From a virus (lineage: Duplodnaviria > Caudoviricetes): a stretch of 64,000 nt of DNA. Where the stretch lies: the IMG/VR virus record IMGVR_UViG_3300027754_000037, one strand, 5' to 3'. The translations under genes and the position numbers were made by a program. Positions 1 to 64,000 of the stretch are shown here, piece by piece. The stretch's first letter is position 1. Each line of letters starts with the position of its first letter. The notes under the pieces were generated by a model, which saw only the letters and a list, made by a program, of their open reading frames with translations, ran no database searches and was not told where the DNA came from.

Positions 1-1
1 C

Positions 2-595
2 AGTTGTTATGACAAGGACGATGGCACCAACGATTTAATGCATGAAGAAAATGTATATGAAAGAATGCAAAAAGCAGATGGCTTTGTGGTTTTCACTCCT
101 GTGCATTGGTCTGGACCTAGCAGTCAAGTTAAGGCATTTTTCGACAGGTTGGTTTGTGTTAATCTGACTCTGACAAGAGAAGATGCCAAGAAGCTTTACG
201 GCAAAGATATCAAAGACCCGAAGAAGACTATCGCTGCTGAACAATCTGGAAAGTATAGGGATTTGCTAAAAAATCACTTTGAAGGTAAGTTCGGAGCTTT
301 TTTCATTCACGGTGATGACGGAGCAAATGATTACAACAATGGCAAAATTCCCCTGTCGATGGCACAACATAAGTCAATGGATTACATGAGCCCCAAAGAG
401 GGGATCATGCCTATTGTCAACCAATGCAGATATTCTGGTATTTTTGTGCATGAAGATTGCATTCATGGGCAAGTTTTTGGTTACAAAAAACCATATAGTC
501 AAAATAATATCGACATTAAGAAAAGCGAAATGATTGAAAAAGCTTCAAAATTAGTCGATTGTCTTGTCCAACACATTCGTAAATCCAAAAATTGA
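2..595 (+). CDS. Flavodoxin-fold NAD(P)H-dependent FMN reductase / iron-sulfur flavoprotein family, 5' partial
   Basis: Frame open from the window edge (SCYDKDDGTNDLMHEE..); motif ADGFVVFTPVHWSGPSSQVKAFFDRL typical of the FMN_red family. Confidence 0.7.
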   Translation, partial: SCYDKDDGTNDLMHEENVYERMQKADGFVVFTPVHWSGPSSQVKAFFDRLVCVNLTLTREDAKKLYGKDIKDPKKTIAAEQSGKYRDLLKNHFEGKFGAFFIHGDDGANDYNNGKIPLSMAQHKSMDYMSPKEGIMPIVNQCRYSGIFVHEDCIHGQVFGYKKPYSQNNIDIKKSEMIEKASKLVDCLVQHIRKSKN

Positions 596-978
596 GCTTA
601 TGTTGCAGCAACATAAATTCATGTTATACTGCTTCTGTTCTTGTCCCGAAGGCCATGCTTAAGAAAGTTAAAAACATGTCAGATGAAATTGTTATGCCAG
701 AGATCAAGCACTCTGAAAAGATGCGAGATAGTTTGAAGAATTTCGTAGGCCAGCCAATCGCAATACTTTGTGCACGATTTAATTATCGTGGCATCTTGAG
801 TCATGTTGGCGATGATCATCTTGTTTTGGCGCAGGCCCGTGCTGTGGAATCCAGCGGCGCAAGTAGCCAAGAACGACCTACTAATGAGGACGCTATAGGT
901 TGCTCTATTTTTATTAGTCTTAATGCTGTCGAATTGGTATATTGGCCTCGTTGGGCATATGCCTCTTTGGATGACTGA
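592..978 (+). CDS. Hypothetical protein, possibly Sm-like fold; start may be 676
   Basis: ORF overlaps upstream stop; segment YRGILSHVGDDHLVL resembles Sm1. Confidence 0.5.
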   Translation: MSLCCSNINSCYTASVLVPKAMLKKVKNMSDEIVMPEIKHSEKMRDSLKNFVGQPIAILCARFNYRGILSHVGDDHLVLAQARAVESSGASSQERPTNEDAIGCSIFISLNAVELVYWPRWAYASLDD

Positions 979-1006
979 TATAACTTCGACACTCAGGAAT
1001 TCACTC

Positions 1007-1615
1007 ATGAAGAACACGGGATATGAGGCTTGGAAGGCTCGTTTGGATTTTATGTCCAAAGAGTTTCCTTTTACAACTCATAAGCAGGGCATCGTCACGA
1101 TCAAAAATGAAGATGGTGCCCTTCATGCTGATGATCAACCTGCTTGGCGTTCTCCCACAAGAATCATGTGGTTTCAGAACAACAGAAAGAATGGCATAGA
1201 TGCGGACATATACGGAACAATCACCTATTACTACGAAAATATCCGTATTCCTCCTAAGTTTCATGCTGCCGTCAAAAATCCAAGCTTGCTCACCTTAGAG
1301 GAAGTCCTTGGTCATCCCAATCAAGAAGTTCGCTTCGTAGGGATGAAAATAATTGGGTTTGATGCGATTCGTAAAAGCAAGAACGCAAAAACCATTCACC
1401 GGGACAATAAAACCGGAGCAGAACTATTCCATGTCATGGGTATTTTTGAGGAACCCGTAGCCTTTGTATCGGTTCTCAACAGCACACCTGAGTCTGATGG
1501 GACATTTAAAAGATATTTTCTCTGCGTTCCATCGGACAAAAAAACTTGTCGGTCTGCAATAGCTTGGACCTTCAGGATGGAAGAAGATGAATATAGTCCA
1601 TCTGTGGAAACTTGA
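1007..1615 (+). CDS. DUF6745-like protein
   Basis: C-terminal VLNSTPESDGTFKRYFLCVP..TCRSAIAWTF signature; SD CAGGAA before ATG 1007. Confidence 0.7.
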   Translation: MKNTGYEAWKARLDFMSKEFPFTTHKQGIVTIKNEDGALHADDQPAWRSPTRIMWFQNNRKNGIDADIYGTITYYYENIRIPPKFHAAVKNPSLLTLEEVLGHPNQEVRFVGMKIIGFDAIRKSKNAKTIHRDNKTGAELFHVMGIFEEPVAFVSVLNSTPESDGTFKRYFLCVPSDKKTCRSAIAWTFRMEEDEYSPSVET

Positions 1616-1647
1616 GGTTTGTTACTATTTAAATTTAGAGGTATATT

Positions 1648-1977
1648 ATGACCAATTTTCAAGCTCGTCAAGGCGACATCATGTTTCGTAGCTGCGACTC
1701 TCCGAACATTACCAAGATGCGCAAAAAGAACGATAATATCCTTGCTCTGGGAGAGGTCACAGGACACTCCCACGCCGTAAAGTCCCATGAAGCAGGCACT
1801 TACGATAGTTATGTCGATGAAAACGGCGACATTTACATGTTGTCTACAGACAAAAACTTTGTCGTTGAACACGATGAACACAATCCTATTACCATGCCCA
1901 AGGGCGAATGGATTTGTGTCAGCAGGCAGATAGAGTTTGACCCTGTAGCAAACTCTCGTAGAATTGTTGCTGATTAA
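1648..1977 (+). CDS. Conserved hypothetical protein usually paired with DUF6745
   Basis: RQGDI..LALGEVTGHSH..HDEH..I.MPKG..RQIEFDP motifs; SD GAGG. Confidence 0.7.
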   Translation: MTNFQARQGDIMFRSCDSPNITKMRKKNDNILALGEVTGHSHAVKSHEAGTYDSYVDENGDIYMLSTDKNFVVEHDEHNPITMPKGEWICVSRQIEFDPVANSRRIVAD

Positions 1978-2082
1978 GAAATTTTAAAAAAGCCTCACGA
2001 TAAAAAGTGAAGTTTTTCGTTTCTATCAATCTAATTTAATCCCATAGTCACTAACTACTATGGGATTAAATTAGAGGTTTTT

Positions 2083-2472
2083 ATGAAGAATTTCAGAGAA
2101 TGGGTTGCAGATCGTGGCGGAGCTCCCTATAGGATTGGCAGAGAAGAGCAAGAATTGCTTCAAATGTCGCTCATTCGTTTTGTGAACAAGGCTGGAGTGA
2201 CAGGCTTAATGAAGGATATGAAACCTCTCAACAATGGTTTCACTATGGCATTCAGTCCCAACGAGACTGGTGGTCGCACGGTAGTGAAAGTTTATCTGGA
2301 TGAGGCTCCCTTTAAACCCAAAAGACAAGGCGACCTGCCTCCCAATTTAAAAGCTGATGTGATGATATTTAACAGTCGTCGTGATAGTCTCATGAGACAG
2401 CCTGTCCGCACCATGCGTGATTTACACCCCACAGAACTGTCTGCCCTGCTGTCCCAAATGGCTATGCGATAA
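2083..2472 (+). CDS. Hypothetical protein with MKNFREW N-terminal motif
   Basis: SD GAGG; N-terminus shared with about 10 ORFs in the window. Confidence 0.6.
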   Translation: MKNFREWVADRGGAPYRIGREEQELLQMSLIRFVNKAGVTGLMKDMKPLNNGFTMAFSPNETGGRTVVKVYLDEAPFKPKRQGDLPPNLKADVMIFNSRRDSLMRQPVRTMRDLHPTELSALLSQMAMR

Positions 2473-2569
2473 TTCTAGCGACATGAACTAGCATCAGTCA
2501 ACCGTGTAGGTGTGTCGGACGATGGTGATTGTGTAGTTTTAGCGGGCAAAGAATTCACATCTTCTCTTG

Positions 2570-3406
2570 TCATGAAATAGTAACCTTTAATTTTGCCTTA
2601 TAGCCCTTAGGTAAAAGATTTTTGACACCCATCAACTCGCCTTCCTTGTCATCCATTCTGACAATCACCTCTTTGCGACTCAGATTCAACAATATTTGAC
2701 CAGTAGTCTGCATGTTGTGCTCTGTTTTAGTCCTATAAGGATTTAGGAAAGGGTCTTGGACATATTTCTTTTTCAAAATATTCAAGACATCCATCGGATT
2801 CTTTGCAGATTGCAACTTCTCCTGCGCTAGCTCCATTCTGCTGTGTGATGACTCTTTCCTCTTGCCACGAGTATATCCTAAACCCGTATGATGGATTCCG
2901 TGATTTGACCTGACTATGATTTTTTGATTCGACTTTTCTATGATTGGTTCATACTTGCGGGAAACCTCAAGCACATATGTCTCTTCCCCATCGCTGACTA
3001 TAGTTTGTCCAGTTAAAGGCGTGCCACCATTTTTATTGCCCAATAAACACTCAACCACATCTTCAATTTTTTTATATGTTAATGCCTTGCGTATCTTCTT
3101 GCCGTCCTTGGTCATCTTCTTTTTCTTGACACCGCCTATCTTTGATTCTTTGGACTCTTTCTCGTCTATAAAAACCAACAGACTGCTGTTCACGATGCCG
3201 ATGCCGTGCTCGTTCATCCCCTCACTCCAGTCCGTCTCGGTGTCATACCAGAGAACAACCTCGGTGCCTTCAATTAACTCATGCAGAATTTCAACTTTAG
3301 CCTTGTAGCCACGATCACGGTTTTTGGCCAAAACAAGTCCTTGAGGCAGGTCTACCGCTGAAACAACACATTCATTGATCTCGTTGATAAATTGTTTAAA
3401 ATCCAT
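2570..3406 (-). CDS. Ntn-hydrolase (peptidase C45/NRDE-like) with a 12-aa leader before the nucleophile Cys
   Basis: E-CVVSAVD..VLAKNRDR, EGMNEHGIGIVNSSL, VRSNHG motifs. Confidence 0.65.
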   Translation of the reverse strand: MDFKQFINEINECVVSAVDLPQGLVLAKNRDRGYKAKVEILHELIEGTEVVLWYDTETDWSEGMNEHGIGIVNSSLLVFIDEKESKESKIGGVKKKKMTKDGKKIRKALTYKKIEDVVECLLGNKNGGTPLTGQTIVSDGEETYVLEVSRKYEPIIEKSNQKIIVRSNHGIHHTGLGYTRGKRKESSHSRMELAQEKLQSAKNPMDVLNILKKKYVQDPFLNPYRTKTEHNMQTTGQILLNLSRKEVIVRMDDKEGELMGVKNLLPKGYKAKLKVTIS

Positions 3407-3432
3407 TTATTTTTCCCTCTTATTTTTATGTA

Positions 3433-3675
3433 TTAAAATCGTAGAAAAATAAAGAATAATATAGTTTCAAGAAAGGGCACGGTACTTACAAAACAAGATA
3501 AAATTTTGTTTTTAATATTTAGGGAAAGCACAGCACTTGAAAGACACACAAATGGAAAGCAAAAAAACATCGATGACAAAAAATCACCCGATGTTCCAGC
3601 CAGTAGACAAGGTATAAAAAACAAAACACCAGCCAATATGTTAATCGTGGTCATTAACCATATGATTTTATCCAT
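3433..3675 (-). CDS. Small membrane protein
   Basis: 80-aa ORF with three hydrophobic stretches. Confidence 0.45.
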   Translation of the reverse strand: MDKIIWLMTTINILAGVLFFIPCLLAGTSGDFLSSMFFCFPFVCLSSAVLSLNIKNKILSCFVSTVPFLETILFFIFLRF

Positions 3676-3727
3676 GCAATATTAATTGTTTTTGCTGTCT
3701 GTTTTTCTGCCTGACCTTGCATTTGTA

Positions 3728-4411
3728 TTACAATCCTTGCGCCAAATTCCTCAGCAATTCACGATTGTCGTACATCACAATATCATCGAAACCTTCGCTT
3801 GGAGATACCTCCTCAAAACTTGAAAACATCCTGTCAAAAGCAGAATCCGGTATAGTCTTCGACCCACCAGAATCTCGAATCTCTTTGGCTCTCTTCGCAG
3901 CAACTTTTTTAATCACATCCTCTGACCCTTGGAATGGGAAAATGACCGCAACCTTGTGGAAGCCCTCTTCTTGTCCTTTGACGGCCTCTAATGCACTTTT
4001 ACGAGCTTTAACATTCATGTTGGTCATGTCAACGACAATATTCTGACCAGATTCGACTGCTCTTGAAATTCTCTGACGCAGAATAGAGTTGATTTGATTG
4101 TTTGCCTGCACGATCTTGTCATAAGACATAGGTTGCCAAGTCATAAAAGCTGGAGATGCAAATACCCGACCATACTTGGGATGGTTGTCGCCAACTTGAG
4201 AATTTGGAGGAGGAACCATAAACATGTCGTCATAAGTCATTTGCAATCTGCCAGCAACACGGTCAACTATGATGTCTCTGTTGATGATGTAAGGCTCATC
4301 ATGAAAATTGTTTTCAATCCAAGTAGACTTTCCAACAGATGGAGGTCCAACCAAAACAAATATTTTCCTCTTACCATCAGCTTTTTCGACCCATTGAGCG
4401 AATGCCTTCAT
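3728..4411 (-). CDS. P-loop kinase (AAA_33 / polynucleotide-kinase-like)
   Basis: Walker A GPPSVGKS; VVDMTN..KAR lid motif. Confidence 0.75.
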   Translation of the reverse strand: MKAFAQWVEKADGKRKIFVLVGPPSVGKSTWIENNFHDEPYIINRDIIVDRVAGRLQMTYDDMFMVPPPNSQVGDNHPKYGRVFASPAFMTWQPMSYDKIVQANNQINSILRQRISRAVESGQNIVVDMTNMNVKARKSALEAVKGQEEGFHKVAVIFPFQGSEDVIKKVAAKRAKEIRDSGGSKTIPDSAFDRMFSSFEEVSPSEGFDDIVMYDNRELLRNLAQGL

Positions 4412-4653
4412 GTCTTTTCCTCTTTGTCTGTATGTGACCAAATATAATAGCCCCTTAAATGCATAATGATAAACACGCAGTTCATCATCATGCAGGCTAG
4501 ACTTTCTACCATGAAACCTAAAATAATACCAAAGGTATTGCCTGTAACCCCAAAAAGGAAACCTAAACGATTTTTATTGCCCACAAGCCAGAGTTGTGTC
4601 ACTACAACCAAAAAAATGATCCAATCTACACCGTAATATTTGAAAATGTTCAT
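4408..4653 (-). CDS. PnuC-like small membrane protein (nicotinamide riboside transporter-like)
   Basis: DWI..LWLVGNKNRLGFLFG pattern, hydrophobic. Confidence 0.5.
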   Translation of the reverse strand: MNIFKYYGVDWIIFLVVVTQLWLVGNKNRLGFLFGVTGNTFGIILGFMVESLACMMMNCVFIIMHLRGYYIWSHTDKEEKT

Positions 4654-4702
4654 TTTTTATTTGGCTACACATTGTGGATTGTCGGCGGTAAATCCATAAA
4701 AT

Positions 4703-5077
4703 TCAAAAAACATTGTCATCGCTGCTTTCCTTGGGCTTCTGGCTGATCATATGCCGGATGGTTCTGGCGATCTGCTCCAAAGCCTCCGCTGTTTGCTCGT
4801 CAGCTTGTCCCAAATAAATCTGGATTCTATTGTATTTGTCGGCACGGCGATCTTTTACCTCGACTGCTGTGCCATAAACTTGCGCAATCAATTCGTCACC
4901 ATACTTGTGCTGATTCTGGGCAATAGTCAGACTCACTCTGCCTTCCAAATGCAACTTTTTAGTCTTGTAAGCCACTTCCCCACGGCAATTTTCCATGCTC
5001 CTCTCCCACATGTGAAATGTGATGCCGTGAGCCATATCGTTCTGTCGTGTGTCTCTTCGTCGATTCCAAGCACTCAT
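4703..5077 (-). CDS. Hypothetical protein
   Basis: 124-aa ORF, SD GGAG. Confidence 0.55.
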   Translation of the reverse strand: MSAWNRRRDTRQNDMAHGITFHMWERSMENCRGEVAYKTKKLHLEGRVSLTIAQNQHKYGDELIAQVYGTAVEVKDRRADKYNRIQIYLGQADEQTAEALEQIARTIRHMISQKPKESSDDNVF

Positions 5078-5494
5078 CGCAATCTCCTAAAATTTTTATG
5101 ATCTTATCACCTTACCACAAAAATTTCAAAAAAAAACTAGGCAAATAAACCTACGACATTGTCCACCACTTTTCTTTGCCGAACATACGCAAATTAACAC
5201 AAAATCCTTGCAATACAAAATCTCTTTCTTTAGAATCGTTTATCATGATTTTTCGCAACACAAGCTGGTCCAACACAACACTTTTTAGTGCTGATTTTTT
5301 GTATAGCTTCGCATTTAAAACAGATATAGATTATTCAATGAATTGGCGCAGTTTTCATCAAGTCTCAGTCGAATACCCACCTCAAATTTTTGCCTCTAAC
5401 TGCCAATCCAGCCGTTGCTGGAGCAACCTCTGATTTACAAACCAAATAAATGATGTTAAGTTTGCCGTGACTGTATTCAAGCACGGAGACCTAC

Positions 5495-5722
5495 ATGGAA
5501 GTCCAAGTCAACGATATTGTTCAAATCAATCCAGAAGTCAACCACCACGACGGTTTCTGGGCCGGAAACCTACTTGTAGTCACAGAAGTCAAAAGTTGGG
5601 GAGTTCAAGGTTATTGCAGAACACCTGAAGGCTATGCATATATGCGCCTCAAAAATGACCAATACGAAAAAGTTGGAGCTTTAGTCTGGACTCCTGAAAG
5701 CATAGTTAAGGAGAAATCATGA
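5495..5722 (+). CDS. Hypothetical protein (SH3-like small beta fold)
   Basis: SD GGAG; VTEVKSWGVQGY motif. Confidence 0.55.
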   Translation: MEVQVNDIVQINPEVNHHDGFWAGNLLVVTEVKSWGVQGYCRTPEGYAYMRLKNDQYEKVGALVWTPESIVKEKS

Positions 5723-5904
5723 ATGCACCAGATGGAGAAATGAAACTTGTGGTTTGGAAAGAAGAAAAAAACAAATGGCTATGGCAGATCGAAGAAAATG
5801 GCAAAAAAATAAAAGGTCGAAATGTGGATGGCAAAGCAGAATCATTTCAAGAAGCATATACCGCAGCTAAAAAGAGATTGCTGCAAGAAAAAAGAAAAGA
5901 GTAG
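5719..5904 (+). CDS. Hypothetical protein
   Basis: ATGA overlap with upstream ORF; SD AAGGAG. Confidence 0.55.
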   Translation: MNAPDGEMKLVVWKEEKNKWLWQIEENGKKIKGRNVDGKAESFQEAYTAAKKRLLQEKRKE

Positions 5905-5966
5905 CAATCAAAGGTTGTTCTAGCACTCAAAAAACACTATCCTCCAAGTTTTACAAGGAGGAAGAA

Positions 5967-6722
5967 ATGGGAATTCATAGAGGCACCACAAGACCAGATG
6001 GCAAAATGTTTTGGGCATATCGATTCAGATACGGCAAAAAAACAGAAATTTGGATCAAACCAGAACAGTACCAAAGACGAGAAAACACACGAATTGCCTA
6101 CTCAAAGAATAGAAACAATAAAATGCGTGAAAAACTTCAAGATATTCCTCCTGAAGAAAAAAATTATGTGGGAAAATATTGTCCTGAAAAAGGACTTTAT
6201 TTTTTAAAATATTATGTCAGCGGAAACGCAGTATACGGCACTTTAGAAGAACTCAAAACCTTCAGGTTGGCCCAAAAGAAAAGAAATAGAGAATATCTTG
6301 ATCGCTGCAAGGAACAGTTTCCATTACCCAATCTGTCTTTTGGCGATCAACACCCAAACGATCCAAACCTCTTTGTAATCGCTGTCCGTAGGAATAAATT
6401 ATTTTTTGGCTCCCGTGAACAATATGAATCTAAAAGACAAAGACTTAACGAATCCTATAAAAGATACAAGCAAAAAAATCGAGAAATAATCAAGATCAAA
6501 AATAAAAAAATTACTGAAGAAAAAACAAAGTTCCTTAATGAAAATCCTCACCTTAAAAGGTTCAGAGGTGATATTGATCCCCTTTTCAATAAGATATTCT
6601 GGGGATATAACTCCAGACACAACGAAGTCTGGCTTAAACCCGATGTTTACCATCAGAGAAGATTGCGGGCCAATAAAAGGACAAGCTTGCTTAAAAAGAA
6701 CAAAAAACTACCACAGCAATAA
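5967..6722 (+). CDS. Basic hypothetical protein with repeated G-x3-P-x4-F-x2-Y modules
   Basis: SD AAGGAGG; related segments GTTRPDGKMFWAY, GDQHPNDPNLFVI, GDIDPLFNKIFWGY. Confidence 0.6.
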   Translation: MGIHRGTTRPDGKMFWAYRFRYGKKTEIWIKPEQYQRRENTRIAYSKNRNNKMREKLQDIPPEEKNYVGKYCPEKGLYFLKYYVSGNAVYGTLEELKTFRLAQKKRNREYLDRCKEQFPLPNLSFGDQHPNDPNLFVIAVRRNKLFFGSREQYESKRQRLNESYKRYKQKNREIIKIKNKKITEEKTKFLNENPHLKRFRGDIDPLFNKIFWGYNSRHNEVWLKPDVYHQRRLRANKRTSLLKKNKKLPQQ

Positions 6723-6725
6723 TCA

Positions 6726-6908
6726 ATGATCCTTAAAGCAAATACTTATAGCAACAACAATTGTTTTGGATTTGATAATCCAAAATCAATTTGCTGGTCT
6801 ATTTCTAGGTCTTGGTCTTTGTCTTGGCTTTGGTCTTGGTCTTGGTCTTGGTCTTGGTCTAGGTCTGGGTGGTGGTCATCTCATGGAGCAGCAATATATG
6901 ATCCTTAA
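6726..6908 (+). CDS. Ser/Trp-rich paralog 1
   Basis: MILKANTYSNNNCFGFDNPKSICW followed by (SW)n. Confidence 0.55.
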   Translation: MILKANTYSNNNCFGFDNPKSICWSISRSWSLSWLWSWSWSWSWSRSGWWSSHGAAIYDP

Positions 6909-7113
6909 ATCAAATTCATATAGCAATAACAATTGCTTTGGATTTAATACTCCAAAATCAAATTGCTGGTCTATGTCTAGGTCTAGGTCTTGGTCTAGGG
7001 ATTGGGATTGGGATTGGTCTATGTCTATGTCTATGGATTGGTCTTGGTCTAGGTCTATGTCTAGGTCTAGGTCTTGGTCTTTTTGGTCTAAACATTGGAG
7101 TGCCAATATATGA
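6898..7113 (+). CDS. Ser/Trp-rich paralog 2
   Basis: MILKSNSYSNNNCFGFNTPKSNCW followed by S/R/W/M/D dipeptide repeats. Confidence 0.55.
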   Translation: MILKSNSYSNNNCFGFNTPKSNCWSMSRSRSWSRDWDWDWSMSMSMDWSWSRSMSRSRSWSFWSKHWSANI

Positions 7114-7343
7114 TCCTTAAAGCAAATACTTATAGCAATAACAGATGCTTTGGATTTAATACTCCAAAATCAAATTGCTGGTCTAGGTCTTGGTCTGGGT
7201 CTAGGTCTATGTTTAGGTCTATGTCTTGGTCTTGGTCTTGGTCTTGGTCTTGGTCTATGTCTATGTCTTGGTCTAGGTCTATGTCTAGGTCTATGTCTAG
7301 GTCTTGGTCTTTTTGGTCTAAACATTGGAGTGCCAATATATGA
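7110..7343 (+). CDS. Ser/Trp-rich paralog 3
   Basis: ATGA overlap; same leader. Confidence 0.55.
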   Translation: MILKANTYSNNRCFGFNTPKSNCWSRSWSGSRSMFRSMSWSWSWSWSWSMSMSWSRSMSRSMSRSWSFWSKHWSANI

Positions 7344-7576
7344 TCCTTAAAGCAAATACTTATAGCAACAACAAATGTTTTGGATTTAAATATCCAAAAT
7401 CAAATTGCTGGTCTAGGTCTTGGTCTGGGTCTAGGTCTATGTTTAGGTCTATGTCTTGGTCTTGGTCTTGGTCTTGGTCTATGTCTTGGTCTAGGGATTG
7501 GTCTATGTCTAGGTCTTGGACTTATTCTTTGTCTAGGTGTGAGTGGTGGTCATCTCATTGGAGCAGTAGCATATGA
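7340..7576 (+). CDS. Ser/Trp-rich paralog 4
   Basis: ATGA overlap; same leader. Confidence 0.55.
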   Translation: MILKANTYSNNKCFGFKYPKSNCWSRSWSGSRSMFRSMSWSWSWSWSMSWSRDWSMSRSWTYSLSRCEWWSSHWSSSI

Positions 7577-7752
7577 TCTTTAAAACAGCCGCTCATATTG
7601 ATAATTATTGTTTTGGATTTAATAATTCAAAATCTCTGTGCTGGTCTAATTCTAAATATAATTCTAATTCTTGGTCTTGGCTTTTTCCTTGGTCTCAGCT
7701 TTGGGTTAGATTTAAATCTAGATCTTGGTCTAGGTCTAGGTCTAGGTATTAG
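7573..7752 (+). CDS. Ser/Trp-rich paralog 5, divergent, probable premature TAG
   Basis: MIFKTAAHIDNYCFGFNNSKSLCW; homology continues (WSTHWSNNQ) past TAG 7750 to TGA 7780. Confidence 0.45.
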   Translation: MIFKTAAHIDNYCFGFNNSKSLCWSNSKYNSNSWSWLFPWSQLWVRFKSRSWSRSRSRY

Positions 7753-7778
7753 TGGTCAACTCATTGGAGTAATAATCA

Positions 7779-7901
7779 ATGATCCTTAAAACAAATAGCC
7801 ATAGCAATAACAGATGCTTTGGATTTAATAATCCAAAATCAAATTGCTGGTCTTGGTCTGGGGCTTGGTCTTGTTCTAAACATTGGAGCAGCAATCAATG
7901 A
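7779..7901 (+). CDS. Ser/Trp-rich paralog 6 (short)
   Basis: MILKTNSHSNNRCFGFNNPKSNCWSWSGAWSCSKHWSSNQ, read by hand. Confidence 0.45.
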   Translation: MILKTNSHSNNRCFGFNNPKSNCWSWSGAWSCSKHWSSNQ

Positions 7902-7914
7902 TAATCAATGAATT

Positions 7915-8916
7915 TCATGATTTCCTAACTAGATTTCCAAAGAATTGAGAAGTAGCATTATTCCAAGTATAATTTTTAAGCACATGCTCTCTGCAATTGT
8001 TATTTTGAATAAGATCATGACATTCTTTAACCGCAAAGCTCAAGTCAAAATTGGCACAACCTATTCGCTTGCCTCCTGCAACTATTTCACCAGCCCCTTT
8101 ACAATCGTAACAAGCTACTGGTAGTCCACAAGACATTGCTTCGATGTTGACCAGTCCAAATGTATCAAATTTGCTTGGGAAAACAAAGATGTCATGGGAA
8201 GCTAATTCGACAGCCAACTCTTCACCATGCAAGAATCCGGTAAATCTTACATCAGGGTGATAAAAAATACAATTTTCAAGACTTATTCCATCTCCAATTA
8301 TTGTCTTTTCATATCTGTTATCCAATTCTAGAAAATTTTTAATGCCTTTCTCTGGACTCACTCTACCACAATACACTAATTTCTTTCTTTGATTTCTTTC
8401 TTTTGGAATAGGCTTAAATAGCTCTGTGTCTACTCCCCTGCTCCATATTTTTATAGGTGCAGTAAATCCATAAGATTTAAGTATTAGTATATTTTGCTCA
8501 GTAGTAGCCATTACACATTCAGACTTATTATGAAACCATCTCAAATATTTCTTGGATAATCTTAGTCCAAATCCAAATGTTTTATAGAAGAAGTTTGGAA
8601 TATCTGTGTGATAAGCTGTGGTGAATTTATAACCTTTTTTAATACAATATTTTCTAACAGCTAATCCAATTATTCCTTCTGTGCTGATGTGAACATAATC
8701 AGCCCATTCTATTTTATCTTTGATTGTTTTAGTTCTGACCCAGTATGGAGAAAATACATCTTTGGTGAATGGAACTTTGAAACACCAGTAATCAGATGGA
8801 CAAATAACTTTTATAGTATGCCCCATCTCTTCTAATGTTTTTATTGTATTTTTTAATGTATTAACAACACCGTTCACTTGTGGCTCCCAAGCATCTGTAG
8901 CTATAAGTATATTCAT
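7915..8916 (-). CDS. GT4 glycosyltransferase, Agt-like (glyco-diacylglycerol synthase)
   Basis: N-terminus ILIATDAWEPQVNGVV; GRVSPEK; FPSKFDTFGLVNIEAMSCG. Confidence 0.85.
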   Translation of the reverse strand: MNILIATDAWEPQVNGVVNTLKNTIKTLEEMGHTIKVICPSDYWCFKVPFTKDVFSPYWVRTKTIKDKIEWADYVHISTEGIIGLAVRKYCIKKGYKFTTAYHTDIPNFFYKTFGFGLRLSKKYLRWFHNKSECVMATTEQNILILKSYGFTAPIKIWSRGVDTELFKPIPKERNQRKKLVYCGRVSPEKGIKNFLELDNRYEKTIIGDGISLENCIFYHPDVRFTGFLHGEELAVELASHDIFVFPSKFDTFGLVNIEAMSCGLPVACYDCKGAGEIVAGGKRIGCANFDLSFAVKECHDLIQNNNCREHVLKNYTWNNATSQFFGNLVRKS

Positions 8917-9590
8917 ATATCGTTCAAATGAACTGCTCCTTCCATTATGGTTAAATAAGAACAAGGTTTATCAGTCCAGCAACCGGAATTGCCGTACCAT
9001 ATACCTTCTACTAAAGTTGTTTCTTGGAAATGAGTATGACCGCAACAAACTATATCCGCTCCTTTATCTTTCGCATACTTCAACGCTTCTTTCTTTATTC
9101 TGTCACTATTTCTTAGGAATGTTTTACTGTTCTTTTTGGCATAGACAGCGAGAGAATGAGTTCTATCTATTTTCTGCATCAACCAATATATTCCATCAGC
9201 AAAATAAGTAAATATTGGATACTGTTGAATGAAACTGTCAAAACTATCTCCATGTAAACAAATTACTTTTTTATCGCCACTCTCAAAAACAAATTCTTGC
9301 GTAAATTCTAATCCTAAAAGATTGCTGACGAATTCATAATGCCCATCGTGATTGCCGTTAATCCAAACTACTTCTGTTTTTTTAGATAATTTTCTAAGGT
9401 CTTTTAAAATGTGCCAATGTGATTTTGGTAATTTGTTGAAATTTAAACAATCAAATAAATCTCCATTGACAATTAGCTTTTGAGTTTGTATTTTATCATC
9501 TTGTATCTTTTTCAAAAACTTGTCCAAAGCTTCCGCTTGGCAAACATCAGAGCCGAGGTGAATGTCAGATATGATGATCGCATCAAACAT
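8913..9590 (-). CDS. Metallophosphoesterase, PlcP / LpxH (UDP-2,3-diacylglucosamine hydrolase)-like
   Basis: ISDIHLG, NGDLFD, GNHD, HGD, GHTH, NSGCW motifs; overlaps the GT4 start. Confidence 0.85.
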   Translation of the reverse strand: MFDAIIISDIHLGSDVCQAEALDKFLKKIQDDKIQTQKLIVNGDLFDCLNFNKLPKSHWHILKDLRKLSKKTEVVWINGNHDGHYEFVSNLLGLEFTQEFVFESGDKKVICLHGDSFDSFIQQYPIFTYFADGIYWLMQKIDRTHSLAVYAKKNSKTFLRNSDRIKKEALKYAKDKGADIVCCGHTHFQETTLVEGIWYGNSGCWTDKPCSYLTIMEGAVHLNDI

Positions 9591-9646
9591 AATATATTTA
9601 ATGCAAATTACTTCTGAAGTTTTGTTAAAATATAATTAAGATATAA

Positions 9647-9889
9647 AGAAGGTTTTGCGATGCTCTTTTTTGGCTGTTCTCTCCTGATGTGGAAATCGAT
9701 GAACTAAAATGGCATCGGGATAGGGAAGATCGTTGGGTTATGCCTTTGGGTGACAATAATTGGCAATATTAAGAAGATAATCAGCTTCCTAGAACAATAA
9801 AAGAAAAGATATACATAAAATAAGGAACTTGTCATAGAGTAATCAAAGGAACAACAGATTTGAAAATATTGATAGAAAAAAAAGAATAG
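9647..9889 (+). pseudogene. Decayed gene of the phage ELKWHRDREDR hypothetical family
   Basis: One frame reads FSPDVEIDELKWHRDREDRWV..NWQY*EDNQLP..IYIK*GTCHRVIKGTTDLKI; in-frame TAA at 9770 and 9821; no start codon. Confidence 0.6.
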
Positions 9890-9952
9890 TGAACATTAAA
9901 AAACTACTTCAATAATTTTTTATTGAAGTAGTTTAATAGTGCGCTGATAATA

Positions 9953-10978
9953 TCAGGAGTTGGTTCCAAAAGGCATGCTAGGTGTTTGTCCTGAGTCTGT
10001 AATAACATCACCTTGAATCCAATATGCATTTCCTAGACTAGTTGCTACTACATAACTACCTATTATTCCCCCGGTTCTATTATTTGTACCATATTCTATT
10101 TTATTATTTCCAGTAGATGCAGCAAAAGTTCTAACATCATTAGTAGCATCTTTGTGTAGAGTTAAGCTTCCGGTCATAGTATCGGTAAATGGATAACATT
10201 GGATGAAGAACTGATCGGGTCGAACAGTAGTGAGAAAGTGAAAAGTTTGTCCAATAGTAGTAGTGTTTAGTGCTGGTAGTGTAATGAATCCATTTATATT
10301 ATCTAAGACAAACAATTTGCCATTATCTGATGCAGATATTTGGTGAACGGAAAGAGACACAACGGAATCTGTATAGGAGACAATAGCAGTTGGGTTGAAA
10401 TTTCCGAGAGAAGGTAATCCAGCACTAATTGGCACCCATCCCCCACTAGATTTGAAGTAAAGAACATCTCCATTACGAGTTAAGCTTCCAGTATCGCCTT
10501 CCAATACAGGTAGTGCTCCTAAGTTTGGCAAATTCATAGTGGCATCTTTTCCGAATTTCCATTGATGTTCAGTAGTTAATCGATTTGTTCTAATATAAAT
10601 ATTGTCATTGTGATTAACATCAAGATGACGGTCATCATTGCCAATAATCAAGTCACCTTCATCTCCACTAGAGATGTGTATGTGTGGAGCATCATAAGCA
10701 CTAGTGGGATATATTCTAATATATTGTCCATATCCTATTGCTTCAGAGGTATTATTTGGAACTAAAGTAATCTCTCCGTTTGGAGAAATGCTAGTTGCGC
10801 CTTGAGGAGTGGTATTGAATCCAATTTCTCCATTTTCTCCAACAATTTTTAAGTGATTAAAAGTTATATCTCCTAATACATTTACTGCTAGATTTTGTGG
10901 TTTTATATTATTTTGAATTCTTGGAAAAATCTTTTCTACTGAACCGGGTCCCGATCCTTCGCTTGATGTAGCTCCCAT
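9953..10978 (-). CDS. Probable virion structural / fibre-like protein
   Basis: G/T/N-rich beta composition; SD AAGGAG; TATAAATA upstream. Confidence 0.5.
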   Translation of the reverse strand: MGATSSEGSGPGSVEKIFPRIQNNIKPQNLAVNVLGDITFNHLKIVGENGEIGFNTTPQGATSISPNGEITLVPNNTSEAIGYGQYIRIYPTSAYDAPHIHISSGDEGDLIIGNDDRHLDVNHNDNIYIRTNRLTTEHQWKFGKDATMNLPNLGALPVLEGDTGSLTRNGDVLYFKSSGGWVPISAGLPSLGNFNPTAIVSYTDSVVSLSVHQISASDNGKLFVLDNINGFITLPALNTTTIGQTFHFLTTVRPDQFFIQCYPFTDTMTGSLTLHKDATNDVRTFAASTGNNKIEYGTNNRTGGIIGSYVVATSLGNAYWIQGDVITDSGQTPSMPFGTNS

Positions 10979-11022
10979 GATTATCTCCTTTTGGAAGAAT
11001 ATACAAATTATATATTATTGAC

Positions 11023-11030
11023 TATTTATA
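11023..11030 (-). promoter_or_regulatory. T4-type late promoter motif TATAAATA
   Basis: Exact match upstream of 9953..10978. Confidence 0.5.
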
Positions 11031-11048
11031 TTTCAGTTTGATTTGTTT

Positions 11049-11156
11049 AGAAAATTCAAGTGTAACTGTGGGTTTGAGATTGACAGGGACTTGAATGCTG
11101 CGCTAAAATTAAGAGATACCGTAAGTTTCAAACCCGTTAGTGAGAGAAATGTCTGA
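11049..11156 (+). mobile_element. tnpB: 3' remnant of an IS200/IS605/IS607-family tnpB
   Basis: Reads RKFKCNCGFEIDRDLNAALKLRDTVS, the TnpB Zn-ribbon plus DRDxNAA motif; rest of gene absent. Confidence 0.7.
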
Positions 11157-11343
11157 TGTTGATTACCAACGGACATGACTGTGCGATATTTAGCTTAATA
11201 TACTCTGGTAGCCATAACTGGAAGAACAACTGGTGCTTATGCGATACTAGAGCAATGACATCCAGATCAGCGTTGGTCTTTTCGCATAATTGGCAAATGA
11301 ATATAAGTTGCAGCCAGAAGAACGATTCGTCTCTGTGGGGAAT

Positions 11344-11574
11344 CTAAATTCTGCCGTATTGTTGGAGAATTTTTTTCATTTCATCTTTGTTTTCTGCATT
11401 ATCAAGCAAATATTTAACATCATAAGCAGACAATTTTTTTATTTTTTCTGAACCTAATATTTTTGCCATTTCATTTTTGTCTTTTGCATAACGAAGCAAA
11501 TAATAAGCATTATTATCAGTTAATTCTTTTTTATATTGAAGAATTAAGTTTGCTATTGCATCTTTGTTTATCAT
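11344..11574 (-). CDS. Hypothetical protein with internal helical repeat
   Basis: Two copies of L..Y....LL..A..K.EM.KIL. Confidence 0.45.
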   Translation of the reverse strand: MINKDAIANLILQYKKELTDNNAYYLLRYAKDKNEMAKILGSEKIKKLSAYDVKYLLDNAENKDEMKKILQQYGRI

Positions 11575-11803
11575 CTTTTACAAAAGCAATTTTCCGCTTA
11601 TTAAATCCTTGCTCTTGATGGGTAACAACTTCCCACTCGCCATCTTCTAAGGAAAATAAAGTATTAAATTCAAAATCTGGATAAATTCTACTTTCCGCAA
11701 TTTCTTTATTGACATGATGAAATCTTATATCTACTTCATCAGGTTTTGTAATTTTTGTACAGAATGATTCGTTTTGCCAAGAATTCACATCTTCTCTTGT
11801 CAT
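11531..11803 (-). CDS. Hypothetical protein
   Basis: SD GAGG; 90 aa. Confidence 0.45.
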   Translation of the reverse strand: MTREDVNSWQNESFCTKITKPDEVDIRFHHVNKEIAESRIYPDFEFNTLFSLEDGEWEVVTHQEQGFNKRKIAFVKDDKQRCNSKLNSSI

Positions 11804-11944
11804 CGAAAATCATCCTCATAGGCACAATAAATTATGTTCCTCTTAATTATATTCTGGTTTGACGAAAAAAGCAAAGACTTTCTATTGATATTTTTTTTGG
11901 TTAAAGTTAGGGTGGTTTTTCTTGGCTCAAGGATCATGTTTAGG

Positions 11945-13270
11945 TCACAGCCTCGTCCATCCTCTCGCTCTAGCATCTTCAGGGTCTTGTTTCCCAGCCC
12001 AATAACGATAGGTGTCCACAGGCACCTGCGCTATATCCTTGACTGCACCCCTCACAACCTTTTTCGTCTTTTCAAAACCACGGGTAAAATCACCAATATT
12101 CGCAATCTGCACCCTCAAATCATTAGGGAATTTCTCCACAGCATCTGACATCCTGTCGGGCTCGGAGGTTTCAGGGCTGTTAATCAAATCGGAATAAATC
12201 CTCTTAGCTAACCGGCGTTGCTCTTTAATACCCATTTCCACAAAATTGGAAACAATATAGTTGGCCTCTTCAAAATCAACTGGACGACTACTTTTTCTTA
12301 TTTCACCATTCTTGATAGTTGACATAATAATGACAAGTTGACCTCTCGAATCTTCAAGTCCAGCATTGATTGAAATCCAAGGCGCTGAGACAAGAATGTT
12401 CCTGACTTCCGACCTAACAAGTTCGCTATAAGGCAAACTACCACCCATTACCAATATTTTTCCCGAGAAGCTTTTTATATTCTCAGTCTTCGCAACACGA
12501 ACTCTTTCCCGCTCCTCTGCCTCCTCTTGACGAATCCGAGATTCCTCTTGCCCAATCCGATTCGACTCACGCTCCGCAGCTATGCGAGCATTCTCTCGAC
12601 GCTCCCTCCTCTTGAATACACTATCATTATAATCTCTTTCTGTTTTACTAAATTTATTCATAATCAAATTCTTCTTCTCTTCCAAATCACTCAATGTCCT
12701 CCTGTCAGTCGCAAATCCAGTTCCACTATTGATCCTGTCGTAAATTCTTCCTATCGCCTTTTCCACTTTTACAAGCTCGATCTTAGCCGTCTGCATCTTG
12801 TATGCAGGCATCACATTTGCAACTAAATCCACCTCTCTCACTTTGTCCTTCGCCAAATACAAATAAGGAGAAACCATCAAAAATCCAGCACCACTAGGAG
12901 GATTAGGTCTTAAGAAACTTCTGTAGAAAAGATCGTAAGGTATTGCCATCCCCTCTTCAGCAGGACTAAATTTCAAACCATTTACCTTCTCAGTCTTAAA
13001 TAATTTCTGCACACAAGACAATAATTTGTTGTAAACGGCAGTTGAACTAGTTCCAGATGTATTGGTAGTCCTAGTACCACGAGGACCTTCAAAATATACA
13101 CTCCAAACATAGTCCACACCTTGTTCAAAACCCTTGGTCATCTTCACTTTGTATTCCTTGCCATCATGCTTGAAACTGCATAAAATCAAAGAACCTCGAA
13201 CCTCGAAATCCAAATCTTCCGCAGATAATGTCATCGCCTCCATAAATTGCAAATAATCAGCAAAATTCAT
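11945..13270 (-). CDS. Probable virion-internal protein, paralog family A
   Basis: MNFADYLQFMEA start; F.GP..T..SG.....Y domain shared with 48240, 51940, 53743; charged coiled-coil C-terminus. Confidence 0.6.
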   Translation of the reverse strand: MNFADYLQFMEAMTLSAEDLDFEVRGSLILCSFKHDGKEYKVKMTKGFEQGVDYVWSVYFEGPRGTRTTNTSGTSSTAVYNKLLSCVQKLFKTEKVNGLKFSPAEEGMAIPYDLFYRSFLRPNPPSGAGFLMVSPYLYLAKDKVREVDLVANVMPAYKMQTAKIELVKVEKAIGRIYDRINSGTGFATDRRTLSDLEEKKNLIMNKFSKTERDYNDSVFKRRERRENARIAAERESNRIGQEESRIRQEEAEERERVRVAKTENIKSFSGKILVMGGSLPYSELVRSEVRNILVSAPWISINAGLEDSRGQLVIIMSTIKNGEIRKSSRPVDFEEANYIVSNFVEMGIKEQRRLAKRIYSDLINSPETSEPDRMSDAVEKFPNDLRVQIANIGDFTRGFEKTKKVVRGAVKDIAQVPVDTYRYWAGKQDPEDARARGWTRL

Positions 13271-13465
13271 ATCCACCCCCCCCATTAAACTCTCTACTAA
13301 ACTATCTAGGCAAATTGCAACCCACTTTACATCGATATCAAACCATCTTAAAACCTATATGACACTCTTCACTAAAGGAAACTAACCCATGAATACCATA
13401 AAACTAATTCGCCCACCGGCTATCTAGGCAAATTGTAAACCACCTGCTGATTCATATATAATTTC

Positions 13466-14812
13466 ATGAAAAACTTTATAGAATTCTTGGCACAAAGAGA
13501 TCCCAATCTATTACAAGAATATATAGATTTAGCTAGCCTGTCAGAAAACTCTTGGTATAAATACATGATACCATTAATGCTAGGAGCACAAGCAAATGCT
13601 CAATCAGCAACTCCTACAGAAATAGGAGCACACGCAATTGATCAACCAAGAACTCCTACAGAACTTGTCCAAAAACAAAACTATAATCAAACGCAAAACT
13701 ACAATAAAGGTTTTAAAGATATAACAAAAGCAAATACTGAAAAAGAAATCTATAGCCGAATGTTTCACCAAGGAACAACAATTGATGACCTAATCAAAAA
13801 TACAAAAAGCAAAGGATTTGAACAAAAATCTAAAAAAGTTGACGATAAAATCAATGCTATGAAATTGCCACAAAATTTCAGAACCAATATCCCACTAACT
13901 CATATCGAAGATAACTACAAACCAGAAGAAATACTATTTAGAAAAATAGTAAATCCATATGAAACACTCAAATCAACTATACCAGATCCAGAAAAGTTTC
14001 AAAAAGATTACAATAATTTAAAAAGTAATCCAGATGATATAGGATTTGCTATGAATAAAGATAGATTAATGAATAACAAAGTTCTTTTAATCGTTGTTAC
14101 AGATCAAGCTATGAAAAGATTCAATCCAAATGCAGAAGGATACGCCTCAAGACTATCAACAGCAGATGATCAAACTGATATTAACACAGTAGTTTTACCA
14201 AAAAGAGCAGTAAAAGAAATTAAAGATGGAAAAATTACACTAACCGATGAAGGAGAACAAACTCTCAGACATGAACTAAGACACACAACACAGGAAGGTA
14301 AACCCGGAGAAAGATCACAAAACTCCATGTCAACATACGATACAGGATGGTATAAGCATTACATGAATGATCCACTAGAAATCGGAGTAAGATTAGGAGA
14401 ATTAAAAAACCATCTATCAACCAAAACTCTATTGCAATTGACCAGCCATAATCCAACTCATAATGATAATATAAAAGAAATTATCAAAGATGTTGGAGGA
14501 AATGAAAAAGAATTGCTCAAATTGTTTATGGGACTAAATCAATATAAAAATACTACAATAAAAAAAGAAAAAATCACAGGAATTGACGCACTTCAAAAAT
14601 CATTTCTCAATTCCGGCAAGGTTACTGTGAACTCAAAGGACAATACAATAAAATATATAAAAGAAAAATTGGCAAAATCTAATGATGATATAGATAGTCT
14701 TTTTAAACATTATGAAAAACTATCAGATCAAGAAAAAGAAGCACTAATGAAAGAACTTCTTGATAATTATGACAATGTAGTAAAAAATGATACCAAAACA
14801 TTTAACACCTAA
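13466..14812 (+). CDS. Hypothetical protein with HExxH zincin-like motif
   Basis: MKNFIEFL start; LRHELRHTTQ and downstream YMNDPLEIGVR. Confidence 0.6.
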   Translation: MKNFIEFLAQRDPNLLQEYIDLASLSENSWYKYMIPLMLGAQANAQSATPTEIGAHAIDQPRTPTELVQKQNYNQTQNYNKGFKDITKANTEKEIYSRMFHQGTTIDDLIKNTKSKGFEQKSKKVDDKINAMKLPQNFRTNIPLTHIEDNYKPEEILFRKIVNPYETLKSTIPDPEKFQKDYNNLKSNPDDIGFAMNKDRLMNNKVLLIVVTDQAMKRFNPNAEGYASRLSTADDQTDINTVVLPKRAVKEIKDGKITLTDEGEQTLRHELRHTTQEGKPGERSQNSMSTYDTGWYKHYMNDPLEIGVRLGELKNHLSTKTLLQLTSHNPTHNDNIKEIIKDVGGNEKELLKLFMGLNQYKNTTIKKEKITGIDALQKSFLNSGKVTVNSKDNTIKYIKEKLAKSNDDIDSLFKHYEKLSDQEKEALMKELLDNYDNVVKNDTKTFNT

Positions 14813-14858
14813 ATCAACAAAATATCATTGTTGATTTGAAATTACTTAAACAATAAGA

Positions 14859-14943
14859 GGAAAAGTATCCAAGAGGACAAAGGATTTTGACCGTAAGTCA
14901 AAAGGGCTGAGACCATTCGTGAGTTCGACTCTCACCTTTTCCA
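14859..14943 (+). tRNA. tRNA-Tyr(GTA), long variable arm, atypical anticodon loop
   Basis: Acceptor GGAAAAG/CTTTTCC plus A73; T-arm GTGAG-TTCGACT-CTCAC; anticodon arm TTTGA-CCGTAAG-TCAAA. Confidence 0.75.
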
Positions 14944-14976
14944 TTAATTGCGCTCGTTGCTTAAAGGAGATTTAGT

Positions 14977-15354
14977 ATGGAAGATCGTAATAATAAAAAA
15001 TCTGAATCTTGTGCCGTTCTATGTCCCCTGAAAATGACCGAAAAAGCAATAGTTAGGGTTAAATCAATTATTTTAGAAGCAGATTACGATACTCCTGTTT
15101 ATCTTAGAGTAAAAGTACAAGGAGGAGGTTGCAGCGGATTTCAAAACAAACTGGATCTAGACCCAAATTATAACGATAAACTTGATCATTTGTTTAATTT
15201 TGATGGCATTGGAGTAATTGTTGATAGAAGAAGTATGCTTTATCTAGAAGATGCTGAAGTTGATTTTCATGATGAATTTAATAAGAATGGATTCTCAGTA
15301 AATAATCCAGCAGCAAAAACCACTTGCGGTTGCGGAAGTAGCTACTCAGTTTGA
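14977..15354 (+). CDS. iscA: HesB/IscA/ErpA iron-sulfur cluster assembly accessory protein
   Basis: GGGCSG and NP....CGCGSS motifs; SD AAGGAG. Confidence 0.9.
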   Translation: MEDRNNKKSESCAVLCPLKMTEKAIVRVKSIILEADYDTPVYLRVKVQGGGCSGFQNKLDLDPNYNDKLDHLFNFDGIGVIVDRRSMLYLEDAEVDFHDEFNKNGFSVNNPAAKTTCGCGSSYSV

Positions 15355-15360
15355 ATAATT

Positions 15361-15500
15361 AATATACTCTACACAACACACGCAGAATACTCTACACAAC
15401 CCTGTGGAATACTCTACACAACCCTGTGGAATACTCTACACAACACACGCAGAATACTCTACACAAATCCTTTCACAAATCCTTTCACAAATACCCTTCA
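15361..15500. repeat. Tandem array of 5 x (GA)ATACTCTACACAA at 22-23 bp spacing, then 3 x AAAT(A)CC(T/C)TTCAC
   Basis: Read directly; copies at about 15364, 15385, 15407, 15429, 15452. Confidence 0.9.
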
Positions 15501-16515
15501 CAATTTCAATACACACAATCATGATCAGATGTCATCAGAAAGGCCTTAAATTTCACTTATAAGAGGACTTCATAGAAAAATTGACTCTATACCTTGATTT
15601 TGTGAAGAAGCCGTAAAAGTGGCCAAATACACACAGGTAGCATGTGAACATATTTTTTCTGTGAAGCAATATCTGCAAAGCACCTAAAAGTCATATGTTT
15701 TTTTTGTGAAGGGTAAATTGGGAAGGCAAAGTGACTTGTGAAGTTAAAAATAATAGAGATACTGTGAATCTCCACAAGTCGCTATTAAATTACCCACAGA
15801 ACACCACCCTCACCCACAAGGCTCCACATGTCAACACATGTCATAGGAAGGAGTTGGAGGTGCTTTGAATGATGGTAATGCTGTGGATCGCTGTGGAAAG
15901 AGCTTGTTTTAAGGAGAGTATGCACAAGGACTGGTTTTTGGAACTTGTGAAAGGGGCTTTTGGAGTGAATATAATGAAAAACACGGGTTTTGCATGTAGT
16001 GCTGAAAGGCTTGTGAGAAAGGGCTTAAAGGGGATTTGAGGGGGAGACCCGAAATTTTGACCTAAGAAGGGTCAAGCCAGCACCCCATTTTCTCCCCAAT
16101 TACTCCACAATTCCCCCCTAAACAACTACATTTCCTCCAAACTAAGTCCTTATATACCAAGGACTTACGGCGACAAACCCTAATTGTCAACTCAAAATAT
16201 CTCTAAAGAAAAAACTACCAATCAAGTCCATAATTTTCTCTCAATTTGCTATACCAGGAGGGGACAATTCAAGAATAAACTACAAAGTTGGTGTGGAAAG
16301 CAAATTTTAAGGACATTTTAGACTTATGTAGTAGTAAAATTGAATTTGTGAAGGGTTATTGAGAGTAAAATAGTGCATAATTAATTCCAAAGTGCCTCTA
16401 GAGGGGTGTGTAAGGGGTTGTGAATGGCCAAAAGGGTATTGGATTGTGAGTCAGAGTCTTCACAAAAGCCTTAAAAACAAGGGGAATTGCTGTGGAAGGG
16501 TTGCCAGAGCTTATC

Positions 16516-16559
16516 CAGAGGGAAGTCAGAGGGAAGTCAGAGGGAAGTCAGAGGGAATT
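16516..16559. repeat. 4 x 11-bp CAGAGGGAA(G/T)T tandem repeat
   Basis: Read directly. Confidence 0.85.
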
Positions 16560-16725
16560 GCCAGAGACTTGAGGTGCTGTGAGGATAAGAATAGCCTAAT
16601 TGTACCTACAGATGGCGAATTTTTTAGGATAATTGTACCTACAGGACTTTTTTTGGGAAATTTCTGTGGTTAATTGTATTTTTGAAACGAAACTTCCTGT
16701 TGTCTTATGAAAGGGGGATTCTCTA

Positions 16726-17802
16726 ATGCAAAGCCACTTTGTATTCTTTGGTTCCAAGGATTCTAAGTCCCGTCCTGAGCCTACAGACCTTGAGAAAAGG
16801 GCCAAGATTGACCGAAACAATCCAACAGCACCATTTTCCCGGTTCGTCGGGAATGATCGTGCTGTGAAGAAACTACAGGTAGCAGCATACAAGGCCTTGG
16901 GTCATCCTAACCATATGATGCGAGACTTGAGTTTCGCCATATATGGCCCCGCAAGCGCAGGCAAGACTACCCTTGCCCGCCTGTATGCCGAAACTGTGCA
17001 GTTGCCTTTCCTTGAGGTAAGTCCAAAATCACTCAAAACAGCCGATGATCTGTTCGATCAGATCAAAGTTGTCCTGAAGGATGCTGGCATTCCCCTAGTG
17101 GAAGGCAAGACAAATCACTATAAGCTACCTCCAATAGTGATTTTTATTGATGAAGTCCATGCTCTTGTGGACAGCGTGGTGCAAGGTCTGCTCAAAGCAA
17201 CCGAGTACAACGATGCAATTCTAGCAACTGAGAGTGGTAAAGTCCTTGATTGCTATGCAGCAACATGGATGATCGCCACTACAGATGAGGGAAAGTTGTT
17301 CGATGCCTTCAGAACTAGATTCAGCCCTGTGCAGTTGAAATATCTTACAAAGGATGAATTGTCCAAGATCGTTCACAAGGCTCACCCAGATTTGACATCT
17401 GAGGTGTGCGGTATTGTGGCGCACTACAACTCAAGAGTTCCACGCAAGGCACTTGAGTTTGCCCGCTACATGAAGCTTGTGCGTGAGATGGACAAGTCTA
17501 TTGATTGGAGCGAGATTGCACAGCAGGTGGCTGAGGACGAGGGTATTGACAAGTTTGGGATGTCAGAAGTCCACTTTAAGGTTCTGAAGTCCCTTGCTAC
17601 CGGCCCCGTGGCCCAGAGTCGAATGACGACTGTTGTAGGTAGAAAAATAGATGAGGTTGAGAAGTTTATCATGCCTTGGCTGATGACCGAGACTGATGAC
17701 CAACCAGCATTAGTTGGAGTTAGCCGTAGGGGTTATGTGCTGACTGATGCTGGGCGAGAACAACTCTCGCTCCGTGGGATTGATACAGCAATTGCTGCAT
17801 AG
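16726..17802 (+). CDS. ruvB: RuvB-like AAA+ branch-migration ATPase
   Basis: FVGNDR, GPASAGKTTLAR, FIDEVH, ATTDEGKLFDAFRTRF, VPRKA, GIDKFG match RuvB motif order. Confidence 0.8.
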   Translation: MQSHFVFFGSKDSKSRPEPTDLEKRAKIDRNNPTAPFSRFVGNDRAVKKLQVAAYKALGHPNHMMRDLSFAIYGPASAGKTTLARLYAETVQLPFLEVSPKSLKTADDLFDQIKVVLKDAGIPLVEGKTNHYKLPPIVIFIDEVHALVDSVVQGLLKATEYNDAILATESGKVLDCYAATWMIATTDEGKLFDAFRTRFSPVQLKYLTKDELSKIVHKAHPDLTSEVCGIVAHYNSRVPRKALEFARYMKLVREMDKSIDWSEIAQQVAEDEGIDKFGMSEVHFKVLKSLATGPVAQSRMTTVVGRKIDEVEKFIMPWLMTETDDQPALVGVSRRGYVLTDAGREQLSLRGIDTAIAA

Positions 17803-17979
17803 TGATATCGGCTAGAAGCTTCAGTCATAGGCTTCTAGCCGATTTTTTCTGTTGGGATTTAGGGGAATTGTACCTACAGGATAAATGTCAAAAAACTCCT
17901 GAATTTAATTGTATTTTTGAAACGGAACTTCCGTATCACTTTGTCAGGTTTCAATTTAAAGAATTTAAAGGAGTTTGCA

Positions 17980-18282
17980 ATGATCCCTTCTTTCAAAAAA
18001 CTGTCAGAAAGTTTTGGCCCCCTGAAGGCGAAAATTGTGCGAAAGATAATGGAAAATTTCCATAATAGGGGCCGGTCGGGGTGTTACAAAACAATGGAGC
18101 AGATTGATGTTGTTCTGAATGGTCATGGAGTCGAATTCATCGATGCTGGGAAAGGCCGCAAAAGTCCCGCCATCACTTATGTGAACATGGGCGACACTTA
18201 CGATTGTACGGTCATGTGGGTAAATGGAAGTTTTAGAGTAGGGTGTTGGGGCGATATTGTAGAGCAGGGCAACTACGCCTGA
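17980..18282 (+). CDS. Hypothetical protein
   Basis: SD AAGGAG after promoter copy 2; YVNMGDTY motif. Confidence 0.6.
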   Translation: MIPSFKKLSESFGPLKAKIVRKIMENFHNRGRSGCYKTMEQIDVVLNGHGVEFIDAGKGRKSPAITYVNMGDTYDCTVMWVNGSFRVGCWGDIVEQGNYA

Positions 18283-18369
18283 TTCCAAAAAAATTCCTGA
18301 ATTTAATTGTATTTTTCAGACGGAACTTCCGTATCACTTTGTAAGGGTCAAATAACGAAGGAGTTTGTA

Positions 18370-18639
18370 ATGAGCAATCGAGCATTTATCGAATCTGTAA
18401 CTGTAACAGACAATAAGACTAAAGAAGAAGGTTCTTTTATAAAGATTTATGACGATTATGGAACAGCTTATATCTCAGTAGAAAATGCTATAGATGATGA
18501 TTTTGCTATTTTGAAAGCAGCAACTTCATCGTTTGATGAGGTCGCCAAGGGCATTCTTGACCATGTTAATGAAATGGAAAAAGGATTGCACATATGTGGA
18601 ACATGGTACAACTGGGATGAAATTAAAGATATGTTCTAA
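18370..18639 (+). CDS. Hypothetical protein
   Basis: SD AAGGAG after promoter copy 3. Confidence 0.55.
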   Translation: MSNRAFIESVTVTDNKTKEEGSFIKIYDDYGTAYISVENAIDDDFAILKAATSSFDEVAKGILDHVNEMEKGLHICGTWYNWDEIKDMF

Positions 18640-18719
18640 AATTCCTGAATTTAATTGTATTTTTGAAACGGAACTTCCGTATCACTTTGTAAGGTTCAAA
18701 TAAAGAAAAGGAAAAGATC

Positions 18720-19136
18720 ATGACCATCACTTTGACCGGAAAAAATGCAATCGAGTATATCAAGGCTGTCATTCGGCCACGGATGGACGAAAACATCCCC
18801 GGTTTGATGATTTTCGGAAACGAGGTTGACGGGGATGGCGTGGAAAATGCCACCCTTGGGCATGCCATCGATGCTGCCGACGAGGACGGCAGCTTGGTTT
18901 CTTACGGCTTAACGGAAAAAACCACCAATGCGGAATTTTTCACGATGGCCGAAACCGCAGCAGGTTCTTTTAGACTCGAAAAAATCGAAAAAGGAATCGC
19001 TAGCGTGACTTGGGATGCTGATCAAATAGATTGGCAGGAAATTATTCCACCAATGTTCCGGGGTCATGAAGAAGAAATAAAAGGATTGGCGGAACAATGC
19101 TACCAAAAATGGATGAAAGAGGATGAAGGAGTCTGA
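18720..19136 (+). CDS. Hypothetical protein
   Basis: SD AAGGA after promoter copy 4. Confidence 0.55.
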   Translation: MTITLTGKNAIEYIKAVIRPRMDENIPGLMIFGNEVDGDGVENATLGHAIDAADEDGSLVSYGLTEKTTNAEFFTMAETAAGSFRLEKIEKGIASVTWDADQIDWQEIIPPMFRGHEEEIKGLAEQCYQKWMKEDEGV

Positions 19137-19154
19137 GTTTATCGCTATTCACAA

Positions 19155-19195
19155 AGACTGACAGAGGAATAAACTCCTCTGTCAGTCTTTTTTTA
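19155..19195 (+). terminator. Intrinsic terminator, identical hairpin at 41391-41424
   Basis: AGACTGACAGAGGA-ATAAAC-TCCTCTGTCAGTCT plus T-run. Confidence 0.85.
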
Positions 19196-19331
19196 TTTGC
19201 ATTCTTTAGGGGAATTGTACCTACAGGATAAATGTCAAAAAAATTCCTGAATTTAATTGTATTTTTGGAACGGAACTTCCGTATCACTTTGTCAGAAGCA
19301 ATTTACTAAGGTTTAAACAATAGGAGTGCCC

Positions 19332-19514
19332 ATGCTGGTTTCAAAAGATTATTACACCTGTGATGATGCTATGGTAGTAACCATAGAAGGAGTTTTTGAA
19401 GGCAAGGAAGCAGAATGGGATGGCTGCACTTCCCATACTGATAAGAGAATCGAATGGGAACAAGAGCCAGAAGATGGCTGGGTTTACAAAGATTTTAGTT
19501 TTCGAGCGAATTAG
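19332..19514 (+). CDS. Hypothetical protein
   Basis: SD AGGAG after promoter copy 5. Confidence 0.5.
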   Translation: MLVSKDYYTCDDAMVVTIEGVFEGKEAEWDGCTSHTDKRIEWEQEPEDGWVYKDFSFRAN

Positions 19515-19757
19515 GAGCCTTGACGAATAAGGTTCAACCAACGAAAAGGAAAAGGAAAAGATCAATGAAAATTATCAGCAGTCATTTAACACGAGCATCT
19601 GCCCGTAATTCAGCAAAACGGGGCCAAAGGGTAATCAAGGCCGGGTTTTTCTCAAATGGATCATTCGGACTATTCAGTCCCGGCAATCATCATGGTGGTT
19701 TGGTTTTGATTCATGTTTGGCATGTTGTTTCAAACTAAGGTTCAATAAAAAGGAGTT

Positions 19758-20006
19758 ATGAACATGAAAGATTACGCCGCCGTAGTGGTGGAAGTTATGG
19801 CCGGAGCTTCGGCTGGAGAGGGTTGGGATGCCAACCGCTCATTCTGGGCCGATGAAGATGGGGCATGGGATGGCCTACAGGTTGGGGAACATGTGATGGT
19901 GGATGGGGAGTTATATGTAAAATACGGGGAGTGGGAGGAATACTCCTGTGGGGTCGATTGTTGTGGTTGGGCCAATTTTGGCCTAGCTAAAGTCACTTTC
20001 AAGTGA
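19758..20006 (+). CDS. Hypothetical acidic protein
   Basis: SD AAGGAG. Confidence 0.55.
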   Translation: MNMKDYAAVVVEVMAGASAGEGWDANRSFWADEDGAWDGLQVGEHVMVDGELYVKYGEWEEYSCGVDCCGWANFGLAKVTFK

Positions 20007-20054
20007 CTCAATCCACTTCTTGGGATTTCAAAAAGTTAAAAAGAGGAATTCGCA

Positions 20055-20462
20055 ATGATCAAGGGATTGGCTTATACATGCGCTCCGATTCTTGGCCTTA
20101 AAGAAGCCAAGGATCGGAAGAAAGTGCTAGATGATTATCGAAAACTGGGACAGGAGGAGGCCGAGTTGCTCCTGACCCAGCGTCTTGATGATTTGGAATA
20201 TATTGATCTTGGCAACAACGAGGGGTTGCCTGCCGATGATTGGATGATTGCTCAGATCGGCGGTGGTGACGGCAAGGTTGTCTTGCACCCTTATACATAC
20301 AATGAGGAAAGTCCAATGATGGACGATTACCTAAAGCCTGAAAAAAGCTACACCACCCAAGGCGACCCCGTTTGGGTATGCAAAGGTTTTGCCTTGGAGA
20401 TCCACGAGGCAGAACTAAGGCGCATTCACCCGTGGTTGAAAGCAATCAATATCATCAAATAG
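20055..20462 (+). CDS. Hypothetical protein
   Basis: SD GAGGA; followed by a terminator. Confidence 0.55.
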   Translation: MIKGLAYTCAPILGLKEAKDRKKVLDDYRKLGQEEAELLLTQRLDDLEYIDLGNNEGLPADDWMIAQIGGGDGKVVLHPYTYNEESPMMDDYLKPEKSYTTQGDPVWVCKGFALEIHEAELRRIHPWLKAINIIK

Positions 20463-20465
20463 CAG

Positions 20466-20495
20466 GAGGGGGCTTCGGCCCCCTCTTTTTTTTTG
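20466..20495 (+). terminator. Intrinsic terminator with TTCG loop, near-identical at 42001-42027
   Basis: GAGGGGGC-TTCG-GCCCCCTC plus T-run. Confidence 0.85.
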
Positions 20496-20546
20496 GCAAT
20501 TTTAGCTCCTTTCAATAATATTGATCCATAGATACATGCTGTACTT

Positions 20547-20879
20547 TCAACGATCCTCCTGCTTTGCCCGCACACAGTACCTCAGATGGAAAAAGTTGTT
20601 GCCAGTAGGGTGCAAATCCATGCCAAATTCCTGCAATCCGTAAAGTTTATACACATAGGTCTTGGCATCAGTTCGCTCCAGTTCTGCCTTGATTTGTTCA
20701 AGATTGCCAAACTTACTTGTCGTGCATTGAGCCGGTTGACCATCCTCATCCATGAATGTTGCTTCTTGGACAATACGAAACTTAGCGTCAATCAGCGACA
20801 ACGGTAACTCTTGTTTGGACTGAATGGTTTTTTGAGCCGCCAGAAACGCTCTTTGCTCGATGTTTGTTGTTTCACTCAT
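20547..20879 (-). CDS. Hypothetical protein, the only credible minus-strand CDS seen in the cassette block
   Basis: SD GAGG; own sigma70-like promoter TTGTTG-N17-TATAGT on the minus strand. Confidence 0.55.
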   Translation of the reverse strand: MSETTNIEQRAFLAAQKTIQSKQELPLSLIDAKFRIVQEATFMDEDGQPAQCTTSKFGNLEQIKAELERTDAKTYVYKLYGLQEFGMDLHPTGNNFFHLRYCVRAKQEDR

Positions 20880-21066
20880 ATTGCAACATCCTCTTTGGTT
20901 TCGCTAAAATTTTTAAACCTTATAAACTGTACTATACCAGCAAGTACAGCCTTCAACAATTTTTTATCCTGTAGGTACAATTTGTCTAAAACTTCTGAAA
21001 GTTTTCGAGATACTCTAAATTATTTCGTGTTAGATTGTAGATAATTGCAATAACGAAATTAGGAGT

Positions 21067-21738
21067 ATGTCCATGAGAAATTTTAGTGAATGGCTAAGTG
21101 ATTTTTCAGAAGTAAGTGATATTAAAATATGTGAATCCAGTTTAACCCGCATGATGTCCCTTCAGAATTCCCCTTGGTGCATCATTACAGCATACCGCAA
21201 GAAGAATTCTGACGGTACAGTTAGAAACAGAGATCAGAACATCGCTGCCAACAGGGTTCTTCGTGGAAAGTTGAACAGCATGAAGATGGGAGTACATCAG
21301 TTGATTGGGCATTGGCGTGAGTGTAAGGACAGCAATATTCCATACCCTCAATGTCCTGAAGAGATGAAAGTCGATGTAATTGAGCGGTCTTACTTTGTGG
21401 CGAAACCCCCAGAAGTGGAAATTGAAGATTTTGAAACGCTTATGCTTCAACTGTGCCGTGAATTTAACCAAGATGGAGTTTTGCTGAGTGATGGGCAATC
21501 CGTCAAGCTTGCCTATCCAAGCGGTGAAAAGGATGTAATTGGCAGCAGCAATATGGCATTGAACAAGGTTGCTCAGGCTTATAGTCAGCACATCATGAAG
21601 CAGAATGTTCCATTTGTGTTTGAAGGGTTTCAACAATTTCATGGGAATGCTGCACGGCAAGGTTCTTCCAAGAGCGGGCTAACCCTTCCACCCTTGGATG
21701 AGAACTTTGTTGTCCTTGCCGCAAAACAATTAAACTAG
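21067..21738 (+). CDS. Conserved phage hypothetical protein with MRNFSEWL motif
   Basis: CIITAYR, E.SYFV, FNQDGVL motifs; SD AGGAG. Confidence 0.6.
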   Translation: MSMRNFSEWLSDFSEVSDIKICESSLTRMMSLQNSPWCIITAYRKKNSDGTVRNRDQNIAANRVLRGKLNSMKMGVHQLIGHWRECKDSNIPYPQCPEEMKVDVIERSYFVAKPPEVEIEDFETLMLQLCREFNQDGVLLSDGQSVKLAYPSGEKDVIGSSNMALNKVAQAYSQHIMKQNVPFVFEGFQQFHGNAARQGSSKSGLTLPPLDENFVVLAAKQLN

Positions 21739-21871
21739 CATTTATAAATTCTTAAATCCTTAAACCAGCGGGAGTTATGACTCTCGTTGGTTTTTTTTTG
21801 GAATTTAATTGTATTTTTCAAACAAAACTTCCTGTAGCACTATAGGTTCCATTACTTTGGAGGAAGTTTCC

Positions 21872-22186
21872 ATGAAATGTCAATGGTGCGTAAAGGCTCC
21901 CGCCGAAAAGGCCGCTGGCGAGTTGTCTGTTTGTAGCAATTGTTACAAGAACATTCAACAGTACCACAAATGTAATGTTTGTGGTTGTGAGATTGATGCA
22001 GACCTTGCGAGGTTTCGTCGCAAGCGTTTTGAAACTGGCACTTGCCTGAGCGCAAGTTGCTCCCGCAAGGAATTGATTGCGAGGGGCAGCGTTTGTTGCG
22101 AGCGGGCGAAGTTGCGTAACTGCTCCTGCGCTCGTAGTTTAGAGTGTGATCGGCATGGCATCCGTTGTACCGGAACCCACAACTAA
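21872..22186 (+). CDS. Cys-rich (zinc-finger-like) protein
   Basis: Multiple CxxC pairs; after promoter copy 6. Confidence 0.55.
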   Translation: MKCQWCVKAPAEKAAGELSVCSNCYKNIQQYHKCNVCGCEIDADLARFRRKRFETGTCLSASCSRKELIARGSVCCERAKLRNCSCARSLECDRHGIRCTGTHN

Positions 22187-22196
22187 GGAGTATTCA

Positions 22197-22595
22197 ATGA
22201 ACCTGCAAATTTCCAATCGAAAGTTAGCTGTTGCTCGTAAGTCTCAAATTTTGGCTTTGGCCAAGGCTGGCAAGCCTCGTCCCAACAGCAAGGATTCCGC
22301 CCTAGGAAAGGCATTGAGGAAATACATCACCAATGGCAGCACCAGCTATGATGGTGAATTCAAGAAAGAAGTTTTGCGGGTTGCCCCAGAGGGATGGTTC
22401 CGCAACGAGGCGGAAAAAAAGAAGGCGAAGCTGGTTAAGATGGCTAAGGCTGGAAAGCCTCGTCCAAGCTTTTCCACTTCTTTGGGTAAGGCATTGAAGT
22501 TTTACACTTCCCATTCCCATACCGCTTACTGTAAAGAAACCACCTTGGAGTTGTTATCAATAGCTCCACATTGGTTTCGACGGGCAGTAATTTGA
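22197..22595 (+). CDS. Basic protein with duplicated ~55-aa domain
   Basis: Two copies of AKAGKPRP..S.LGKAL..Y.......AP.WFR. Confidence 0.6.
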   Translation: MNLQISNRKLAVARKSQILALAKAGKPRPNSKDSALGKALRKYITNGSTSYDGEFKKEVLRVAPEGWFRNEAEKKKAKLVKMAKAGKPRPSFSTSLGKALKFYTSHSHTAYCKETTLELLSIAPHWFRRAVI

Positions 22596-22717
22596 TGCAA
22601 GTCCTTTTATTGTAAGGACTTAAAAATTACAATAAATTACTGAATTTAATTGTATTTTTCAAACGAAACTTCCAGTATCACTTTGGAGAGACAGTTTTAA
22701 CCAGTAAGGAGACTGCA

Positions 22718-23272
22718 ATGTCTGACTACACATCTGCCCCAGCATGTCAACTCCTCGCAACGCATTGCTGCGTTTGCGGGCGACCCCTAGTTGACGCAAT
22801 TAGCGTCAGCTTGGGTATCGGCCCTGAGTGCAGGGGCGGGGCCAATGGCGGGATCACTTCCGAGCAGCAGGAAGCTGCAAACAAAATCACCTTCCTTGCT
22901 GCAATTGCAGCGCAGGAGGGGAAGATTGAGGAGGTGCGGGGTCATGCCGATGCCTTGCGGGTGCTGGGACTCAGCGTTTTGGCAGAAAAGGTGGCCGAGA
23001 GGTTCACCAAAGCCGAAAGGCAGGCCAAAATCTCCATCGTTGAGGATGGCGATATCCTCAAGGTGGACACCCCTTTCCGCCGTGGCGATAAGGATGCCTT
23101 TATTGCGGCATGGAGGGGCATTCCCGGTCGCCGTTACAAGAACGGGGCCAACTTGATCCCCAAGTCTGAAAAGCAGGCCTTGTATGGCCTGCTCCAGCAG
23201 TTCTTCCCCGGCCAGTATGCTGTGGGGCCGAAGGGGGTTTTCCGAATTCCCAAGCCAGAAGTCGAGGCCTAA
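22718..23272 (+). CDS. DUF6011-like Zn-binding protein
   Basis: CCVCGRPLVDAISVSLGIGPEC. Confidence 0.7.
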   Translation: MSDYTSAPACQLLATHCCVCGRPLVDAISVSLGIGPECRGGANGGITSEQQEAANKITFLAAIAAQEGKIEEVRGHADALRVLGLSVLAEKVAERFTKAERQAKISIVEDGDILKVDTPFRRGDKDAFIAAWRGIPGRRYKNGANLIPKSEKQALYGLLQQFFPGQYAVGPKGVFRIPKPEVEA

Positions 23273-23349
23273 GCCTCACTCAGCCCCCTAGGCAACTAGG
23301 GGGCTTTTTTATTTGTGCAGGACATTTTTTTTAACATGGGAGGTCAATT

Positions 23350-23625
23350 ATGGCTAAGAAATACAAGTTGATCTGCAAGCTGACCCGTCCTGTTGTAACG
23401 AACGAGGGCGATTTCATACCTGCTGGCACCCCTTGTGAGGTGCTGCGTTGGGATAAAACAGAAAACGGTAAGATCGAGGTCCGCACCAAGGCGTATATGT
23501 ACGCTGACGATCTTGGCGAGGATCGTAATGGGCCTGTTCCCGTTGTAAACACGGGATTGATCATAGCGGTCGATCCGATTGACCTTGAGTACAAGGATTC
23601 TTTTTCAATCAATTCTGTGGAGTAA
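23350..23625 (+). CDS. Hypothetical protein
   Basis: SD GGAGG. Confidence 0.55.
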   Translation: MAKKYKLICKLTRPVVTNEGDFIPAGTPCEVLRWDKTENGKIEVRTKAYMYADDLGEDRNGPVPVVNTGLIIAVDPIDLEYKDSFSINSVE

Positions 23626-23626
23626 C

Positions 23627-23865
23627 TGAGATGAAAATGAAAGTCGATGCTGACAAGGTTATTGATCTTTACCCCTTTCCGCCGTGGCGATAAGGATGCC
23701 TTCATTGCTGCGTGGAGAGGAATTCCCGGTCGCCGTTACAAGAACGGGGCCAACTTGATCCCTAGAACTGAGAAGCAGGCCTTGTATGGCCTGCTCCAGC
23801 AATTCTTCCCCGGCCAGTATGCTGTGGGGCCGAAAGGGGTTTTCCGAATTCCCAAGCCGGAATAA
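23627..23865 (+). pseudogene. Chimeric relic: 5' end of the 23974 gene joined to the 3' third of the 22718 gene
   Basis: 23627-23670 matches 23968-24011; 23671-23860 matches about 23070-23260. Confidence 0.75.
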
Positions 23866-23973
23866 ATTCCAAAATATTCCTGAATTTAATTGTATTTTTG
23901 AAACGGAACTTCCGTATCACTATGAAGGGAGCCACTAGAGAGCTACCTTCAAGGACACCTTGGAGCAACTGAG

Positions 23974-24204
23974 ATGAAAATGAAAGTTGATGCCAGCAAG
24001 GTTATTGATCTTTTGGTTGCTGCCTACAGGGAGCGACTTGAGGACGATGGCGATCTTGTTGCCGATGAGTTGGGCGAAAACTGGCCCAACGAGATCGAGC
24101 GGGTCGAATATGATCCCGCAAAAGACGAAATCAAATTCATCCCATCTGAGGAAGGACTTGAAACCCTTCCCCAATCCTTTGTTCGCCAACTCAAGGAGAT
24201 TTGA
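23974..24204 (+). CDS. Hypothetical acidic protein
   Basis: After promoter copy 8. Confidence 0.55.
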   Translation: MKMKVDASKVIDLLVAAYRERLEDDGDLVADELGENWPNEIERVEYDPAKDEIKFIPSEEGLETLPQSFVRQLKEI

Positions 24205-24205
24205 T

Positions 24206-24757
24206 ATGAAATTGCGAATTGGAAGTGCTTCCCCTTGGGGCAGAATTCACCATCTAAAGGAAGTTGCGGAGGGCATATTGAAGGCTTCAACGGCATCTCA
24301 CGGGGGGATTAAGCTTTCCTCCGGCCGGAATCGTCAAATGCCCGCAGCATTCAAGGTTGCGGGAGGGTGGTACGAGGAGGATTGCGAGGCATCGAAGGTT
24401 ATCGCAGTTTTTCATGAACACTTCGACCCAAAGGAGGTGGATTATGCGGTTGGAGGCCTCAAGAATTGGTATCCAGTTGAGTACGAACTGTGGTCCGGCA
24501 ACAAAGTTGCCTTGGAGGAATCGCTTGTTCTTCAGGAGAAACGATTCCTTGAAGTAAACTATGACAAGTTTCTTGTGTGTGCTGCTTGGGGAGACTGGCG
24601 GACGAATGTTCCCAAGGGCATGGTTGGGGTGCAGGCCCGCCTGAATAATGCGACTGGAACTGATAAGTATTTCTTGGTGCCAGCCGAAGAGTACGCCAAC
24701 AGGCAGCACCAGTTTGTGATCGACATAGATCGTCACAAAGAAATAGATTCTATCTGA
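24206..24757 (+). CDS. DUF7007-like protein
   Basis: SPWG..GI..ASTASHGG, WYEEDCE motifs; SD AAGGAG. Confidence 0.65.
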   Translation: MKLRIGSASPWGRIHHLKEVAEGILKASTASHGGIKLSSGRNRQMPAAFKVAGGWYEEDCEASKVIAVFHEHFDPKEVDYAVGGLKNWYPVEYELWSGNKVALEESLVLQEKRFLEVNYDKFLVCAAWGDWRTNVPKGMVGVQARLNNATGTDKYFLVPAEEYANRQHQFVIDIDRHKEIDSI

Positions 24758-24956
24758 AGATAGATTCTGCCAGAGATATGCCAGAGGGATGCAACAGCAT
24801 CCCTCTTTTTTTTGTCCAGAATTTAGACTGATTGTACCTACAGGCCCCCTTGCGGGAAAGTAAGGAAAATATTTTAAAAAATTCTGCAATTTAATTGTAT
24901 TTTTAAAACGGAACTTCCTGTAAAGCTTTGTCAGAAGTAATCTAAAGGAGTAACCC

Positions 24957-25763
24957 ATGCGTCAAGCATTGTTTTTGCTGGCAGATGAGATCAGCAAGGC
25001 TGTTCTCAAGCAGTCTTACAAGAACATCCCTGACCAGATCAAGGCTGGGATGTTATTGCATGAGCAGAAACCATTTTACAACAAGAATGTGGGTCTGACC
25101 CACCTTGTTGTTGTGGCTATCCTGCACCAAATTTTTCATGAAAGGGGTGTAAAGTACAAATCTAGTGAGGTGCTGGAATTACCAGCAGTCAGGAACGCCT
25201 TGCTGGTAAAACATACCTTCAAGACTGCTGAAGGTAAACTGTTTTTTGCGGGCGGGATGTCTACCTTCACCCCTGACCCCATTGATGCACTTGCTGGAAA
25301 CATATTGAATTTTTTCGTGGAGAATGGTTGCCATAACTGTGGTTATGGCACCATCAAGACCGAGGATGACTTGGTTTGTCCCGTCTGTCTTGATGGAGAA
25401 GTCCGCAAGAAAATGTTGGCAGTATATGGGTCTTCTTTTGCTGATGAATCTTGGCATATCCTGAGTGAAGCGATTGGTCCAGATTGTAGCGAGATGCTTC
25501 TGGATTTATCATCTTTCACTCACAAGTATCAAACAAGTAAGCACTTTCTGAAAGCGGTGACAGCTTTGATGTTCAAGGATGAGGATCACGATGTTGATCC
25601 TCAATCTGAGGGGCTGTTGGAAGAAGAGTTTGGCACTTTCATCAGCGCCGATCTTGAAAAGCTTCTTGACATTCCTTTCCCGATGGGGACCGCCAAGCAA
25701 ATCCTCGAGCAGGTGGACGAGTCGTACGACGATGACTTGGGTTTTAAAGGCAACGACGAATAA
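24957..25763 (+). CDS. Hypothetical protein with Zn-ribbon, first gene of the Ubl-conjugation operon
   Basis: CHNCG..CPVC; after promoter copy 9. Confidence 0.6.
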   Translation: MRQALFLLADEISKAVLKQSYKNIPDQIKAGMLLHEQKPFYNKNVGLTHLVVVAILHQIFHERGVKYKSSEVLELPAVRNALLVKHTFKTAEGKLFFAGGMSTFTPDPIDALAGNILNFFVENGCHNCGYGTIKTEDDLVCPVCLDGEVRKKMLAVYGSSFADESWHILSEAIGPDCSEMLLDLSSFTHKYQTSKHFLKAVTALMFKDEDHDVDPQSEGLLEEEFGTFISADLEKLLDIPFPMGTAKQILEQVDESYDDDLGFKGNDE

Positions 25764-25794
25764 TTTTTCTAAACGCAAGAAAAGGAGTGCAACC

Positions 25795-27237
25795 ATGAGT
25801 TCAAGTGAAGTTGTTGACAAAGTCGTCAAAAGGATGCAATGGCAAGAAGATCGGCAGATGATGTCGATTCTTGATGCAATCACGGAAGGAACCGTGAGAG
25901 GTATCAGAGAAAGCCTGAAGGTTACTGTTGAGGAACAGACCGCTGGAGCGGTTCAGGCATTTGTCTCTGACACTAGTGTGCGTCTCATTGATGTGGCAAC
26001 TTCTTGGACTAACGAGCAGTCCAAGAAGTTGATTGTATTTCCTGTTGGCACACGCTATGTGCAGAGGGATGATAAGAGTACCAACATCGTCATTGAGGAA
26101 GCGCCTCGTTGCAGACGGGTCGCTTTCAATGACCGAAATGGTGATGTCAAGCATTATTATGTTTCCTTGCCATACATCCAGTATGTCATCACCTTTAGTA
26201 AACACGGGCGTGGTGAAAAGTTTCGGCAGATGAAAATCAGTTGTAGCAAGCAACCAATCGATTCATTGACATCGATTGTTTATGATCTTCCTTTGCCGAA
26301 CATGGGTTATGGAAACCGCTTTGGTGTATGTACTGGAGGCAGTTCAAGTGGCATGGAATTGCCTGAAGGGAGCGATGCTTTCACCGAGAAGTGTGAAACG
26401 CTGATCACTAGTTTTTGGAGCAGCGAGTTCAACACCGATCTCAGTTCCAATTTGGTGAGCTTCTTTCAGAAGAATTTTGGCTACGATACTCTGGAGGGGC
26501 AGCACCCTATTCAGCGTATTCACAATTGCTTCAGCAATTGGGCAGAGGTTTCCAAGCAGCACCCAATGTGGTCTTTGGGTGCTGATGTGAAATTGCCACA
26601 GGAGGCAGGGTGGCAGCTTGGTAGGCTCATCGATAGCGACTTGACCAGTCGTGGCAGCAAGGCAGCGATGACTCGCAACCTGAAACAACAGGTTACCGAG
26701 GGGTTGTTTGCCTTGTCTACTAATGCTGTCGATGCCATGCGGACTCTTTCCATCGAGGAACAGGGTCAGCTTTTGGCCAACAAGCAGAAGTTGGCTGAGT
26801 GTTATCGTAGCAATCTTCATTCCGCCTATTCGGTTCTTGAAGCCGAGACTATGGCTGGCTTTGAGGAATTCAAGTTGAAGGAGTTGGAGAAGGTTCAACA
26901 GGATCGTCGCAAGGTCGATGAGATGGTGCGAAAGATCGCTGAGGACCGTCAGAAGTTTGATTTAGAGATGCTCAAGACCAAGATTGAGCTTTCTGCTGTC
27001 CACAAATTTTTGGAGGCTGAAAAGGTCAAGGTTGCGCTAATACAGGCGCAGGCAGAGGAGATCATTGCTCGTGGTGTTGTTGCTATTGAGCCTGTAGTCA
27101 AGCGTGGTCGTGGTCGGCCTCGCAAGGAAAAGCCTCCTGTTCCTCTGGGACCGGATGGCCAACCCATCAATCGGGGTCGTGGTCGGCCCCGCAAGACCCC
27201 GATTGTTCTTCGTCACGCATCACTTATGAGGAGCTAA
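25795..27237 (+). CDS. Prokaryotic E2-like (Prok-E2 family D / PRTRC protein B-like) fused to coiled coil and two AT-hooks
   Basis: SLPYIQY, DLPLPNM..GVCTGG (candidate catalytic Cys), FWSSEFNTDL; C-terminal KRGRGRPRK and RGRGRPRK. Confidence 0.7.
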   Translation: MSSSEVVDKVVKRMQWQEDRQMMSILDAITEGTVRGIRESLKVTVEEQTAGAVQAFVSDTSVRLIDVATSWTNEQSKKLIVFPVGTRYVQRDDKSTNIVIEEAPRCRRVAFNDRNGDVKHYYVSLPYIQYVITFSKHGRGEKFRQMKISCSKQPIDSLTSIVYDLPLPNMGYGNRFGVCTGGSSSGMELPEGSDAFTEKCETLITSFWSSEFNTDLSSNLVSFFQKNFGYDTLEGQHPIQRIHNCFSNWAEVSKQHPMWSLGADVKLPQEAGWQLGRLIDSDLTSRGSKAAMTRNLKQQVTEGLFALSTNAVDAMRTLSIEEQGQLLANKQKLAECYRSNLHSAYSVLEAETMAGFEEFKLKELEKVQQDRRKVDEMVRKIAEDRQKFDLEMLKTKIELSAVHKFLEAEKVKVALIQAQAEEIIARGVVAIEPVVKRGRGRPRKEKPPVPLGPDGQPINRGRGRPRKTPIVLRHASLMRS

Positions 27238-27238
27238 G

Positions 27239-28264
27239 ATGATTAATTTTCCCGTGTTCCTGAATATTCCCGGCACCAAGCTGCCTGAAACCGGAATCTA
27301 CTATGTGGTTGCCAAGGACGGCATCTACATGAGGACAGACAGGAACTTTGGAAGTGCATTGGTCAAGGTTGAAGAAATTCCTCACCTTGCTGCTGCTCCC
27401 ACTCAAGCAAGTTTCAACCTTCCCAAGATTCCAGCAACGATCATTGGGCAGGCATTGATGTTCTTCCGTGAAGTGTTCGTTGAGTACAAAACGGAGAGCT
27501 ATTTGACCCTTCTGTATTCCAAGAAATTGGGTCAGTATCGTCTGTGGTGCCCCAAACAGGAAGTCAGCTACAGTTCTGTCAGCTATGACAGAACTGACAG
27601 CGTTCCTGTCGAGGAGCGGAATTACATGGGTAGCGATGGTCCCGGCTGGCAAAATGTGGGGACTATTCACTCCCATTGTGACTTCTCAGCTTTCCACAGC
27701 GGTACGGATGAGTTTGATGAATCCACCTTTGATGGAATTCACATCACCCTTGGCCATGTGAACCGCAATGATTTCAGCATTGTGGCTAGCATTGCCATCA
27801 ACGACAACCGCTTCCCGAAGGCGATTGCCGATGTGTGTGATGGTGTGCCCAACACTTCTTCCGAAGTTGTTGAGGAAGAGGGAGATGGTCCATTCAAAGG
27901 TCAGATATTCAAGCGTCAAGAGTTGTACCACCGTCTTGCGCTGAACGACGAGCAGCAGGCATGGTTGGAAAACGAATTGGAGATAACCATCCGAAATGAA
28001 TGGTTGCCCAAGGTCACTAGAAAGATCTCGAGACACCCCAAGGGAATTAGTCGCCTTGGACTGAGCGTGGAAGAGGTAGAGTGTGAGGAGTTCGAGTTCG
28101 ATGGACTGGAGCAGGGCTTGTTCCCTGACTCCGGTCCAAGGATCGAAGATGGAATATATGTTGATGAAGATGAGATATCATTTGATCCTACTGAACGGCA
28201 ACTCCGTAGTTTTGGATATCGTCGTGATGAACATGGTTTCAAGTATCGGCATGAAGGTGATTAG
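27239..28264 (+). CDS. JAB/JAMM metallopeptidase (PRTRC protein A-like deconjugase)
   Basis: YYVVAKDGIY, E..L, GTIHSHCDFSAFHSGTDEFDE fits the HxH-x7-S-x2-D motif. Confidence 0.85.
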   Translation: MINFPVFLNIPGTKLPETGIYYVVAKDGIYMRTDRNFGSALVKVEEIPHLAAAPTQASFNLPKIPATIIGQALMFFREVFVEYKTESYLTLLYSKKLGQYRLWCPKQEVSYSSVSYDRTDSVPVEERNYMGSDGPGWQNVGTIHSHCDFSAFHSGTDEFDESTFDGIHITLGHVNRNDFSIVASIAINDNRFPKAIADVCDGVPNTSSEVVEEEGDGPFKGQIFKRQELYHRLALNDEQQAWLENELEITIRNEWLPKVTRKISRHPKGISRLGLSVEEVECEEFEFDGLEQGLFPDSGPRIEDGIYVDEDEISFDPTERQLRSFGYRRDEHGFKYRHEGD

Positions 28265-28335
28265 TTCGGAAAATATTTTTTGAGTTAATTGTATTTTTGA
28301 AACGAAACTTCCTGTAGTCCTTTGTGGAGGTGTTA

Positions 28336-29073
28336 ATGGCAAACAACATCAAGGTGATTGGTGCTGGTGGCATAGGACTGTGCGTGTTGCCGGTCCTATG
28401 CCGGTTTTTAAACTTCGAGGACGAGACTTTTCCCGAACCTGTTCTCACCGTGGTTGACGGCGACCAGTACGAGGAGAATAATCGTGCTCGTCAAGAGTTC
28501 GAGGATTGTGGCCCCAAGTCAACCATCACGGTTGAGAGGTTGAGGGGTCAATTTCCTCGAATTGAGTTTAGAGACAAGTCCGAGTTCGTTGATGATGCGA
28601 ATGTCGGATTGATTGTCCGTGAAGGAGATGTGGTTTTACTCTGTGTGGACAACCACAAGAGTAGGAAGATCGTGAGTGATCGTGCTTGTCAGTTGCGCAA
28701 TGTCACCGTGATTAGTGGTGGTAATGACCGGACTGACGGCAATGTGCTCATCCACATTCGTCGTGGCGGGGTTGACTTGACCCCGCCATTGGCGAGTCAC
28801 TACCATCCCGAGATCAGTAATCCTACTGATCTCCATCCTCATGAGCACAATCAGCCGGGGAGTTGTTCCCGGCTTGCTGAGGAAGTTCCTCAGTTGGTGA
28901 TCATGAATAATCTAATCGCTGCAAAAATGCTTGCAGCTTTTTACACTCTCACCGATCCCGTGTTATATTCGGAACAGGTGGAAAAAAAACCGCATCGATA
29001 TGCGGAGGTGCTGTGTGATCTCAGCACTTTGACTAGTGTAGTTCGTGACCGGCATGTAAAAAGAGGAGCATGA
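28336..29073 (+). CDS. ThiF/E1-like adenylating enzyme
   Basis: VIGAGGIG, VDGDQYEENNRARQ, LLCVDNHKSR, SGGN, GSC..VPQL..N. Confidence 0.9.
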   Translation: MANNIKVIGAGGIGLCVLPVLCRFLNFEDETFPEPVLTVVDGDQYEENNRARQEFEDCGPKSTITVERLRGQFPRIEFRDKSEFVDDANVGLIVREGDVVLLCVDNHKSRKIVSDRACQLRNVTVISGGNDRTDGNVLIHIRRGGVDLTPPLASHYHPEISNPTDLHPHEHNQPGSCSRLAEEVPQLVIMNNLIAAKMLAAFYTLTDPVLYSEQVEKKPHRYAEVLCDLSTLTSVVRDRHVKRGA

Positions 29074-29381
29074 AAATGAGCGACCAAAATCAGAACCCCA
29101 CCAATGGTTTTGCCAACAGCCCTGATGCCCAGAGTGTCGATGTTCTAGGTGTGTTGAGCGGGTTACAGGCAAGCAACTGCAAGGTTGTTCACGGTGCTGC
29201 CGAGGGCATCCACCCAGTTGCCCTAAATAGCGTGAGTGCTGTTCGTGGGACATTTTCGGTGGCATACAACATCCCCGCTGACGCTTTGTCCTTTGTGGAT
29301 GGAGTTTCGGTTGCGGAAGATTACATCCTCCAGCCTAACGAAACGCTGGAGTTCATCAAGCAGGCGGGCGTGAAGGGTTAA
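29070..29381 (+). CDS. Ubiquitin-like (beta-grasp) protein ending AGVKG
   Basis: VDG..V..DYILQPNETLEFIKQAGVKG; overlaps the E1 stop; terminator follows at about 29404-29442. Confidence 0.75.
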   Translation: MKMSDQNQNPTNGFANSPDAQSVDVLGVLSGLQASNCKVVHGAAEGIHPVALNSVSAVRGTFSVAYNIPADALSFVDGVSVAEDYILQPNETLEFIKQAGVKG

Positions 29382-29559
29382 TCGCCCTTCGCCCGTTCTC
29401 TCTGCCCCCGCAAGGCCCACAAAGCCTTGCGGGGGTTTTTTATGTCGGGACCAAACTGCAAGCCTCAGAAAAATTCTAGAAAAAAATTGAATTTAATTGT
29501 ATTTTTGAAACAGAACTTCCTTATCACTTTGTATAGAGTTAAACAAAAGGAGGTGAGCC

Positions 29560-29898
29560 ATGACCAGTTCAGATCGCACTCCCAGCTACATTATCAAGGC
29601 TGTCCGTGCAGGGGCCAAAAAGGACAAAATTCTCGCCACCTATGCCGATGGGAGCACCGTGCTAGTGGTCAAGTCGGGAGGCAGCAAGTATGACCGGTTG
29701 GCAATTTACGGTCTATGTTCTAGGTGTCCTGAGTGGATTACAGGCACGGGCAAGAAAGGCTACTACTTCTGCCGCCTTGGGCCGAGCAGGAGCGTCAAGC
29801 TCCTTGATGGCGGGTTCAGTTGGAGTTACCCCAAGCCCGGTAAATTCGAGGGCTACCCGCTGGTCGGCTTGGTCACCATCGAAGATACCGCAGAATAG
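29560..29898 (+). CDS. Hypothetical protein
   Basis: SD AAGGAGG after promoter copy 11. Confidence 0.55.
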   Translation: MTSSDRTPSYIIKAVRAGAKKDKILATYADGSTVLVVKSGGSKYDRLAIYGLCSRCPEWITGTGKKGYYFCRLGPSRSVKLLDGGFSWSYPKPGKFEGYPLVGLVTIEDTAE

Positions 29899-29931
29899 AT
29901 ACCGATGTACGCTAAACAAGGGAGCAACACC

Positions 29932-30483
29932 ATGACCATTGCATTCAACTCTTTCGTGCGTCGTCAGACGGCAGAATCTCCTTTCTCTCACTTCTCTCGT
30001 TGGACTTTGTCCGATGAGAAGGTTTTAGAAATGGTCCAAGCCAACTTGGAAAAGGCCAAGAAGGGCTACAGGGACGGGGTGATTTTGGTCCCTGTGGCCC
30101 CTGAAGGGTTCTTCTCCAGCGTCATCCAGCTTCAAGCTGGTGACAAGCTGCATGGCGAGTTCAAAGCCCGCCGTGATGGGGAAGAGCCCCGCAAAACTCT
30201 CCACGCCAATGGGCAGAAGATCGCTGCCCAGAGTGTGGATGTTGTCCTCTACAGCAAAGAGGTGCTGGCTGAGGGCAAGGAAAACAGCACGGATGCTGAT
30301 TGGGAAATAGTCAGCTTCAATGCTAGTCCAGAAGTTGGTGAGATGCCGATCCAACCTGACACATTAATCGCTAACCACTTCCAGTTAAGTGGTGGAACGG
30401 CGACGAACATGAGTGACTCCGAATTCGTGGAGGCTCTCAAACAGTCTGTCCTGTATTGGAAGGACAAGGCTTTGGTTGGTTGA
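29932..30483 (+). CDS. DUF3228-like protein
   Basis: GYRDGVILVP, VDVVLYS.EVL, DADWEIVS, P..P.T...N...GG. Confidence 0.7.
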   Translation: MTIAFNSFVRRQTAESPFSHFSRWTLSDEKVLEMVQANLEKAKKGYRDGVILVPVAPEGFFSSVIQLQAGDKLHGEFKARRDGEEPRKTLHANGQKIAAQSVDVVLYSKEVLAEGKENSTDADWEIVSFNASPEVGEMPIQPDTLIANHFQLSGGTATNMSDSEFVEALKQSVLYWKDKALVG

Positions 30484-30504
30484 TTTCAACAAGGAGGAAA
30501 TCTG

Positions 30505-30696
30505 ATGCTTCACCGCATGGATAATGGTGACATTTTGAATGTCAGTCACATCGTTAGCATCACCTTGAGTGGCGACTTCACAGTAGTTGCCTTGGTCAAC
30601 TCTCAAGAGTTTCATTACCGTGGCGACATTCGCAGCAAGTTGTTGATGGACTTCAACATCGTTCTAACCTCTCATGACAAAAGGAGTCAAATATGA
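30505..30696 (+). CDS. Hypothetical protein
   Basis: SD AAGGAGG. Confidence 0.5.
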   Translation: MLHRMDNGDILNVSHIVSITLSGDFTVVALVNSQEFHYRGDIRSKLLMDFNIVLTSHDKRSQI

Positions 30697-30914
30697 AAAT
30701 TGCACATGTGAGCTTCTCCAACTGGGGAGGCGTGGTGGAAGCCATGCTTATCCCCAAGGATGAGGAGGCAAGGGTCAAGTGGGTACGAATCCCCACAAAG
30801 CGGGTCAAGCACCCACACCGCAAGGCTCTGCGTTGGCTTGCGGCAAACCACCCACAGGCTAGCCATAGTTACCATGTGGAAACAGGTGCGTGTGGCCCCT
30901 GCGAGTACAACTGA
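30693..30914 (+). CDS. Hypothetical protein
   Basis: SD AAGGAG. Confidence 0.5.
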   Translation: MKIAHVSFSNWGGVVEAMLIPKDEEARVKWVRIPTKRVKHPHRKALRWLAANHPQASHSYHVETGACGPCEYN

Positions 30915-30969
30915 GAAAAGGTGGAGATTTTTGTTGATTTATCGTCCCAGATCGTGTTAAGGTAAGTTT

Positions 30970-31166
30970 GTCGCAGGGTGTCTGGGGGGTTGTAACTAAA
31001 CCCCTGTTGTAGTTGTGAGGTTTTTTCTTTTCCCTCTTACGATAAAAGCCTATAGGGATAAGCTCCTCCCTATCACCAGATATACATGGAAAAGCTTTTA
31101 TACCAACTGAATCAGAACAGGAATCGGTTCTGATGCTACAACAACAGCCCCTGCAACCTTTTTTTC
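30970..31166 (+). ncRNA. Candidate structured ncRNA of about 190 nt
   Basis: Nested helices GCAGGG/CCCTGC, GGGGTT/AACCCC, TGTTGTAG/CTACAACA, ATAAAAGC/GCTTTTAT, ATAGGGA/TCCCTAT, ATCAGAAC/GTTCTGAT; TTGATT-N17-(T)TAAGGT upstream; T-run downstream. Confidence 0.6.
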
Positions 31167-31288
31167 ACCAAAAGTCAAAAAACTTTTGCGTGTAATTGTA
31201 TTTAAGTCACAAAACTTCCGATTAGACATTAGGCAACCTGCACTTTGCAAGTTGCCTAATGTCTAATTTTAATCTTAAGGAGTTTCTC

Positions 31289-31747
31289 ATGAATTGGATC
31301 AATGATGTTTTTTCCGTTCTAAGCGCACGAAATGCACCTATCAATAAGAAAGTCAAAAAGCCCGTGCCGACCAACAGTATCCTGACTCTGTATCCTTACA
31401 AGTCTTATGGCACTTGGGTGTTTGATGACGCTGCTACAGGACTTGTCCGAGAAGCTTTTGTTCAAGGCATCCCAGAAATTCTAGAGAAAGCTCTTGAAGA
31501 TGCTGGCATACCTCTAGACGAGGCAGAAGATGGTTGCAGCCTAGTGTTCAGCAAAAATAAGTTCCCAGATGCTACTGTCGTGCTTACACGCCTTGAAGGT
31601 GACAAGTTTAACAAGAGCTATGAGGGTAACTGGTACGAATCTCAAGATGGACTGAAGGGGTGGTTGTGCCCCGCTCTGTTCTGTTACTTCCAAGAGGCCC
31701 CTGAGAAAATCTACTGCAAAGTAGGTTGCAAGCCCAAGAAAAAGTAA
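31289..31747 (+). CDS. DUF6717-like protein
   Basis: PYKSYGTWVFDD..GL.REAFV.G, GNWY, GWLCPAL..YF..P..IY. Confidence 0.75.
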   Translation: MNWINDVFSVLSARNAPINKKVKKPVPTNSILTLYPYKSYGTWVFDDAATGLVREAFVQGIPEILEKALEDAGIPLDEAEDGCSLVFSKNKFPDATVVLTRLEGDKFNKSYEGNWYESQDGLKGWLCPALFCYFQEAPEKIYCKVGCKPKKK

Positions 31748-31822
31748 TTAATTTAATTTTCAGAACCCACAGAAATGTTCTGTGGGTTCTTTTTTCACAG
31801 TTCAACCAAATAGGAGACGCAA

Positions 31823-32413
31823 ATGAGCACAAGAGCCACTTACGAATTCAAAGACAAAAAAGCGCCAACCTTTTGTGTTTATATCCATCACGATGGGTAT
31901 CCAGATGGTGCTGCTGCATACTTCTACAACACCCTCATCAACCCCAGCAAAGGAAACTTTGCAACGCAATTTATTCGGTGCAATGAAGGCGCAGAACTAA
32001 CCAAGAATCACGCACAGCACGGCGATACGGAGTATCAATACACAATCAAAGGCAGCGGTCCAGAAGCGCATGTAAGTTGCTTTGACATTCGCCGTGATAA
32101 TTTTTGTTGGATAGACGGCAGGGATTTGTGTCCCCTTTGGGAGTTCATCAACAAAAATAGCAAATTAATTGCTGATTTTAAGCCATTTAAGTTGGTGCAG
32201 TTGCAATACAACCAACAGTTCTTGAATGAAACTACGGCTCAAAATATGCTGAAATCACCCGTGCATCACCTAAAATGCTGGGAAGGCAGGCACGAAGGCT
32301 GTGCAAACTGGAACACTTGCGTCCAAGATGTTCGTGTCTTGGTGCAGGCTTTTCCAGAACTTTACTCGCCCGATTTCTCCAAATATGGAATCACCTTAGA
32401 ACAAGTGGCCTAA
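31823..32413 (+). CDS. Conserved phage hypothetical protein
   Basis: MSTRA..YIHHDGYP motif; SD GGAG. Confidence 0.65.
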   Translation: MSTRATYEFKDKKAPTFCVYIHHDGYPDGAAAYFYNTLINPSKGNFATQFIRCNEGAELTKNHAQHGDTEYQYTIKGSGPEAHVSCFDIRRDNFCWIDGRDLCPLWEFINKNSKLIADFKPFKLVQLQYNQQFLNETTAQNMLKSPVHHLKCWEGRHEGCANWNTCVQDVRVLVQAFPELYSPDFSKYGITLEQVA

Positions 32414-32619
32414 AGTCCGGCAATTTTAGGTCATTTGCTAACCCAGATTGCGCAGCTTAACATATCTTGCTGCGTGGTCTGGGTTTTTTTGTAAAAATCA
32501 AATTTCTTTGACTTTAATTGTATTTTTGAAACAAAACTTCCTGTAGGACTTTGACGGTGTGAAAATTTTAAACACCCTGCCCGTATACAGGGTGTAACAT
32601 CCCAACAAGGAGCTTTTCT

Positions 32620-34194
32620 ATGTCAGCATACCTCATGATCCAGAATCCCGGTGTGGCACCTAGCGAGGCCTTCACATTACTTGGAGCCAGCACGAAGCGT
32701 GGCTCTGACAGTAATGCAACTATTGGAAAGTTTGGAACCGGCAACAAGCAGGGAGTTGCCGTCTGTTTGAGGAACAACCTCAATCCAATTGTATTTTGTG
32801 GGAATCTGAAGCTCGAGTTTGGCACTCGAGTGCAGAATGTCCACGATGGATTGAAGAACACGGCTTTCAACCGTGTGGTGGTCAAGTTTGGCGGTAAGGA
32901 TGCAAATGGCAGCACCCGAACCAGCACAGAAGATTTGGGGTTTGTGCTGGAACACGGAGCAACCGATTGGGGAGGTGTCGATCTCGCCCTGCGTGAGTTC
33001 GTGTCAAATTCACTTGACAGGGCCTACGAAGAAGATCAACACGCTTGGAATGTGGAATACACTTCCAAGTTGACAACGGAGGAGAGGGCGCAGGCAGAAA
33101 TTCCTTACACTCGTGAGCGGGAGGCGTTCCTGAAATCTCTGAGGGGATTTCAGAGCCAGCAGCAATGCTACCACGATGTCAAGGTGGAGATCGTGAACGA
33201 GGCTCAAGTCCGAGCCAAGGCCGGTCACACTCGAGTCTTTGTGCCACTCACCGAAGAGGTGCTCAAGTTCCACACCAACTTGGGCAAGTGGTTCTTGCAC
33301 TTTAGCGAACCGCAACTTCTTAACGAGGCAATTCTGCCAAAGTCCAATCGGAACTTCAAGGACAAAGGCACCGCTGTCATTTATCGTCGTGGTGTGCGAG
33401 TCCGTGAGATCGAACAGCATTCAGCCAAGCCGAGCCTTTTCGATTACAACCTTGAGAATCTCAAGCTTGACGAGAGTCGCAAGGTTGACGATTGGTATGT
33501 CCAGCACGAAGCTGCAAGGGCTTTTGCCAATGCTTCCAAGATTCAGCTTGGTGTGTTTTGGCAGGCAATGGCCGATGCCCAGAGGGTTTGGGAGCAGGAG
33601 TTCAGCGAGTACGGTCTTGAGGGTTTAAATGACCAGCAGAAGGCCGTGTGGTGCGAGAGCTTTGAGTCCACTCTGGGTGCCAACGCCGTGATCTCCACCG
33701 ACGAGGGTGGTGAGCAGGCAGCAAGGAAGGGCTTCAAGGTAGTCAAGGCACCTACAGCCATCGTCCAAGCTGCCAGAAAACGAGGTGTGCGTACTCCTGA
33801 GACTGTCTTGACGCAAGATGAGCGGGAAGGACGGCAGGTGTACGACAGCACCCCTGACGCTGAGGCAGCAGTTGACTTTGCGTGGGGTCTTGTCGAGAAG
33901 TATGGCTTGCAGAATGGTCGCAAGCGTCCCATCGTCAAGACCTTCCGACAGGCGATGGAGGGTGGAAGCCAGTTGCTCGGCTACTACCGTGACGGCACCG
34001 TCTTTATCAATCAAGACATTGCCGGTAACGGTGCCCTTGTGACTGGTTGGCACGGGCTCAACCAGCAACTGCTTGCTACTGCTCTGGAAGAGGTGGCCCA
34101 TCACGCTACTGGAGCAGTTGACTTCACACGGGATTTCCAAGACTTGCTCTTGAATATCACCGTGTACGCTGCCAAGGAACTGCTGATTCGCTGA
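32620..34194 (+). CDS. GHKL (HATPase_c-like) ATPase with permuted motif order and C-terminal zincin-like motif
   Basis: IQNPG..LLGASTK..IGKFGTGNK precedes DW..ALREFVSNSLD; C-terminal LEEVAHH. Confidence 0.7.
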   Translation: MSAYLMIQNPGVAPSEAFTLLGASTKRGSDSNATIGKFGTGNKQGVAVCLRNNLNPIVFCGNLKLEFGTRVQNVHDGLKNTAFNRVVVKFGGKDANGSTRTSTEDLGFVLEHGATDWGGVDLALREFVSNSLDRAYEEDQHAWNVEYTSKLTTEERAQAEIPYTREREAFLKSLRGFQSQQQCYHDVKVEIVNEAQVRAKAGHTRVFVPLTEEVLKFHTNLGKWFLHFSEPQLLNEAILPKSNRNFKDKGTAVIYRRGVRVREIEQHSAKPSLFDYNLENLKLDESRKVDDWYVQHEAARAFANASKIQLGVFWQAMADAQRVWEQEFSEYGLEGLNDQQKAVWCESFESTLGANAVISTDEGGEQAARKGFKVVKAPTAIVQAARKRGVRTPETVLTQDEREGRQVYDSTPDAEAAVDFAWGLVEKYGLQNGRKRPIVKTFRQAMEGGSQLLGYYRDGTVFINQDIAGNGALVTGWHGLNQQLLATALEEVAHHATGAVDFTRDFQDLLLNITVYAAKELLIR

Positions 34195-34205
34195 CCTTGG
34201 CATGA

Positions 34206-34250
34206 TCCCGCCGTGGGGAATGTTCGCCCCAAGTCACGGCAACTTGGGGC
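34206..34250 (+). ncRNA. Two-hairpin kissing-loop element, copy 1
   Basis: TCCC[GCCGTG]GGGA and GCCCCAAGT[CACGGCA]ACTTGGGGC; loops complementary. Confidence 0.5.
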
Positions 34251-34325
34251 TGGAGGCAACTTTCAATATTTTCCGTGTAATAGTGATTACTGTGTTGCTA
34301 AAAATCAAATGGAGATGCCATTACC

Positions 34326-34547
34326 ATGATGTACGATTTTCCTCCTGCCTATGTGGTTTACGAAGACCTTAGACAATTTGAGGTCAGCTTTACCATAAAG
34401 AAACCACGCACCATCCGCAGCAAACAGGTGGTGAGTGCTTCCAGTTCGCAGAATGCCCGTGATGTGATTTACGCACAGTATGGGAAGGATAGTGTGACCA
34501 ATATGTCTGTTCGTGAATTGAAGAATAAGGAGAATGCCGATGAATGA
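34326..34547 (+). CDS. Hypothetical protein
   Basis: SD GGAG; 73 aa. Confidence 0.5.
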   Translation: MMYDFPPAYVVYEDLRQFEVSFTIKKPRTIRSKQVVSASSSQNARDVIYAQYGKDSVTNMSVRELKNKENADE

Positions 34548-34728
34548 TAGCGAAAAAAGAGTAACTATATTTGCGCTAACATCGTTGAAAGATTCTTTAT
34601 CATCCCGTATTATAGATTATATGATAGGTGATGGAATACCAGGAGTACATGAAAATGATATAAATGGTGTTGCCGATATTATATCTGGTGCTATTTTGGC
34701 AGTTGAAGGGTGCTATTTTGGCAGTTGA
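34540..34728 (+). CDS. Hypothetical protein
   Basis: SD AAGGAG; 3' end contains a 21-bp tandem duplication. Confidence 0.45.
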   Translation: MNDSEKRVTIFALTSLKDSLSSRIIDYMIGDGIPGVHENDINGVADIISGAILAVEGCYFGS

Positions 34729-34801
34729 AGGGAAGGATATATAATATGCAAAGACCCCCAAGGTGTAGTGCCTTGGGGGTCTTTGTGTCTCTTTCGCAAA
34801 A

Positions 34802-34873
34802 AGCGGGTGAAGAGATTTGAACTCTCAACATTCTGCGTGGAAGGCAGACGCTCTACCGTTGAGCTACACCCGC
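34802..34873 (-). tRNA. tRNA-Gly(TCC)
   Basis: Acceptor GCGGGTG/CACCCGC plus U73; D-arm GCTC/GAGC; anticodon arm TCTGC-CTTCCAC-GCAGA; T-loop TTCAAAT; no encoded CCA. Confidence 0.9.
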
Positions 34874-35139
34874 ATTATCGTTAGGTGGTTTGCCAGTTGG
34901 GTTGAACCAAAGCATCTTGGTTGGCGACATGCCACCTTGGACAGCATTTTCAAGTGCTGTTCTTTGTGGCATTTTGTTGTCGAGTGCTTCAGCAGCATCG
35001 TTGTTAATCTTCTTAATTACTTCGATGTCCCACATGAATAACCTCCTCTTCATTAAATTAGTATTTATGTAATTTTTTTTAACTTTAATTGTATTTTTGA
35101 CACGAAACTTCCTGTAGTCCTTTGAAGGGAGGTTTTTCA

Positions 35140-35580
35140 ATGATCAAAAACCATGAGATAGGCACGGTTGAAACTCTGAGTGGAAAAATGGTTGTTATTT
35201 CGCACGAAGAGTTCGTGCGATTATGCGATGATCACGGGTTGGATGTCAAGACAGTCTTGACTGAATATGACAATGTACCTCTGAACTTTGGCTATGACAG
35301 CGTGTTTGGAGTAGACGCTGTAAAAACGCTGAATAAGGATGGTAAAGTCTATTCGGCAGCGACTATTGGCATTCAGCCTTGTGAGTTTGTCAGAATGCTC
35401 TACGAGGGCGAGAAATCTTTTCAAGAGTTTCTCGCAGAGCAGCACAAAAACGAAGGGACGATAGTTCCCGGCAGCGCCATATGGCAGAAATCTGCCAAGG
35501 ACTATCACAACTACATTCTAGGTGTAAGTGGCGAAAATCGCCCCAACACCGATCTTGACCTGTTTTTCGCAGGAGCCTGA
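35140..35580 (+). CDS. Hypothetical protein
   Basis: SD GGAGG after promoter copy 14. Confidence 0.55.
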   Translation: MIKNHEIGTVETLSGKMVVISHEEFVRLCDDHGLDVKTVLTEYDNVPLNFGYDSVFGVDAVKTLNKDGKVYSAATIGIQPCEFVRMLYEGEKSFQEFLAEQHKNEGTIVPGSAIWQKSAKDYHNYILGVSGENRPNTDLDLFFAGA

Positions 35581-35646
35581 GTTCGATTCACGACCATCCC
35601 GGCGTATACCGGGGTGGTCTGTTTGTTTAATCAAAAGGAGCATCCG

Positions 35647-35931
35647 ATGAACCTGAAACAACACCAACTGATTTGGCGCAAGAACTTTCGTGGACCAGTA
35701 CCCTACAAGCGGGGTGAAACCTGCTTTTCAACGGTACGCAGCAAAGTGGCTGAAGGAATTGAATTCTTCATCCTGAATATCCCCAAGGATCATCCAGAAT
35801 TTGAAACTTTGAACGAAGAGTTCAAAGTCATCCACAAAAATGATTGGGACGGCGACTACTTGGTGCCTTGCCAGTTCGTCCAGTTTGCCGAAGTAGCGGT
35901 GACCTCGCAAGGAGGGGAAACAAGTGAGTGA
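35647..35931 (+). CDS. Hypothetical protein
   Basis: SD AAGGAG. Confidence 0.55.
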   Translation: MNLKQHQLIWRKNFRGPVPYKRGETCFSTVRSKVAEGIEFFILNIPKDHPEFETLNEEFKVIHKNDWDGDYLVPCQFVQFAEVAVTSQGGETSE

Positions 35932-36142
35932 TAGCATTAAAAGGATCAATATCCTTATGGATGTTTTTCCTGAATACAAGGAAGACCCAAGCGTACTGAT
36001 TGAAGACTTCAAATGTTGGGTGGAGAAAAATAGAGAGGAATTGATCGAAGAAAAAACCGAAAGCATGGTGGATTTGATTTCTTTGAGTGGACAACTTCAA
36101 TCAGTATGTGGCGATGAAGTTGTTAGGGTAATGTTGGGGTAA
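35924..36142 (+). CDS. Hypothetical protein
   Basis: SD GGAGG; overlaps upstream stop. Confidence 0.5.
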   Translation: MSDSIKRINILMDVFPEYKEDPSVLIEDFKCWVEKNREELIEEKTESMVDLISLSGQLQSVCGDEVVRVMLG

Positions 36143-36211
36143 AATAATTCCTAAATATTACAATTGTATTTTTTGAACATAAATTCCTGTAAGACTATGG
36201 AGGAACTAAAA

Positions 36212-36604
36212 ATGAAGATACTTCAAGCGTTCGTCTATAGGAACCTACACCAAGCCGGTGTGTGTTATTCAGTAAAGGATCGCAGCACCGGCAAGGTGGC
36301 CATGCACTCCAACAACTTGGTGGTGAGCAGGGCCAACTTCATAGTCCAAAAAGGCGGACAAGCAAAAGTTCGTCAATTGGGTCGAAAACAAGTTCATGCA
36401 GGGGTTGTTGGCGATTTGGTGGTTGACCCCATCGAGTTGGCCAAAGTCCTGCCCGAACTCCAAAGTGCCCCCAAAGCACAATATAACCCCTACCAGAACG
36501 ATACCTTCGTGTCTGAGTCTAACGAACCGCTGACCAAGGCAGACTATGTGCTGCTTACTAGCGAAAATGGCAAGTCGTCTGTCCGTTACATCACAAAGGA
36601 GTAG
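36212..36604 (+). CDS. Conserved phage hypothetical protein
   Basis: VYRNLH..YSV, KQVHAGVVG, YNPY..TFV motifs. Confidence 0.65.
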   Translation: MKILQAFVYRNLHQAGVCYSVKDRSTGKVAMHSNNLVVSRANFIVQKGGQAKVRQLGRKQVHAGVVGDLVVDPIELAKVLPELQSAPKAQYNPYQNDTFVSESNEPLTKADYVLLTSENGKSSVRYITKE

Positions 36605-36608
36605 TTCG

Positions 36609-36890
36609 ATGAGCACCACACTTGAAAAAGAACCAAAAGCCAATCCCGTAAGGGACAAGGTTGTTTTTAATGTACTCAAGGCCTTGGGAACACCTCCCGG
36701 TTACTATCAGACAAAAGCCAGCAATGTCTTCGAGAATCGATGGAGAGTCGATGTATGGGTCACCATTGCCCAATCGATTCTCGGCACCATTGCCCAGTCT
36801 GTAATCACAGACAGTTTCTTTGTGGTTGCCGATGAGAACGGGAAGGTAGTTTCGCCAATAATCACCAATAAGTATGGAGAAAATCGATGA
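36609..36890 (+). CDS. Hypothetical protein
   Basis: SD AAGGAG; NRWRVDVW. Confidence 0.55.
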   Translation: MSTTLEKEPKANPVRDKVVFNVLKALGTPPGYYQTKASNVFENRWRVDVWVTIAQSILGTIAQSVITDSFFVVADENGKVVSPIITNKYGENR

Positions 36891-37135
36891 ACAACTACAG
36901 GCATCAGTTGTTATTTGATAACGGTTTTGGAATAAGTATAATTTGCCATAGCTCAAGCTATGGAAATGAAAGTTGCCTGTTTGAGGTTGCTTTGTTGAAG
37001 GAGGGTGGACTTGTTTATCACGAGAATTTTCGGGATGTGCGGGGTTTTTTAGATTTCCACGCCGTTGCCCGGACGGTTGATGAGGTCAAGGCTTATAAAT
37101 CCGACCTCATCGTCCAGAATCATCCTTGTTTTTGA
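36887..37135 (+). CDS. Conserved phage hypothetical protein
   Basis: FDNGFGISII..SYG..LFEVALL. Confidence 0.6.
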   Translation: MNNYRHQLLFDNGFGISIICHSSSYGNESCLFEVALLKEGGLVYHENFRDVRGFLDFHAVARTVDEVKAYKSDLIVQNHPCF

Positions 37136-37160
37136 AGTCATTTACTAAGGAGGCGACAAG

Positions 37161-37406
37161 ATGAGCGAACAATATAGAGGTTTTTACTTCATTCACAAAA
37201 CTGAGGTGAAGGACCTCACGAAAGAACAACTTTGGGAGGAGGTCGAGGAGTACGACCGGAGGTGTGAGGTCGCAGCAAGGAACGGCGAGGGAATTAGCTC
37301 GAAGGAGGGGGTGAGGAACCGACTCTGCCGTGCAGAATTGTATCAGCGCACTTGGGGAAATATCCCCTTCGAGCAGGTTCAAAATTTCTTTGAGCCAATT
37401 TCTTAA
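37161..37406 (+). CDS. Hypothetical protein
   Basis: SD AAGGAGG. Confidence 0.55.
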   Translation: MSEQYRGFYFIHKTEVKDLTKEQLWEEVEEYDRRCEVAARNGEGISSKEGVRNRLCRAELYQRTWGNIPFEQVQNFFEPIS

Positions 37407-37426
37407 TTACAACCTAGGAATCAGAA

Positions 37427-37654
37427 ATGAAAGTATCATTAGACAATGGCAATACATGGGTAGAAGTAGAAAATTTAAAGGTTATTCAAAATATTGAAGA
37501 CCCAACTGATTACGAAGATGAACCTTCCGAAGTGGAGTTGCATTTCAATTTCACTTCAGAAGGAGTGGTTACTGATGTTTGGATAAACGATATTTGTCAG
37601 GGTACTTCAAGTGAAGTTTATTTGACTATCGGAGACAATTTGGTCAACCACTAG
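37427..37654 (+). CDS. Hypothetical acidic protein
   Basis: SD AGGA. Confidence 0.5.
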   Translation: MKVSLDNGNTWVEVENLKVIQNIEDPTDYEDEPSEVELHFNFTSEGVVTDVWINDICQGTSSEVYLTIGDNLVNH

Positions 37655-37687
37655 TTTTTTTGATTGTACAGCCTAATAATTAAACAA

Positions 37688-37731
37688 TCCCGGTGCGGGG
37701 ACAATAGCAATCCAAGGTCGCACCACCTTGG
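37688..37731 (+). ncRNA. Two-hairpin kissing-loop element, copy 2
   Basis: TCCC[GGTGCG]GGGA and CCAAGGT[CGCACC]ACCTTGG; loops complementary. Confidence 0.5.
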
Positions 37732-37746
37732 TAGTATGGAGACTAT

Positions 37747-37965
37747 ATGAGCAATCGAGTTGGACGACCCGACAAATTTGCACCAAAGCAAGTGAAACAA
37801 TTGAAGCAGATCGTGTCAATATATGGTCTGCGCAAGGGCCGACAAGTTCTTAATCGACTTGGAATCCAAGTCAGCTTGCCGACTTTGAGCAAATACATCG
37901 GCAGCACTAGCTGTGGGAAACCTCTGGTTCTTAAGCGTGGTCGCCCAGTTAAAGTGGAGGCTTAA
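37747..37965 (+). CDS. Small basic, possibly HTH DNA-binding protein
   Basis: GRP..F and KRGRP motifs; VSLPTLSKY helix. Confidence 0.5.
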   Translation: MSNRVGRPDKFAPKQVKQLKQIVSIYGLRKGRQVLNRLGIQVSLPTLSKYIGSTSCGKPLVLKRGRPVKVEA

Positions 37966-37966
37966 T

Positions 37967-38257
37967 ATGATCGAAGGAACTATAAACTATCCGCCCTACA
38001 CTATTGCTTGGGCCAACACACAAGGGCGTATATTTCGCTCCTTTCCATTCCAAACTCCAGAAATGGCATTGGCTTGGGCAAAGGAAAAAGCAACAACCCA
38101 CCTCAATATCCACAACCAACCGGTTTATATGATCACCCCTGATCACCAGTTCAAACCTGTCACCGCCCAACAGTTGGGGATTCCAAAACCAAGCAACGAA
38201 CACGAGGACGATTGGAATGACGAAGATGAGGATGAGATGATGGAAACTGATATATAA
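37967..38257 (+). CDS. Hypothetical protein with acidic tail
   Basis: SD GGAGG. Confidence 0.5.
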   Translation: MIEGTINYPPYTIAWANTQGRIFRSFPFQTPEMALAWAKEKATTHLNIHNQPVYMITPDHQFKPVTAQQLGIPKPSNEHEDDWNDEDEDEMMETDI

Positions 38258-38360
38258 CTCTACCATCGAAAGGATTCGATATGGCCATATTTTCAGTCAC
38301 ATTCGGCATTGTCGTCATGATTGCAATCGTGGTCAATAACGCTTGCATGAAGGACGAAAT

Positions 38361-38585
38361 ATGAAACCACTCCTCGCTGCACTCTGTCTAGCCATGACAG
38401 GGTGCAGATGCTGCCAACACCACGAAAAACCCAAATACAAGCACAAGCTTGTTTCGGGACTTGAATCGGGCACCAAACTGTACCCCGAAGGGTTTGGGCC
38501 AAACCAATACACCAAAAACCACGCACCAAGCCCTTTTGAGTGCTTGGATATTAAAGGCAAACTAGAGTACATCATTGAGTGGTAG
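38361..38585 (+). CDS. Hypothetical lipoprotein-like protein
   Basis: MKPLLAALCLAMTGC resembles a lipobox. Confidence 0.4.
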   Translation: MKPLLAALCLAMTGCRCCQHHEKPKYKHKLVSGLESGTKLYPEGFGPNQYTKNHAPSPFECLDIKGKLEYIIEW

Positions 38586-38586
38586 A

Positions 38587-38633
38587 TAGTATTCTACCCT
38601 GTAGAGTATTCTACCCTGTAGAGTATTCTACAG
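38587..38633. repeat. About 2.7 x 17-bp GTATTCTACCCTGTAGA tandem repeat
   Basis: Read directly; contains the reverse complement of the 15.4-kb array core. Confidence 0.85.
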
Positions 38634-38674
38634 CAAACCATATCTCCACTACACATCCCAACAAGGAGCCTCAA

Positions 38675-39082
38675 ATGCTCAATATTCGCTCATATATTGA
38701 TCCAGAAGTCCAAATGAGGGTGCTGCAATGTGAAGACAAATTCATCGCAGAAACGGCCCTAGCGCAGCAAACTCTGACAGGCTATCAAACCATCAATAGT
38801 GAGCCCCAAGACACGGCAGAACTGGCAAAAATCTACCTGAAAGCCAAGCTGGTGGCCCTCAAGGAGCGTGAGGAGAAGTTCATCGAAAATCCAGCCGAAC
38901 TTATGGAACACTTGTGCTTCAGCCACGACTGGACTTTCAAATTCAGCGATGGCCATTCCCAATGGGAGGCTGGCGACCGCACTCGCAAATTTATGGAAAT
39001 GATCGTAAGGGAAATCGGACAACCTGCCCGTGAAATCTGGAAAAAATACGCACCTAGTGAAATCTTCCGGTGCCACATCTAA
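38675..39082 (+). CDS. Hypothetical protein
   Basis: SD AAGGAG; HDWTFKFSD motif. Confidence 0.55.
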   Translation: MLNIRSYIDPEVQMRVLQCEDKFIAETALAQQTLTGYQTINSEPQDTAELAKIYLKAKLVALKEREEKFIENPAELMEHLCFSHDWTFKFSDGHSQWEAGDRTRKFMEMIVREIGQPAREIWKKYAPSEIFRCHI

Positions 39083-39346
39083 CACCATTTAACACTACAG
39101 GAACAATCACATGAGCATTCCCGTAGGTCAAGATGTTCACAACCAAAACCCATCACAGGAAAGGTGGTTGGACCCGTCCACTAAAATCGTCAAAGACTCT
39201 GAAATTGACTGGAGTTTAGTCGAATGTTGCGGTTAGATAACTGCAAGCTTCAGAAAAATTCCAGAAAATAATTAAATCAATTGTATTTTTGACACGAAAC
39301 TTCCTGTACCGCTTTGTACAGTTCAACTCAACAAGGAGCATAAATC

Positions 39347-39682
39347 ATGGGACTGGACAGCATATGGATTGGCGAAAACAACGAGCGGGCTTTTGTGAAC
39401 GCCGAACTCAACCTCTGCGGAGGCATGTTTTCAGACAGCGGCAACTCAAGCTTCAGAGGCAAGGTATACGACCTCCTTGTTTCAACAGCAACAGGGCAAA
39501 CCCTCTACTCAGAGGATATACCCAACAATCTAGTTGTGCAGATGGCCGAAAAACTGGAAAACTGCACAATTTCCTCTGCACAGGTCATTGATCCTAACAT
39601 CGTGGCACAAGAGCTTGAAGACCTCAAGCTTATGTTCAAGCTCCATGCCGAGGCCGGTCACAAGCTGGTCGGCTGGTGGTAA
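39347..39682 (+). CDS. Conserved phage hypothetical protein
   Basis: MGLD start; C-terminal LVGWW; after promoter copy 16. Confidence 0.6.
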   Translation: MGLDSIWIGENNERAFVNAELNLCGGMFSDSGNSSFRGKVYDLLVSTATGQTLYSEDIPNNLVVQMAEKLENCTISSAQVIDPNIVAQELEDLKLMFKLHAEAGHKLVGWW

Positions 39683-39818
39683 GGGGCTTGCTTGCCATTA
39701 GACAACTGCAAACCTCAGAGAAATTCTAGAAAATAATTGAATTTAATTGAAATTAATTGTATTTTTGAAACGGAACTTCCGTATCACTTTGTAGAGAGTT
39801 AAACAAAAGGAGATTCAA

Positions 39819-40160
39819 ATGACCCAGATCAAGAACCTGACACCTCACGCAATTGTTTTGGTTCAAGGGGAAACCCAAGTTACCATCCAGCCGAGTGGGA
39901 CCGTTGCCCGTGTATCTACGGTTGCGGGGAGCAAGCTTGAAAGTTCCCTGCCTGTAGAATTGTGGTCAGCCAGCACTTTGGGGGAGGTTGTGGACCTGCC
40001 TTCTCCCGAAGAAGGTGTGATTTTGCTGGTGTCCAGCCTTGTGGCTGGTGCAGCGAAGAGGGAGGATGTTTACAGTCCCGGCACCGGCCCCAACGATGGG
40101 GCTGTGCGGAACGAAAAAGGCCATGTTGTGGGTGTCACCCGCCTCGTGCGAAGCACTTAA
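39819..40160 (+). CDS. NLTPH-motif hypothetical protein, paralog 1
   Basis: IKNLTPH..PSG.VARV..LVSSLV..SPG..VVGV. Confidence 0.65.
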   Translation: MTQIKNLTPHAIVLVQGETQVTIQPSGTVARVSTVAGSKLESSLPVELWSASTLGEVVDLPSPEEGVILLVSSLVAGAAKREDVYSPGTGPNDGAVRNEKGHVVGVTRLVRST

Positions 40161-40366
40161 TTAAGGGGGCGACTCATGGTCAAAGAAATCGCCACGCTGG
40201 TCCTGATGCTCTTCACGGGCACAGGACCAAGTCCTAGTCTACATTACCCAAGCGAATCTGGGTCAATCGCTAGTCTCTAATTACAGCCAGAGAGGGCCAC
40301 AGCCTTCTCTGGCTTTTTTTGCAATTTTTAGGACACTTTACCCACCCCAAACAAAAGGAGATTCAA

Positions 40367-41038
40367 ATGAACCAGATCAAGAACCTGACACCTCATGCGA
40401 TAACTTTGGTGCAAGGAGACACCCAAGTCACCATCCCGCCAAGCGGGACCGTGGCCCGTGTATCTACTTTTCCCGGCAGCTTGCTCGAAAGCTCCCTGCC
40501 TGTCGAAGTGTGGTCCCCTATCACTTTTGGGGAAGTGGTGGATCTGCCTCCCCCCGAAGAAGGGGTAATTTTACTGGTGTCCCACCTTGTGGCTAGTGCA
40601 GCCAAGAGGGCGGATGTTTACAGTCCCGCTTTAGCGTTTGCCCACTCCCGCCCCAACGATGGGACTGTGCGGGGGGAAAAAGGAGAGGTCGTGGGTGTCA
40701 CCCGCCTCGTGCGAAGTAGCCAACAGCAACAACCCAAGGAGAATGGAATGAATAAGCTAGAAAACAGAGTGTTTAAGTATTCCCTCATCCAAAGAGGAAT
40801 TAGTCTCCCACTAACCTCAAGTGAGTGGGAGAATTTGAGGAGAAGCTATGAAAGTGAACACCCGTATAGGGTTGATACGAGTTCCAGAACTTGGGGCTCC
40901 GGGGATTATGAGGAGACAACCCTTATTAGTAACATTTTCATTGATACTATTGATGGGGTTGAGTTAATTGCGACTCTCAGGTGTTTTTCAAAGGAAAAAA
41001 TAGAGGATAGGATAAATAGGCAAGAGGCAGGATTTTAA
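40367..41038 (+). CDS. NLTPH-motif paralog 2 fused in frame to an unrelated ~96-aa domain
   Basis: Near-copy of 39819; internal SD AAGGAG and ATG at 40748. Confidence 0.6.
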   Translation: MNQIKNLTPHAITLVQGDTQVTIPPSGTVARVSTFPGSLLESSLPVEVWSPITFGEVVDLPPPEEGVILLVSHLVASAAKRADVYSPALAFAHSRPNDGTVRGEKGEVVGVTRLVRSSQQQQPKENGMNKLENRVFKYSLIQRGISLPLTSSEWENLRRSYESEHPYRVDTSSRTWGSGDYEETTLISNIFIDTIDGVELIATLRCFSKEKIEDRINRQEAGF

Positions 41039-41149
41039 TTACCAAAATATTCCTGAATTAATTGTATTTTTGAAACGAAACTTCCGTATCACTATGAAGG
41101 GAGCCACTAGAGAGCAACCTTCAGGGATACCAAAGGAACAACAAAGAAA

Positions 41150-41368
41150 ATGAAAATGTTAGAAAAAACTGTGTCAGATACTGTGTCAGATACTGCTTAT
41201 TGGGCAGTATCTGAGTATCGAGGATACAAGAGCGTTCAAGAAATTGCTGAGATTGCAGAGTCCTGTGTGGGCGATGAGGTCTACGGCAAAACCTTTTCAG
41301 AGGAAGAGGCAAAAAAAGCCGGGGATATGGCTTTTGAACTTGTGTTTGAAATACACCCAGATTGGTAA
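41150..41368 (+). CDS. Hypothetical protein
   Basis: After promoter copy 18; 12-bp duplication giving TVSDTVSD. Confidence 0.5.
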   Translation: MKMLEKTVSDTVSDTAYWAVSEYRGYKSVQEIAEIAESCVGDEVYGKTFSEEEAKKAGDMAFELVFEIHPDW

Positions 41369-41575
41369 GTTGTTTTGTGTCCTCAGCTAGAGACTGACAG
41401 AGGAATAAACTCCTCTGTCAGTCTTTTTTTTTGCATTCTTTAGGCTAATTGTACCTACAGGATAAATGTCAAATAAATTACTGAATTTAATTGTATTTTT
41501 CAAACGAAAGTTCCGTATCACTATAGAAGGAAGCCACTAGAGAGCAACCTTCAGGGATACCTTGGAGATTCAGAA

Positions 41576-41995
41576 ATGACCACCGCTACCCTTGAGATGA
41601 TTCAAGACGGCCTGAGTGGGCAAAAGGTCAGCGGGTATCACTACGAGCCGGTCCAGCCCGCAAATTGGGCTGACCTGCCCCAAGAGGAATACGGGTACGA
41701 GGCAACGGCGATGTACGAGTTCCCAATCGCCGTGGGCTTCCACGATGATGGGTACGACCGCTGGACCGACGACGATGGCACCTCTCACGCCAGTTGGGAT
41801 GACTTCCCCTCTGATGTCCTCACGGGGCTGTACAAAAGCCGCAAGGAAGCTGAGGAGGACTTGGCGTGGGACATCCACAACACAGGCGCAAAAAACCTGT
41901 GGCTCATCGAGGGGTATCGCATGAGCGGGTGGCAACTGCGTACCTATGGTGCGCCACCAAACTGGCGCAGCGTCCCACACCGCTTGGTGAAGTGA
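41576..41995 (+). CDS. Hypothetical acidic protein
   Basis: SD GGAG after promoter copy 19. Confidence 0.55.
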   Translation: MTTATLEMIQDGLSGQKVSGYHYEPVQPANWADLPQEEYGYEATAMYEFPIAVGFHDDGYDRWTDDDGTSHASWDDFPSDVLTGLYKSRKEAEEDLAWDIHNTGAKNLWLIEGYRMSGWQLRTYGAPPNWRSVPHRLVK

Positions 41996-42205
41996 TCCAA
42001 AGGGGGCTTCGGCCCCCTCTTTTTTTTGGCAATTTTTTGGGATGTAGGTACAATTTGTCTAAAACTTCTTTAGATAACTTGTAACTACAGGATAAATGTC
42101 AAAAATATTCCTGAATTAATTGTATTTTTGAAACGGAACTTCCGTATCACTATGAAGGGAGCCAACAGAGTGCAACCTTCAAACGGCTAAAAGGAAACAA
42201 CAACG

Positions 42206-42412
42206 ATGGCTAGTCAGAACAACCGTTTCGGTATCGGTGGCGTGATTAAGTGTCTGGCGTGTGGGAAGAAGACACGGCAGACCGGCGACAACGATGGCAC
42301 GGAGTTGTGCCATCGCTGCTTCCACGAGTGCCTCATGGAGAACGCACACGGCGATGGACACCATGAAGGTGCCTCGCATCCGAAGTGCCACATCTGCAAG
42401 GCTGTGGCGTGA
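42206..42412 (+). CDS. Small Cys/His-rich zinc-finger protein
   Basis: CLACG, CHRC, CHIC; after promoter copy 20. Confidence 0.6.
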   Translation: MASQNNRFGIGGVIKCLACGKKTRQTGDNDGTELCHRCFHECLMENAHGDGHHEGASHPKCHICKAVA

Positions 42413-42600
42413 TTAAAGAGGAATGCCAGATGGCATTCCTCTTTTTTTGTATTTTTTTTGTACTCTTTAGGCTAATTGTACCTACAGGATAAATGTCAAA
42501 AATATTCCTGAATTAATTGTATTTTTGAAACGGAACTTCCGTATAACTATGAAGGGAGCCAACAGAGAGCAACCTTCAGGTCACTCGCAGGAGCAACCAC

Positions 42601-42807
42601 ATGACCCACAACAACATTCCCGGCCTCGCTGAGTTCCGGGCAGGGGTGTCCGCTGCAATGCGGGCAAGCGAGAGCGGCTTGCAACTGCAAGCGGCAATCG
42701 CCCGCAAGGGTAACGACCTTGCGGCTCTGGAGAAATACCTCGCAACCGCCAACCAGAAAGGTTGGGTAAAGGCGGCAGCGTTCATCGAAAGAATCATGAT
42801 GGCATGA
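42601..42807 (+). CDS. Hypothetical protein
   Basis: SD AGGAG after promoter copy 21. Confidence 0.55.
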   Translation: MTHNNIPGLAEFRAGVSAAMRASESGLQLQAAIARKGNDLAALEKYLATANQKGWVKAAAFIERIMMA

Positions 42808-42851
42808 ACAATCGGGGCTTCAGAAGCGAAGAAGAATAAAGGAGACAACCC

Positions 42852-43172
42852 ATGTATACTTTCAAGAAGGCCCAAGAGTTTCTCGGCAAGCGTCAGCAAA
42901 AGAAGCTGGCGCACAACACCACCATCCGTATCGAAGACGGTCTGATCAAGATCAAGTACCACGCCACCGACATCGTCACCATCACGCATGACGATGTCTA
43001 CACCCTGAACAATGGTGGTTGGTCAACCCCAACCACCAAGACCCGCATAAACAAGTTCAGCCCTGCCCGAATCTACCAGCAGGACTTCTGCTGGTACATC
43101 AAGGCGGGCGACAAGTCCCTGCCTTTCAACAACGGCTCTAAAGTAGATGTCAATGGTATCATACTACCTTGA
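42852..43172 (+). CDS. Conserved phage hypothetical protein
   Basis: YHATDIV..LNNGGW.T.TTK.RIN motif; SD AAGGAG. Confidence 0.65.
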   Translation: MYTFKKAQEFLGKRQQKKLAHNTTIRIEDGLIKIKYHATDIVTITHDDVYTLNNGGWSTPTTKTRINKFSPARIYQQDFCWYIKAGDKSLPFNNGSKVDVNGIILP

Positions 43173-43598
43173 CCCGCACCTACTGAGATTCTCCCAGCCC
43201 GCCACCCAGAAAGTGGCGGGCCTTTTTTTGTTTCATAAACAATACAGATAAAAGTAGTTTACTATTATTGTTTGTCTGGAAAATATATAAGATAAAAATA
43301 GTTTAAATATATTTTTACAAAAAAAATAATTAAACAATTAATAATGAAAAAGTTTTAGACTATGGGATACCCCCCTACCCCCCTACCCGCTATGACTGTC
43401 TTCCTTTTGATTCACTCCTTAGCCCTTTTTTGGCCACGGGGATTGTTGCAAATTTTCGTCCCCAACAATTTATGAATTATCCCATATGGGCTGGAAAGTC
43501 AATCGGGGTGGCATCCTAAAAAAATGCGCCGGGAGGTTTTTTGATTTTGGAGGGAGGGTTTTTGGGTGGTTTGGGAGGCGAAAAGAAGATTGTTTGTT

Positions 43599-43833
43599 CC
43601 TAGAGCAATAGGGGAAGCTCCTGAAGCAATAGGGGAAGCTCCTAGAGCAATAGGGGAAGCTCCTGAAGCAATAGGGGAAGCTCCTGAAGCAATAGGGGAA
43701 GCTCCTGAAGCAATGGGGGAAGCTCCTGAAGCAATGGGGGAAGCTCCTGAAGCAATGGGGGGAAGCTCCTGAAGCAATGGGGGGAAGCTCCTGAAGCAAT
43801 AGGGGAAGCTCCTGAATCAATGGGGGAAGCTCA
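43599..43833. repeat. About 11 x 21(22)-bp tandem array GCAAT(A/G)GGGGAAGCTCCT(GAA/AGA)
   Basis: Read directly; no spacers. Confidence 0.9.
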
Positions 43834-44700
43834 TCACTTTGGCAGGAAGACTCTTTTCATATGATCTAAATCTGTTTCAAAAGGGTTTTTGCTTGATCCC
43901 GGTATGTCCTTGATAACCTTTTCGAGACCTCCCTTGGAATCGACATTACGGAAGAACTCCAAATCCTTATCTGCTCTGCTTGTGCTTGGATAAACCGATC
44001 TGGCATCTATATTTCCAAATTGGTCCTTGGAGCTCCTGTTATAAGTTGGATCGTATCCAGAAGTTGTTGGCCTTAGAGCATCAAATGCTTGTCCTATCAA
44101 ATCATTAGCTTTTTCGCTGGAATCCATTAAGAATTTACCTGCTTTTTTGATTGGATCTGTCAATCCAAAAAGTTCTAAAGCTTTCTTTACCAGCCATATA
44201 GCTGCATCTGCTGAAGATTTGACAACTGCTTGGAAAGCTGGCCAAAGGTATTCGGTGCCTATCCATTTGAATAATGTTCCTATCTTGTCAGCAAGTGGTG
44301 CCAAGAAAGGGAAAAGAGACCTGATTGCGTCAAAGCGGAAACCAAGGTATATGATGGCAGCAACGAATGTGATCAATCCCACTTTCTTGATGATACTCCA
44401 GATCATGGAGAGTGGTCCGCTGGGTTTCTCGATTTTAGCCTCGTCTTCCTTTGTAATTTTGGCGTTTTTGGCTTGAGGAGACTTGGAGAGCATCTTCATG
44501 GCCAAACTTGGCAGGAAGAAGAATTCGTTTAATTTCTGGCATTCAATATCAACTATCATTCTTTCCTGAATGCTCATGCTGTTGTAGAGGTTATTGAGAA
44601 CTTTTTCCTCCAAGTCTTTGGATTCTTGGATGGACAATCCAGATTTTTTCAGGATGGACCTTTCTATTTCTTTGCAGCGATATTGATCAAGATTTAGCAT
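43834..44700 (-). CDS. Hypothetical protein with central hydrophobic/amphipathic segment
   Basis: Likely start MLNLDQY with SD AAGGA. Confidence 0.55.
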   Translation of the reverse strand: MLNLDQYRCKEIERSILKKSGLSIQESKDLEEKVLNNLYNSMSIQERMIVDIECQKLNEFFFLPSLAMKMLSKSPQAKNAKITKEDEAKIEKPSGPLSMIWSIIKKVGLITFVAAIIYLGFRFDAIRSLFPFLAPLADKIGTLFKWIGTEYLWPAFQAVVKSSADAAIWLVKKALELFGLTDPIKKAGKFLMDSSEKANDLIGQAFDALRPTTSGYDPTYNRSSKDQFGNIDARSVYPSTSRADKDLEFFRNVDSKGGLEKVIKDIPGSSKNPFETDLDHMKRVFLPK

Positions 44701-44779
44701 GGTTATATCCTTTTCTTTATATATCGGATGGAAATAAAAAAGGTTGCAATTTAAATTAATTGTTGTTAAAAAGTGAATT

Positions 44780-45184
44780 ATGCAAGAGCCTCTTACTTTA
44801 CATGAAGAAATTGTCAAGAAGTTGCGCAATCGTTCAGAGATTGCTTTCAAGGATTATTTCTGTGGTATGGTTAGGAATAGTGGTACAGAGTGCATCGATG
44901 GATATTTGATTTATTTCCCTGTTGGTGACAGATTTCTTTGCAAAGACGATGTGGACAATGTTCCGGGTAGTGGGGCTAGTGGTTTTGTGGGAGGTCACGC
45001 CGAAGAGTTTACGGTATTTCATGACTGTAGTGATGTGGCTATTGCTTACAAGAGGTGTCGAGAATCTTATAATAGAGCGGGCATGATCCATCCTAGGGGT
45101 TACTGTTGCAGAGTGGACTGGCATATCAACAAGGGTTTCAAGATATTAAATTTCAGCGCATTTGGGGTGGATAATGGGATGTGA
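44780..45184 (+). CDS. Hypothetical protein
   Basis: 134-aa ORF. Confidence 0.5.
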   Translation: MQEPLTLHEEIVKKLRNRSEIAFKDYFCGMVRNSGTECIDGYLIYFPVGDRFLCKDDVDNVPGSGASGFVGGHAEEFTVFHDCSDVAIAYKRCRESYNRAGMIHPRGYCCRVDWHINKGFKILNFSAFGVDNGM

Positions 45185-45255
45185 CATTAATGGATTGGAT
45201 TTCAGCGCATTTGTGGTGGAAAAAGGATTGGATTTCAGCGCATTTGGGGTGGAAA

Positions 45256-45720
45256 ATGGGATGTGACATTAATATTCATCTGGAATATGTGGACAGCAGG
45301 GGTTCCTTAGAATATTTTGCAGAGATCAATCTTTTAAGGAACTATGATATGTTTGGGATTATGGCTGGTGTGCGTGGTGGAGATTCCCTTTATGATCCCA
45401 AGGGATTGCCTTCTGATCCATCTCACAGGGTGATTGAGTGCTGTACCTATTATGTTGCGGTAAATCCTCTTGATGCATCTCCAGAATCATCTGAGACAGA
45501 AATGCTTGCCACGGCCCGTTATTTTGGGAGTGGAAGATTGTACAATCCAGACCTTCATAACTTTTCTTGGCTTAGTCTTAAAGAATACAAGAATGTGCTC
45601 AAGGCATATTCCAAGAAGTATGGCAAGCCCAATGTTACTTGGGAATCTATTCTCATATCCATGAAGTTTTTTAAGAAGAGAGGATTCAAGCCTCGTCTGG
45701 TTTTCTGGTTTGAAGGCTAG
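45256..45720 (+). CDS. Conserved phage hypothetical protein
   Basis: MGCDI..RNYDMFG.MAGVR..KGLP.D.S..H..SWL..RLVFWF motifs. Confidence 0.65.
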   Translation: MGCDINIHLEYVDSRGSLEYFAEINLLRNYDMFGIMAGVRGGDSLYDPKGLPSDPSHRVIECCTYYVAVNPLDASPESSETEMLATARYFGSGRLYNPDLHNFSWLSLKEYKNVLKAYSKKYGKPNVTWESILISMKFFKKRGFKPRLVFWFEG

Positions 45721-47066
45721 TAAAGAGTCCAATTCCTTATTTTTTCCATTTTTTCTATCTTATCATCTAATGTGATAGCATCCACAGCGTGGTGGAAAAG
45801 TATGGTTTTCCTGTATTCTTCTTGTTTCTCTCCAGCGTGAATCTGCCATTTTTGTGGAATCAATTCATAGTTAATCTTATGTTTTTCCTCACGGATGAGG
45901 GATTGGTCGAAAAACGGATATCTCGCAATCATTTCAGGCATTCTGCCATCATATTCCTCCAGAATCTCATTCCATCTCTTGTGGATCATCTCATAGAAAG
46001 CGATAACTATATCTGATTTAGATTTTTTATACATGAGGACACCGGCGTTGAGTAGAGGGGTGTCATTTTCGGAGTATTCGTGTGGGTAGTAGATATCACG
46101 ATCTTGTTCTTCCATGAAGCGTATCAATTTTTTCCATTCTTGTAGTCGATTGGGGAAGAATTGAACATCGCAATCGCTCCAGAAGATATATCGGTGGTGG
46201 GAATTACCTGATTGGACTGTCTTGAATACTTTGAGCATGTTTTCGAGTTTCATTTTGATGCAGTAGTTGTAGGTGTCGGATTTGAATTTGATTTCGGGTT
46301 TATATCCACGGGGAATTTGGTAGCTGATGTGCATGATGTTCTGTTTTTGCACACCTGCCTCTTGGAGGCTTGTTTTCCAGCTTTGTGTGAGTGTTCTGTA
46401 GTTGTCTGCTGCGCTTGATCCGAAGATGACTGAGTCCATTAAGAGTGGAATTCTTTTGATTTTGAGGTCTTTTCTATTGCTGAAGTAGAGCATGGCGACT
46501 CTTTCGTAGATGTATGCAGCGGTTCTGGAGGGGTCATCGACTTTGATTTTGAAGTCGTACCCATGTTTCTTGTGCATTTCTTGGAAGGTTTTTCTGAAGT
46601 TATTGACGAAGTCGATAAAGACTGTTTTGTGGCAGACGAAGTTGTTTGCCCAGAGTGTATCGTCGTTGGTGAGTGGTATTCCCATGATATTGGATAGGTC
46701 TTTCATGTAGGGTTCTATTGTTTGGTGGTAGGAGTATGTCCATTTGAGCCAATGGTTTTTGAAAAAGTCATGTGTTGGTGCTGCTGCTAGGACTGTGTCG
46801 GGTTTTAGGAGGTTCTTGATGGATTCTAGGTTTTCTAGTCCTATTAAGTCGTGGTATTTATCGTTGAAGTTATGGGTGAGAGTTCCGATATATTCTGGAC
46901 AATTGCTGAATGTTTCAGGGTCTTGGAGGTAGAACCTGTTTTCAGCTATGTCGTTGGTGTTTGGGACGGGTAGATTTAGCTTGGACAGGTCTGTTTTTTC
47001 TAGGAATTCTAAGTCTGGAATCTTTTTGAGTGAATCTTCGTTATGTCCCAAGATGAATATTTTCAT
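45717..47066 (-). CDS. Two-domain glycosyltransferase-like protein
   Basis: N-domain N.FVCHK..F..AY..ER; C-domain WSDCDVQF (DxD), LNAGV, DQ, HHA. Confidence 0.6.
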   Translation of the reverse strand: MKIFILGHNEDSLKKIPDLEFLEKTDLSKLNLPVPNTNDIAENRFYLQDPETFSNCPEYIGTLTHNFNDKYHDLIGLENLESIKNLLKPDTVLAAAPTHDFFKNHWLKWTYSYHQTIEPYMKDLSNIMGIPLTNDDTLWANNFVCHKTVFIDFVNNFRKTFQEMHKKHGYDFKIKVDDPSRTAAYIYERVAMLYFSNRKDLKIKRIPLLMDSVIFGSSAADNYRTLTQSWKTSLQEAGVQKQNIMHISYQIPRGYKPEIKFKSDTYNYCIKMKLENMLKVFKTVQSGNSHHRYIFWSDCDVQFFPNRLQEWKKLIRFMEEQDRDIYYPHEYSENDTPLLNAGVLMYKKSKSDIVIAFYEMIHKRWNEILEEYDGRMPEMIARYPFFDQSLIREEKHKINYELIPQKWQIHAGEKQEEYRKTILFHHAVDAITLDDKIEKMEKIRNWTLY

Positions 47067-47785
47067 AGGGTATAATTTTCGTCCTTGTATAGAAAGTCTA
47101 GGCAACCTGCGAGTTGCAATCCGGGTTTTCCTTGGAATTTTGGTGGTTTGGTGTTGAGATTTTCATGCCACCAGTCTGGGTTGAGGATGTGTTCCATATA
47201 TCCTTTGAGGCAGGCTTCGTGGGTGAAGATGCCGGGGCTTTGGATGTGGTTCCAGAGGTTTTTGATGATGAACTGTGCTGTATCGTGAAGGTCCACATCG
47301 ATGAATATGGTGTGGAATGGTTTGATGTTATTGGGGAGTGTTTTTTCGATTAGTCCAGAGATGATGATGCATTGTTTTTCTACTTTGAACCATTTGAGGT
47401 TTTCTTGAACTTTCTTTATGGAGCAAGAGTATTGGTTCTTGGTGAATTCTGCGATGGATTGGAGTTCTGGGTCGTAGGTTTCGTAGGAGGCTTCATGAGG
47501 AAGTCCTGTGAATGAGTCGAAGATATAGTATTTTTTTTCTGTGAGTTGTGCTACTTTTGCAAGTTTGGCGCTCATGCCACCCTCGAAGCAACCGAATTCC
47601 GCAATATCGCCGGGGATGTGGTGTGTTTTTAGGATATGGTGTGAGATGTAGAGAGCATCATAGACATAGTGGGCGCAGGGCAGGGTTTTTTGGACGGTGT
47701 GGAAATAGCCTGCTAGAGATGTCCTGATGTTTTTTTTATCTGGACCTTTTTCGGTTGCTAGGTTGATGAATTCATATTCTGTCAT
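47063..47785 (-). CDS. TylF/MycF-family SAM-dependent O-methyltransferase
   Basis: GDIAEFGCFEGG, FDSFTGLP, GLIEKTLP, IDVDL. Confidence 0.85.
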   Translation of the reverse strand: MTEYEFINLATEKGPDKKNIRTSLAGYFHTVQKTLPCAHYVYDALYISHHILKTHHIPGDIAEFGCFEGGMSAKLAKVAQLTEKKYYIFDSFTGLPHEASYETYDPELQSIAEFTKNQYSCSIKKVQENLKWFKVEKQCIIISGLIEKTLPNNIKPFHTIFIDVDLHDTAQFIIKNLWNHIQSPGIFTHEACLKGYMEHILNPDWWHENLNTKPPKFQGKPGLQLAGCLDFLYKDENYTL

Positions 47786-47827
47786 TTTGATCCCCGAGAG
47801 TTATAGATAGTTTATTCAGGGGGAAAT

Positions 47828-48166
47828 ATGAAAAAGATCGACATTAATTACATACGGTATTTGAGTGGTGTGATCAGCGAGGCTGCTTACATGGGGGATG
47901 GTTTAGCAGCGCCAGCGGAGAAGTTTAACCTGACGAATCCTATGGTTGGCGGGATGAAGGTTGATCCCAAGAAGATGCACATGGATTTCCACAATTGGCT
48001 TCAGGTGCAGGACAAGAACGACTATGATCTTGCGCAACTGTTTGATGGGTTAGCTCACACGAAGATCATGGAAAAGTTTCTGGGCGAGTACAAGGTTCCT
48101 GAGAATTGGGCTGGTGGGCAATTCAAGGCTACGAAGGGAATGGGGAAGCAGCAGTATATTTCGTGA
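47828..48166 (+). CDS. Hypothetical protein with YIRYLSGVISE N-terminal motif
   Basis: Motif shared with 55899 and 55982. Confidence 0.55.
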   Translation: MKKIDINYIRYLSGVISEAAYMGDGLAAPAEKFNLTNPMVGGMKVDPKKMHMDFHNWLQVQDKNDYDLAQLFDGLAHTKIMEKFLGEYKVPENWAGGQFKATKGMGKQQYIS

Positions 48167-48239
48167 TTAATGTAGAAAAAAATTTATTAGCGTATACCGC
48201 TAGAGAGTGTTTGAGTTTGGATTCTTTGAGAAAATAAAT

Positions 48240-49142
48240 ATGGAAAAATCAGCATTAAATTTCCGTGAATTCATGCGTTTAGACGAGATCATGGACATTG
48301 CGTCTGCTGACACGAGTGGAATTGTTTTGCAGCGCAGCGGAAACAGTTACATATACGATTTTGAACATAATGGAGAGAGTTACAAGGTTGAAATGGAGAA
48401 TTCGGACTATCCATATGAAGACATGAAGGAATTCAACCCAACTTATGTCATTGCTTTTGAAGGTCCGAATGACATGGATTTGACTGGTACTGCTGGAATG
48501 TCAGCGACTATTATTTATCGTGCCATGTTATTGGCAATCAAGAAGCTTTTAGAGACTACTGAGGTCAACTCTTTGGAATTTGCACCTGCTGCTCCAAGGA
48601 TGTTGCCGATGTACGACATATTTTACAGAAAGTACCTGCTGCCCGACCCTCCTAGAGGGCAAGGTTTTGTGCGTGTGAGGCAGACCCTTTATGTCAGGAG
48701 TTCGCATCTTGATGACAAGATGAATCAAAAAGCAACTGGAGACCAAGAAGTTTTCCGGCAAAATATGGCAAGTGCAGATAAAAAGGTAAGGGCTAGAATT
48801 GATGATATGGATGACATCAGAAAGAAAAAGAGATTTATAGACAAGATTAACAATCCTGTAGATTCTGGGTTCTATTATTGGATAACTTTAAAAATCGGTA
48901 CTCCTAATTTACAAGGTGATAAATCCAATCATCCTGTATTGATTGCTGTGAACCACAACAAGACAGACCGCTGGGCTTATGATGACAGCATCAGGCAACA
49001 AGGAATTTATTTGCGTGATAATAACGGGAAATTCATCGCAATCATGATTAATCGACCCATGAGTCTTGCTTGGATTAAGGACTTCGTGCGTCCTGCGACA
49101 GAAGAGGAAATTCGTAGTGTGAAAGCGATGCCAAGATCCTAG
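48240..49142 (+). CDS. Paralog family A protein
   Basis: LNFREFMRLDE; FEGP..TGTAG.SA.IIY..YD.FY. Confidence 0.6.
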   Translation: MEKSALNFREFMRLDEIMDIASADTSGIVLQRSGNSYIYDFEHNGESYKVEMENSDYPYEDMKEFNPTYVIAFEGPNDMDLTGTAGMSATIIYRAMLLAIKKLLETTEVNSLEFAPAAPRMLPMYDIFYRKYLLPDPPRGQGFVRVRQTLYVRSSHLDDKMNQKATGDQEVFRQNMASADKKVRARIDDMDDIRKKKRFIDKINNPVDSGFYYWITLKIGTPNLQGDKSNHPVLIAVNHNKTDRWAYDDSIRQQGIYLRDNNGKFIAIMINRPMSLAWIKDFVRPATEEEIRSVKAMPRS

Positions 49143-49200
49143 TTATTTCTTAAAAAGTAGCAGCGACCAGAAATCGCTGCTACTTTAATTTAATTTCAAA

Positions 49201-49449
49201 TTAGGCAACAAACTTCATGGGACAAAGCTTGCAATCCATCTTCTTCATCTTGCCAAACTCCTCCATGTTGTCAGCAACCTTTTTGCCACAAGAGAGACAC
49301 ATCACGGCATCGCCATGAGGAACCCATCCTTTAGCGATCTGAGCTTTAATCTGGTCGTCTGTAATCGTGTCAGGCTTCGCCTTAGCGACAGTTGCCAACT
49401 CGTCACGAATCAATTCCTTGTGCTTTGTAAAAATTTCTTCAGCGTTCAT
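49201..49449 (-). CDS. Small zinc-ribbon protein
   Basis: CLSC..CKLC; SD GGAGG. Confidence 0.55.
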   Translation of the reverse strand: MNAEEIFTKHKELIRDELATVAKAKPDTITDDQIKAQIAKGWVPHGDAVMCLSCGKKVADNMEEFGKMKKMDCKLCPMKFVA

Positions 49450-49491
49450 TTTACCTCCATAGGGTGCTTTTTTATTGTTTAAGGGATATTA

Positions 49492-51630
49492 TTAGAACAG
49501 CCTTTGGTTGCAGACTGTGATGGCGGGCACATAAGCGCCGTTTACAGCCGAGCAGATGCCCAGAGACTGTTGGATATTGGAGCATTGGTTATAGAAGAAC
49601 TTAGTCTTGGCGCATGTGCAGGAGTTTGTGCCAATTTTGCAAACCTTTCCAACGCTTGTTCCGCAACCCTTGTTGGAGCAGCTTTTGATGACTTCTGGGC
49701 TTACGAAGCTCTTGACGAAAGAGTTGGCAATCAGCTTCATGTAGGTTTCGGTGACTTCGGCCTCATTTTCTTTGGCGAAGACTAGAACATACAGTTCTTT
49801 TCTACCGCTGAGTCCTGTCAGAACATGAGTATCGCCATAACCGTCATCATCAACAGGATCTGGAACATTTTGGGTGATTCCAGCTTCGATGCCGTCAACG
49901 ATGATGAGTTGATTGACTGTGGGATCGCCACCTGCGGAGCTAGACTTGTAGAAAGCTGCGAATTCAAAGCCATTGACCTTAAATTCAAAGCTTCCTATCA
50001 AGCATTCTCCATTGCCATCCTGCTCGGTGCCGCCGTAGATGTTGAATTCATTAATTGTCATGTTGTTTGCTGCGAGGACAAACAGTCCGGGGAACATGTT
50101 GGTGAAGTAGCGACTGCCGTTACCGAAGTAGTCGTTGGCGTTTTTGATTCTACCATCGCTGGGCATATAGTAGTAGTTGTACTTGTCGCTAGCATAATCA
50201 TAGTACATGTAGCCAACGCTCGAATCGTCACACACGATTACATTGCTGTGAGTAAAAGGAATGCAATTTTCTTCATCCAAGCTGCCGCCATTAATTGTTG
50301 CATAAGTTTGAGTATAGTTGGTGTTGAAGTACATTCCAGAATCCCAGACATTACAGCCGTCAGCTACACCGACACGGTAGAAATTGTAGCGTATGGGTTG
50401 ACCAATCAGTCCACCGTTTGCGGTCAGTTTCATGCAACCATAAGAAATACTGTTGTTGCCGAAGTTGAAGTCGGTGGTGAGGACCTTACCACCATATTGG
50501 GTGAAGTATCCAGCCACAAAGACTGTGTCGTCAGACTTTACAGTCAGGGCCATAACACCGTCATTTGCTCCGATGTTTGATCCGAAGCTAACATCACGGC
50601 TTCCATCGCTATTCAGACGGACAAGTCTATTGCAGAGCTTTCCGTCCAGCGTGACGAAAAAACCACCGACAAGAATCTTGCCTGATGATTGCAGCGCAAC
50701 TGCTTGTACTCCCGCCCACCAGTCGCCATCAAATCCAGTTGTACCAAGGTTAAATGTTGCATCAAAGGTTCCATCATCTTCAAGTCTGCAAAGGCCGTTA
50801 TCGATATTTATAGTTTTGTAGGTACTCCATTCGCCACCAACAACTACTTTGCCGTCTTTTTGGATGGCGATACTGTAGACATCATTATCAAAGCCCGCTC
50901 CAACTGAGAAGCCGCCATCTTCTGTGCCGTTTGCATTTATTTTACAGATTCTGTTAGTAAAACTTCCACCAATAAAATACTCACCATCAGATGTTGGTGT
51001 GATGCACCATACACTATCGTAACCTACGGCATCTACATTGTCGGCAAAGCCTTCATCAAGAACTCCCAATCCATCTAATTTTGCAAGACCGGGGCTGCTA
51101 TATCCATCAAACTCGGCAAACTCACCTCCGACGATCACGGAGTCATCTATATCAACCGTAAGGGCATGGACATAATCATCGAAGCCACCGTTGTCGAAAT
51201 CTGTGTCATGGGTTCCATTTGTGGTCAGTCTAGCGATGTAATAAACAGATGTGGAATTAAGGTCTACAAAATTACCGCCAACGATTACTTTTCCCGAGGA
51301 CTGTAGGGCTAGAGCATAGATGGTGCCGTAGAATTTTGCAGATGTGTTGAAAGTGGTATCTGCGGTTCCATCAGCGTTGAATCTTTTGACTACTGAGTAA
51401 TTATCTTCTTCGCCGCCGTCGAAGAGACCTGAGTCACCAGCAACAAGGACCTTGCCATCGCTTTGAACTGTGATGCAGGTTGCGAATCCGATGTAGTCGA
51501 AATCAACTACAGTTCCCGGCATTTCAAAGTAATCGGGTTCATCTGTGAAATTGAAGCGACTGGACACTAAGCCTGCCACCTGCACACTTGAGGCGCTGGC
51601 TCCCAAGACAACTTGTTCTAACTGAGTCAT
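49492..51630 (-). CDS. Delta-60 repeat (DUF5122) beta-propeller protein, probably virion surface
   Basis: About 7 repeats Q.DGK(I/V)(L/V)VGG.F..RLN.DG..D..F; SD AGGAG; TATAAATA upstream. Confidence 0.8.
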   Translation of the reverse strand: MTQLEQVVLGASASSVQVAGLVSSRFNFTDEPDYFEMPGTVVDFDYIGFATCITVQSDGKVLVAGDSGLFDGGEEDNYSVVKRFNADGTADTTFNTSAKFYGTIYALALQSSGKVIVGGNFVDLNSTSVYYIARLTTNGTHDTDFDNGGFDDYVHALTVDIDDSVIVGGEFAEFDGYSSPGLAKLDGLGVLDEGFADNVDAVGYDSVWCITPTSDGEYFIGGSFTNRICKINANGTEDGGFSVGAGFDNDVYSIAIQKDGKVVVGGEWSTYKTINIDNGLCRLEDDGTFDATFNLGTTGFDGDWWAGVQAVALQSSGKILVGGFFVTLDGKLCNRLVRLNSDGSRDVSFGSNIGANDGVMALTVKSDDTVFVAGYFTQYGGKVLTTDFNFGNNSISYGCMKLTANGGLIGQPIRYNFYRVGVADGCNVWDSGMYFNTNYTQTYATINGGSLDEENCIPFTHSNVIVCDDSSVGYMYYDYASDKYNYYYMPSDGRIKNANDYFGNGSRYFTNMFPGLFVLAANNMTINEFNIYGGTEQDGNGECLIGSFEFKVNGFEFAAFYKSSSAGGDPTVNQLIIVDGIEAGITQNVPDPVDDDGYGDTHVLTGLSGRKELYVLVFAKENEAEVTETYMKLIANSFVKSFVSPEVIKSCSNKGCGTSVGKVCKIGTNSCTCAKTKFFYNQCSNIQQSLGICSAVNGAYVPAITVCNQRLF

Positions 51631-51653
51631 GATTTTCTCCTTTACGGTTGTAT

Positions 51654-51661
51654 TATTTATA
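51654..51661 (-). promoter_or_regulatory. T4-type late promoter motif TATAAATA
   Basis: Exact match 24 bp before the delta-60 gene start. Confidence 0.55.
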
Positions 51662-51939
51662 CAAACTAGATACAAAAAGATATTTATATGGCAATAATTT
51701 TTAAATGGCAGACTGAACTATTTATGATTCATGCTTTTTCATTTGACACAAAAATTTTTCATGTTAGTCTATCTCTCGAAGGATGTGCGAAATGAAAATC
51801 ACCAAAAGCCAGAAATTTAACGCCGTGTTATTTATTGTTTGGGTTGTATTTGTTTTATTTCTGACTCACAAGATGCGTGGACTCATGGAAGAAAACACCA
51901 GATTGCAGATTATATACAGTAAATACAAATAAGGAAGCC

Positions 51940-52632
51940 ATGAATTTCAGGGAATTTTTAGAAACTGAAGAGATGTTGGGTGAGTTTACAGACCCGAGGG
52001 CTGAGGACATCAGCCAGATTGAGTTTGAGCCTGTAGCACCTGAATTTAAAAAAACCAAAAATCCTATGTTTTCTTATAAGTTTGAATTTGGTGGTAACAA
52101 ATTTTCGGTTATTTTTGAGGAAAGAAAGTTAGACTCCTACATGATGAAGCCATTTGAGATTGTAGGTTATGCCATTTCATTTTATGGACCCCAACAAACA
52201 AAATCCACAGGCATGGCTGGATCTAGTGCAGGAATGATTTATAAAAAATTGATGTTGGCAGTAAGAAAATGGCTTGAAACCCACAGGGTTGATTATCTAT
52301 CTTTCCGTGGAGAGGAGTCCAAGATGGACCTTGTCTATGATTCTTTTTACACGAGGTTTTTGCAACAAGATTTCATCAGAACATCAGCTAACACCTACAT
52401 GAAGAAGTCAGTTTTGCAGGAATTTTTGCAAAAGCATCCTAGTGCCAACCAGACGATTCAAAAGAACATTAAATATACTGAAAAAGAACAAGAGATTTAT
52501 CTGGCAAGCGTGCGTGAGAAGGCTGCTAGGGATCGCAAACTTGCTAGAAAGCCGAAAGATGTAAGTTCATTCGGTCAAAAAGTGACTGGTTTGCTACCAT
52601 CATTTGGTAGGGCAACACCTGAACCCGTTTAA
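51940..52632 (+). CDS. Paralog family A protein
   Basis: MNFREFLETEE; FYGP..TGMAG.SAG.IY..YD.FY. Confidence 0.6.
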   Translation: MNFREFLETEEMLGEFTDPRAEDISQIEFEPVAPEFKKTKNPMFSYKFEFGGNKFSVIFEERKLDSYMMKPFEIVGYAISFYGPQQTKSTGMAGSSAGMIYKKLMLAVRKWLETHRVDYLSFRGEESKMDLVYDSFYTRFLQQDFIRTSANTYMKKSVLQEFLQKHPSANQTIQKNIKYTEKEQEIYLASVREKAARDRKLARKPKDVSSFGQKVTGLLPSFGRATPEPV

Positions 52633-52644
52633 CTATATTAACCT

Positions 52645-53739
52645 ATGCATTATCTCATCGTTGGCACAGGTTTTTATGGCAGCGTTATTGCCCGTCAACT
52701 TGCAGAGCAAGGTGACAAAGTCACGATCATAGACAAAAGAAACCACATCGGTGGCAACTGTTACACCGAAGTGATTGATGGCATACCGGTCCACAAGTAT
52801 GGACCTCATGCTTTTCACACCAATTCTGAGCGTGTCTGGGAATTTTGCAACAAGTTTGTTGAATTCAATGGATTTCGCTTGCAGGTCAAAGTTGACTACA
52901 AGGGCAAGATATATTCTTTTCCTGTAAACATGATGACTTTGAGTCAACTTTACGGTATCACTCGTCCTTCAGAGGCGAAAAAGGCACTTGCTTCATCAAG
53001 AGTGAAGGTGAGGAATGTAAAAACATTTGAAGATCATTGTTTAAACACAATAGGGCGAGAGCTTTACGAGATTTTCTTTTATGGTTACACTCACAAGCAA
53101 TGGAACATGCATCCTAATCTCTTGGGAGCATCGGTAGCCAAGCGTATTCCTGTGCGATTGGAGTACAATGATTATTATTTTACGGACAAGTATCAAGGAA
53201 TTCCAATTGGAGGTTATACTCGGCTTTTTGAGAACATGCTTGATCATAAGAACATCAAGGTTTTGTTGGATGTTGATTTTTTTGAAAATCGTAAGGACTT
53301 TGAGCGCAAGTTCAAGAAAATAATTTACAGCGGAAAGATTGACGAGCTTTTGGAATACAAGCATGGAATGTTGGCTTACAGAAGTTTGAAATTTGATTTC
53401 AAAAAAGTTAGTGGTACTTATCAGGGCAATTCGATCATTAATTATACGGAATACAAAGTTCCTCATACTAGAATCGTGGAGCACAAATACTTTAGTGGGA
53501 TTGAAAACGGTAAGTCTGTGATTTCTATTGAGTATCCAGATGATTACTCCTTGGGCAAGACACCGTTTTATCCTATTCCGGCAGAGGAGAATCAAAAGTT
53601 ATATCAGAAGTACAGGGATGAGATTTTGGGGCAGGACAAGTATTTGATTGGTGGCAGGTTGGGTCGATACCAATATTTGAATATGGATCAAGTAATTGGG
53701 ATGGCTTTGATTGATTTTGATTCAAAATTGGCTAAATAA
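52645..53739 (+). CDS. glf: UDP-galactopyranose mutase
   Basis: IVGTGFYG, RNHIGGNCY, HKYGPHAFHT, YQGIP..GYT, PFYP, GRLGRYQYLNMDQ. Confidence 0.95.
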   Translation: MHYLIVGTGFYGSVIARQLAEQGDKVTIIDKRNHIGGNCYTEVIDGIPVHKYGPHAFHTNSERVWEFCNKFVEFNGFRLQVKVDYKGKIYSFPVNMMTLSQLYGITRPSEAKKALASSRVKVRNVKTFEDHCLNTIGRELYEIFFYGYTHKQWNMHPNLLGASVAKRIPVRLEYNDYYFTDKYQGIPIGGYTRLFENMLDHKNIKVLLDVDFFENRKDFERKFKKIIYSGKIDELLEYKHGMLAYRSLKFDFKKVSGTYQGNSIINYTEYKVPHTRIVEHKYFSGIENGKSVISIEYPDDYSLGKTPFYPIPAEENQKLYQKYRDEILGQDKYLIGGRLGRYQYLNMDQVIGMALIDFDSKLAK

Positions 53740-53742
53740 TGC

Positions 53743-54354
53743 ATGATTACATTTCAAGAATATATGCAAATTGTCGAATTCACCGATCCATCACAAGCTG
53801 ACATAAGTGATATTAATCTTATCAAGCAAGAATGGGGATATTATTACGATTGGATTTACAACAACAACAAATACAGCGTTGGTCTTGAAAAAATACAAGA
53901 CCCCAACCCGTCTTGGCTAGGATTACCGGATGGAAGCGAGATTGAAGCGAATGGTTATATTGTGGAATTTGTGGGTCCCAAGGGAACAAGACCTACTGAT
54001 TTATCTGGAGGTACAAGTCTTGTAATTTATAAGCAAATGATGTTGGTAATTAGAAAGCTTATTGAAACCGAACATGTTGATTACTTGGCTTTTTCGGGCC
54101 AGACTGGAAAGATGGATCGACTTTATGACAGGTTTGTAAAGACATTTCTTGGAGATCGATATACTTGGTATAATTATCAAATTTTGATGAATAATACATT
54201 CCTTGATCAGATAGCGCTTAAGCATCCTTCTAGTGCAAACTCGGTTGCAGAAAAGTTGTCACAAACAAAAAAAATAAGGCAACAAAATTTGATGTTTCAA
54301 AAACAACAAGACGACAAATCAAGAATCCAAAAAAGAACTAGTTTTGCCGTATAG
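53743..54354 (+). CDS. Paralog family A protein
   Basis: MITFQEY..VEFTDP; FVGP..T..SGG..IY..YDRF. Confidence 0.6.
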   Translation: MITFQEYMQIVEFTDPSQADISDINLIKQEWGYYYDWIYNNNKYSVGLEKIQDPNPSWLGLPDGSEIEANGYIVEFVGPKGTRPTDLSGGTSLVIYKQMMLVIRKLIETEHVDYLAFSGQTGKMDRLYDRFVKTFLGDRYTWYNYQILMNNTFLDQIALKHPSSANSVAEKLSQTKKIRQQNLMFQKQQDDKSRIQKRTSFAV

Positions 54355-54364
54355 AAGAAACCAA

Positions 54365-55630
54365 CTATTTAGCAAATCTTTCAGCAGCTTTCATGCTTGC
54401 TGCTGTTTGAGCAGTACCTTGTTGAGCTTGTTTCAAATATCTGTCTATCTCTGGGTCAGGATTGCTCCAAACGCCACTTGTGTCTGGTGGTTTTGGTTCT
54501 GTAAATCTTTTCAGGCGTTCCCAATTAGGTGAATCTGGGACATCTTTACTTGCAAATTGCTTGATAAGATTTTTGATAGTATCTGGGTCTACCTCATCGC
54601 CTTTGGCTGCTCGAGCTTGAGCAAGTTTATATTGTAGTTTTTCATAGGGGCTCATGGCAGCGTATTTGGCTTCTGCATTATAACCCTCAATGTCTTTCAA
54701 CAAATCATCAGTACCGCTTGGAGGTTGTGGAGCACGCATCCTAGCCCTAAAAGATTCCATGTCTTTGTTGATTAGCGTGGAACCACTATGCTTCATCTGG
54801 TCGGCAGTAGTTGTGTTGTCACCAAATTCACCACCGGATGCATTTCCACCCTCGAAGTCACCAGATCCTGCTTCAGGTTGAATCTGTTGTTGAACATGTG
54901 ACAAATCGTTGCTGGTTGGTAGTAGACCTTTGATTTTGTCTCCGACTTCGTTGACTAAATCCTTGGAAATCTTGCCAACGATTCCACCAGTAGCTGCTGC
55001 CAGTCCGATGGTGAGGGCGATTTTGGTTATTTCACGGGGATTTTGCGTGATATAATTTTTTAACTCCTTCATTCTGCTGGCAACTGTCTTGTAAACATTC
55101 TTGACAAGCGAGGACACAGCGCCGCCTATGGCACCAATTCCATAGCCTGTTTTTTTAGCAAGATATTCACCCCAACCTTCTTTCTCTTCTTCGGTCATCA
55201 ACCATTCACGGAAAGAGAATGATTCAGGCTGTAGTTCTGGTTTTTGCTTGCCAGCCACGGCATCAAAAGCCTTGTCAACTCCGTAGCCTACAACAGCAGA
55301 AAGTCCTTTGGTGTAATATTTTCTGGCAAAATACATGAGGGCAGACATGGGGATTGCTGCTGCTCCACCTGTGAGTCCCGCTGCTGTCAAGGTGATTGCC
55401 AGAATGGGGGAAATTCCTGTTTTATCTTGCATGAATTGTGCAAAATCTTTGCTTTTATTCAAAGCTTGTTTCGCAAGGTCGGCATATTTTGCGTATACTG
55501 CATCTTCTTTATCGGTTTGAGTGCTATAACCAGACTTTACTCCTCCTACAAAACTTTGATAGACGGACTCTTCAAATTTAAGAAAAGTCTCATCAGCAGG
55601 ATGCATTTTTTCAAAAGAATAAGAAATCAT
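54365..55630 (-). CDS. Hypothetical protein with Gly/Ala-rich hydrophobic segments and internal ESFSFREWL motif
   Basis: Long ORF; amphipathic helices. Confidence 0.55.
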   Translation of the reverse strand: MISYSFEKMHPADETFLKFEESVYQSFVGGVKSGYSTQTDKEDAVYAKYADLAKQALNKSKDFAQFMQDKTGISPILAITLTAAGLTGGAAAIPMSALMYFARKYYTKGLSAVVGYGVDKAFDAVAGKQKPELQPESFSFREWLMTEEEKEGWGEYLAKKTGYGIGAIGGAVSSLVKNVYKTVASRMKELKNYITQNPREITKIALTIGLAAATGGIVGKISKDLVNEVGDKIKGLLPTSNDLSHVQQQIQPEAGSGDFEGGNASGGEFGDNTTTADQMKHSGSTLINKDMESFRARMRAPQPPSGTDDLLKDIEGYNAEAKYAAMSPYEKLQYKLAQARAAKGDEVDPDTIKNLIKQFASKDVPDSPNWERLKRFTEPKPPDTSGVWSNPDPEIDRYLKQAQQGTAQTAASMKAAERFAK

Positions 55631-55635
55631 AATAG

Positions 55636-55899
55636 TTATTTCTTTTTTCCCATGATCCAATTGTAGACTTCCTCGACATCATCACGGCTGGTGGAGATGT
55701 GATCGTTGGCCCAATCGTGGCCATCTGCAAGCATCTTGTCGATCTTGTGAGGGTCCATAGCCAAGAGTTTTTCGACTCTGTCTTTGATGTTTTTCAGGTT
55801 ATTGAAAAACATGTAGTGTTTAATTTCGTCTTCGGCTTCTGCGTAGAGTTGTTGCTCATTAAGAACGCCGGAAAGAAACAGAAAATACTTGTGGTCCAT
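55636..55899 (-). CDS. Conserved phage hypothetical protein
   Basis: HYMFFNNLK..DGHDWA.DHI..S.DDVEEV; N-terminal YFLFLSGVLNE. Confidence 0.65.
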   Translation of the reverse strand: MDHKYFLFLSGVLNEQQLYAEAEDEIKHYMFFNNLKNIKDRVEKLLAMDPHKIDKMLADGHDWANDHISTSRDDVEEVYNWIMGKKK

Positions 55900-55981
55900 G
55901 TTAAATCCTCACTATAATTATTATTTATGTATAAAAATTACATAAATTAAGATAAATAAAGAAAGTCTTGGAGAATAAAAT

Positions 55982-56371
55982 ATGAAATACGATATGAATT
56001 ACATTCAGTTTTTGTCCGGGGTCATTTCCGAGGAGGAGTTCAGGGGTGAGCCTGTCAATGAACTTTTCGGCTTCGGCAAATCTGATGCTGTGGCTGAAAC
56101 AGATCCCCTGACTACTCTTCAAATTACAAGTTTCTTGAAGGCAGAAGTTACAAAGCTTTCTAAGTTTGTGGAGCCAGATCAGATTGATAAACTGAATGCT
56201 CTCCATCATGACACAATGGCTTTGACAAAGGACATTGAGGATGTCATGGGTCGTATTAATGACCTCAAGTATCCTCGAAGGACTTATGCTTCAAGTGGCT
56301 CCAGCAGCAGATTGGGGGTGGGAAGGTTAAGCGCATCTCCCAGAGGACTTTCTGGATTTGGTGGCGTTTAA
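55982..56371 (+). CDS. Hypothetical protein with YIQFLSGVISE motif
   Basis: Motif shared; terminator at about 56387-56423. Confidence 0.55.
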   Translation: MKYDMNYIQFLSGVISEEEFRGEPVNELFGFGKSDAVAETDPLTTLQITSFLKAEVTKLSKFVEPDQIDKLNALHHDTMALTKDIEDVMGRINDLKYPRRTYASSGSSSRLGVGRLSASPRGLSGFGGV

Positions 56372-56470
56372 TTTCAAAGATACTTAAAAAAGCCCCGGCA
56401 ATTTTTGGCCGGGGCTTTTTTTTGAGCCATATATGTTCAAAAAAGCATCTTGTATTTCAAGGAGGAAATT

Positions 56471-56671
56471 ATGTTGGAACTTATATTACCAGTTTTGCTG
56501 GCTACTATGTTAGTTGTTATATTTTTGGTGATTGTTGGTTATTTATTCTTAAAAAAAGACAAAACTCAAAACAATCACGATGATTACATAAGGATGTTGC
56601 GTTTTCAAAGCAAATATCAGAGGCATATTGAGAAGAAAAAAATGACGAGGAAAGATGATTCTGGGTTTTAA
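56471..56671 (+). CDS. Small single-pass membrane protein
   Basis: SD GGAGG; N-terminal hydrophobic helix, basic tail. Confidence 0.55.
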   Translation: MLELILPVLLATMLVVIFLVIVGYLFLKKDKTQNNHDDYIRMLRFQSKYQRHIEKKKMTRKDDSGF

Positions 56672-56836
56672 ATCTTTTGTTGATACAAAATAATCATATC
56701 GACTAAATAAACATATTGTTATTGGAACTGGAGCGATGATTGCGGAAGTCTGTGCATTTGATGCTAGATAAACAATCAGATGTGAATAAAGAATATGAAG
56801 ATTTTTTAAAAAAACGATCTTAATTAGGAGAAAATT

Positions 56837-57544
56837 ATGATATCTTTTGAAGACTGGCGTTCTCTATCGCAATATCGACTTCAATTAGAAGGATCGTTTA
56901 CTGCTTTGCTTGAGGCTATGGAAGACGAGCGTGAAACAACTGTTTTAAAAACACTCAAGTCATGGGCATCGAGTTTTTTGAATAAGGTAAAAGGATATAC
57001 AACGAAAATTCCCGATGATAAAAGACTTGATATTGAAGTCGATAAGTTGTTGGGTCAACTGCGTGACAAGTTTTCTCAGTATTCCAAAGAAGACTACGAC
57101 CAGAGCTTGATTGGAAATTTTGATTTCTTCAAGAACATAAAAGCACAACCTGTTGCAGAATCACTTGGATTTCTTGGCAACGCTTTTTTTAAAGGTGTTG
57201 TGATGGTTTTGAAATGGATGTTCATCAGTCTTGCAGACTTGGTAAATGCGAGTCTCAACATGCTCAGGCATTCCTTGACCGGAGAGGGCTTTTTAAAGAT
57301 TTGTGTGTTTTGGGTTGCTCCAGCTATACTTATATCGCCAGTTATGGGATTGCAGGCGATTTATGGCATCAGCAATTGGTTCGGACTTGTTCCATTCATC
57401 GGATGGTTCGTGTGGCATGTGTTTGTTAAGCCTGCGCTTTTTAAATTAAGCGGTGCCAAGCGTGTTTCCTTAGGCAGGATGGACCCTGACGATGAGGATT
57501 CGACCACGGTACTTGGAGGTTGGACTAGACCTAAGATGGCCTAG
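56837..57544 (+). CDS. Hypothetical membrane-associated protein, MISFEDW start
   Basis: SD AGGAG; hydrophobic C-terminal half. Confidence 0.55.
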   Translation: MISFEDWRSLSQYRLQLEGSFTALLEAMEDERETTVLKTLKSWASSFLNKVKGYTTKIPDDKRLDIEVDKLLGQLRDKFSQYSKEDYDQSLIGNFDFFKNIKAQPVAESLGFLGNAFFKGVVMVLKWMFISLADLVNASLNMLRHSLTGEGFLKICVFWVAPAILISPVMGLQAIYGISNWFGLVPFIGWFVWHVFVKPALFKLSGAKRVSLGRMDPDDEDSTTVLGGWTRPKMA

Positions 57545-58173
57545 TCCTCAATAAGATCTGCAATTATCTTGTTGGGTAGTTCTAGAACTATGTCTGCAAG
57601 TTTTTGCAGGTCTATTCGATTGTTGTATGGACTATCAAAATAGGATCTGTGTGCTGAGTTTGCAACCATTAATTCATTATCTTCTAACATGACTGCTCCA
57701 AAACAGGCATGAGCACAACTGATATTTTCATGTTCTGGTGGGATGTTCTCATCACCCATTTGGGACATGAGTTCATTTTGTATTTTTTCTGCCGTTTCTT
57801 TGTTTGTGTCAATTCCCCGAAGGTAACTGATAGCCCATTTTTTGAAGATGGGATTTTGAATGATTTGCAAACAGCAAAGAATGGCAAATGTTACTCTGTG
57901 GCTTCTTGTAATTGGTGGTTGTAGTGCGATTTTGGTTGTGGTGAGTTTGGTTGTCTCGAAATAGAATCCAATTTTTTTTGGATTTTCAGGAACTGCTTCC
58001 CATATTTTGGGTTTTTGAATTCCTTCATAGGCTGGATGCATAAATAAAGCAGTCGGGATGTGATCATAAACGGAAAAGGGAAAGTTGGGATTGGTTTCTT
58101 CGTGTGTGATATCGGTTCCCCACTCGACACCTCTTTCGGTCATGTCATTGCAATCAGTAACAAGGTAATACAT
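57541..58173 (-). CDS. Hypothetical protein
   Basis: Likely start MYYLVTD with SD GAAGGG. Confidence 0.55.
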   Translation of the reverse strand: MYYLVTDCNDMTERGVEWGTDITHEETNPNFPFSVYDHIPTALFMHPAYEGIQKPKIWEAVPENPKKIGFYFETTKLTTTKIALQPPITRSHRVTFAILCCLQIIQNPIFKKWAISYLRGIDTNKETAEKIQNELMSQMGDENIPPEHENISCAHACFGAVMLEDNELMVANSAHRSYFDSPYNNRIDLQKLADIVLELPNKIIADLIED

Positions 58174-58798
58174 GAGAATCATCCCTTCTGCTCTTGAAAT
58201 AAGATGGTTTTGTGCAACTCTTTTTCTGTTTATTATAATAGTTTGTCTTGGTTTTAATGATAAAAAACATCCAGCACAGTACGAGATTGCTTTCAAAACT
58301 TTGACTAGACAACCCGATGATATCACTTGTGGTCCAGCAAGTACCGTGATGGTCCTGAGCCATTATGGGAAAAATATTTCTATTGATGAAGTCAAGAAAA
58401 TAACAAAAACTGTGTGGTATAGCAGAAACGGCGTTGATTTCGGTATGACTGCGCCTCAGTTGATACGAGAAGCCTTGGATTATTTTGGTTTTTTTTCTAA
58501 GTTAAATTATGGTGGTCTGGATACTCTGAAGCATTTTGTGAGTTTGGGAAAACCTTGTATAGTTTTGATTCGCAGCGATGAGTACGCATGGCATTATGTT
58601 GTGGTCACGGGATTTAGTGATGGAAAAATAAAATTTGCGAATCCAACCCAAGGACAAATGGAAATTGTCTCTGAGGAGACTTTTGTAAGGGCTTGGAGAT
58701 GGACTGGCGATTTATCTGGTCGTGACTGTGGTTGGTGGATAGCATTCTGGTTGAGAACTATGGAAATCTATCCAAACTCTTTCGTACATTTGGAATGA
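58172..58798 (+). CDS. Peptidase C39-like (papain-fold) protein with N-terminal TM/signal
   Basis: Q..DITCGPAS, HYVVVTG, ANP motifs. Confidence 0.8.
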   Translation: MRIIPSALEIRWFCATLFLFIIIVCLGFNDKKHPAQYEIAFKTLTRQPDDITCGPASTVMVLSHYGKNISIDEVKKITKTVWYSRNGVDFGMTAPQLIREALDYFGFFSKLNYGGLDTLKHFVSLGKPCIVLIRSDEYAWHYVVVTGFSDGKIKFANPTQGQMEIVSEETFVRAWRWTGDLSGRDCGWWIAFWLRTMEIYPNSFVHLE

Positions 58799-58815
58799 TC
58801 TTGCAGAAATTTGTA

Positions 58816-58823
58816 TATAAATA
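58816..58823 (+). promoter_or_regulatory. T4-type late promoter motif TATAAATA
   Basis: Exact match 18 bp before ATG 58841. Confidence 0.55.
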
Positions 58824-58840
58824 AGTAATATGAGGTGGTT

Positions 58841-59803
58841 ATGAAATTGAAATATCTTCCCTTGGTGATGTTTTTGGCTTTAGGACTTATATGGTTGCTC
58901 AAGAGCAACAACAAATCTGAAGTGGGCGAGGGAATTACTGAACAAGACATGCCCTCCGTGGTTTTTCGTAATGTTTTAAGCAGCGCACCGGAACCTAGTG
59001 ATGAACCTCGTTGGATGAAATGGCCCAGAATGCGTGAAGTAAGCGATCCTAAATATGGGGTCGTGCTCGGAGACTTGGAATCCCACATGCCGAAGGACCA
59101 TGTTTATCGTGATGCCAACAAAATGACATGGGCGCACGAAACAACCCACGGAATCAACGCAAACATTCGTAACAGAACCTTCGACCAAGATGCTGTCAAC
59201 GGATTTTATGTGCTTCAGGATCGTGCTATTTTGCTCAAGGAGCCCAAGACAACCATTCGTGATGTAGCTATCAAGATACCTGAAGTTTTACGGGGTCCTA
59301 GCTATAAACTTTATTTGGTTGAGCAAGCCGTAGCTTGGAATGACAGGCCTCTATACCTCATGGATGAGTGGATCAGTTATACTAATGGCTCTGAGGTTGG
59401 CAAGGAATTGAATGTTTATGGCTGGCACTACGAATTGCTGCAAGCTCACAACTTCAATGTTTATTGCACTTATTTGGCTATGGTCATCCAGCGTGATTTG
59501 AGTGATTATCAAGAGACAGAATTCAAGAAATTCCTAAAGTGGAACACCGAAAGGGTTTTCATGATTACACTTCCATCCGATAAAACAGTCATAGATAAGG
59601 GAATGCCAGATGTGAAGGTTGCAGCAGCCAGTAACGCCCACATTTGCCCTCATCAAAAATTGGAAGTTGGTGGGGAATTCGACATGAAAATTGTCGATGA
59701 TTATTTGGAAGTGATTCGTAAATCGCCCCAAGCTGACAATTTCAGGAAATTTGCCAAGTCTTATTTTGGAGACGACTGGTGCAAAAAAGTTTATGGATTT
59801 TGA
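58841..59803 (+). CDS. Secreted/anchored HExxH metallopeptidase-like protein
   Basis: N-terminal TM; TWAHETTHGIN; LYLMDEWISY. Confidence 0.6.
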   Translation: MKLKYLPLVMFLALGLIWLLKSNNKSEVGEGITEQDMPSVVFRNVLSSAPEPSDEPRWMKWPRMREVSDPKYGVVLGDLESHMPKDHVYRDANKMTWAHETTHGINANIRNRTFDQDAVNGFYVLQDRAILLKEPKTTIRDVAIKIPEVLRGPSYKLYLVEQAVAWNDRPLYLMDEWISYTNGSEVGKELNVYGWHYELLQAHNFNVYCTYLAMVIQRDLSDYQETEFKKFLKWNTERVFMITLPSDKTVIDKGMPDVKVAAASNAHICPHQKLEVGGEFDMKIVDDYLEVIRKSPQADNFRKFAKSYFGDDWCKKVYGF

Positions 59804-59811
59804 GAGGAATC

Positions 59812-60294
59812 ATGAAATTTAAAGATTGGATTGTTAGTAAAGTTAAAAATGAAATGGCATCTTTCAGTTTACGGAAGGATCAGTTCACTATTCCTTGTCG
59901 TTTTTTGACCATGCGAAAACTTCCTTGCAAAGAAGAGGATGTTTACGCACTTGATATGAGATTCGAGGACCCCGAAGCTTATTCTTCTCCTTATAATCAT
60001 TTGCACCAGCATTCTTTTTTTGCAGCCTTGGTTCCCGGCACGAAAAATTATCTTGTTTATCATGGTGGTGAGCATCCTGCTGATGTGATGCCTGAAGGTC
60101 TTGCTTTGAATGCTGGATATTTGCCTGTAGACAACAACGGAATAGACCGCAGTAACGGAGCTATGTCAAGCAAGGGTTATTACTTGGTTCCAAATGATTG
60201 GTTTGTTCACGCCTTGTTGATGAATAAAGACTATGAAGAAATCAAACCAGCTTTGGCAGACTTCACGGGTTTGAGAGCAGCACACTTGTCCTGA
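59812..60294 (+). CDS. Hypothetical protein, MKFKDWI start
   Basis: SD GAGGA. Confidence 0.55.
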   Translation: MKFKDWIVSKVKNEMASFSLRKDQFTIPCRFLTMRKLPCKEEDVYALDMRFEDPEAYSSPYNHLHQHSFFAALVPGTKNYLVYHGGEHPADVMPEGLALNAGYLPVDNNGIDRSNGAMSSKGYYLVPNDWFVHALLMNKDYEEIKPALADFTGLRAAHLS

Positions 60295-60303
60295 GTACGA
60301 CTC

Positions 60304-61155
60304 ATGAAGGTTTTATACATTTTGAACGAGTCATGTTTTTACATGCGACTTGCGTGGTTCAGTCTTACCACTCTGAGGAAATACAATCCCGACATACCTG
60401 TTGAAATACTTTTTATCTGCGACAACAAAAGAGAGAACCGCTTTCTGGGCAGGCTTGAAAAGCTTGATATGGGGATTCCTTGGTTCAATAAATCGATGTT
60501 TTTTGATGAATGCGAGCATCTGGGGGTAAAACTTAATATTGTTGAAAACATCGAAATGGGAGAGGAAGAAGGCTTTCATTCAGCACAAAGGAAAGAATTT
60601 GTAAGGGTTGATGGCGAACAAATACTTCTCCTAGATGCAGACACTTTTATTTTCGATGATATATCATGCATCTTTGATAATCTGAGATATTATGATATAA
60701 TTATAGATCAAAACGAATGGAGTAATTTTGGCAACAGGTTCCCCTTCATGGGGAAATACCAAAGGCCATTTAATTCAGGAGTGGTTCTCTTCGGTAAAGG
60801 TTTTTTGCAAGAGTACGGAAAAAGAGTTTTTGACTTATGTCTTGAAATAAAACATGAAAGACACGCTGTTGGAAAGTGGCTTGGAGAATACGAATCAAAC
60901 AAAGATATAGTAATTCCAAAATTAAGTAGGGAAGAGTTCGCATTGACGCTGTTTATTCTTGAAAATAAAATTAATTTTCGATTTTTCAATAGGAGTGAAG
61001 TGCAAACTGGAAGGTTGACTGGAAGAACACGAATATATCACACTATGACTCAATATTGGCCAGCAGCATGGCAAAAATTCTTTAAAAATGGCGTTTTTAA
61101 ACCTCCTTTTTTTTATAGGCCAAAATCTTTCATAAAAATCAATAGACATCAATAG
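60304..61155 (+). CDS. GT-A fold glycosyltransferase (GT8-like)
   Basis: SLTTLRKYNP, LLLDADTF (DxD), FNSGVVLF, E..L, YH. Confidence 0.7.
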   Translation: MKVLYILNESCFYMRLAWFSLTTLRKYNPDIPVEILFICDNKRENRFLGRLEKLDMGIPWFNKSMFFDECEHLGVKLNIVENIEMGEEEGFHSAQRKEFVRVDGEQILLLDADTFIFDDISCIFDNLRYYDIIIDQNEWSNFGNRFPFMGKYQRPFNSGVVLFGKGFLQEYGKRVFDLCLEIKHERHAVGKWLGEYESNKDIVIPKLSREEFALTLFILENKINFRFFNRSEVQTGRLTGRTRIYHTMTQYWPAAWQKFFKNGVFKPPFFYRPKSFIKINRHQ

Positions 61156-61163
61156 ATATTTTC

Positions 61164-61328
61164 ATGAAAAAGAAGAAAAAGATACCTATGCATCCCACCA
61201 AAACTTTGCACATGCAATTCCATGACAAAGTGGCACCGATGTCAGCTTGTGGCGAGAGTTTTATGGGATTTACGGAGTGGCTTCAAAAGAGAGATTTGAA
61301 GCATCCTGCGAAGCGTAGAAAGGGTTGA
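61164..61328 (+). CDS. 54-aa basic protein with internal ESFMGFTEWL motif (not in the ORF track)
   Basis: Translated by hand: MKKKKKIPMHPTK..GESFMGFTEWLQKRD.. Confidence 0.45.
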   Translation: MKKKKKIPMHPTKTLHMQFHDKVAPMSACGESFMGFTEWLQKRDLKHPAKRRKG

Positions 61329-61397
61329 ATGAAGAACTGAAAGATCATCAGTTTGATGATAAAAAAGCACCCACTTTGAAGGGGGTGCTTTTTTTAT

Positions 61398-61754
61398 TTA
61401 TACAAATTTTTTGTCAGCCAACCTCTGAGCTTTCTCAATTTTGCCATTTACCAAAGCTTTGGAGAACTTTTTTTTATGAACTAGTTCTCTGACAGCGTCT
61501 ATCTCTTCGATTCCGATAGGACGGGAGAAGAAAATGCGGTGTTCTTCATTTTGATGTCCAATATAGCAGATGCTTTCTCCGCTTTCAGCATCGAGAATCT
61601 TGACAACATCTTTGCCAAGTCCTGATATTGCGTCTAATGCGTTTATCTCGACAATTTTTTTCTTTTCAATTGAATCTTTAGACTTCATGACAATTCCTTT
61701 AATGCTACTTCTTGGACAACTCCCGAGAGTTGGATCGATGGTATTGGTGTCCAA
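61398..61754 (-). CDS. Hypothetical protein
   Basis: 118-aa ORF. Confidence 0.45.
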   Translation of the reverse strand: MDTNTIDPTLGSCPRSSIKGIVMKSKDSIEKKKIVEINALDAISGLGKDVVKILDAESGESICYIGHQNEEHRIFFSRPIGIEEIDAVRELVHKKKFSKALVNGKIEKAQRLADKKFV

Positions 61755-62068
61755 GACTGCAAATTATTGCTATCTTTGGGCTTACCGCCAGCGACTCTGT
61801 TAAGAGCTACCGTTATATGCTTGGGGCTTTTTTTGCTTGGCACATCGGTTTCTACTTCAACAGCGATTACTTTATCACTTTGACCCACTTTTGTCACTAT
61901 CAACTTTGCATAATTTCCAAGTAGATCAGCGGCAGGTCCATCCACGGCTTTGCCAAGGTTGATAGTCATGTGGTGACAGATCATTTCCCATCCATCTGGA
62001 ACCTGCGAAACAAAGTGGGAAATTAAATTAGATTGAGAAAGTTCGTCCAAAACAACTGCTGTATACAT
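61685..62068 (-). CDS. 2H phosphoesterase (tRNA-ligase CPD-like)
   Basis: Two HxT motifs: CHHMTI and KHITVA; GGKPKDSN. Confidence 0.7.
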   Translation of the reverse strand: MYTAVVLDELSQSNLISHFVSQVPDGWEMICHHMTINLGKAVDGPAADLLGNYAKLIVTKVGQSDKVIAVEVETDVPSKKSPKHITVALNRVAGGKPKDSNNLQSWTPIPSIQLSGVVQEVALKELS

Positions 62069-62069
62069 A

Positions 62070-62681
62070 TCAAGCACTTTCAATAAAAGAGTATTTGACT
62101 TTGACCTCAATCAGCATCTCAGGCATACCGATATGTGTGCAAATTTTATGTTTTTTAGCTTCTTTGGCCGTCAAGAAAATGTCAGCGTGACTTTTTTCGT
62201 GAATTAATTTGTCAAAGTAGCCTTCCTTTTGACCGCAATTTCTGGCCATGATTTGGAAAATTAATTTATTGAGTCGGTCGCATTCCTTGGCATCGGCTTT
62301 GATTTCCTCGTTTTTACCAACCGTGTTGGTTGCTGCATCGTGAAGCATCAAAGTTGCAATTTCACTCATGAATCTCTTTTGGCCTGTGCTGAAGAGGATT
62401 GCTCCAGCGCTCATAGCTTTACCTGTACAGATGGTGTAAACCGGAAGGCTACACTTTTCAACATGGGATATCATATCGAGACAACCGTAAACGCTACCGC
62501 CGTATGAGTCGATTAAAATTGGCACGAAGGGCTGTCCTGTTTGCTGTGCATCTTCCATTTCCTTACGAAAATCTTTGACGGCAATTTCCGTGAATTGCTG
62601 AACCAAAACCACCACAGGGTTTTCAATCAATTCGCTATGTTTGGAACGAATGCGTGGATCAACGATTAATTTTTTAAACAT
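62070..62681 (-). CDS. clpP: ClpP-like serine protease
   Basis: IDSYGGSVY, GKAMSAGA (catalytic Ser), LMLH, D.FLTA.EA. Confidence 0.85.
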   Translation of the reverse strand: MFKKLIVDPRIRSKHSELIENPVVVLVQQFTEIAVKDFRKEMEDAQQTGQPFVPILIDSYGGSVYGCLDMISHVEKCSLPVYTICTGKAMSAGAILFSTGQKRFMSEIATLMLHDAATNTVGKNEEIKADAKECDRLNKLIFQIMARNCGQKEGYFDKLIHEKSHADIFLTAKEAKKHKICTHIGMPEMLIEVKVKYSFIESA

Positions 62682-62902
62682 TTCAGTTCTCTATAACGGA
62701 GAAATTCGAGTCTAACTGAATTCAGCATGTCAATGATGCCGATTCGGGTTTTATACTTAATTTCATCAGTTTCTTCAAGATTGGAATTTTTAATTTTTTG
62801 AATTATGTCAGAAAATTCTTTTAAATTACTTATGATTACTTTTGCATGGTCGTGTTCATCTGTGATAAAGATTACTCCTTTTTGATGACTAACTTTAATC
62901 AT
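62666..62902 (-). CDS. Hypothetical protein
   Basis: 78-aa ORF overlapping the clpP start. Confidence 0.45.
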   Translation of the reverse strand: MIKVSHQKGVIFITDEHDHAKVIISNLKEFSDIIQKIKNSNLEETDEIKYKTRIGIIDMLNSVRLEFLRYRELKCLKN

Positions 62903-62964
62903 AAGTGTCCTTGTCGTGATGGAATATTTACGAGACTTGTTTCAATAATTTTTTTGAGGAAATA

Positions 62965-63351
62965 ATGGAAAAGAACCACAAACATTTGGTGCTCAACGCA
63001 TCAGTCAAAAGCCCCATCATCAGCGAGGAAGAATGCAAAAACTGGCTTATCAAACTCGTTGAAATAATTGATATGAACATTCTAATACCACCCGTAGCAA
63101 AATATTGCAACACGGCAGGCAACGAAGGAGTTACAGGGACCATAGTGATTGAAACAAGTCACAGCAGCATTCATGTGTGGCACAAGGAAGCTGCGCCTTA
63201 CATCAGAATGGATGTGTATTCCTGCAAGGATTTTGATGTGCAGAAAGTGATTGATTTTGTTCGAGAAACTATGAATGTTGTAAGTGGTGGTTACATTCTT
63301 CTAGACAGAAATAATATTATTCCTGAATGGACCCATATTGGATCATTTTAA
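62965..63351 (+). CDS. speD: S-adenosylmethionine decarboxylase proenzyme
   Basis: G(V)TG..IETSHSSIHVW, DVYSCK. Confidence 0.85.
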   Translation: MEKNHKHLVLNASVKSPIISEEECKNWLIKLVEIIDMNILIPPVAKYCNTAGNEGVTGTIVIETSHSSIHVWHKEAAPYIRMDVYSCKDFDVQKVIDFVRETMNVVSGGYILLDRNNIIPEWTHIGSF

Positions 63352-63702
63352 CATTGTGCTCATAATCATCTTGGTTTCCATTTCATAGGAATTGCAGATT
63401 TCCCTGTGGGTTTCTGGATTTTGGATGAGCCAGTTCATCAATTCTCCCAAACCCACAAATGGCAAGGCTACTAGCACACTCGTACCCGGAATTGGACTTA
63501 AACATCCAACCAAAGCTGCTGCCATGATTACTTTTGACATGCTTTCTCCGTAACGATCCCGCAATAAAAGGTAATTTTCTTGAATTTTCTTTTTGAATGA
63601 ATCCGTGATGGAAGTGATTTGAACTATTTTCACTTCTTGTTCAATCGCATTTTCCATAGTACATTTTTCTATGAGGTTGAAATCAAGTTTGTGATCAAGC
63701 AT
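63343..63702 (-). CDS. Hypothetical protein
   Basis: 119-aa ORF with hydrophobic patch. Confidence 0.45.
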   Translation of the reverse strand: MLDHKLDFNLIEKCTMENAIEQEVKIVQITSITDSFKKKIQENYLLLRDRYGESMSKVIMAAALVGCLSPIPGTSVLVALPFVGLGELMNWLIQNPETHREICNSYEMETKMIMSTMLK

Positions 63703-63703
63703 A

Positions 63704-64000
63704 TCAAGACCTTTTCTTGAGAATGTTGGAAGCCAATTCTGACATGTAGTGTGCAGTAGGAGTCTGTATCAGTTTGCTTATTGTTTCAATTGGATCGCCA
63801 AAACAAATCCTTTTTGGCATGGGATAGGTGTACATCGACTTGTTGAAAACTGGTGGCATGCCATGATCATAGTCGATGAACGGGGTGATTTTACTGTCAA
63901 TCATCGTTGATGATAGACCGTATGTGCCAAAAATATAAGCTTGATCGAAGACATCAGACAAATTCAAAGCCCATGCTAATTTGACAGTTTCTTTCCAAAT
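63704..64000 (-). CDS. Hypothetical protein, 5' partial
   Basis: Frame open to the window edge (IWKETVKLAWALNLSDV..). Confidence 0.5.
   Translation of the reverse strand: MWKETVKLAWALNLSDVFDQAYIFGTYGLSSTMIDSKITPFIDYDHGMPPVFNKSMYTYPMPKRICFGDPIETISKLIQTPTAHYMSELASNILKKRS

Follow-up and report, generated by a model that had tools for sequence, protein, structure and literature searches.

Two short structured elements lie between genes on the + strand of the window, the whole stretch of 64,000 nucleotides of a Caudoviricetes virus that was analysed (Table 1). Each of them consists of two hairpins, H1 and H2, joined by a short linker, and the loop of H2 is able to pair with the loop of H1 (loop 1) in a kissing helix. 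Site 2 falls within the transcription unit headed by the promoter-like motif at 36146. No promoter-like match was found on the + strand within or adjoining either site. In one RNA run exact contigs were obtained for neighbouring genes, and none of these spans site 1 or site 2.

Table 1. Positions of the two elements and of the neighbouring features in the window.
Feature	Position	Strand	Description
Promoter-like phage motif, repeated	32500-32557	+	direct-repeat family D2; heads the transcription unit ending at site 1
Gene 5' of site 1	32620-34194	+	524 aa, function unknown; from the ORF list; >700 homologues
TGA stop of the 524-aa gene	34192-34194	+	11 nt 5' of site 1 H1
Site 1 H1	34206-34219	+	arms TCCC 34206-34209 / GGGA 34216-34219; 6-nt loop 1 GCCGTG 34210-34215; read directly, RNAfold
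Site 1 linker	34220-34225	+	6 nt, non-conserved
Site 1 H2	34226-34250	+	arms GCCCCAAGT 34226-34234 / ACTTGGGGC 34242-34250; loop CACGGCA 34235-34241
Gene 5' of site 2	37427-37654	+	TAG stop 37652-37654, 33 nt before site 2
Site 2 H1	37688-37701	+	arms TCCC 37688-37691 / GGGA 37698-37701; loop 1 GGTGCG 37692-37697
Site 2 linker	37702-37711	+	10 nt, A/U-rich
Site 2 H2	37712-37731	+	arms CCAAGGT 37712-37718 / ACCTTGG 37725-37731; 6-nt loop CGCACC 37719-37724
Ribosome site GGAG	37738-37741	+	begins 6 nt past site 2 H2; precedes the 72-aa gene 37747-37965
Further starts of the D2 promoter-like motif	35071, 36146, 39263, 39739, 41044, 41473, 42102, 42499		

At both sites H1 is a stem of 4 bp closing a six-nucleotide loop, an A stands directly 5' of TCCC, and CCAAG/CTTGG is common to the H2 stems. 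The loop-loop pairing is complete (6/6) in both cases: at site 1 the H2 loop positions 34235-34240 pair with loop 1, and at site 2 the whole H2 loop does so. Both hairpins were obtained with RNAfold as the minimum free energy or the centroid structure at each site, and the site 1 H2 folded alone reached -15 kcal/mol. The original prediction of two intergenic kissing-loop elements with compensatory loops was thus correct, the second loop containing the exact reverse complement of the first one at both sites.

The pattern TCCC-N6-GGGA alone was not significant, as it gave two matches and the same number was reached in 19 of 100 shuffles. The evidence is the combined architecture and not this bare pattern: a descriptor demanding at least 4 bp in H1, at least 6 bp in H2 and at least six contiguous loop-loop pairs recovered eight distinct elements in the real sequence as compared with none in each of ten dinucleotide shuffles of 578 kb. 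When metagenomes were searched with a loop-agnostic pattern, 86 matches were obtained; 22 of these had six loop-loop pairs and all the others four at most. A covariance model from which the kissing pairs had been left out yielded 58 matches at a cut-off of E < 1e-8; these represent 51 distinct copies on contigs of freshwater phages, so the further homologs that had been proposed as a test of the motif do exist; site 2 was scored at 55 bits (E 1e-16). The element is multi-copy and extragenic. Ten copies were found across approx. 4.5 kb of the contig L084, about one per small gene, and only two in the 144 kb of G000. The scan of Rfam 15 at gathering scores, which included twister, pistol, hatchet, hammerhead and mini-ykkC, returned tRNA only, and nothing appeared on site 1 or site 2 even at E <= 10; this agrees with the earlier failure to recognise a named riboswitch or ribozyme here. 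Cultured phages gave no match to the element. Site 1 and site 2 are genuine examples of an RNA element, uncatalogued so far, that uncultured freshwater phages carry in multiple copies.

In the family H1 has 4-5 bp and a 6-nt loop, the A/U-rich linker has 5-12 nt, and H2 is GC-rich with 6-10 bp and a loop of 6-8 nt, made up of 0-1 nt, the six pairing nucleotides and usually one A, the total length being 45-60 nt. Loop 1 is complementary over its full six nucleotides to six of loop 2, and a kissing complex within one molecule is predicted from this. The linker is variable in sequence and is the only unpaired stretch besides the one loop A. The distance from the 3' end of H1 to loop 2 is only 14-18 nt, and the three helices may not coexist where H2 has 9-10 bp and the linker 5-6 nt.

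In the alignment made with the model without kissing pairs the kissing helix was paired in 300 of 300 cells, a count that overstates the independent events since few phage lineages contribute most of the copies, and five of its six pairs change on both sides; when the partners were slid as a control, the pairing over the whole structure was 38-53%. Six loop-pair versions are present in the family, and to account for them six or more compensatory double changes are required. As judged from the sequences, the complementarity is of Watson-Crick type across both loops and is kept by compensatory change. The covariation that had been noticed between the loops of a single genome extends to the whole family. 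Loop 1 reads GGUGYG in 45 of the 51 copies and follows the pattern R-N-N-R-Y-G in all of them, loop 2 is mostly CRCACC, and three lineages carry quite different loops; in 45 of the 51 the pairing nucleotides of loop 2 are followed by an A that is left unpaired. The H1 stem occurs as TCCC/GGGA, TCTC/GAGA, CCCC/GGGG, CCAC/GTGG and GGCC(T)/(G)GGCC. G·U pairs are confined to the gene strand: on the + strand the kissing helix has 8 of them and the stems have 22, and each would turn into an A·C mismatch if the opposite strand were read. The RNA element therefore belongs to the gene strand, and every copy is co-oriented with the genes.

Relatives were also compared at the matching positions, and no loop requirement was imposed in this comparison. 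In L020 (91% identity) and L021 (80%) the element follows the stop codon of the homologue of the 524-aa gene and has the loops GCCGTG/CACGGC; in L021 the stems are changed yet pairing (TCTC/GAGA and CCCCAGA/TCTGGGG), and a T6 run is present. The homologues P0125 and P0126 of the 72-aa gene have the element upstream as well. In L040 (92%) the loops upstream of the 72-aa homologue are GGTGCG/CGCACC and this orthologue of site 2 has CCCC/GGGG as H1 arms, while L041-L046 (75%) have AGTACG/CGTACT loops, new stems and a T6 run at this place. L040 carries four copies in 1.5 kb compared with one in the window, the genes being replaced between conserved flanks, and L041 is without both the 524-aa gene and site 1. 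Plain hairpin-plus-T-run terminators stand at the equivalent position in the more distant L024, L027, L028 and L029.

The distance from the same-strand stop codon to the start of the element was 5-13 nt in 31 of 37 copies (mode 7), and six copies, site 2 among them, lie 30-38 nt from the stop. A ribosome site and a start codon follow within 40 nt past H2 in 31 of 39 copies. The element is thus an intercistronic module that occupies, in many copies, the space from a stop codon to the following ribosome site, and not a two-copy curiosity. At both sites H2 is a GC-rich stem-loop downstream of a gene, on the sense strand. In 23 of 39 copies (59%) a TTTT is present no more than 10 nt past H2, compared with a background of 4.4% (p 1e-21), and approx. 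40% have no U-run. No U-run was found after H2 at either window site, where the tails are CTGGAGG and TAGTATGG, and it is missing in L020 and in one L040 copy too; all these copies keep the whole fold. Folded on its own, H2 reaches a median of -11 kcal/mol, as compared with -18 to -28 kcal/mol for the ordinary terminators of L024, L027, L028 and L029, the kissing duplex contributes -5.6 to -9.3 kcal/mol and H1 about -6 kcal/mol. H2 is a terminator-type hairpin; compared with ordinary terminators in these phages it is weaker and its loop is larger. The L084 copies follow one another in series, too closely for promoters to fit in between, and no promoter-like match was found on the + strand within these copies.

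The explanation that we prefer, with about even confidence in it, is an intercistronic RNA module that joins a composite intrinsic terminator or attenuator with a compact 3'-end or intercistronic structure. H2 would be clamped by H1, with the kissing helix and H1 supplying the stability that the weak H2 lacks, and the autonomously folding structure would set the read-through and protect the upstream message. The whole fold is kept where the U-run is lacking, so its conserved role cannot be termination alone, and the L084 copies can be at most leaky because efficient termination at each of them would silence the downstream genes. The window copies may have lost the U-run or never had it, and they probably work as mRNA punctuation that does not terminate, which would serve the stability or insulation of the neighbouring cistrons. 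The sequences themselves show the fold with its covariation, the strand, the placement and the enrichment of U-runs, and from these we infer termination, attenuation and stabilisation as roles of the module.

A switch sensing translation or a factor is conceivable, but rather unlikely. A ribosome at the stop codon, which lies 5-13 nt before H1, would occlude H1 and loop 1, so that coupled translation would lead to read-through and untranslated RNA to termination; a phage factor might act likewise. In its most far-reaching form, this would make the module a protein-free and ligand-free sensor of transcription-translation coupling, one after each gene, a tentative proposal to which we give the same low probability. 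The weak terminator hairpin would fold only if clamped by the H1 loop, and a ribosome paused on the stop would hide H1, so that the RNA polymerase would read on only during translation. The weakness of H2 alone in comparison with ordinary terminators argues for such a switch, as do the serial elements without intervening promoters, which require read-through, and the spacing itself, which is found in 31 of 37 copies as compared with 12 of 28 ordinary terminators of the same contigs. However, this tight spacing may only mirror genome compaction or a duplicated unit with a TAA-TTNCTAC lead-in, the six copies far from the stop do not fit, and the 40% without a U-run would have nothing to switch. 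That these copies retain the fold would be explained by an endonuclease processing site, which we consider unlikely: RNase III or RNase E would cut the coaxial H1-kissing-H2 stack (16-20 bp) or the exposed A/U-rich linker, and the polycistronic message would be divided into mRNAs each with its own stability, in the manner of the RNase III sites between the T7 early genes. The strictly intercistronic location, recurring after most small genes, and the A/U-rich linker as the sole single-stranded stretch between stems are consistent with it, but the enrichment of U-runs would be left unexplained, and the stack does not reach two helical turns in length and is broken by backbone gaps.

The loops are more conserved than pairing demands, and this, together with the unpaired A past the pairing part of loop 2, could point to a structure-specific platform for a protein such as a phage antiterminator or regulator, or for a Rop-like binder of kissing complexes, which would exert global control over the small-gene operons. 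Recent duplication can account for the loop conservation as well, and the quite different loops of three lineages do not favour such a platform, so we regard it as improbable. Even more doubtful is a mainly DNA-level repeat, either a homology patch that shuffles small gene cassettes or a selfish interspersed repeat, with the RNA fold being secondary. The copy number and the flanked genes do vary among close relatives, as between L040 and the window, the 524-aa gene and site 1 are missing together from L041, and shuffling mediated by PeSL (promoter-early stem-loop) cassettes is documented (PMC2839356). Nevertheless, the compensation within three helices, the G·U pairs confined to one strand, the strict co-orientation with the genes and the U-runs indicate selection on RNA; the two are not exclusive, and a repeat could coexist with an RNA function. 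A small self-cleaving ribozyme or a ligand-binding riboswitch is hardly credible. The compact pseudoknotted fold and a two-hairpin layout like that of the guanidine-II riboswitch would suit it, but the sites have no Rfam match, many copies stand after unrelated genes, and one A is the sole conserved unpaired nucleotide. Thus the compact structured RNA of the original prediction stood, with a covarying kissing helix and no Rfam family, while the small ribozyme listed among its functions is unlikely, because the loops are engaged in pairing except for this A and the linker is not conserved. The other functions listed there, a nuclease block, a processing signal or a regulatory switch, are still candidates.

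The module is a structured RNA family with good support from three helices that covary, one of them tertiary, and it is absent from Rfam and from cultured phages. It shows that a terminator-type hairpin can take the form of a composite fold clamped by a kissing interaction, and no description of loop-to-loop clamping of terminator hairpins as a recurrent phage device was found in the literature. With a length of approx. 45 nt and at least six natural loop-pair versions, it would be an easy target for mutate-and-rescue experiments, and its versions could become a set of distinguishable regulatory parts.

Several known RNAs resemble the module in part. The guanidine-II riboswitch (mini-ykkC) also has two small hairpins with a short linker and loop-to-loop kissing beside an expression signal; its conserved ACGR tetraloops bind the ligand and form two loop-loop pairs only. 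It was rejected, since the loops of the module have 6-8 nt, are variable, mutually complementary and fully pairing, and have no Rfam match. In the ANTAR-regulated dual-hexaloop antiterminator, A1 and G4 are conserved in both hexaloops, and the second hairpin forms in competition with a terminator further downstream. This candidate was rejected too, as loop 1 of the module is mostly GGUGYG and loop 2 CRCACC, and H2 is itself the terminator-type hairpin. Loops of six or seven nucleotides paired along their whole length are known from HIV TAR-TAR* and ColE1 RNA I-RNA II, and in the cobalamin riboswitch the L5-L13 kissing loop holds the expression-platform hairpin. Those are intermolecular or ligand-dependent complexes, whereas the kissing helix of the module is intramolecular, ligand-free as far as can be read from its sequence, and attached to a terminator-type hairpin.

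The REP/BIME elements of enterobacterial operons and the RNase III sites of the T7 early mRNA are likewise multi-copy, gene-oriented, intercistronic structured elements, and by analogy with them a stabiliser or processing role is likely for the copies without a U-run. They are, however, single hairpins without tertiary pairing, and the module shows no sequence relation to them; REP/BIME are extragenic imperfect palindromes spread through a genome in many copies, with a RAYT transposase; the module is also multi-copy and extragenic, but it has two hairpins with a kissing helix and only two copies in the 144 kb of G000. With intrinsic terminators the module shares the GC-rich hairpin that follows directly on a gene and lies on its coding strand and, in 59% of the copies, the U-run, and ordinary terminators hold the same position in more distant relatives. 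It differs from them in its weaker H2, the 6-8 nt loop of which is fully paired to the loop of an upstream hairpin, in the lack of a U-run in 40% of the copies, including both window copies, and in its serial occurrence inside operons. In the PeSL cassettes of T4-type phages the stem-loop is a terminator or attenuator (Arbiol et al. 2010, PMC2839356). Like these cassettes, the module is a repeated motif that fills the space from the stop codon to the Shine-Dalgarno sequence between small orphan genes, with a copy number and flanked genes that vary among close relatives. It differs from them in having no internal sigma-70-type -35/-10 promoter and, instead of the one stem-loop of PeSL, two hairpins held by a covarying kissing helix.

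The layout of two consecutive hairpins, which the original prediction had assigned to both sites, was confirmed by direct reading of the sequence, and so was the complementarity of their loops: at each site, the six nucleotides of loop 1 in the short first hairpin (H1) match, as an exact reverse complement, a six-nucleotide stretch of loop 2 in the GC-rich, terminator-type second hairpin (H2). The complementarity ends exactly at the loop borders at both sites, and both hairpins were predicted by RNAfold at each of them. The bare TCCC-N6-GGGA pattern alone was not significant. When the full architecture was described as two hairpins with at least six loop-loop pairs, 8 distinct real elements were obtained, versus none in each of ten dinucleotide shuffles (578 kb). 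Dinucleotide shuffles were used as the control for hairpin descriptors in place of sequence reversal, since pairing survives reversal and the reversed sequence is therefore an invalid control.

The window sits in a 144-kb IMG/VR record, in which sites 1 and 2 are the only copies of the element. Site 1 lies 11 nt past the stop codon of a 524-aa gene, the sole gene of its transcription unit. Site 2 is located inside another transcription unit, 33 nt past a stop codon, and 6 nt separate the end of its H2 from the GGAG ribosome site of a 72-aa gene. The transcription units of the region are delimited by a promoter-like motif, for which no exact match was found in IMG/VR (0 hits). The sole other descriptor match in the record, a terminator hairpin at window 22599-22638, is probably due to chance. 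A second apparent kissing pair (23131-23193/23733-23795) was rejected, as this match, flagged by a first descriptor, is a duplicated coding segment and no RNA element. In the lake metatranscriptome RNA run X24, exact contigs were found at window 33714-34132, 34368-34583 and 35224-35479, none of them spanning either site; since they are identical to these gene segments, the phage or its DNA was present in the RNA library.

Features of the window, with the two copies of the element and other structures nearby
Feature	Position	Strand	Description
Site 1	34206-34250	+	TCCC, loop GCCGTG, GGGA; 6-nt linker; GCCCCAAGT, loop CACGGCA, ACTTGGGGC
Site 2	37688-37731	+	TCCC, loop GGTGCG, GGGA; 10-nt linker; CCAAGGT, loop CGCACC, ACCTTGG
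Promoter-like motif	32500, 35071, 36146, 39263, 39739, 41044, 41473, 42102, 42499		AATTGTATTTTTGAAACGAAACTTCC; nine copies
tRNA-Gly(UCC)	34802-34873	-	strand opposite to all surrounding genes
15-bp hairpin	34749-34785	-	after tRNA-Gly(UCC); core likewise CCAAGG/CCTTGG; no partner hairpin, no T-run; same tRNA-hairpin arrangement in related locus L020 (weak model match, 4250-4324)
Neighbouring genes	22718-23272; about 23600-23865		common duplicated C-terminal coding segment (23131-23193 and 23733-23795 nearly identical); DUF6011 domain in the first gene
Terminator hairpin	22599-22638		AAGTCCTT...AAGGACTT; loop complementary to A/T-rich stretch just downstream
Tandem array	43556-43868		21-nt unit (GAAGCTCCTGAAGCAATAGGG-like), at least 11 copies

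A loop-agnostic pattern gave 86 matches in metagenomes; six loop-loop pairs could be formed in 22 of these and at most four in all the others. The six-pair matches carried either GGTGTG/CACACC (16) or GGTGCG/CGCACT with one G·U (6). A covariance model made from H1 and H2, with the loop 1-loop 2 (kissing) pairs left out, found 58 copies at E < 1e-8, representing 51 distinct sequences. Thirteen of the model-found copies had been overlooked by the descriptor, and the kissing pairs were kept in all 13; the sole family copy without them is a decayed one, in which H1 is also lost. In the model-made alignment the kissing helix was paired in 300 of 300 cells, five of its six pairs varying on both sides, and pairing was 97% for H1 and 88% for H2. 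The value for H2 arises because loops of 7 and 8 nt are aligned one column out of register; parsed sequence by sequence, H2 has 370 Watson-Crick pairs and 13 G·U pairs. The slid-partner controls showed 38-53% pairing. Six versions of the loop pair occur in the family. The G·U pairs are confined to the gene strand and would be A·C mismatches on the opposite one; because of this bias and the co-orientation with the genes, the function was placed in the plus-strand RNA. Pattern-matching hairpins with T8 runs in two contigs (L088 and L062) were excluded as members, having at most four loop-loop pairs and no covariation, and a weak model match at 136632-136681 of the 144-kb record is a plain terminator-like hairpin. 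The element represents a genuine RNA family with strong support, so far uncatalogued.

The relatives of both sites were located by synteny, with the loops left unconstrained. The 524-aa protein alone as query returned no related loci, and an alignment-based related-locus search yielded 13 loci with the element in none. Directly past the stop codon of the 524-aa homologue, the element was found in L020 (91% identity) and in L021/L022 (80%), with the same loops as in site 1; in L021 compensatory changes are present in both stems (TCTC/GAGA, CCCCAGA/TCTGGGG), and H2 is followed by a T6 run. In four other loci (L024, L027, L028 and L029; 72%, 63-65% and 54% identity) an ordinary hairpin-plus-T-run terminator occupies this position. 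Upstream of the 72-aa homologue, L040 (92%) has CCCC/GGGG arms and loops identical to those of site 2, and L041-L046 (75%) have new stems, the loops AGTACG/CGTACT and a T6 run. Copy number and the flanked genes vary among close relatives. L040 476-1508 holds four copies and three different small genes; its equivalent, window 37378-37651, holds one gene and no element, and the flanks are conserved between the two. This looks like a cassette replacement bounded by elements.

Of 37 copies, 31 have a same-strand stop codon 5-13 nt before the element, most often 7 nt before it; the stops of the 37 copies are 23 TAA, 9 TGA and 5 TAG, often inside TAA-TTNCTAC. In 31 of 39 copies, a ribosome site with a start codon lies no more than 40 nt downstream of H2, and TTTT follows H2 in 23 of 39, versus 4.4% of background windows. 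The distance from the H1 3' end to loop 2 is 14-18 nt in all copies, and the family consensus H2 stems read CCWWGG on both arms. The median folding energy of H2 by itself is -11 kcal/mol, versus -18 to -28 for the ordinary terminators found in the relatives; the kissing duplex contributes -5.6 to -9.3 and H1 about -6 kcal/mol. The comparisons establish the strand and the fold, in which three helices covary, as well as the terminator signature and the placement between stop codon and ribosome site.

From these features we infer a composite terminator/attenuator that would at the same time be a compact intercistronic structure, in which H1 would clamp the oversized loop of the weak terminator hairpin H2. 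Since the window copies are without a U-run and some contigs have serial promoterless copies, the conserved role cannot be efficient termination; in the contig L084, ten copies occur across 4.5 kb, approximately one per small gene, with no promoter space in between. Tuned read-through plus stabilisation of mRNA ends or segments is favoured, with pure punctuation in the window.

A ribosome- or factor-sensing switch is a rival to such a tuned terminator, and the stop-to-element spacing, tighter (31 of 37 copies) than that of ordinary terminators (12 of 28), speaks for it. The other rivals are a site processed by RNase III or RNase E, a platform for protein binding, and a recombination linker resembling the promoter-early stem-loop (PeSL) cassettes of T4-type phages. 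The small ribozyme suggested originally is unlikely, and so is a riboswitch, because conservation of unpaired nucleotides is limited to one A. Stimulation of stop-codon read-through or frameshifting was rejected, as the stops are mostly TAA and 21 of 37 copies have no in-frame stop within the element, approximately the chance level. In the family consensus (A8, e.g. L067:5750-5809), loop 2 and the H2 3' arm read CACC-A-CCUU, resembling the 3' tail of 16S rRNA (CACC-U-CCUU); an anti-Shine-Dalgarno mimic was nevertheless set aside, since this feature is missing from the three divergent lineages.

Two copies are also present in a 181-kb IMG/VR contig, and two MAG-binned contigs with copies have conflicting taxonomic labels (one bin Acidimicrobiaceae, the other Phycisphaerales). 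In IMG/VR, a loop-agnostic pattern with a leading A gave 16 matches; all are chance matches, and no more than three of their loop positions are complementary. No match to cultured phages was found with megablast or blastn, using the region and a consensus copy. The Rfam scan returned nothing on either site, at gathering scores or at E <= 10, in agreement with the earlier statement that no named riboswitch or ribozyme was recognised. In the literature, no paper was found that describes a phage terminator whose loop is clamped by a hairpin upstream of it.

The family is a variant of terminator-type intercistronic elements which had not been catalogued before. It does not belong to guanidine-II, as the ACGR loops are absent, nor to the ANTAR targets, from which it differs in loops and logic, and the absence of a promoter separates it from PeSL. 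By analogy, the element would work like an intrinsic terminator/attenuator and similarly to PeSL or REP-type punctuation.
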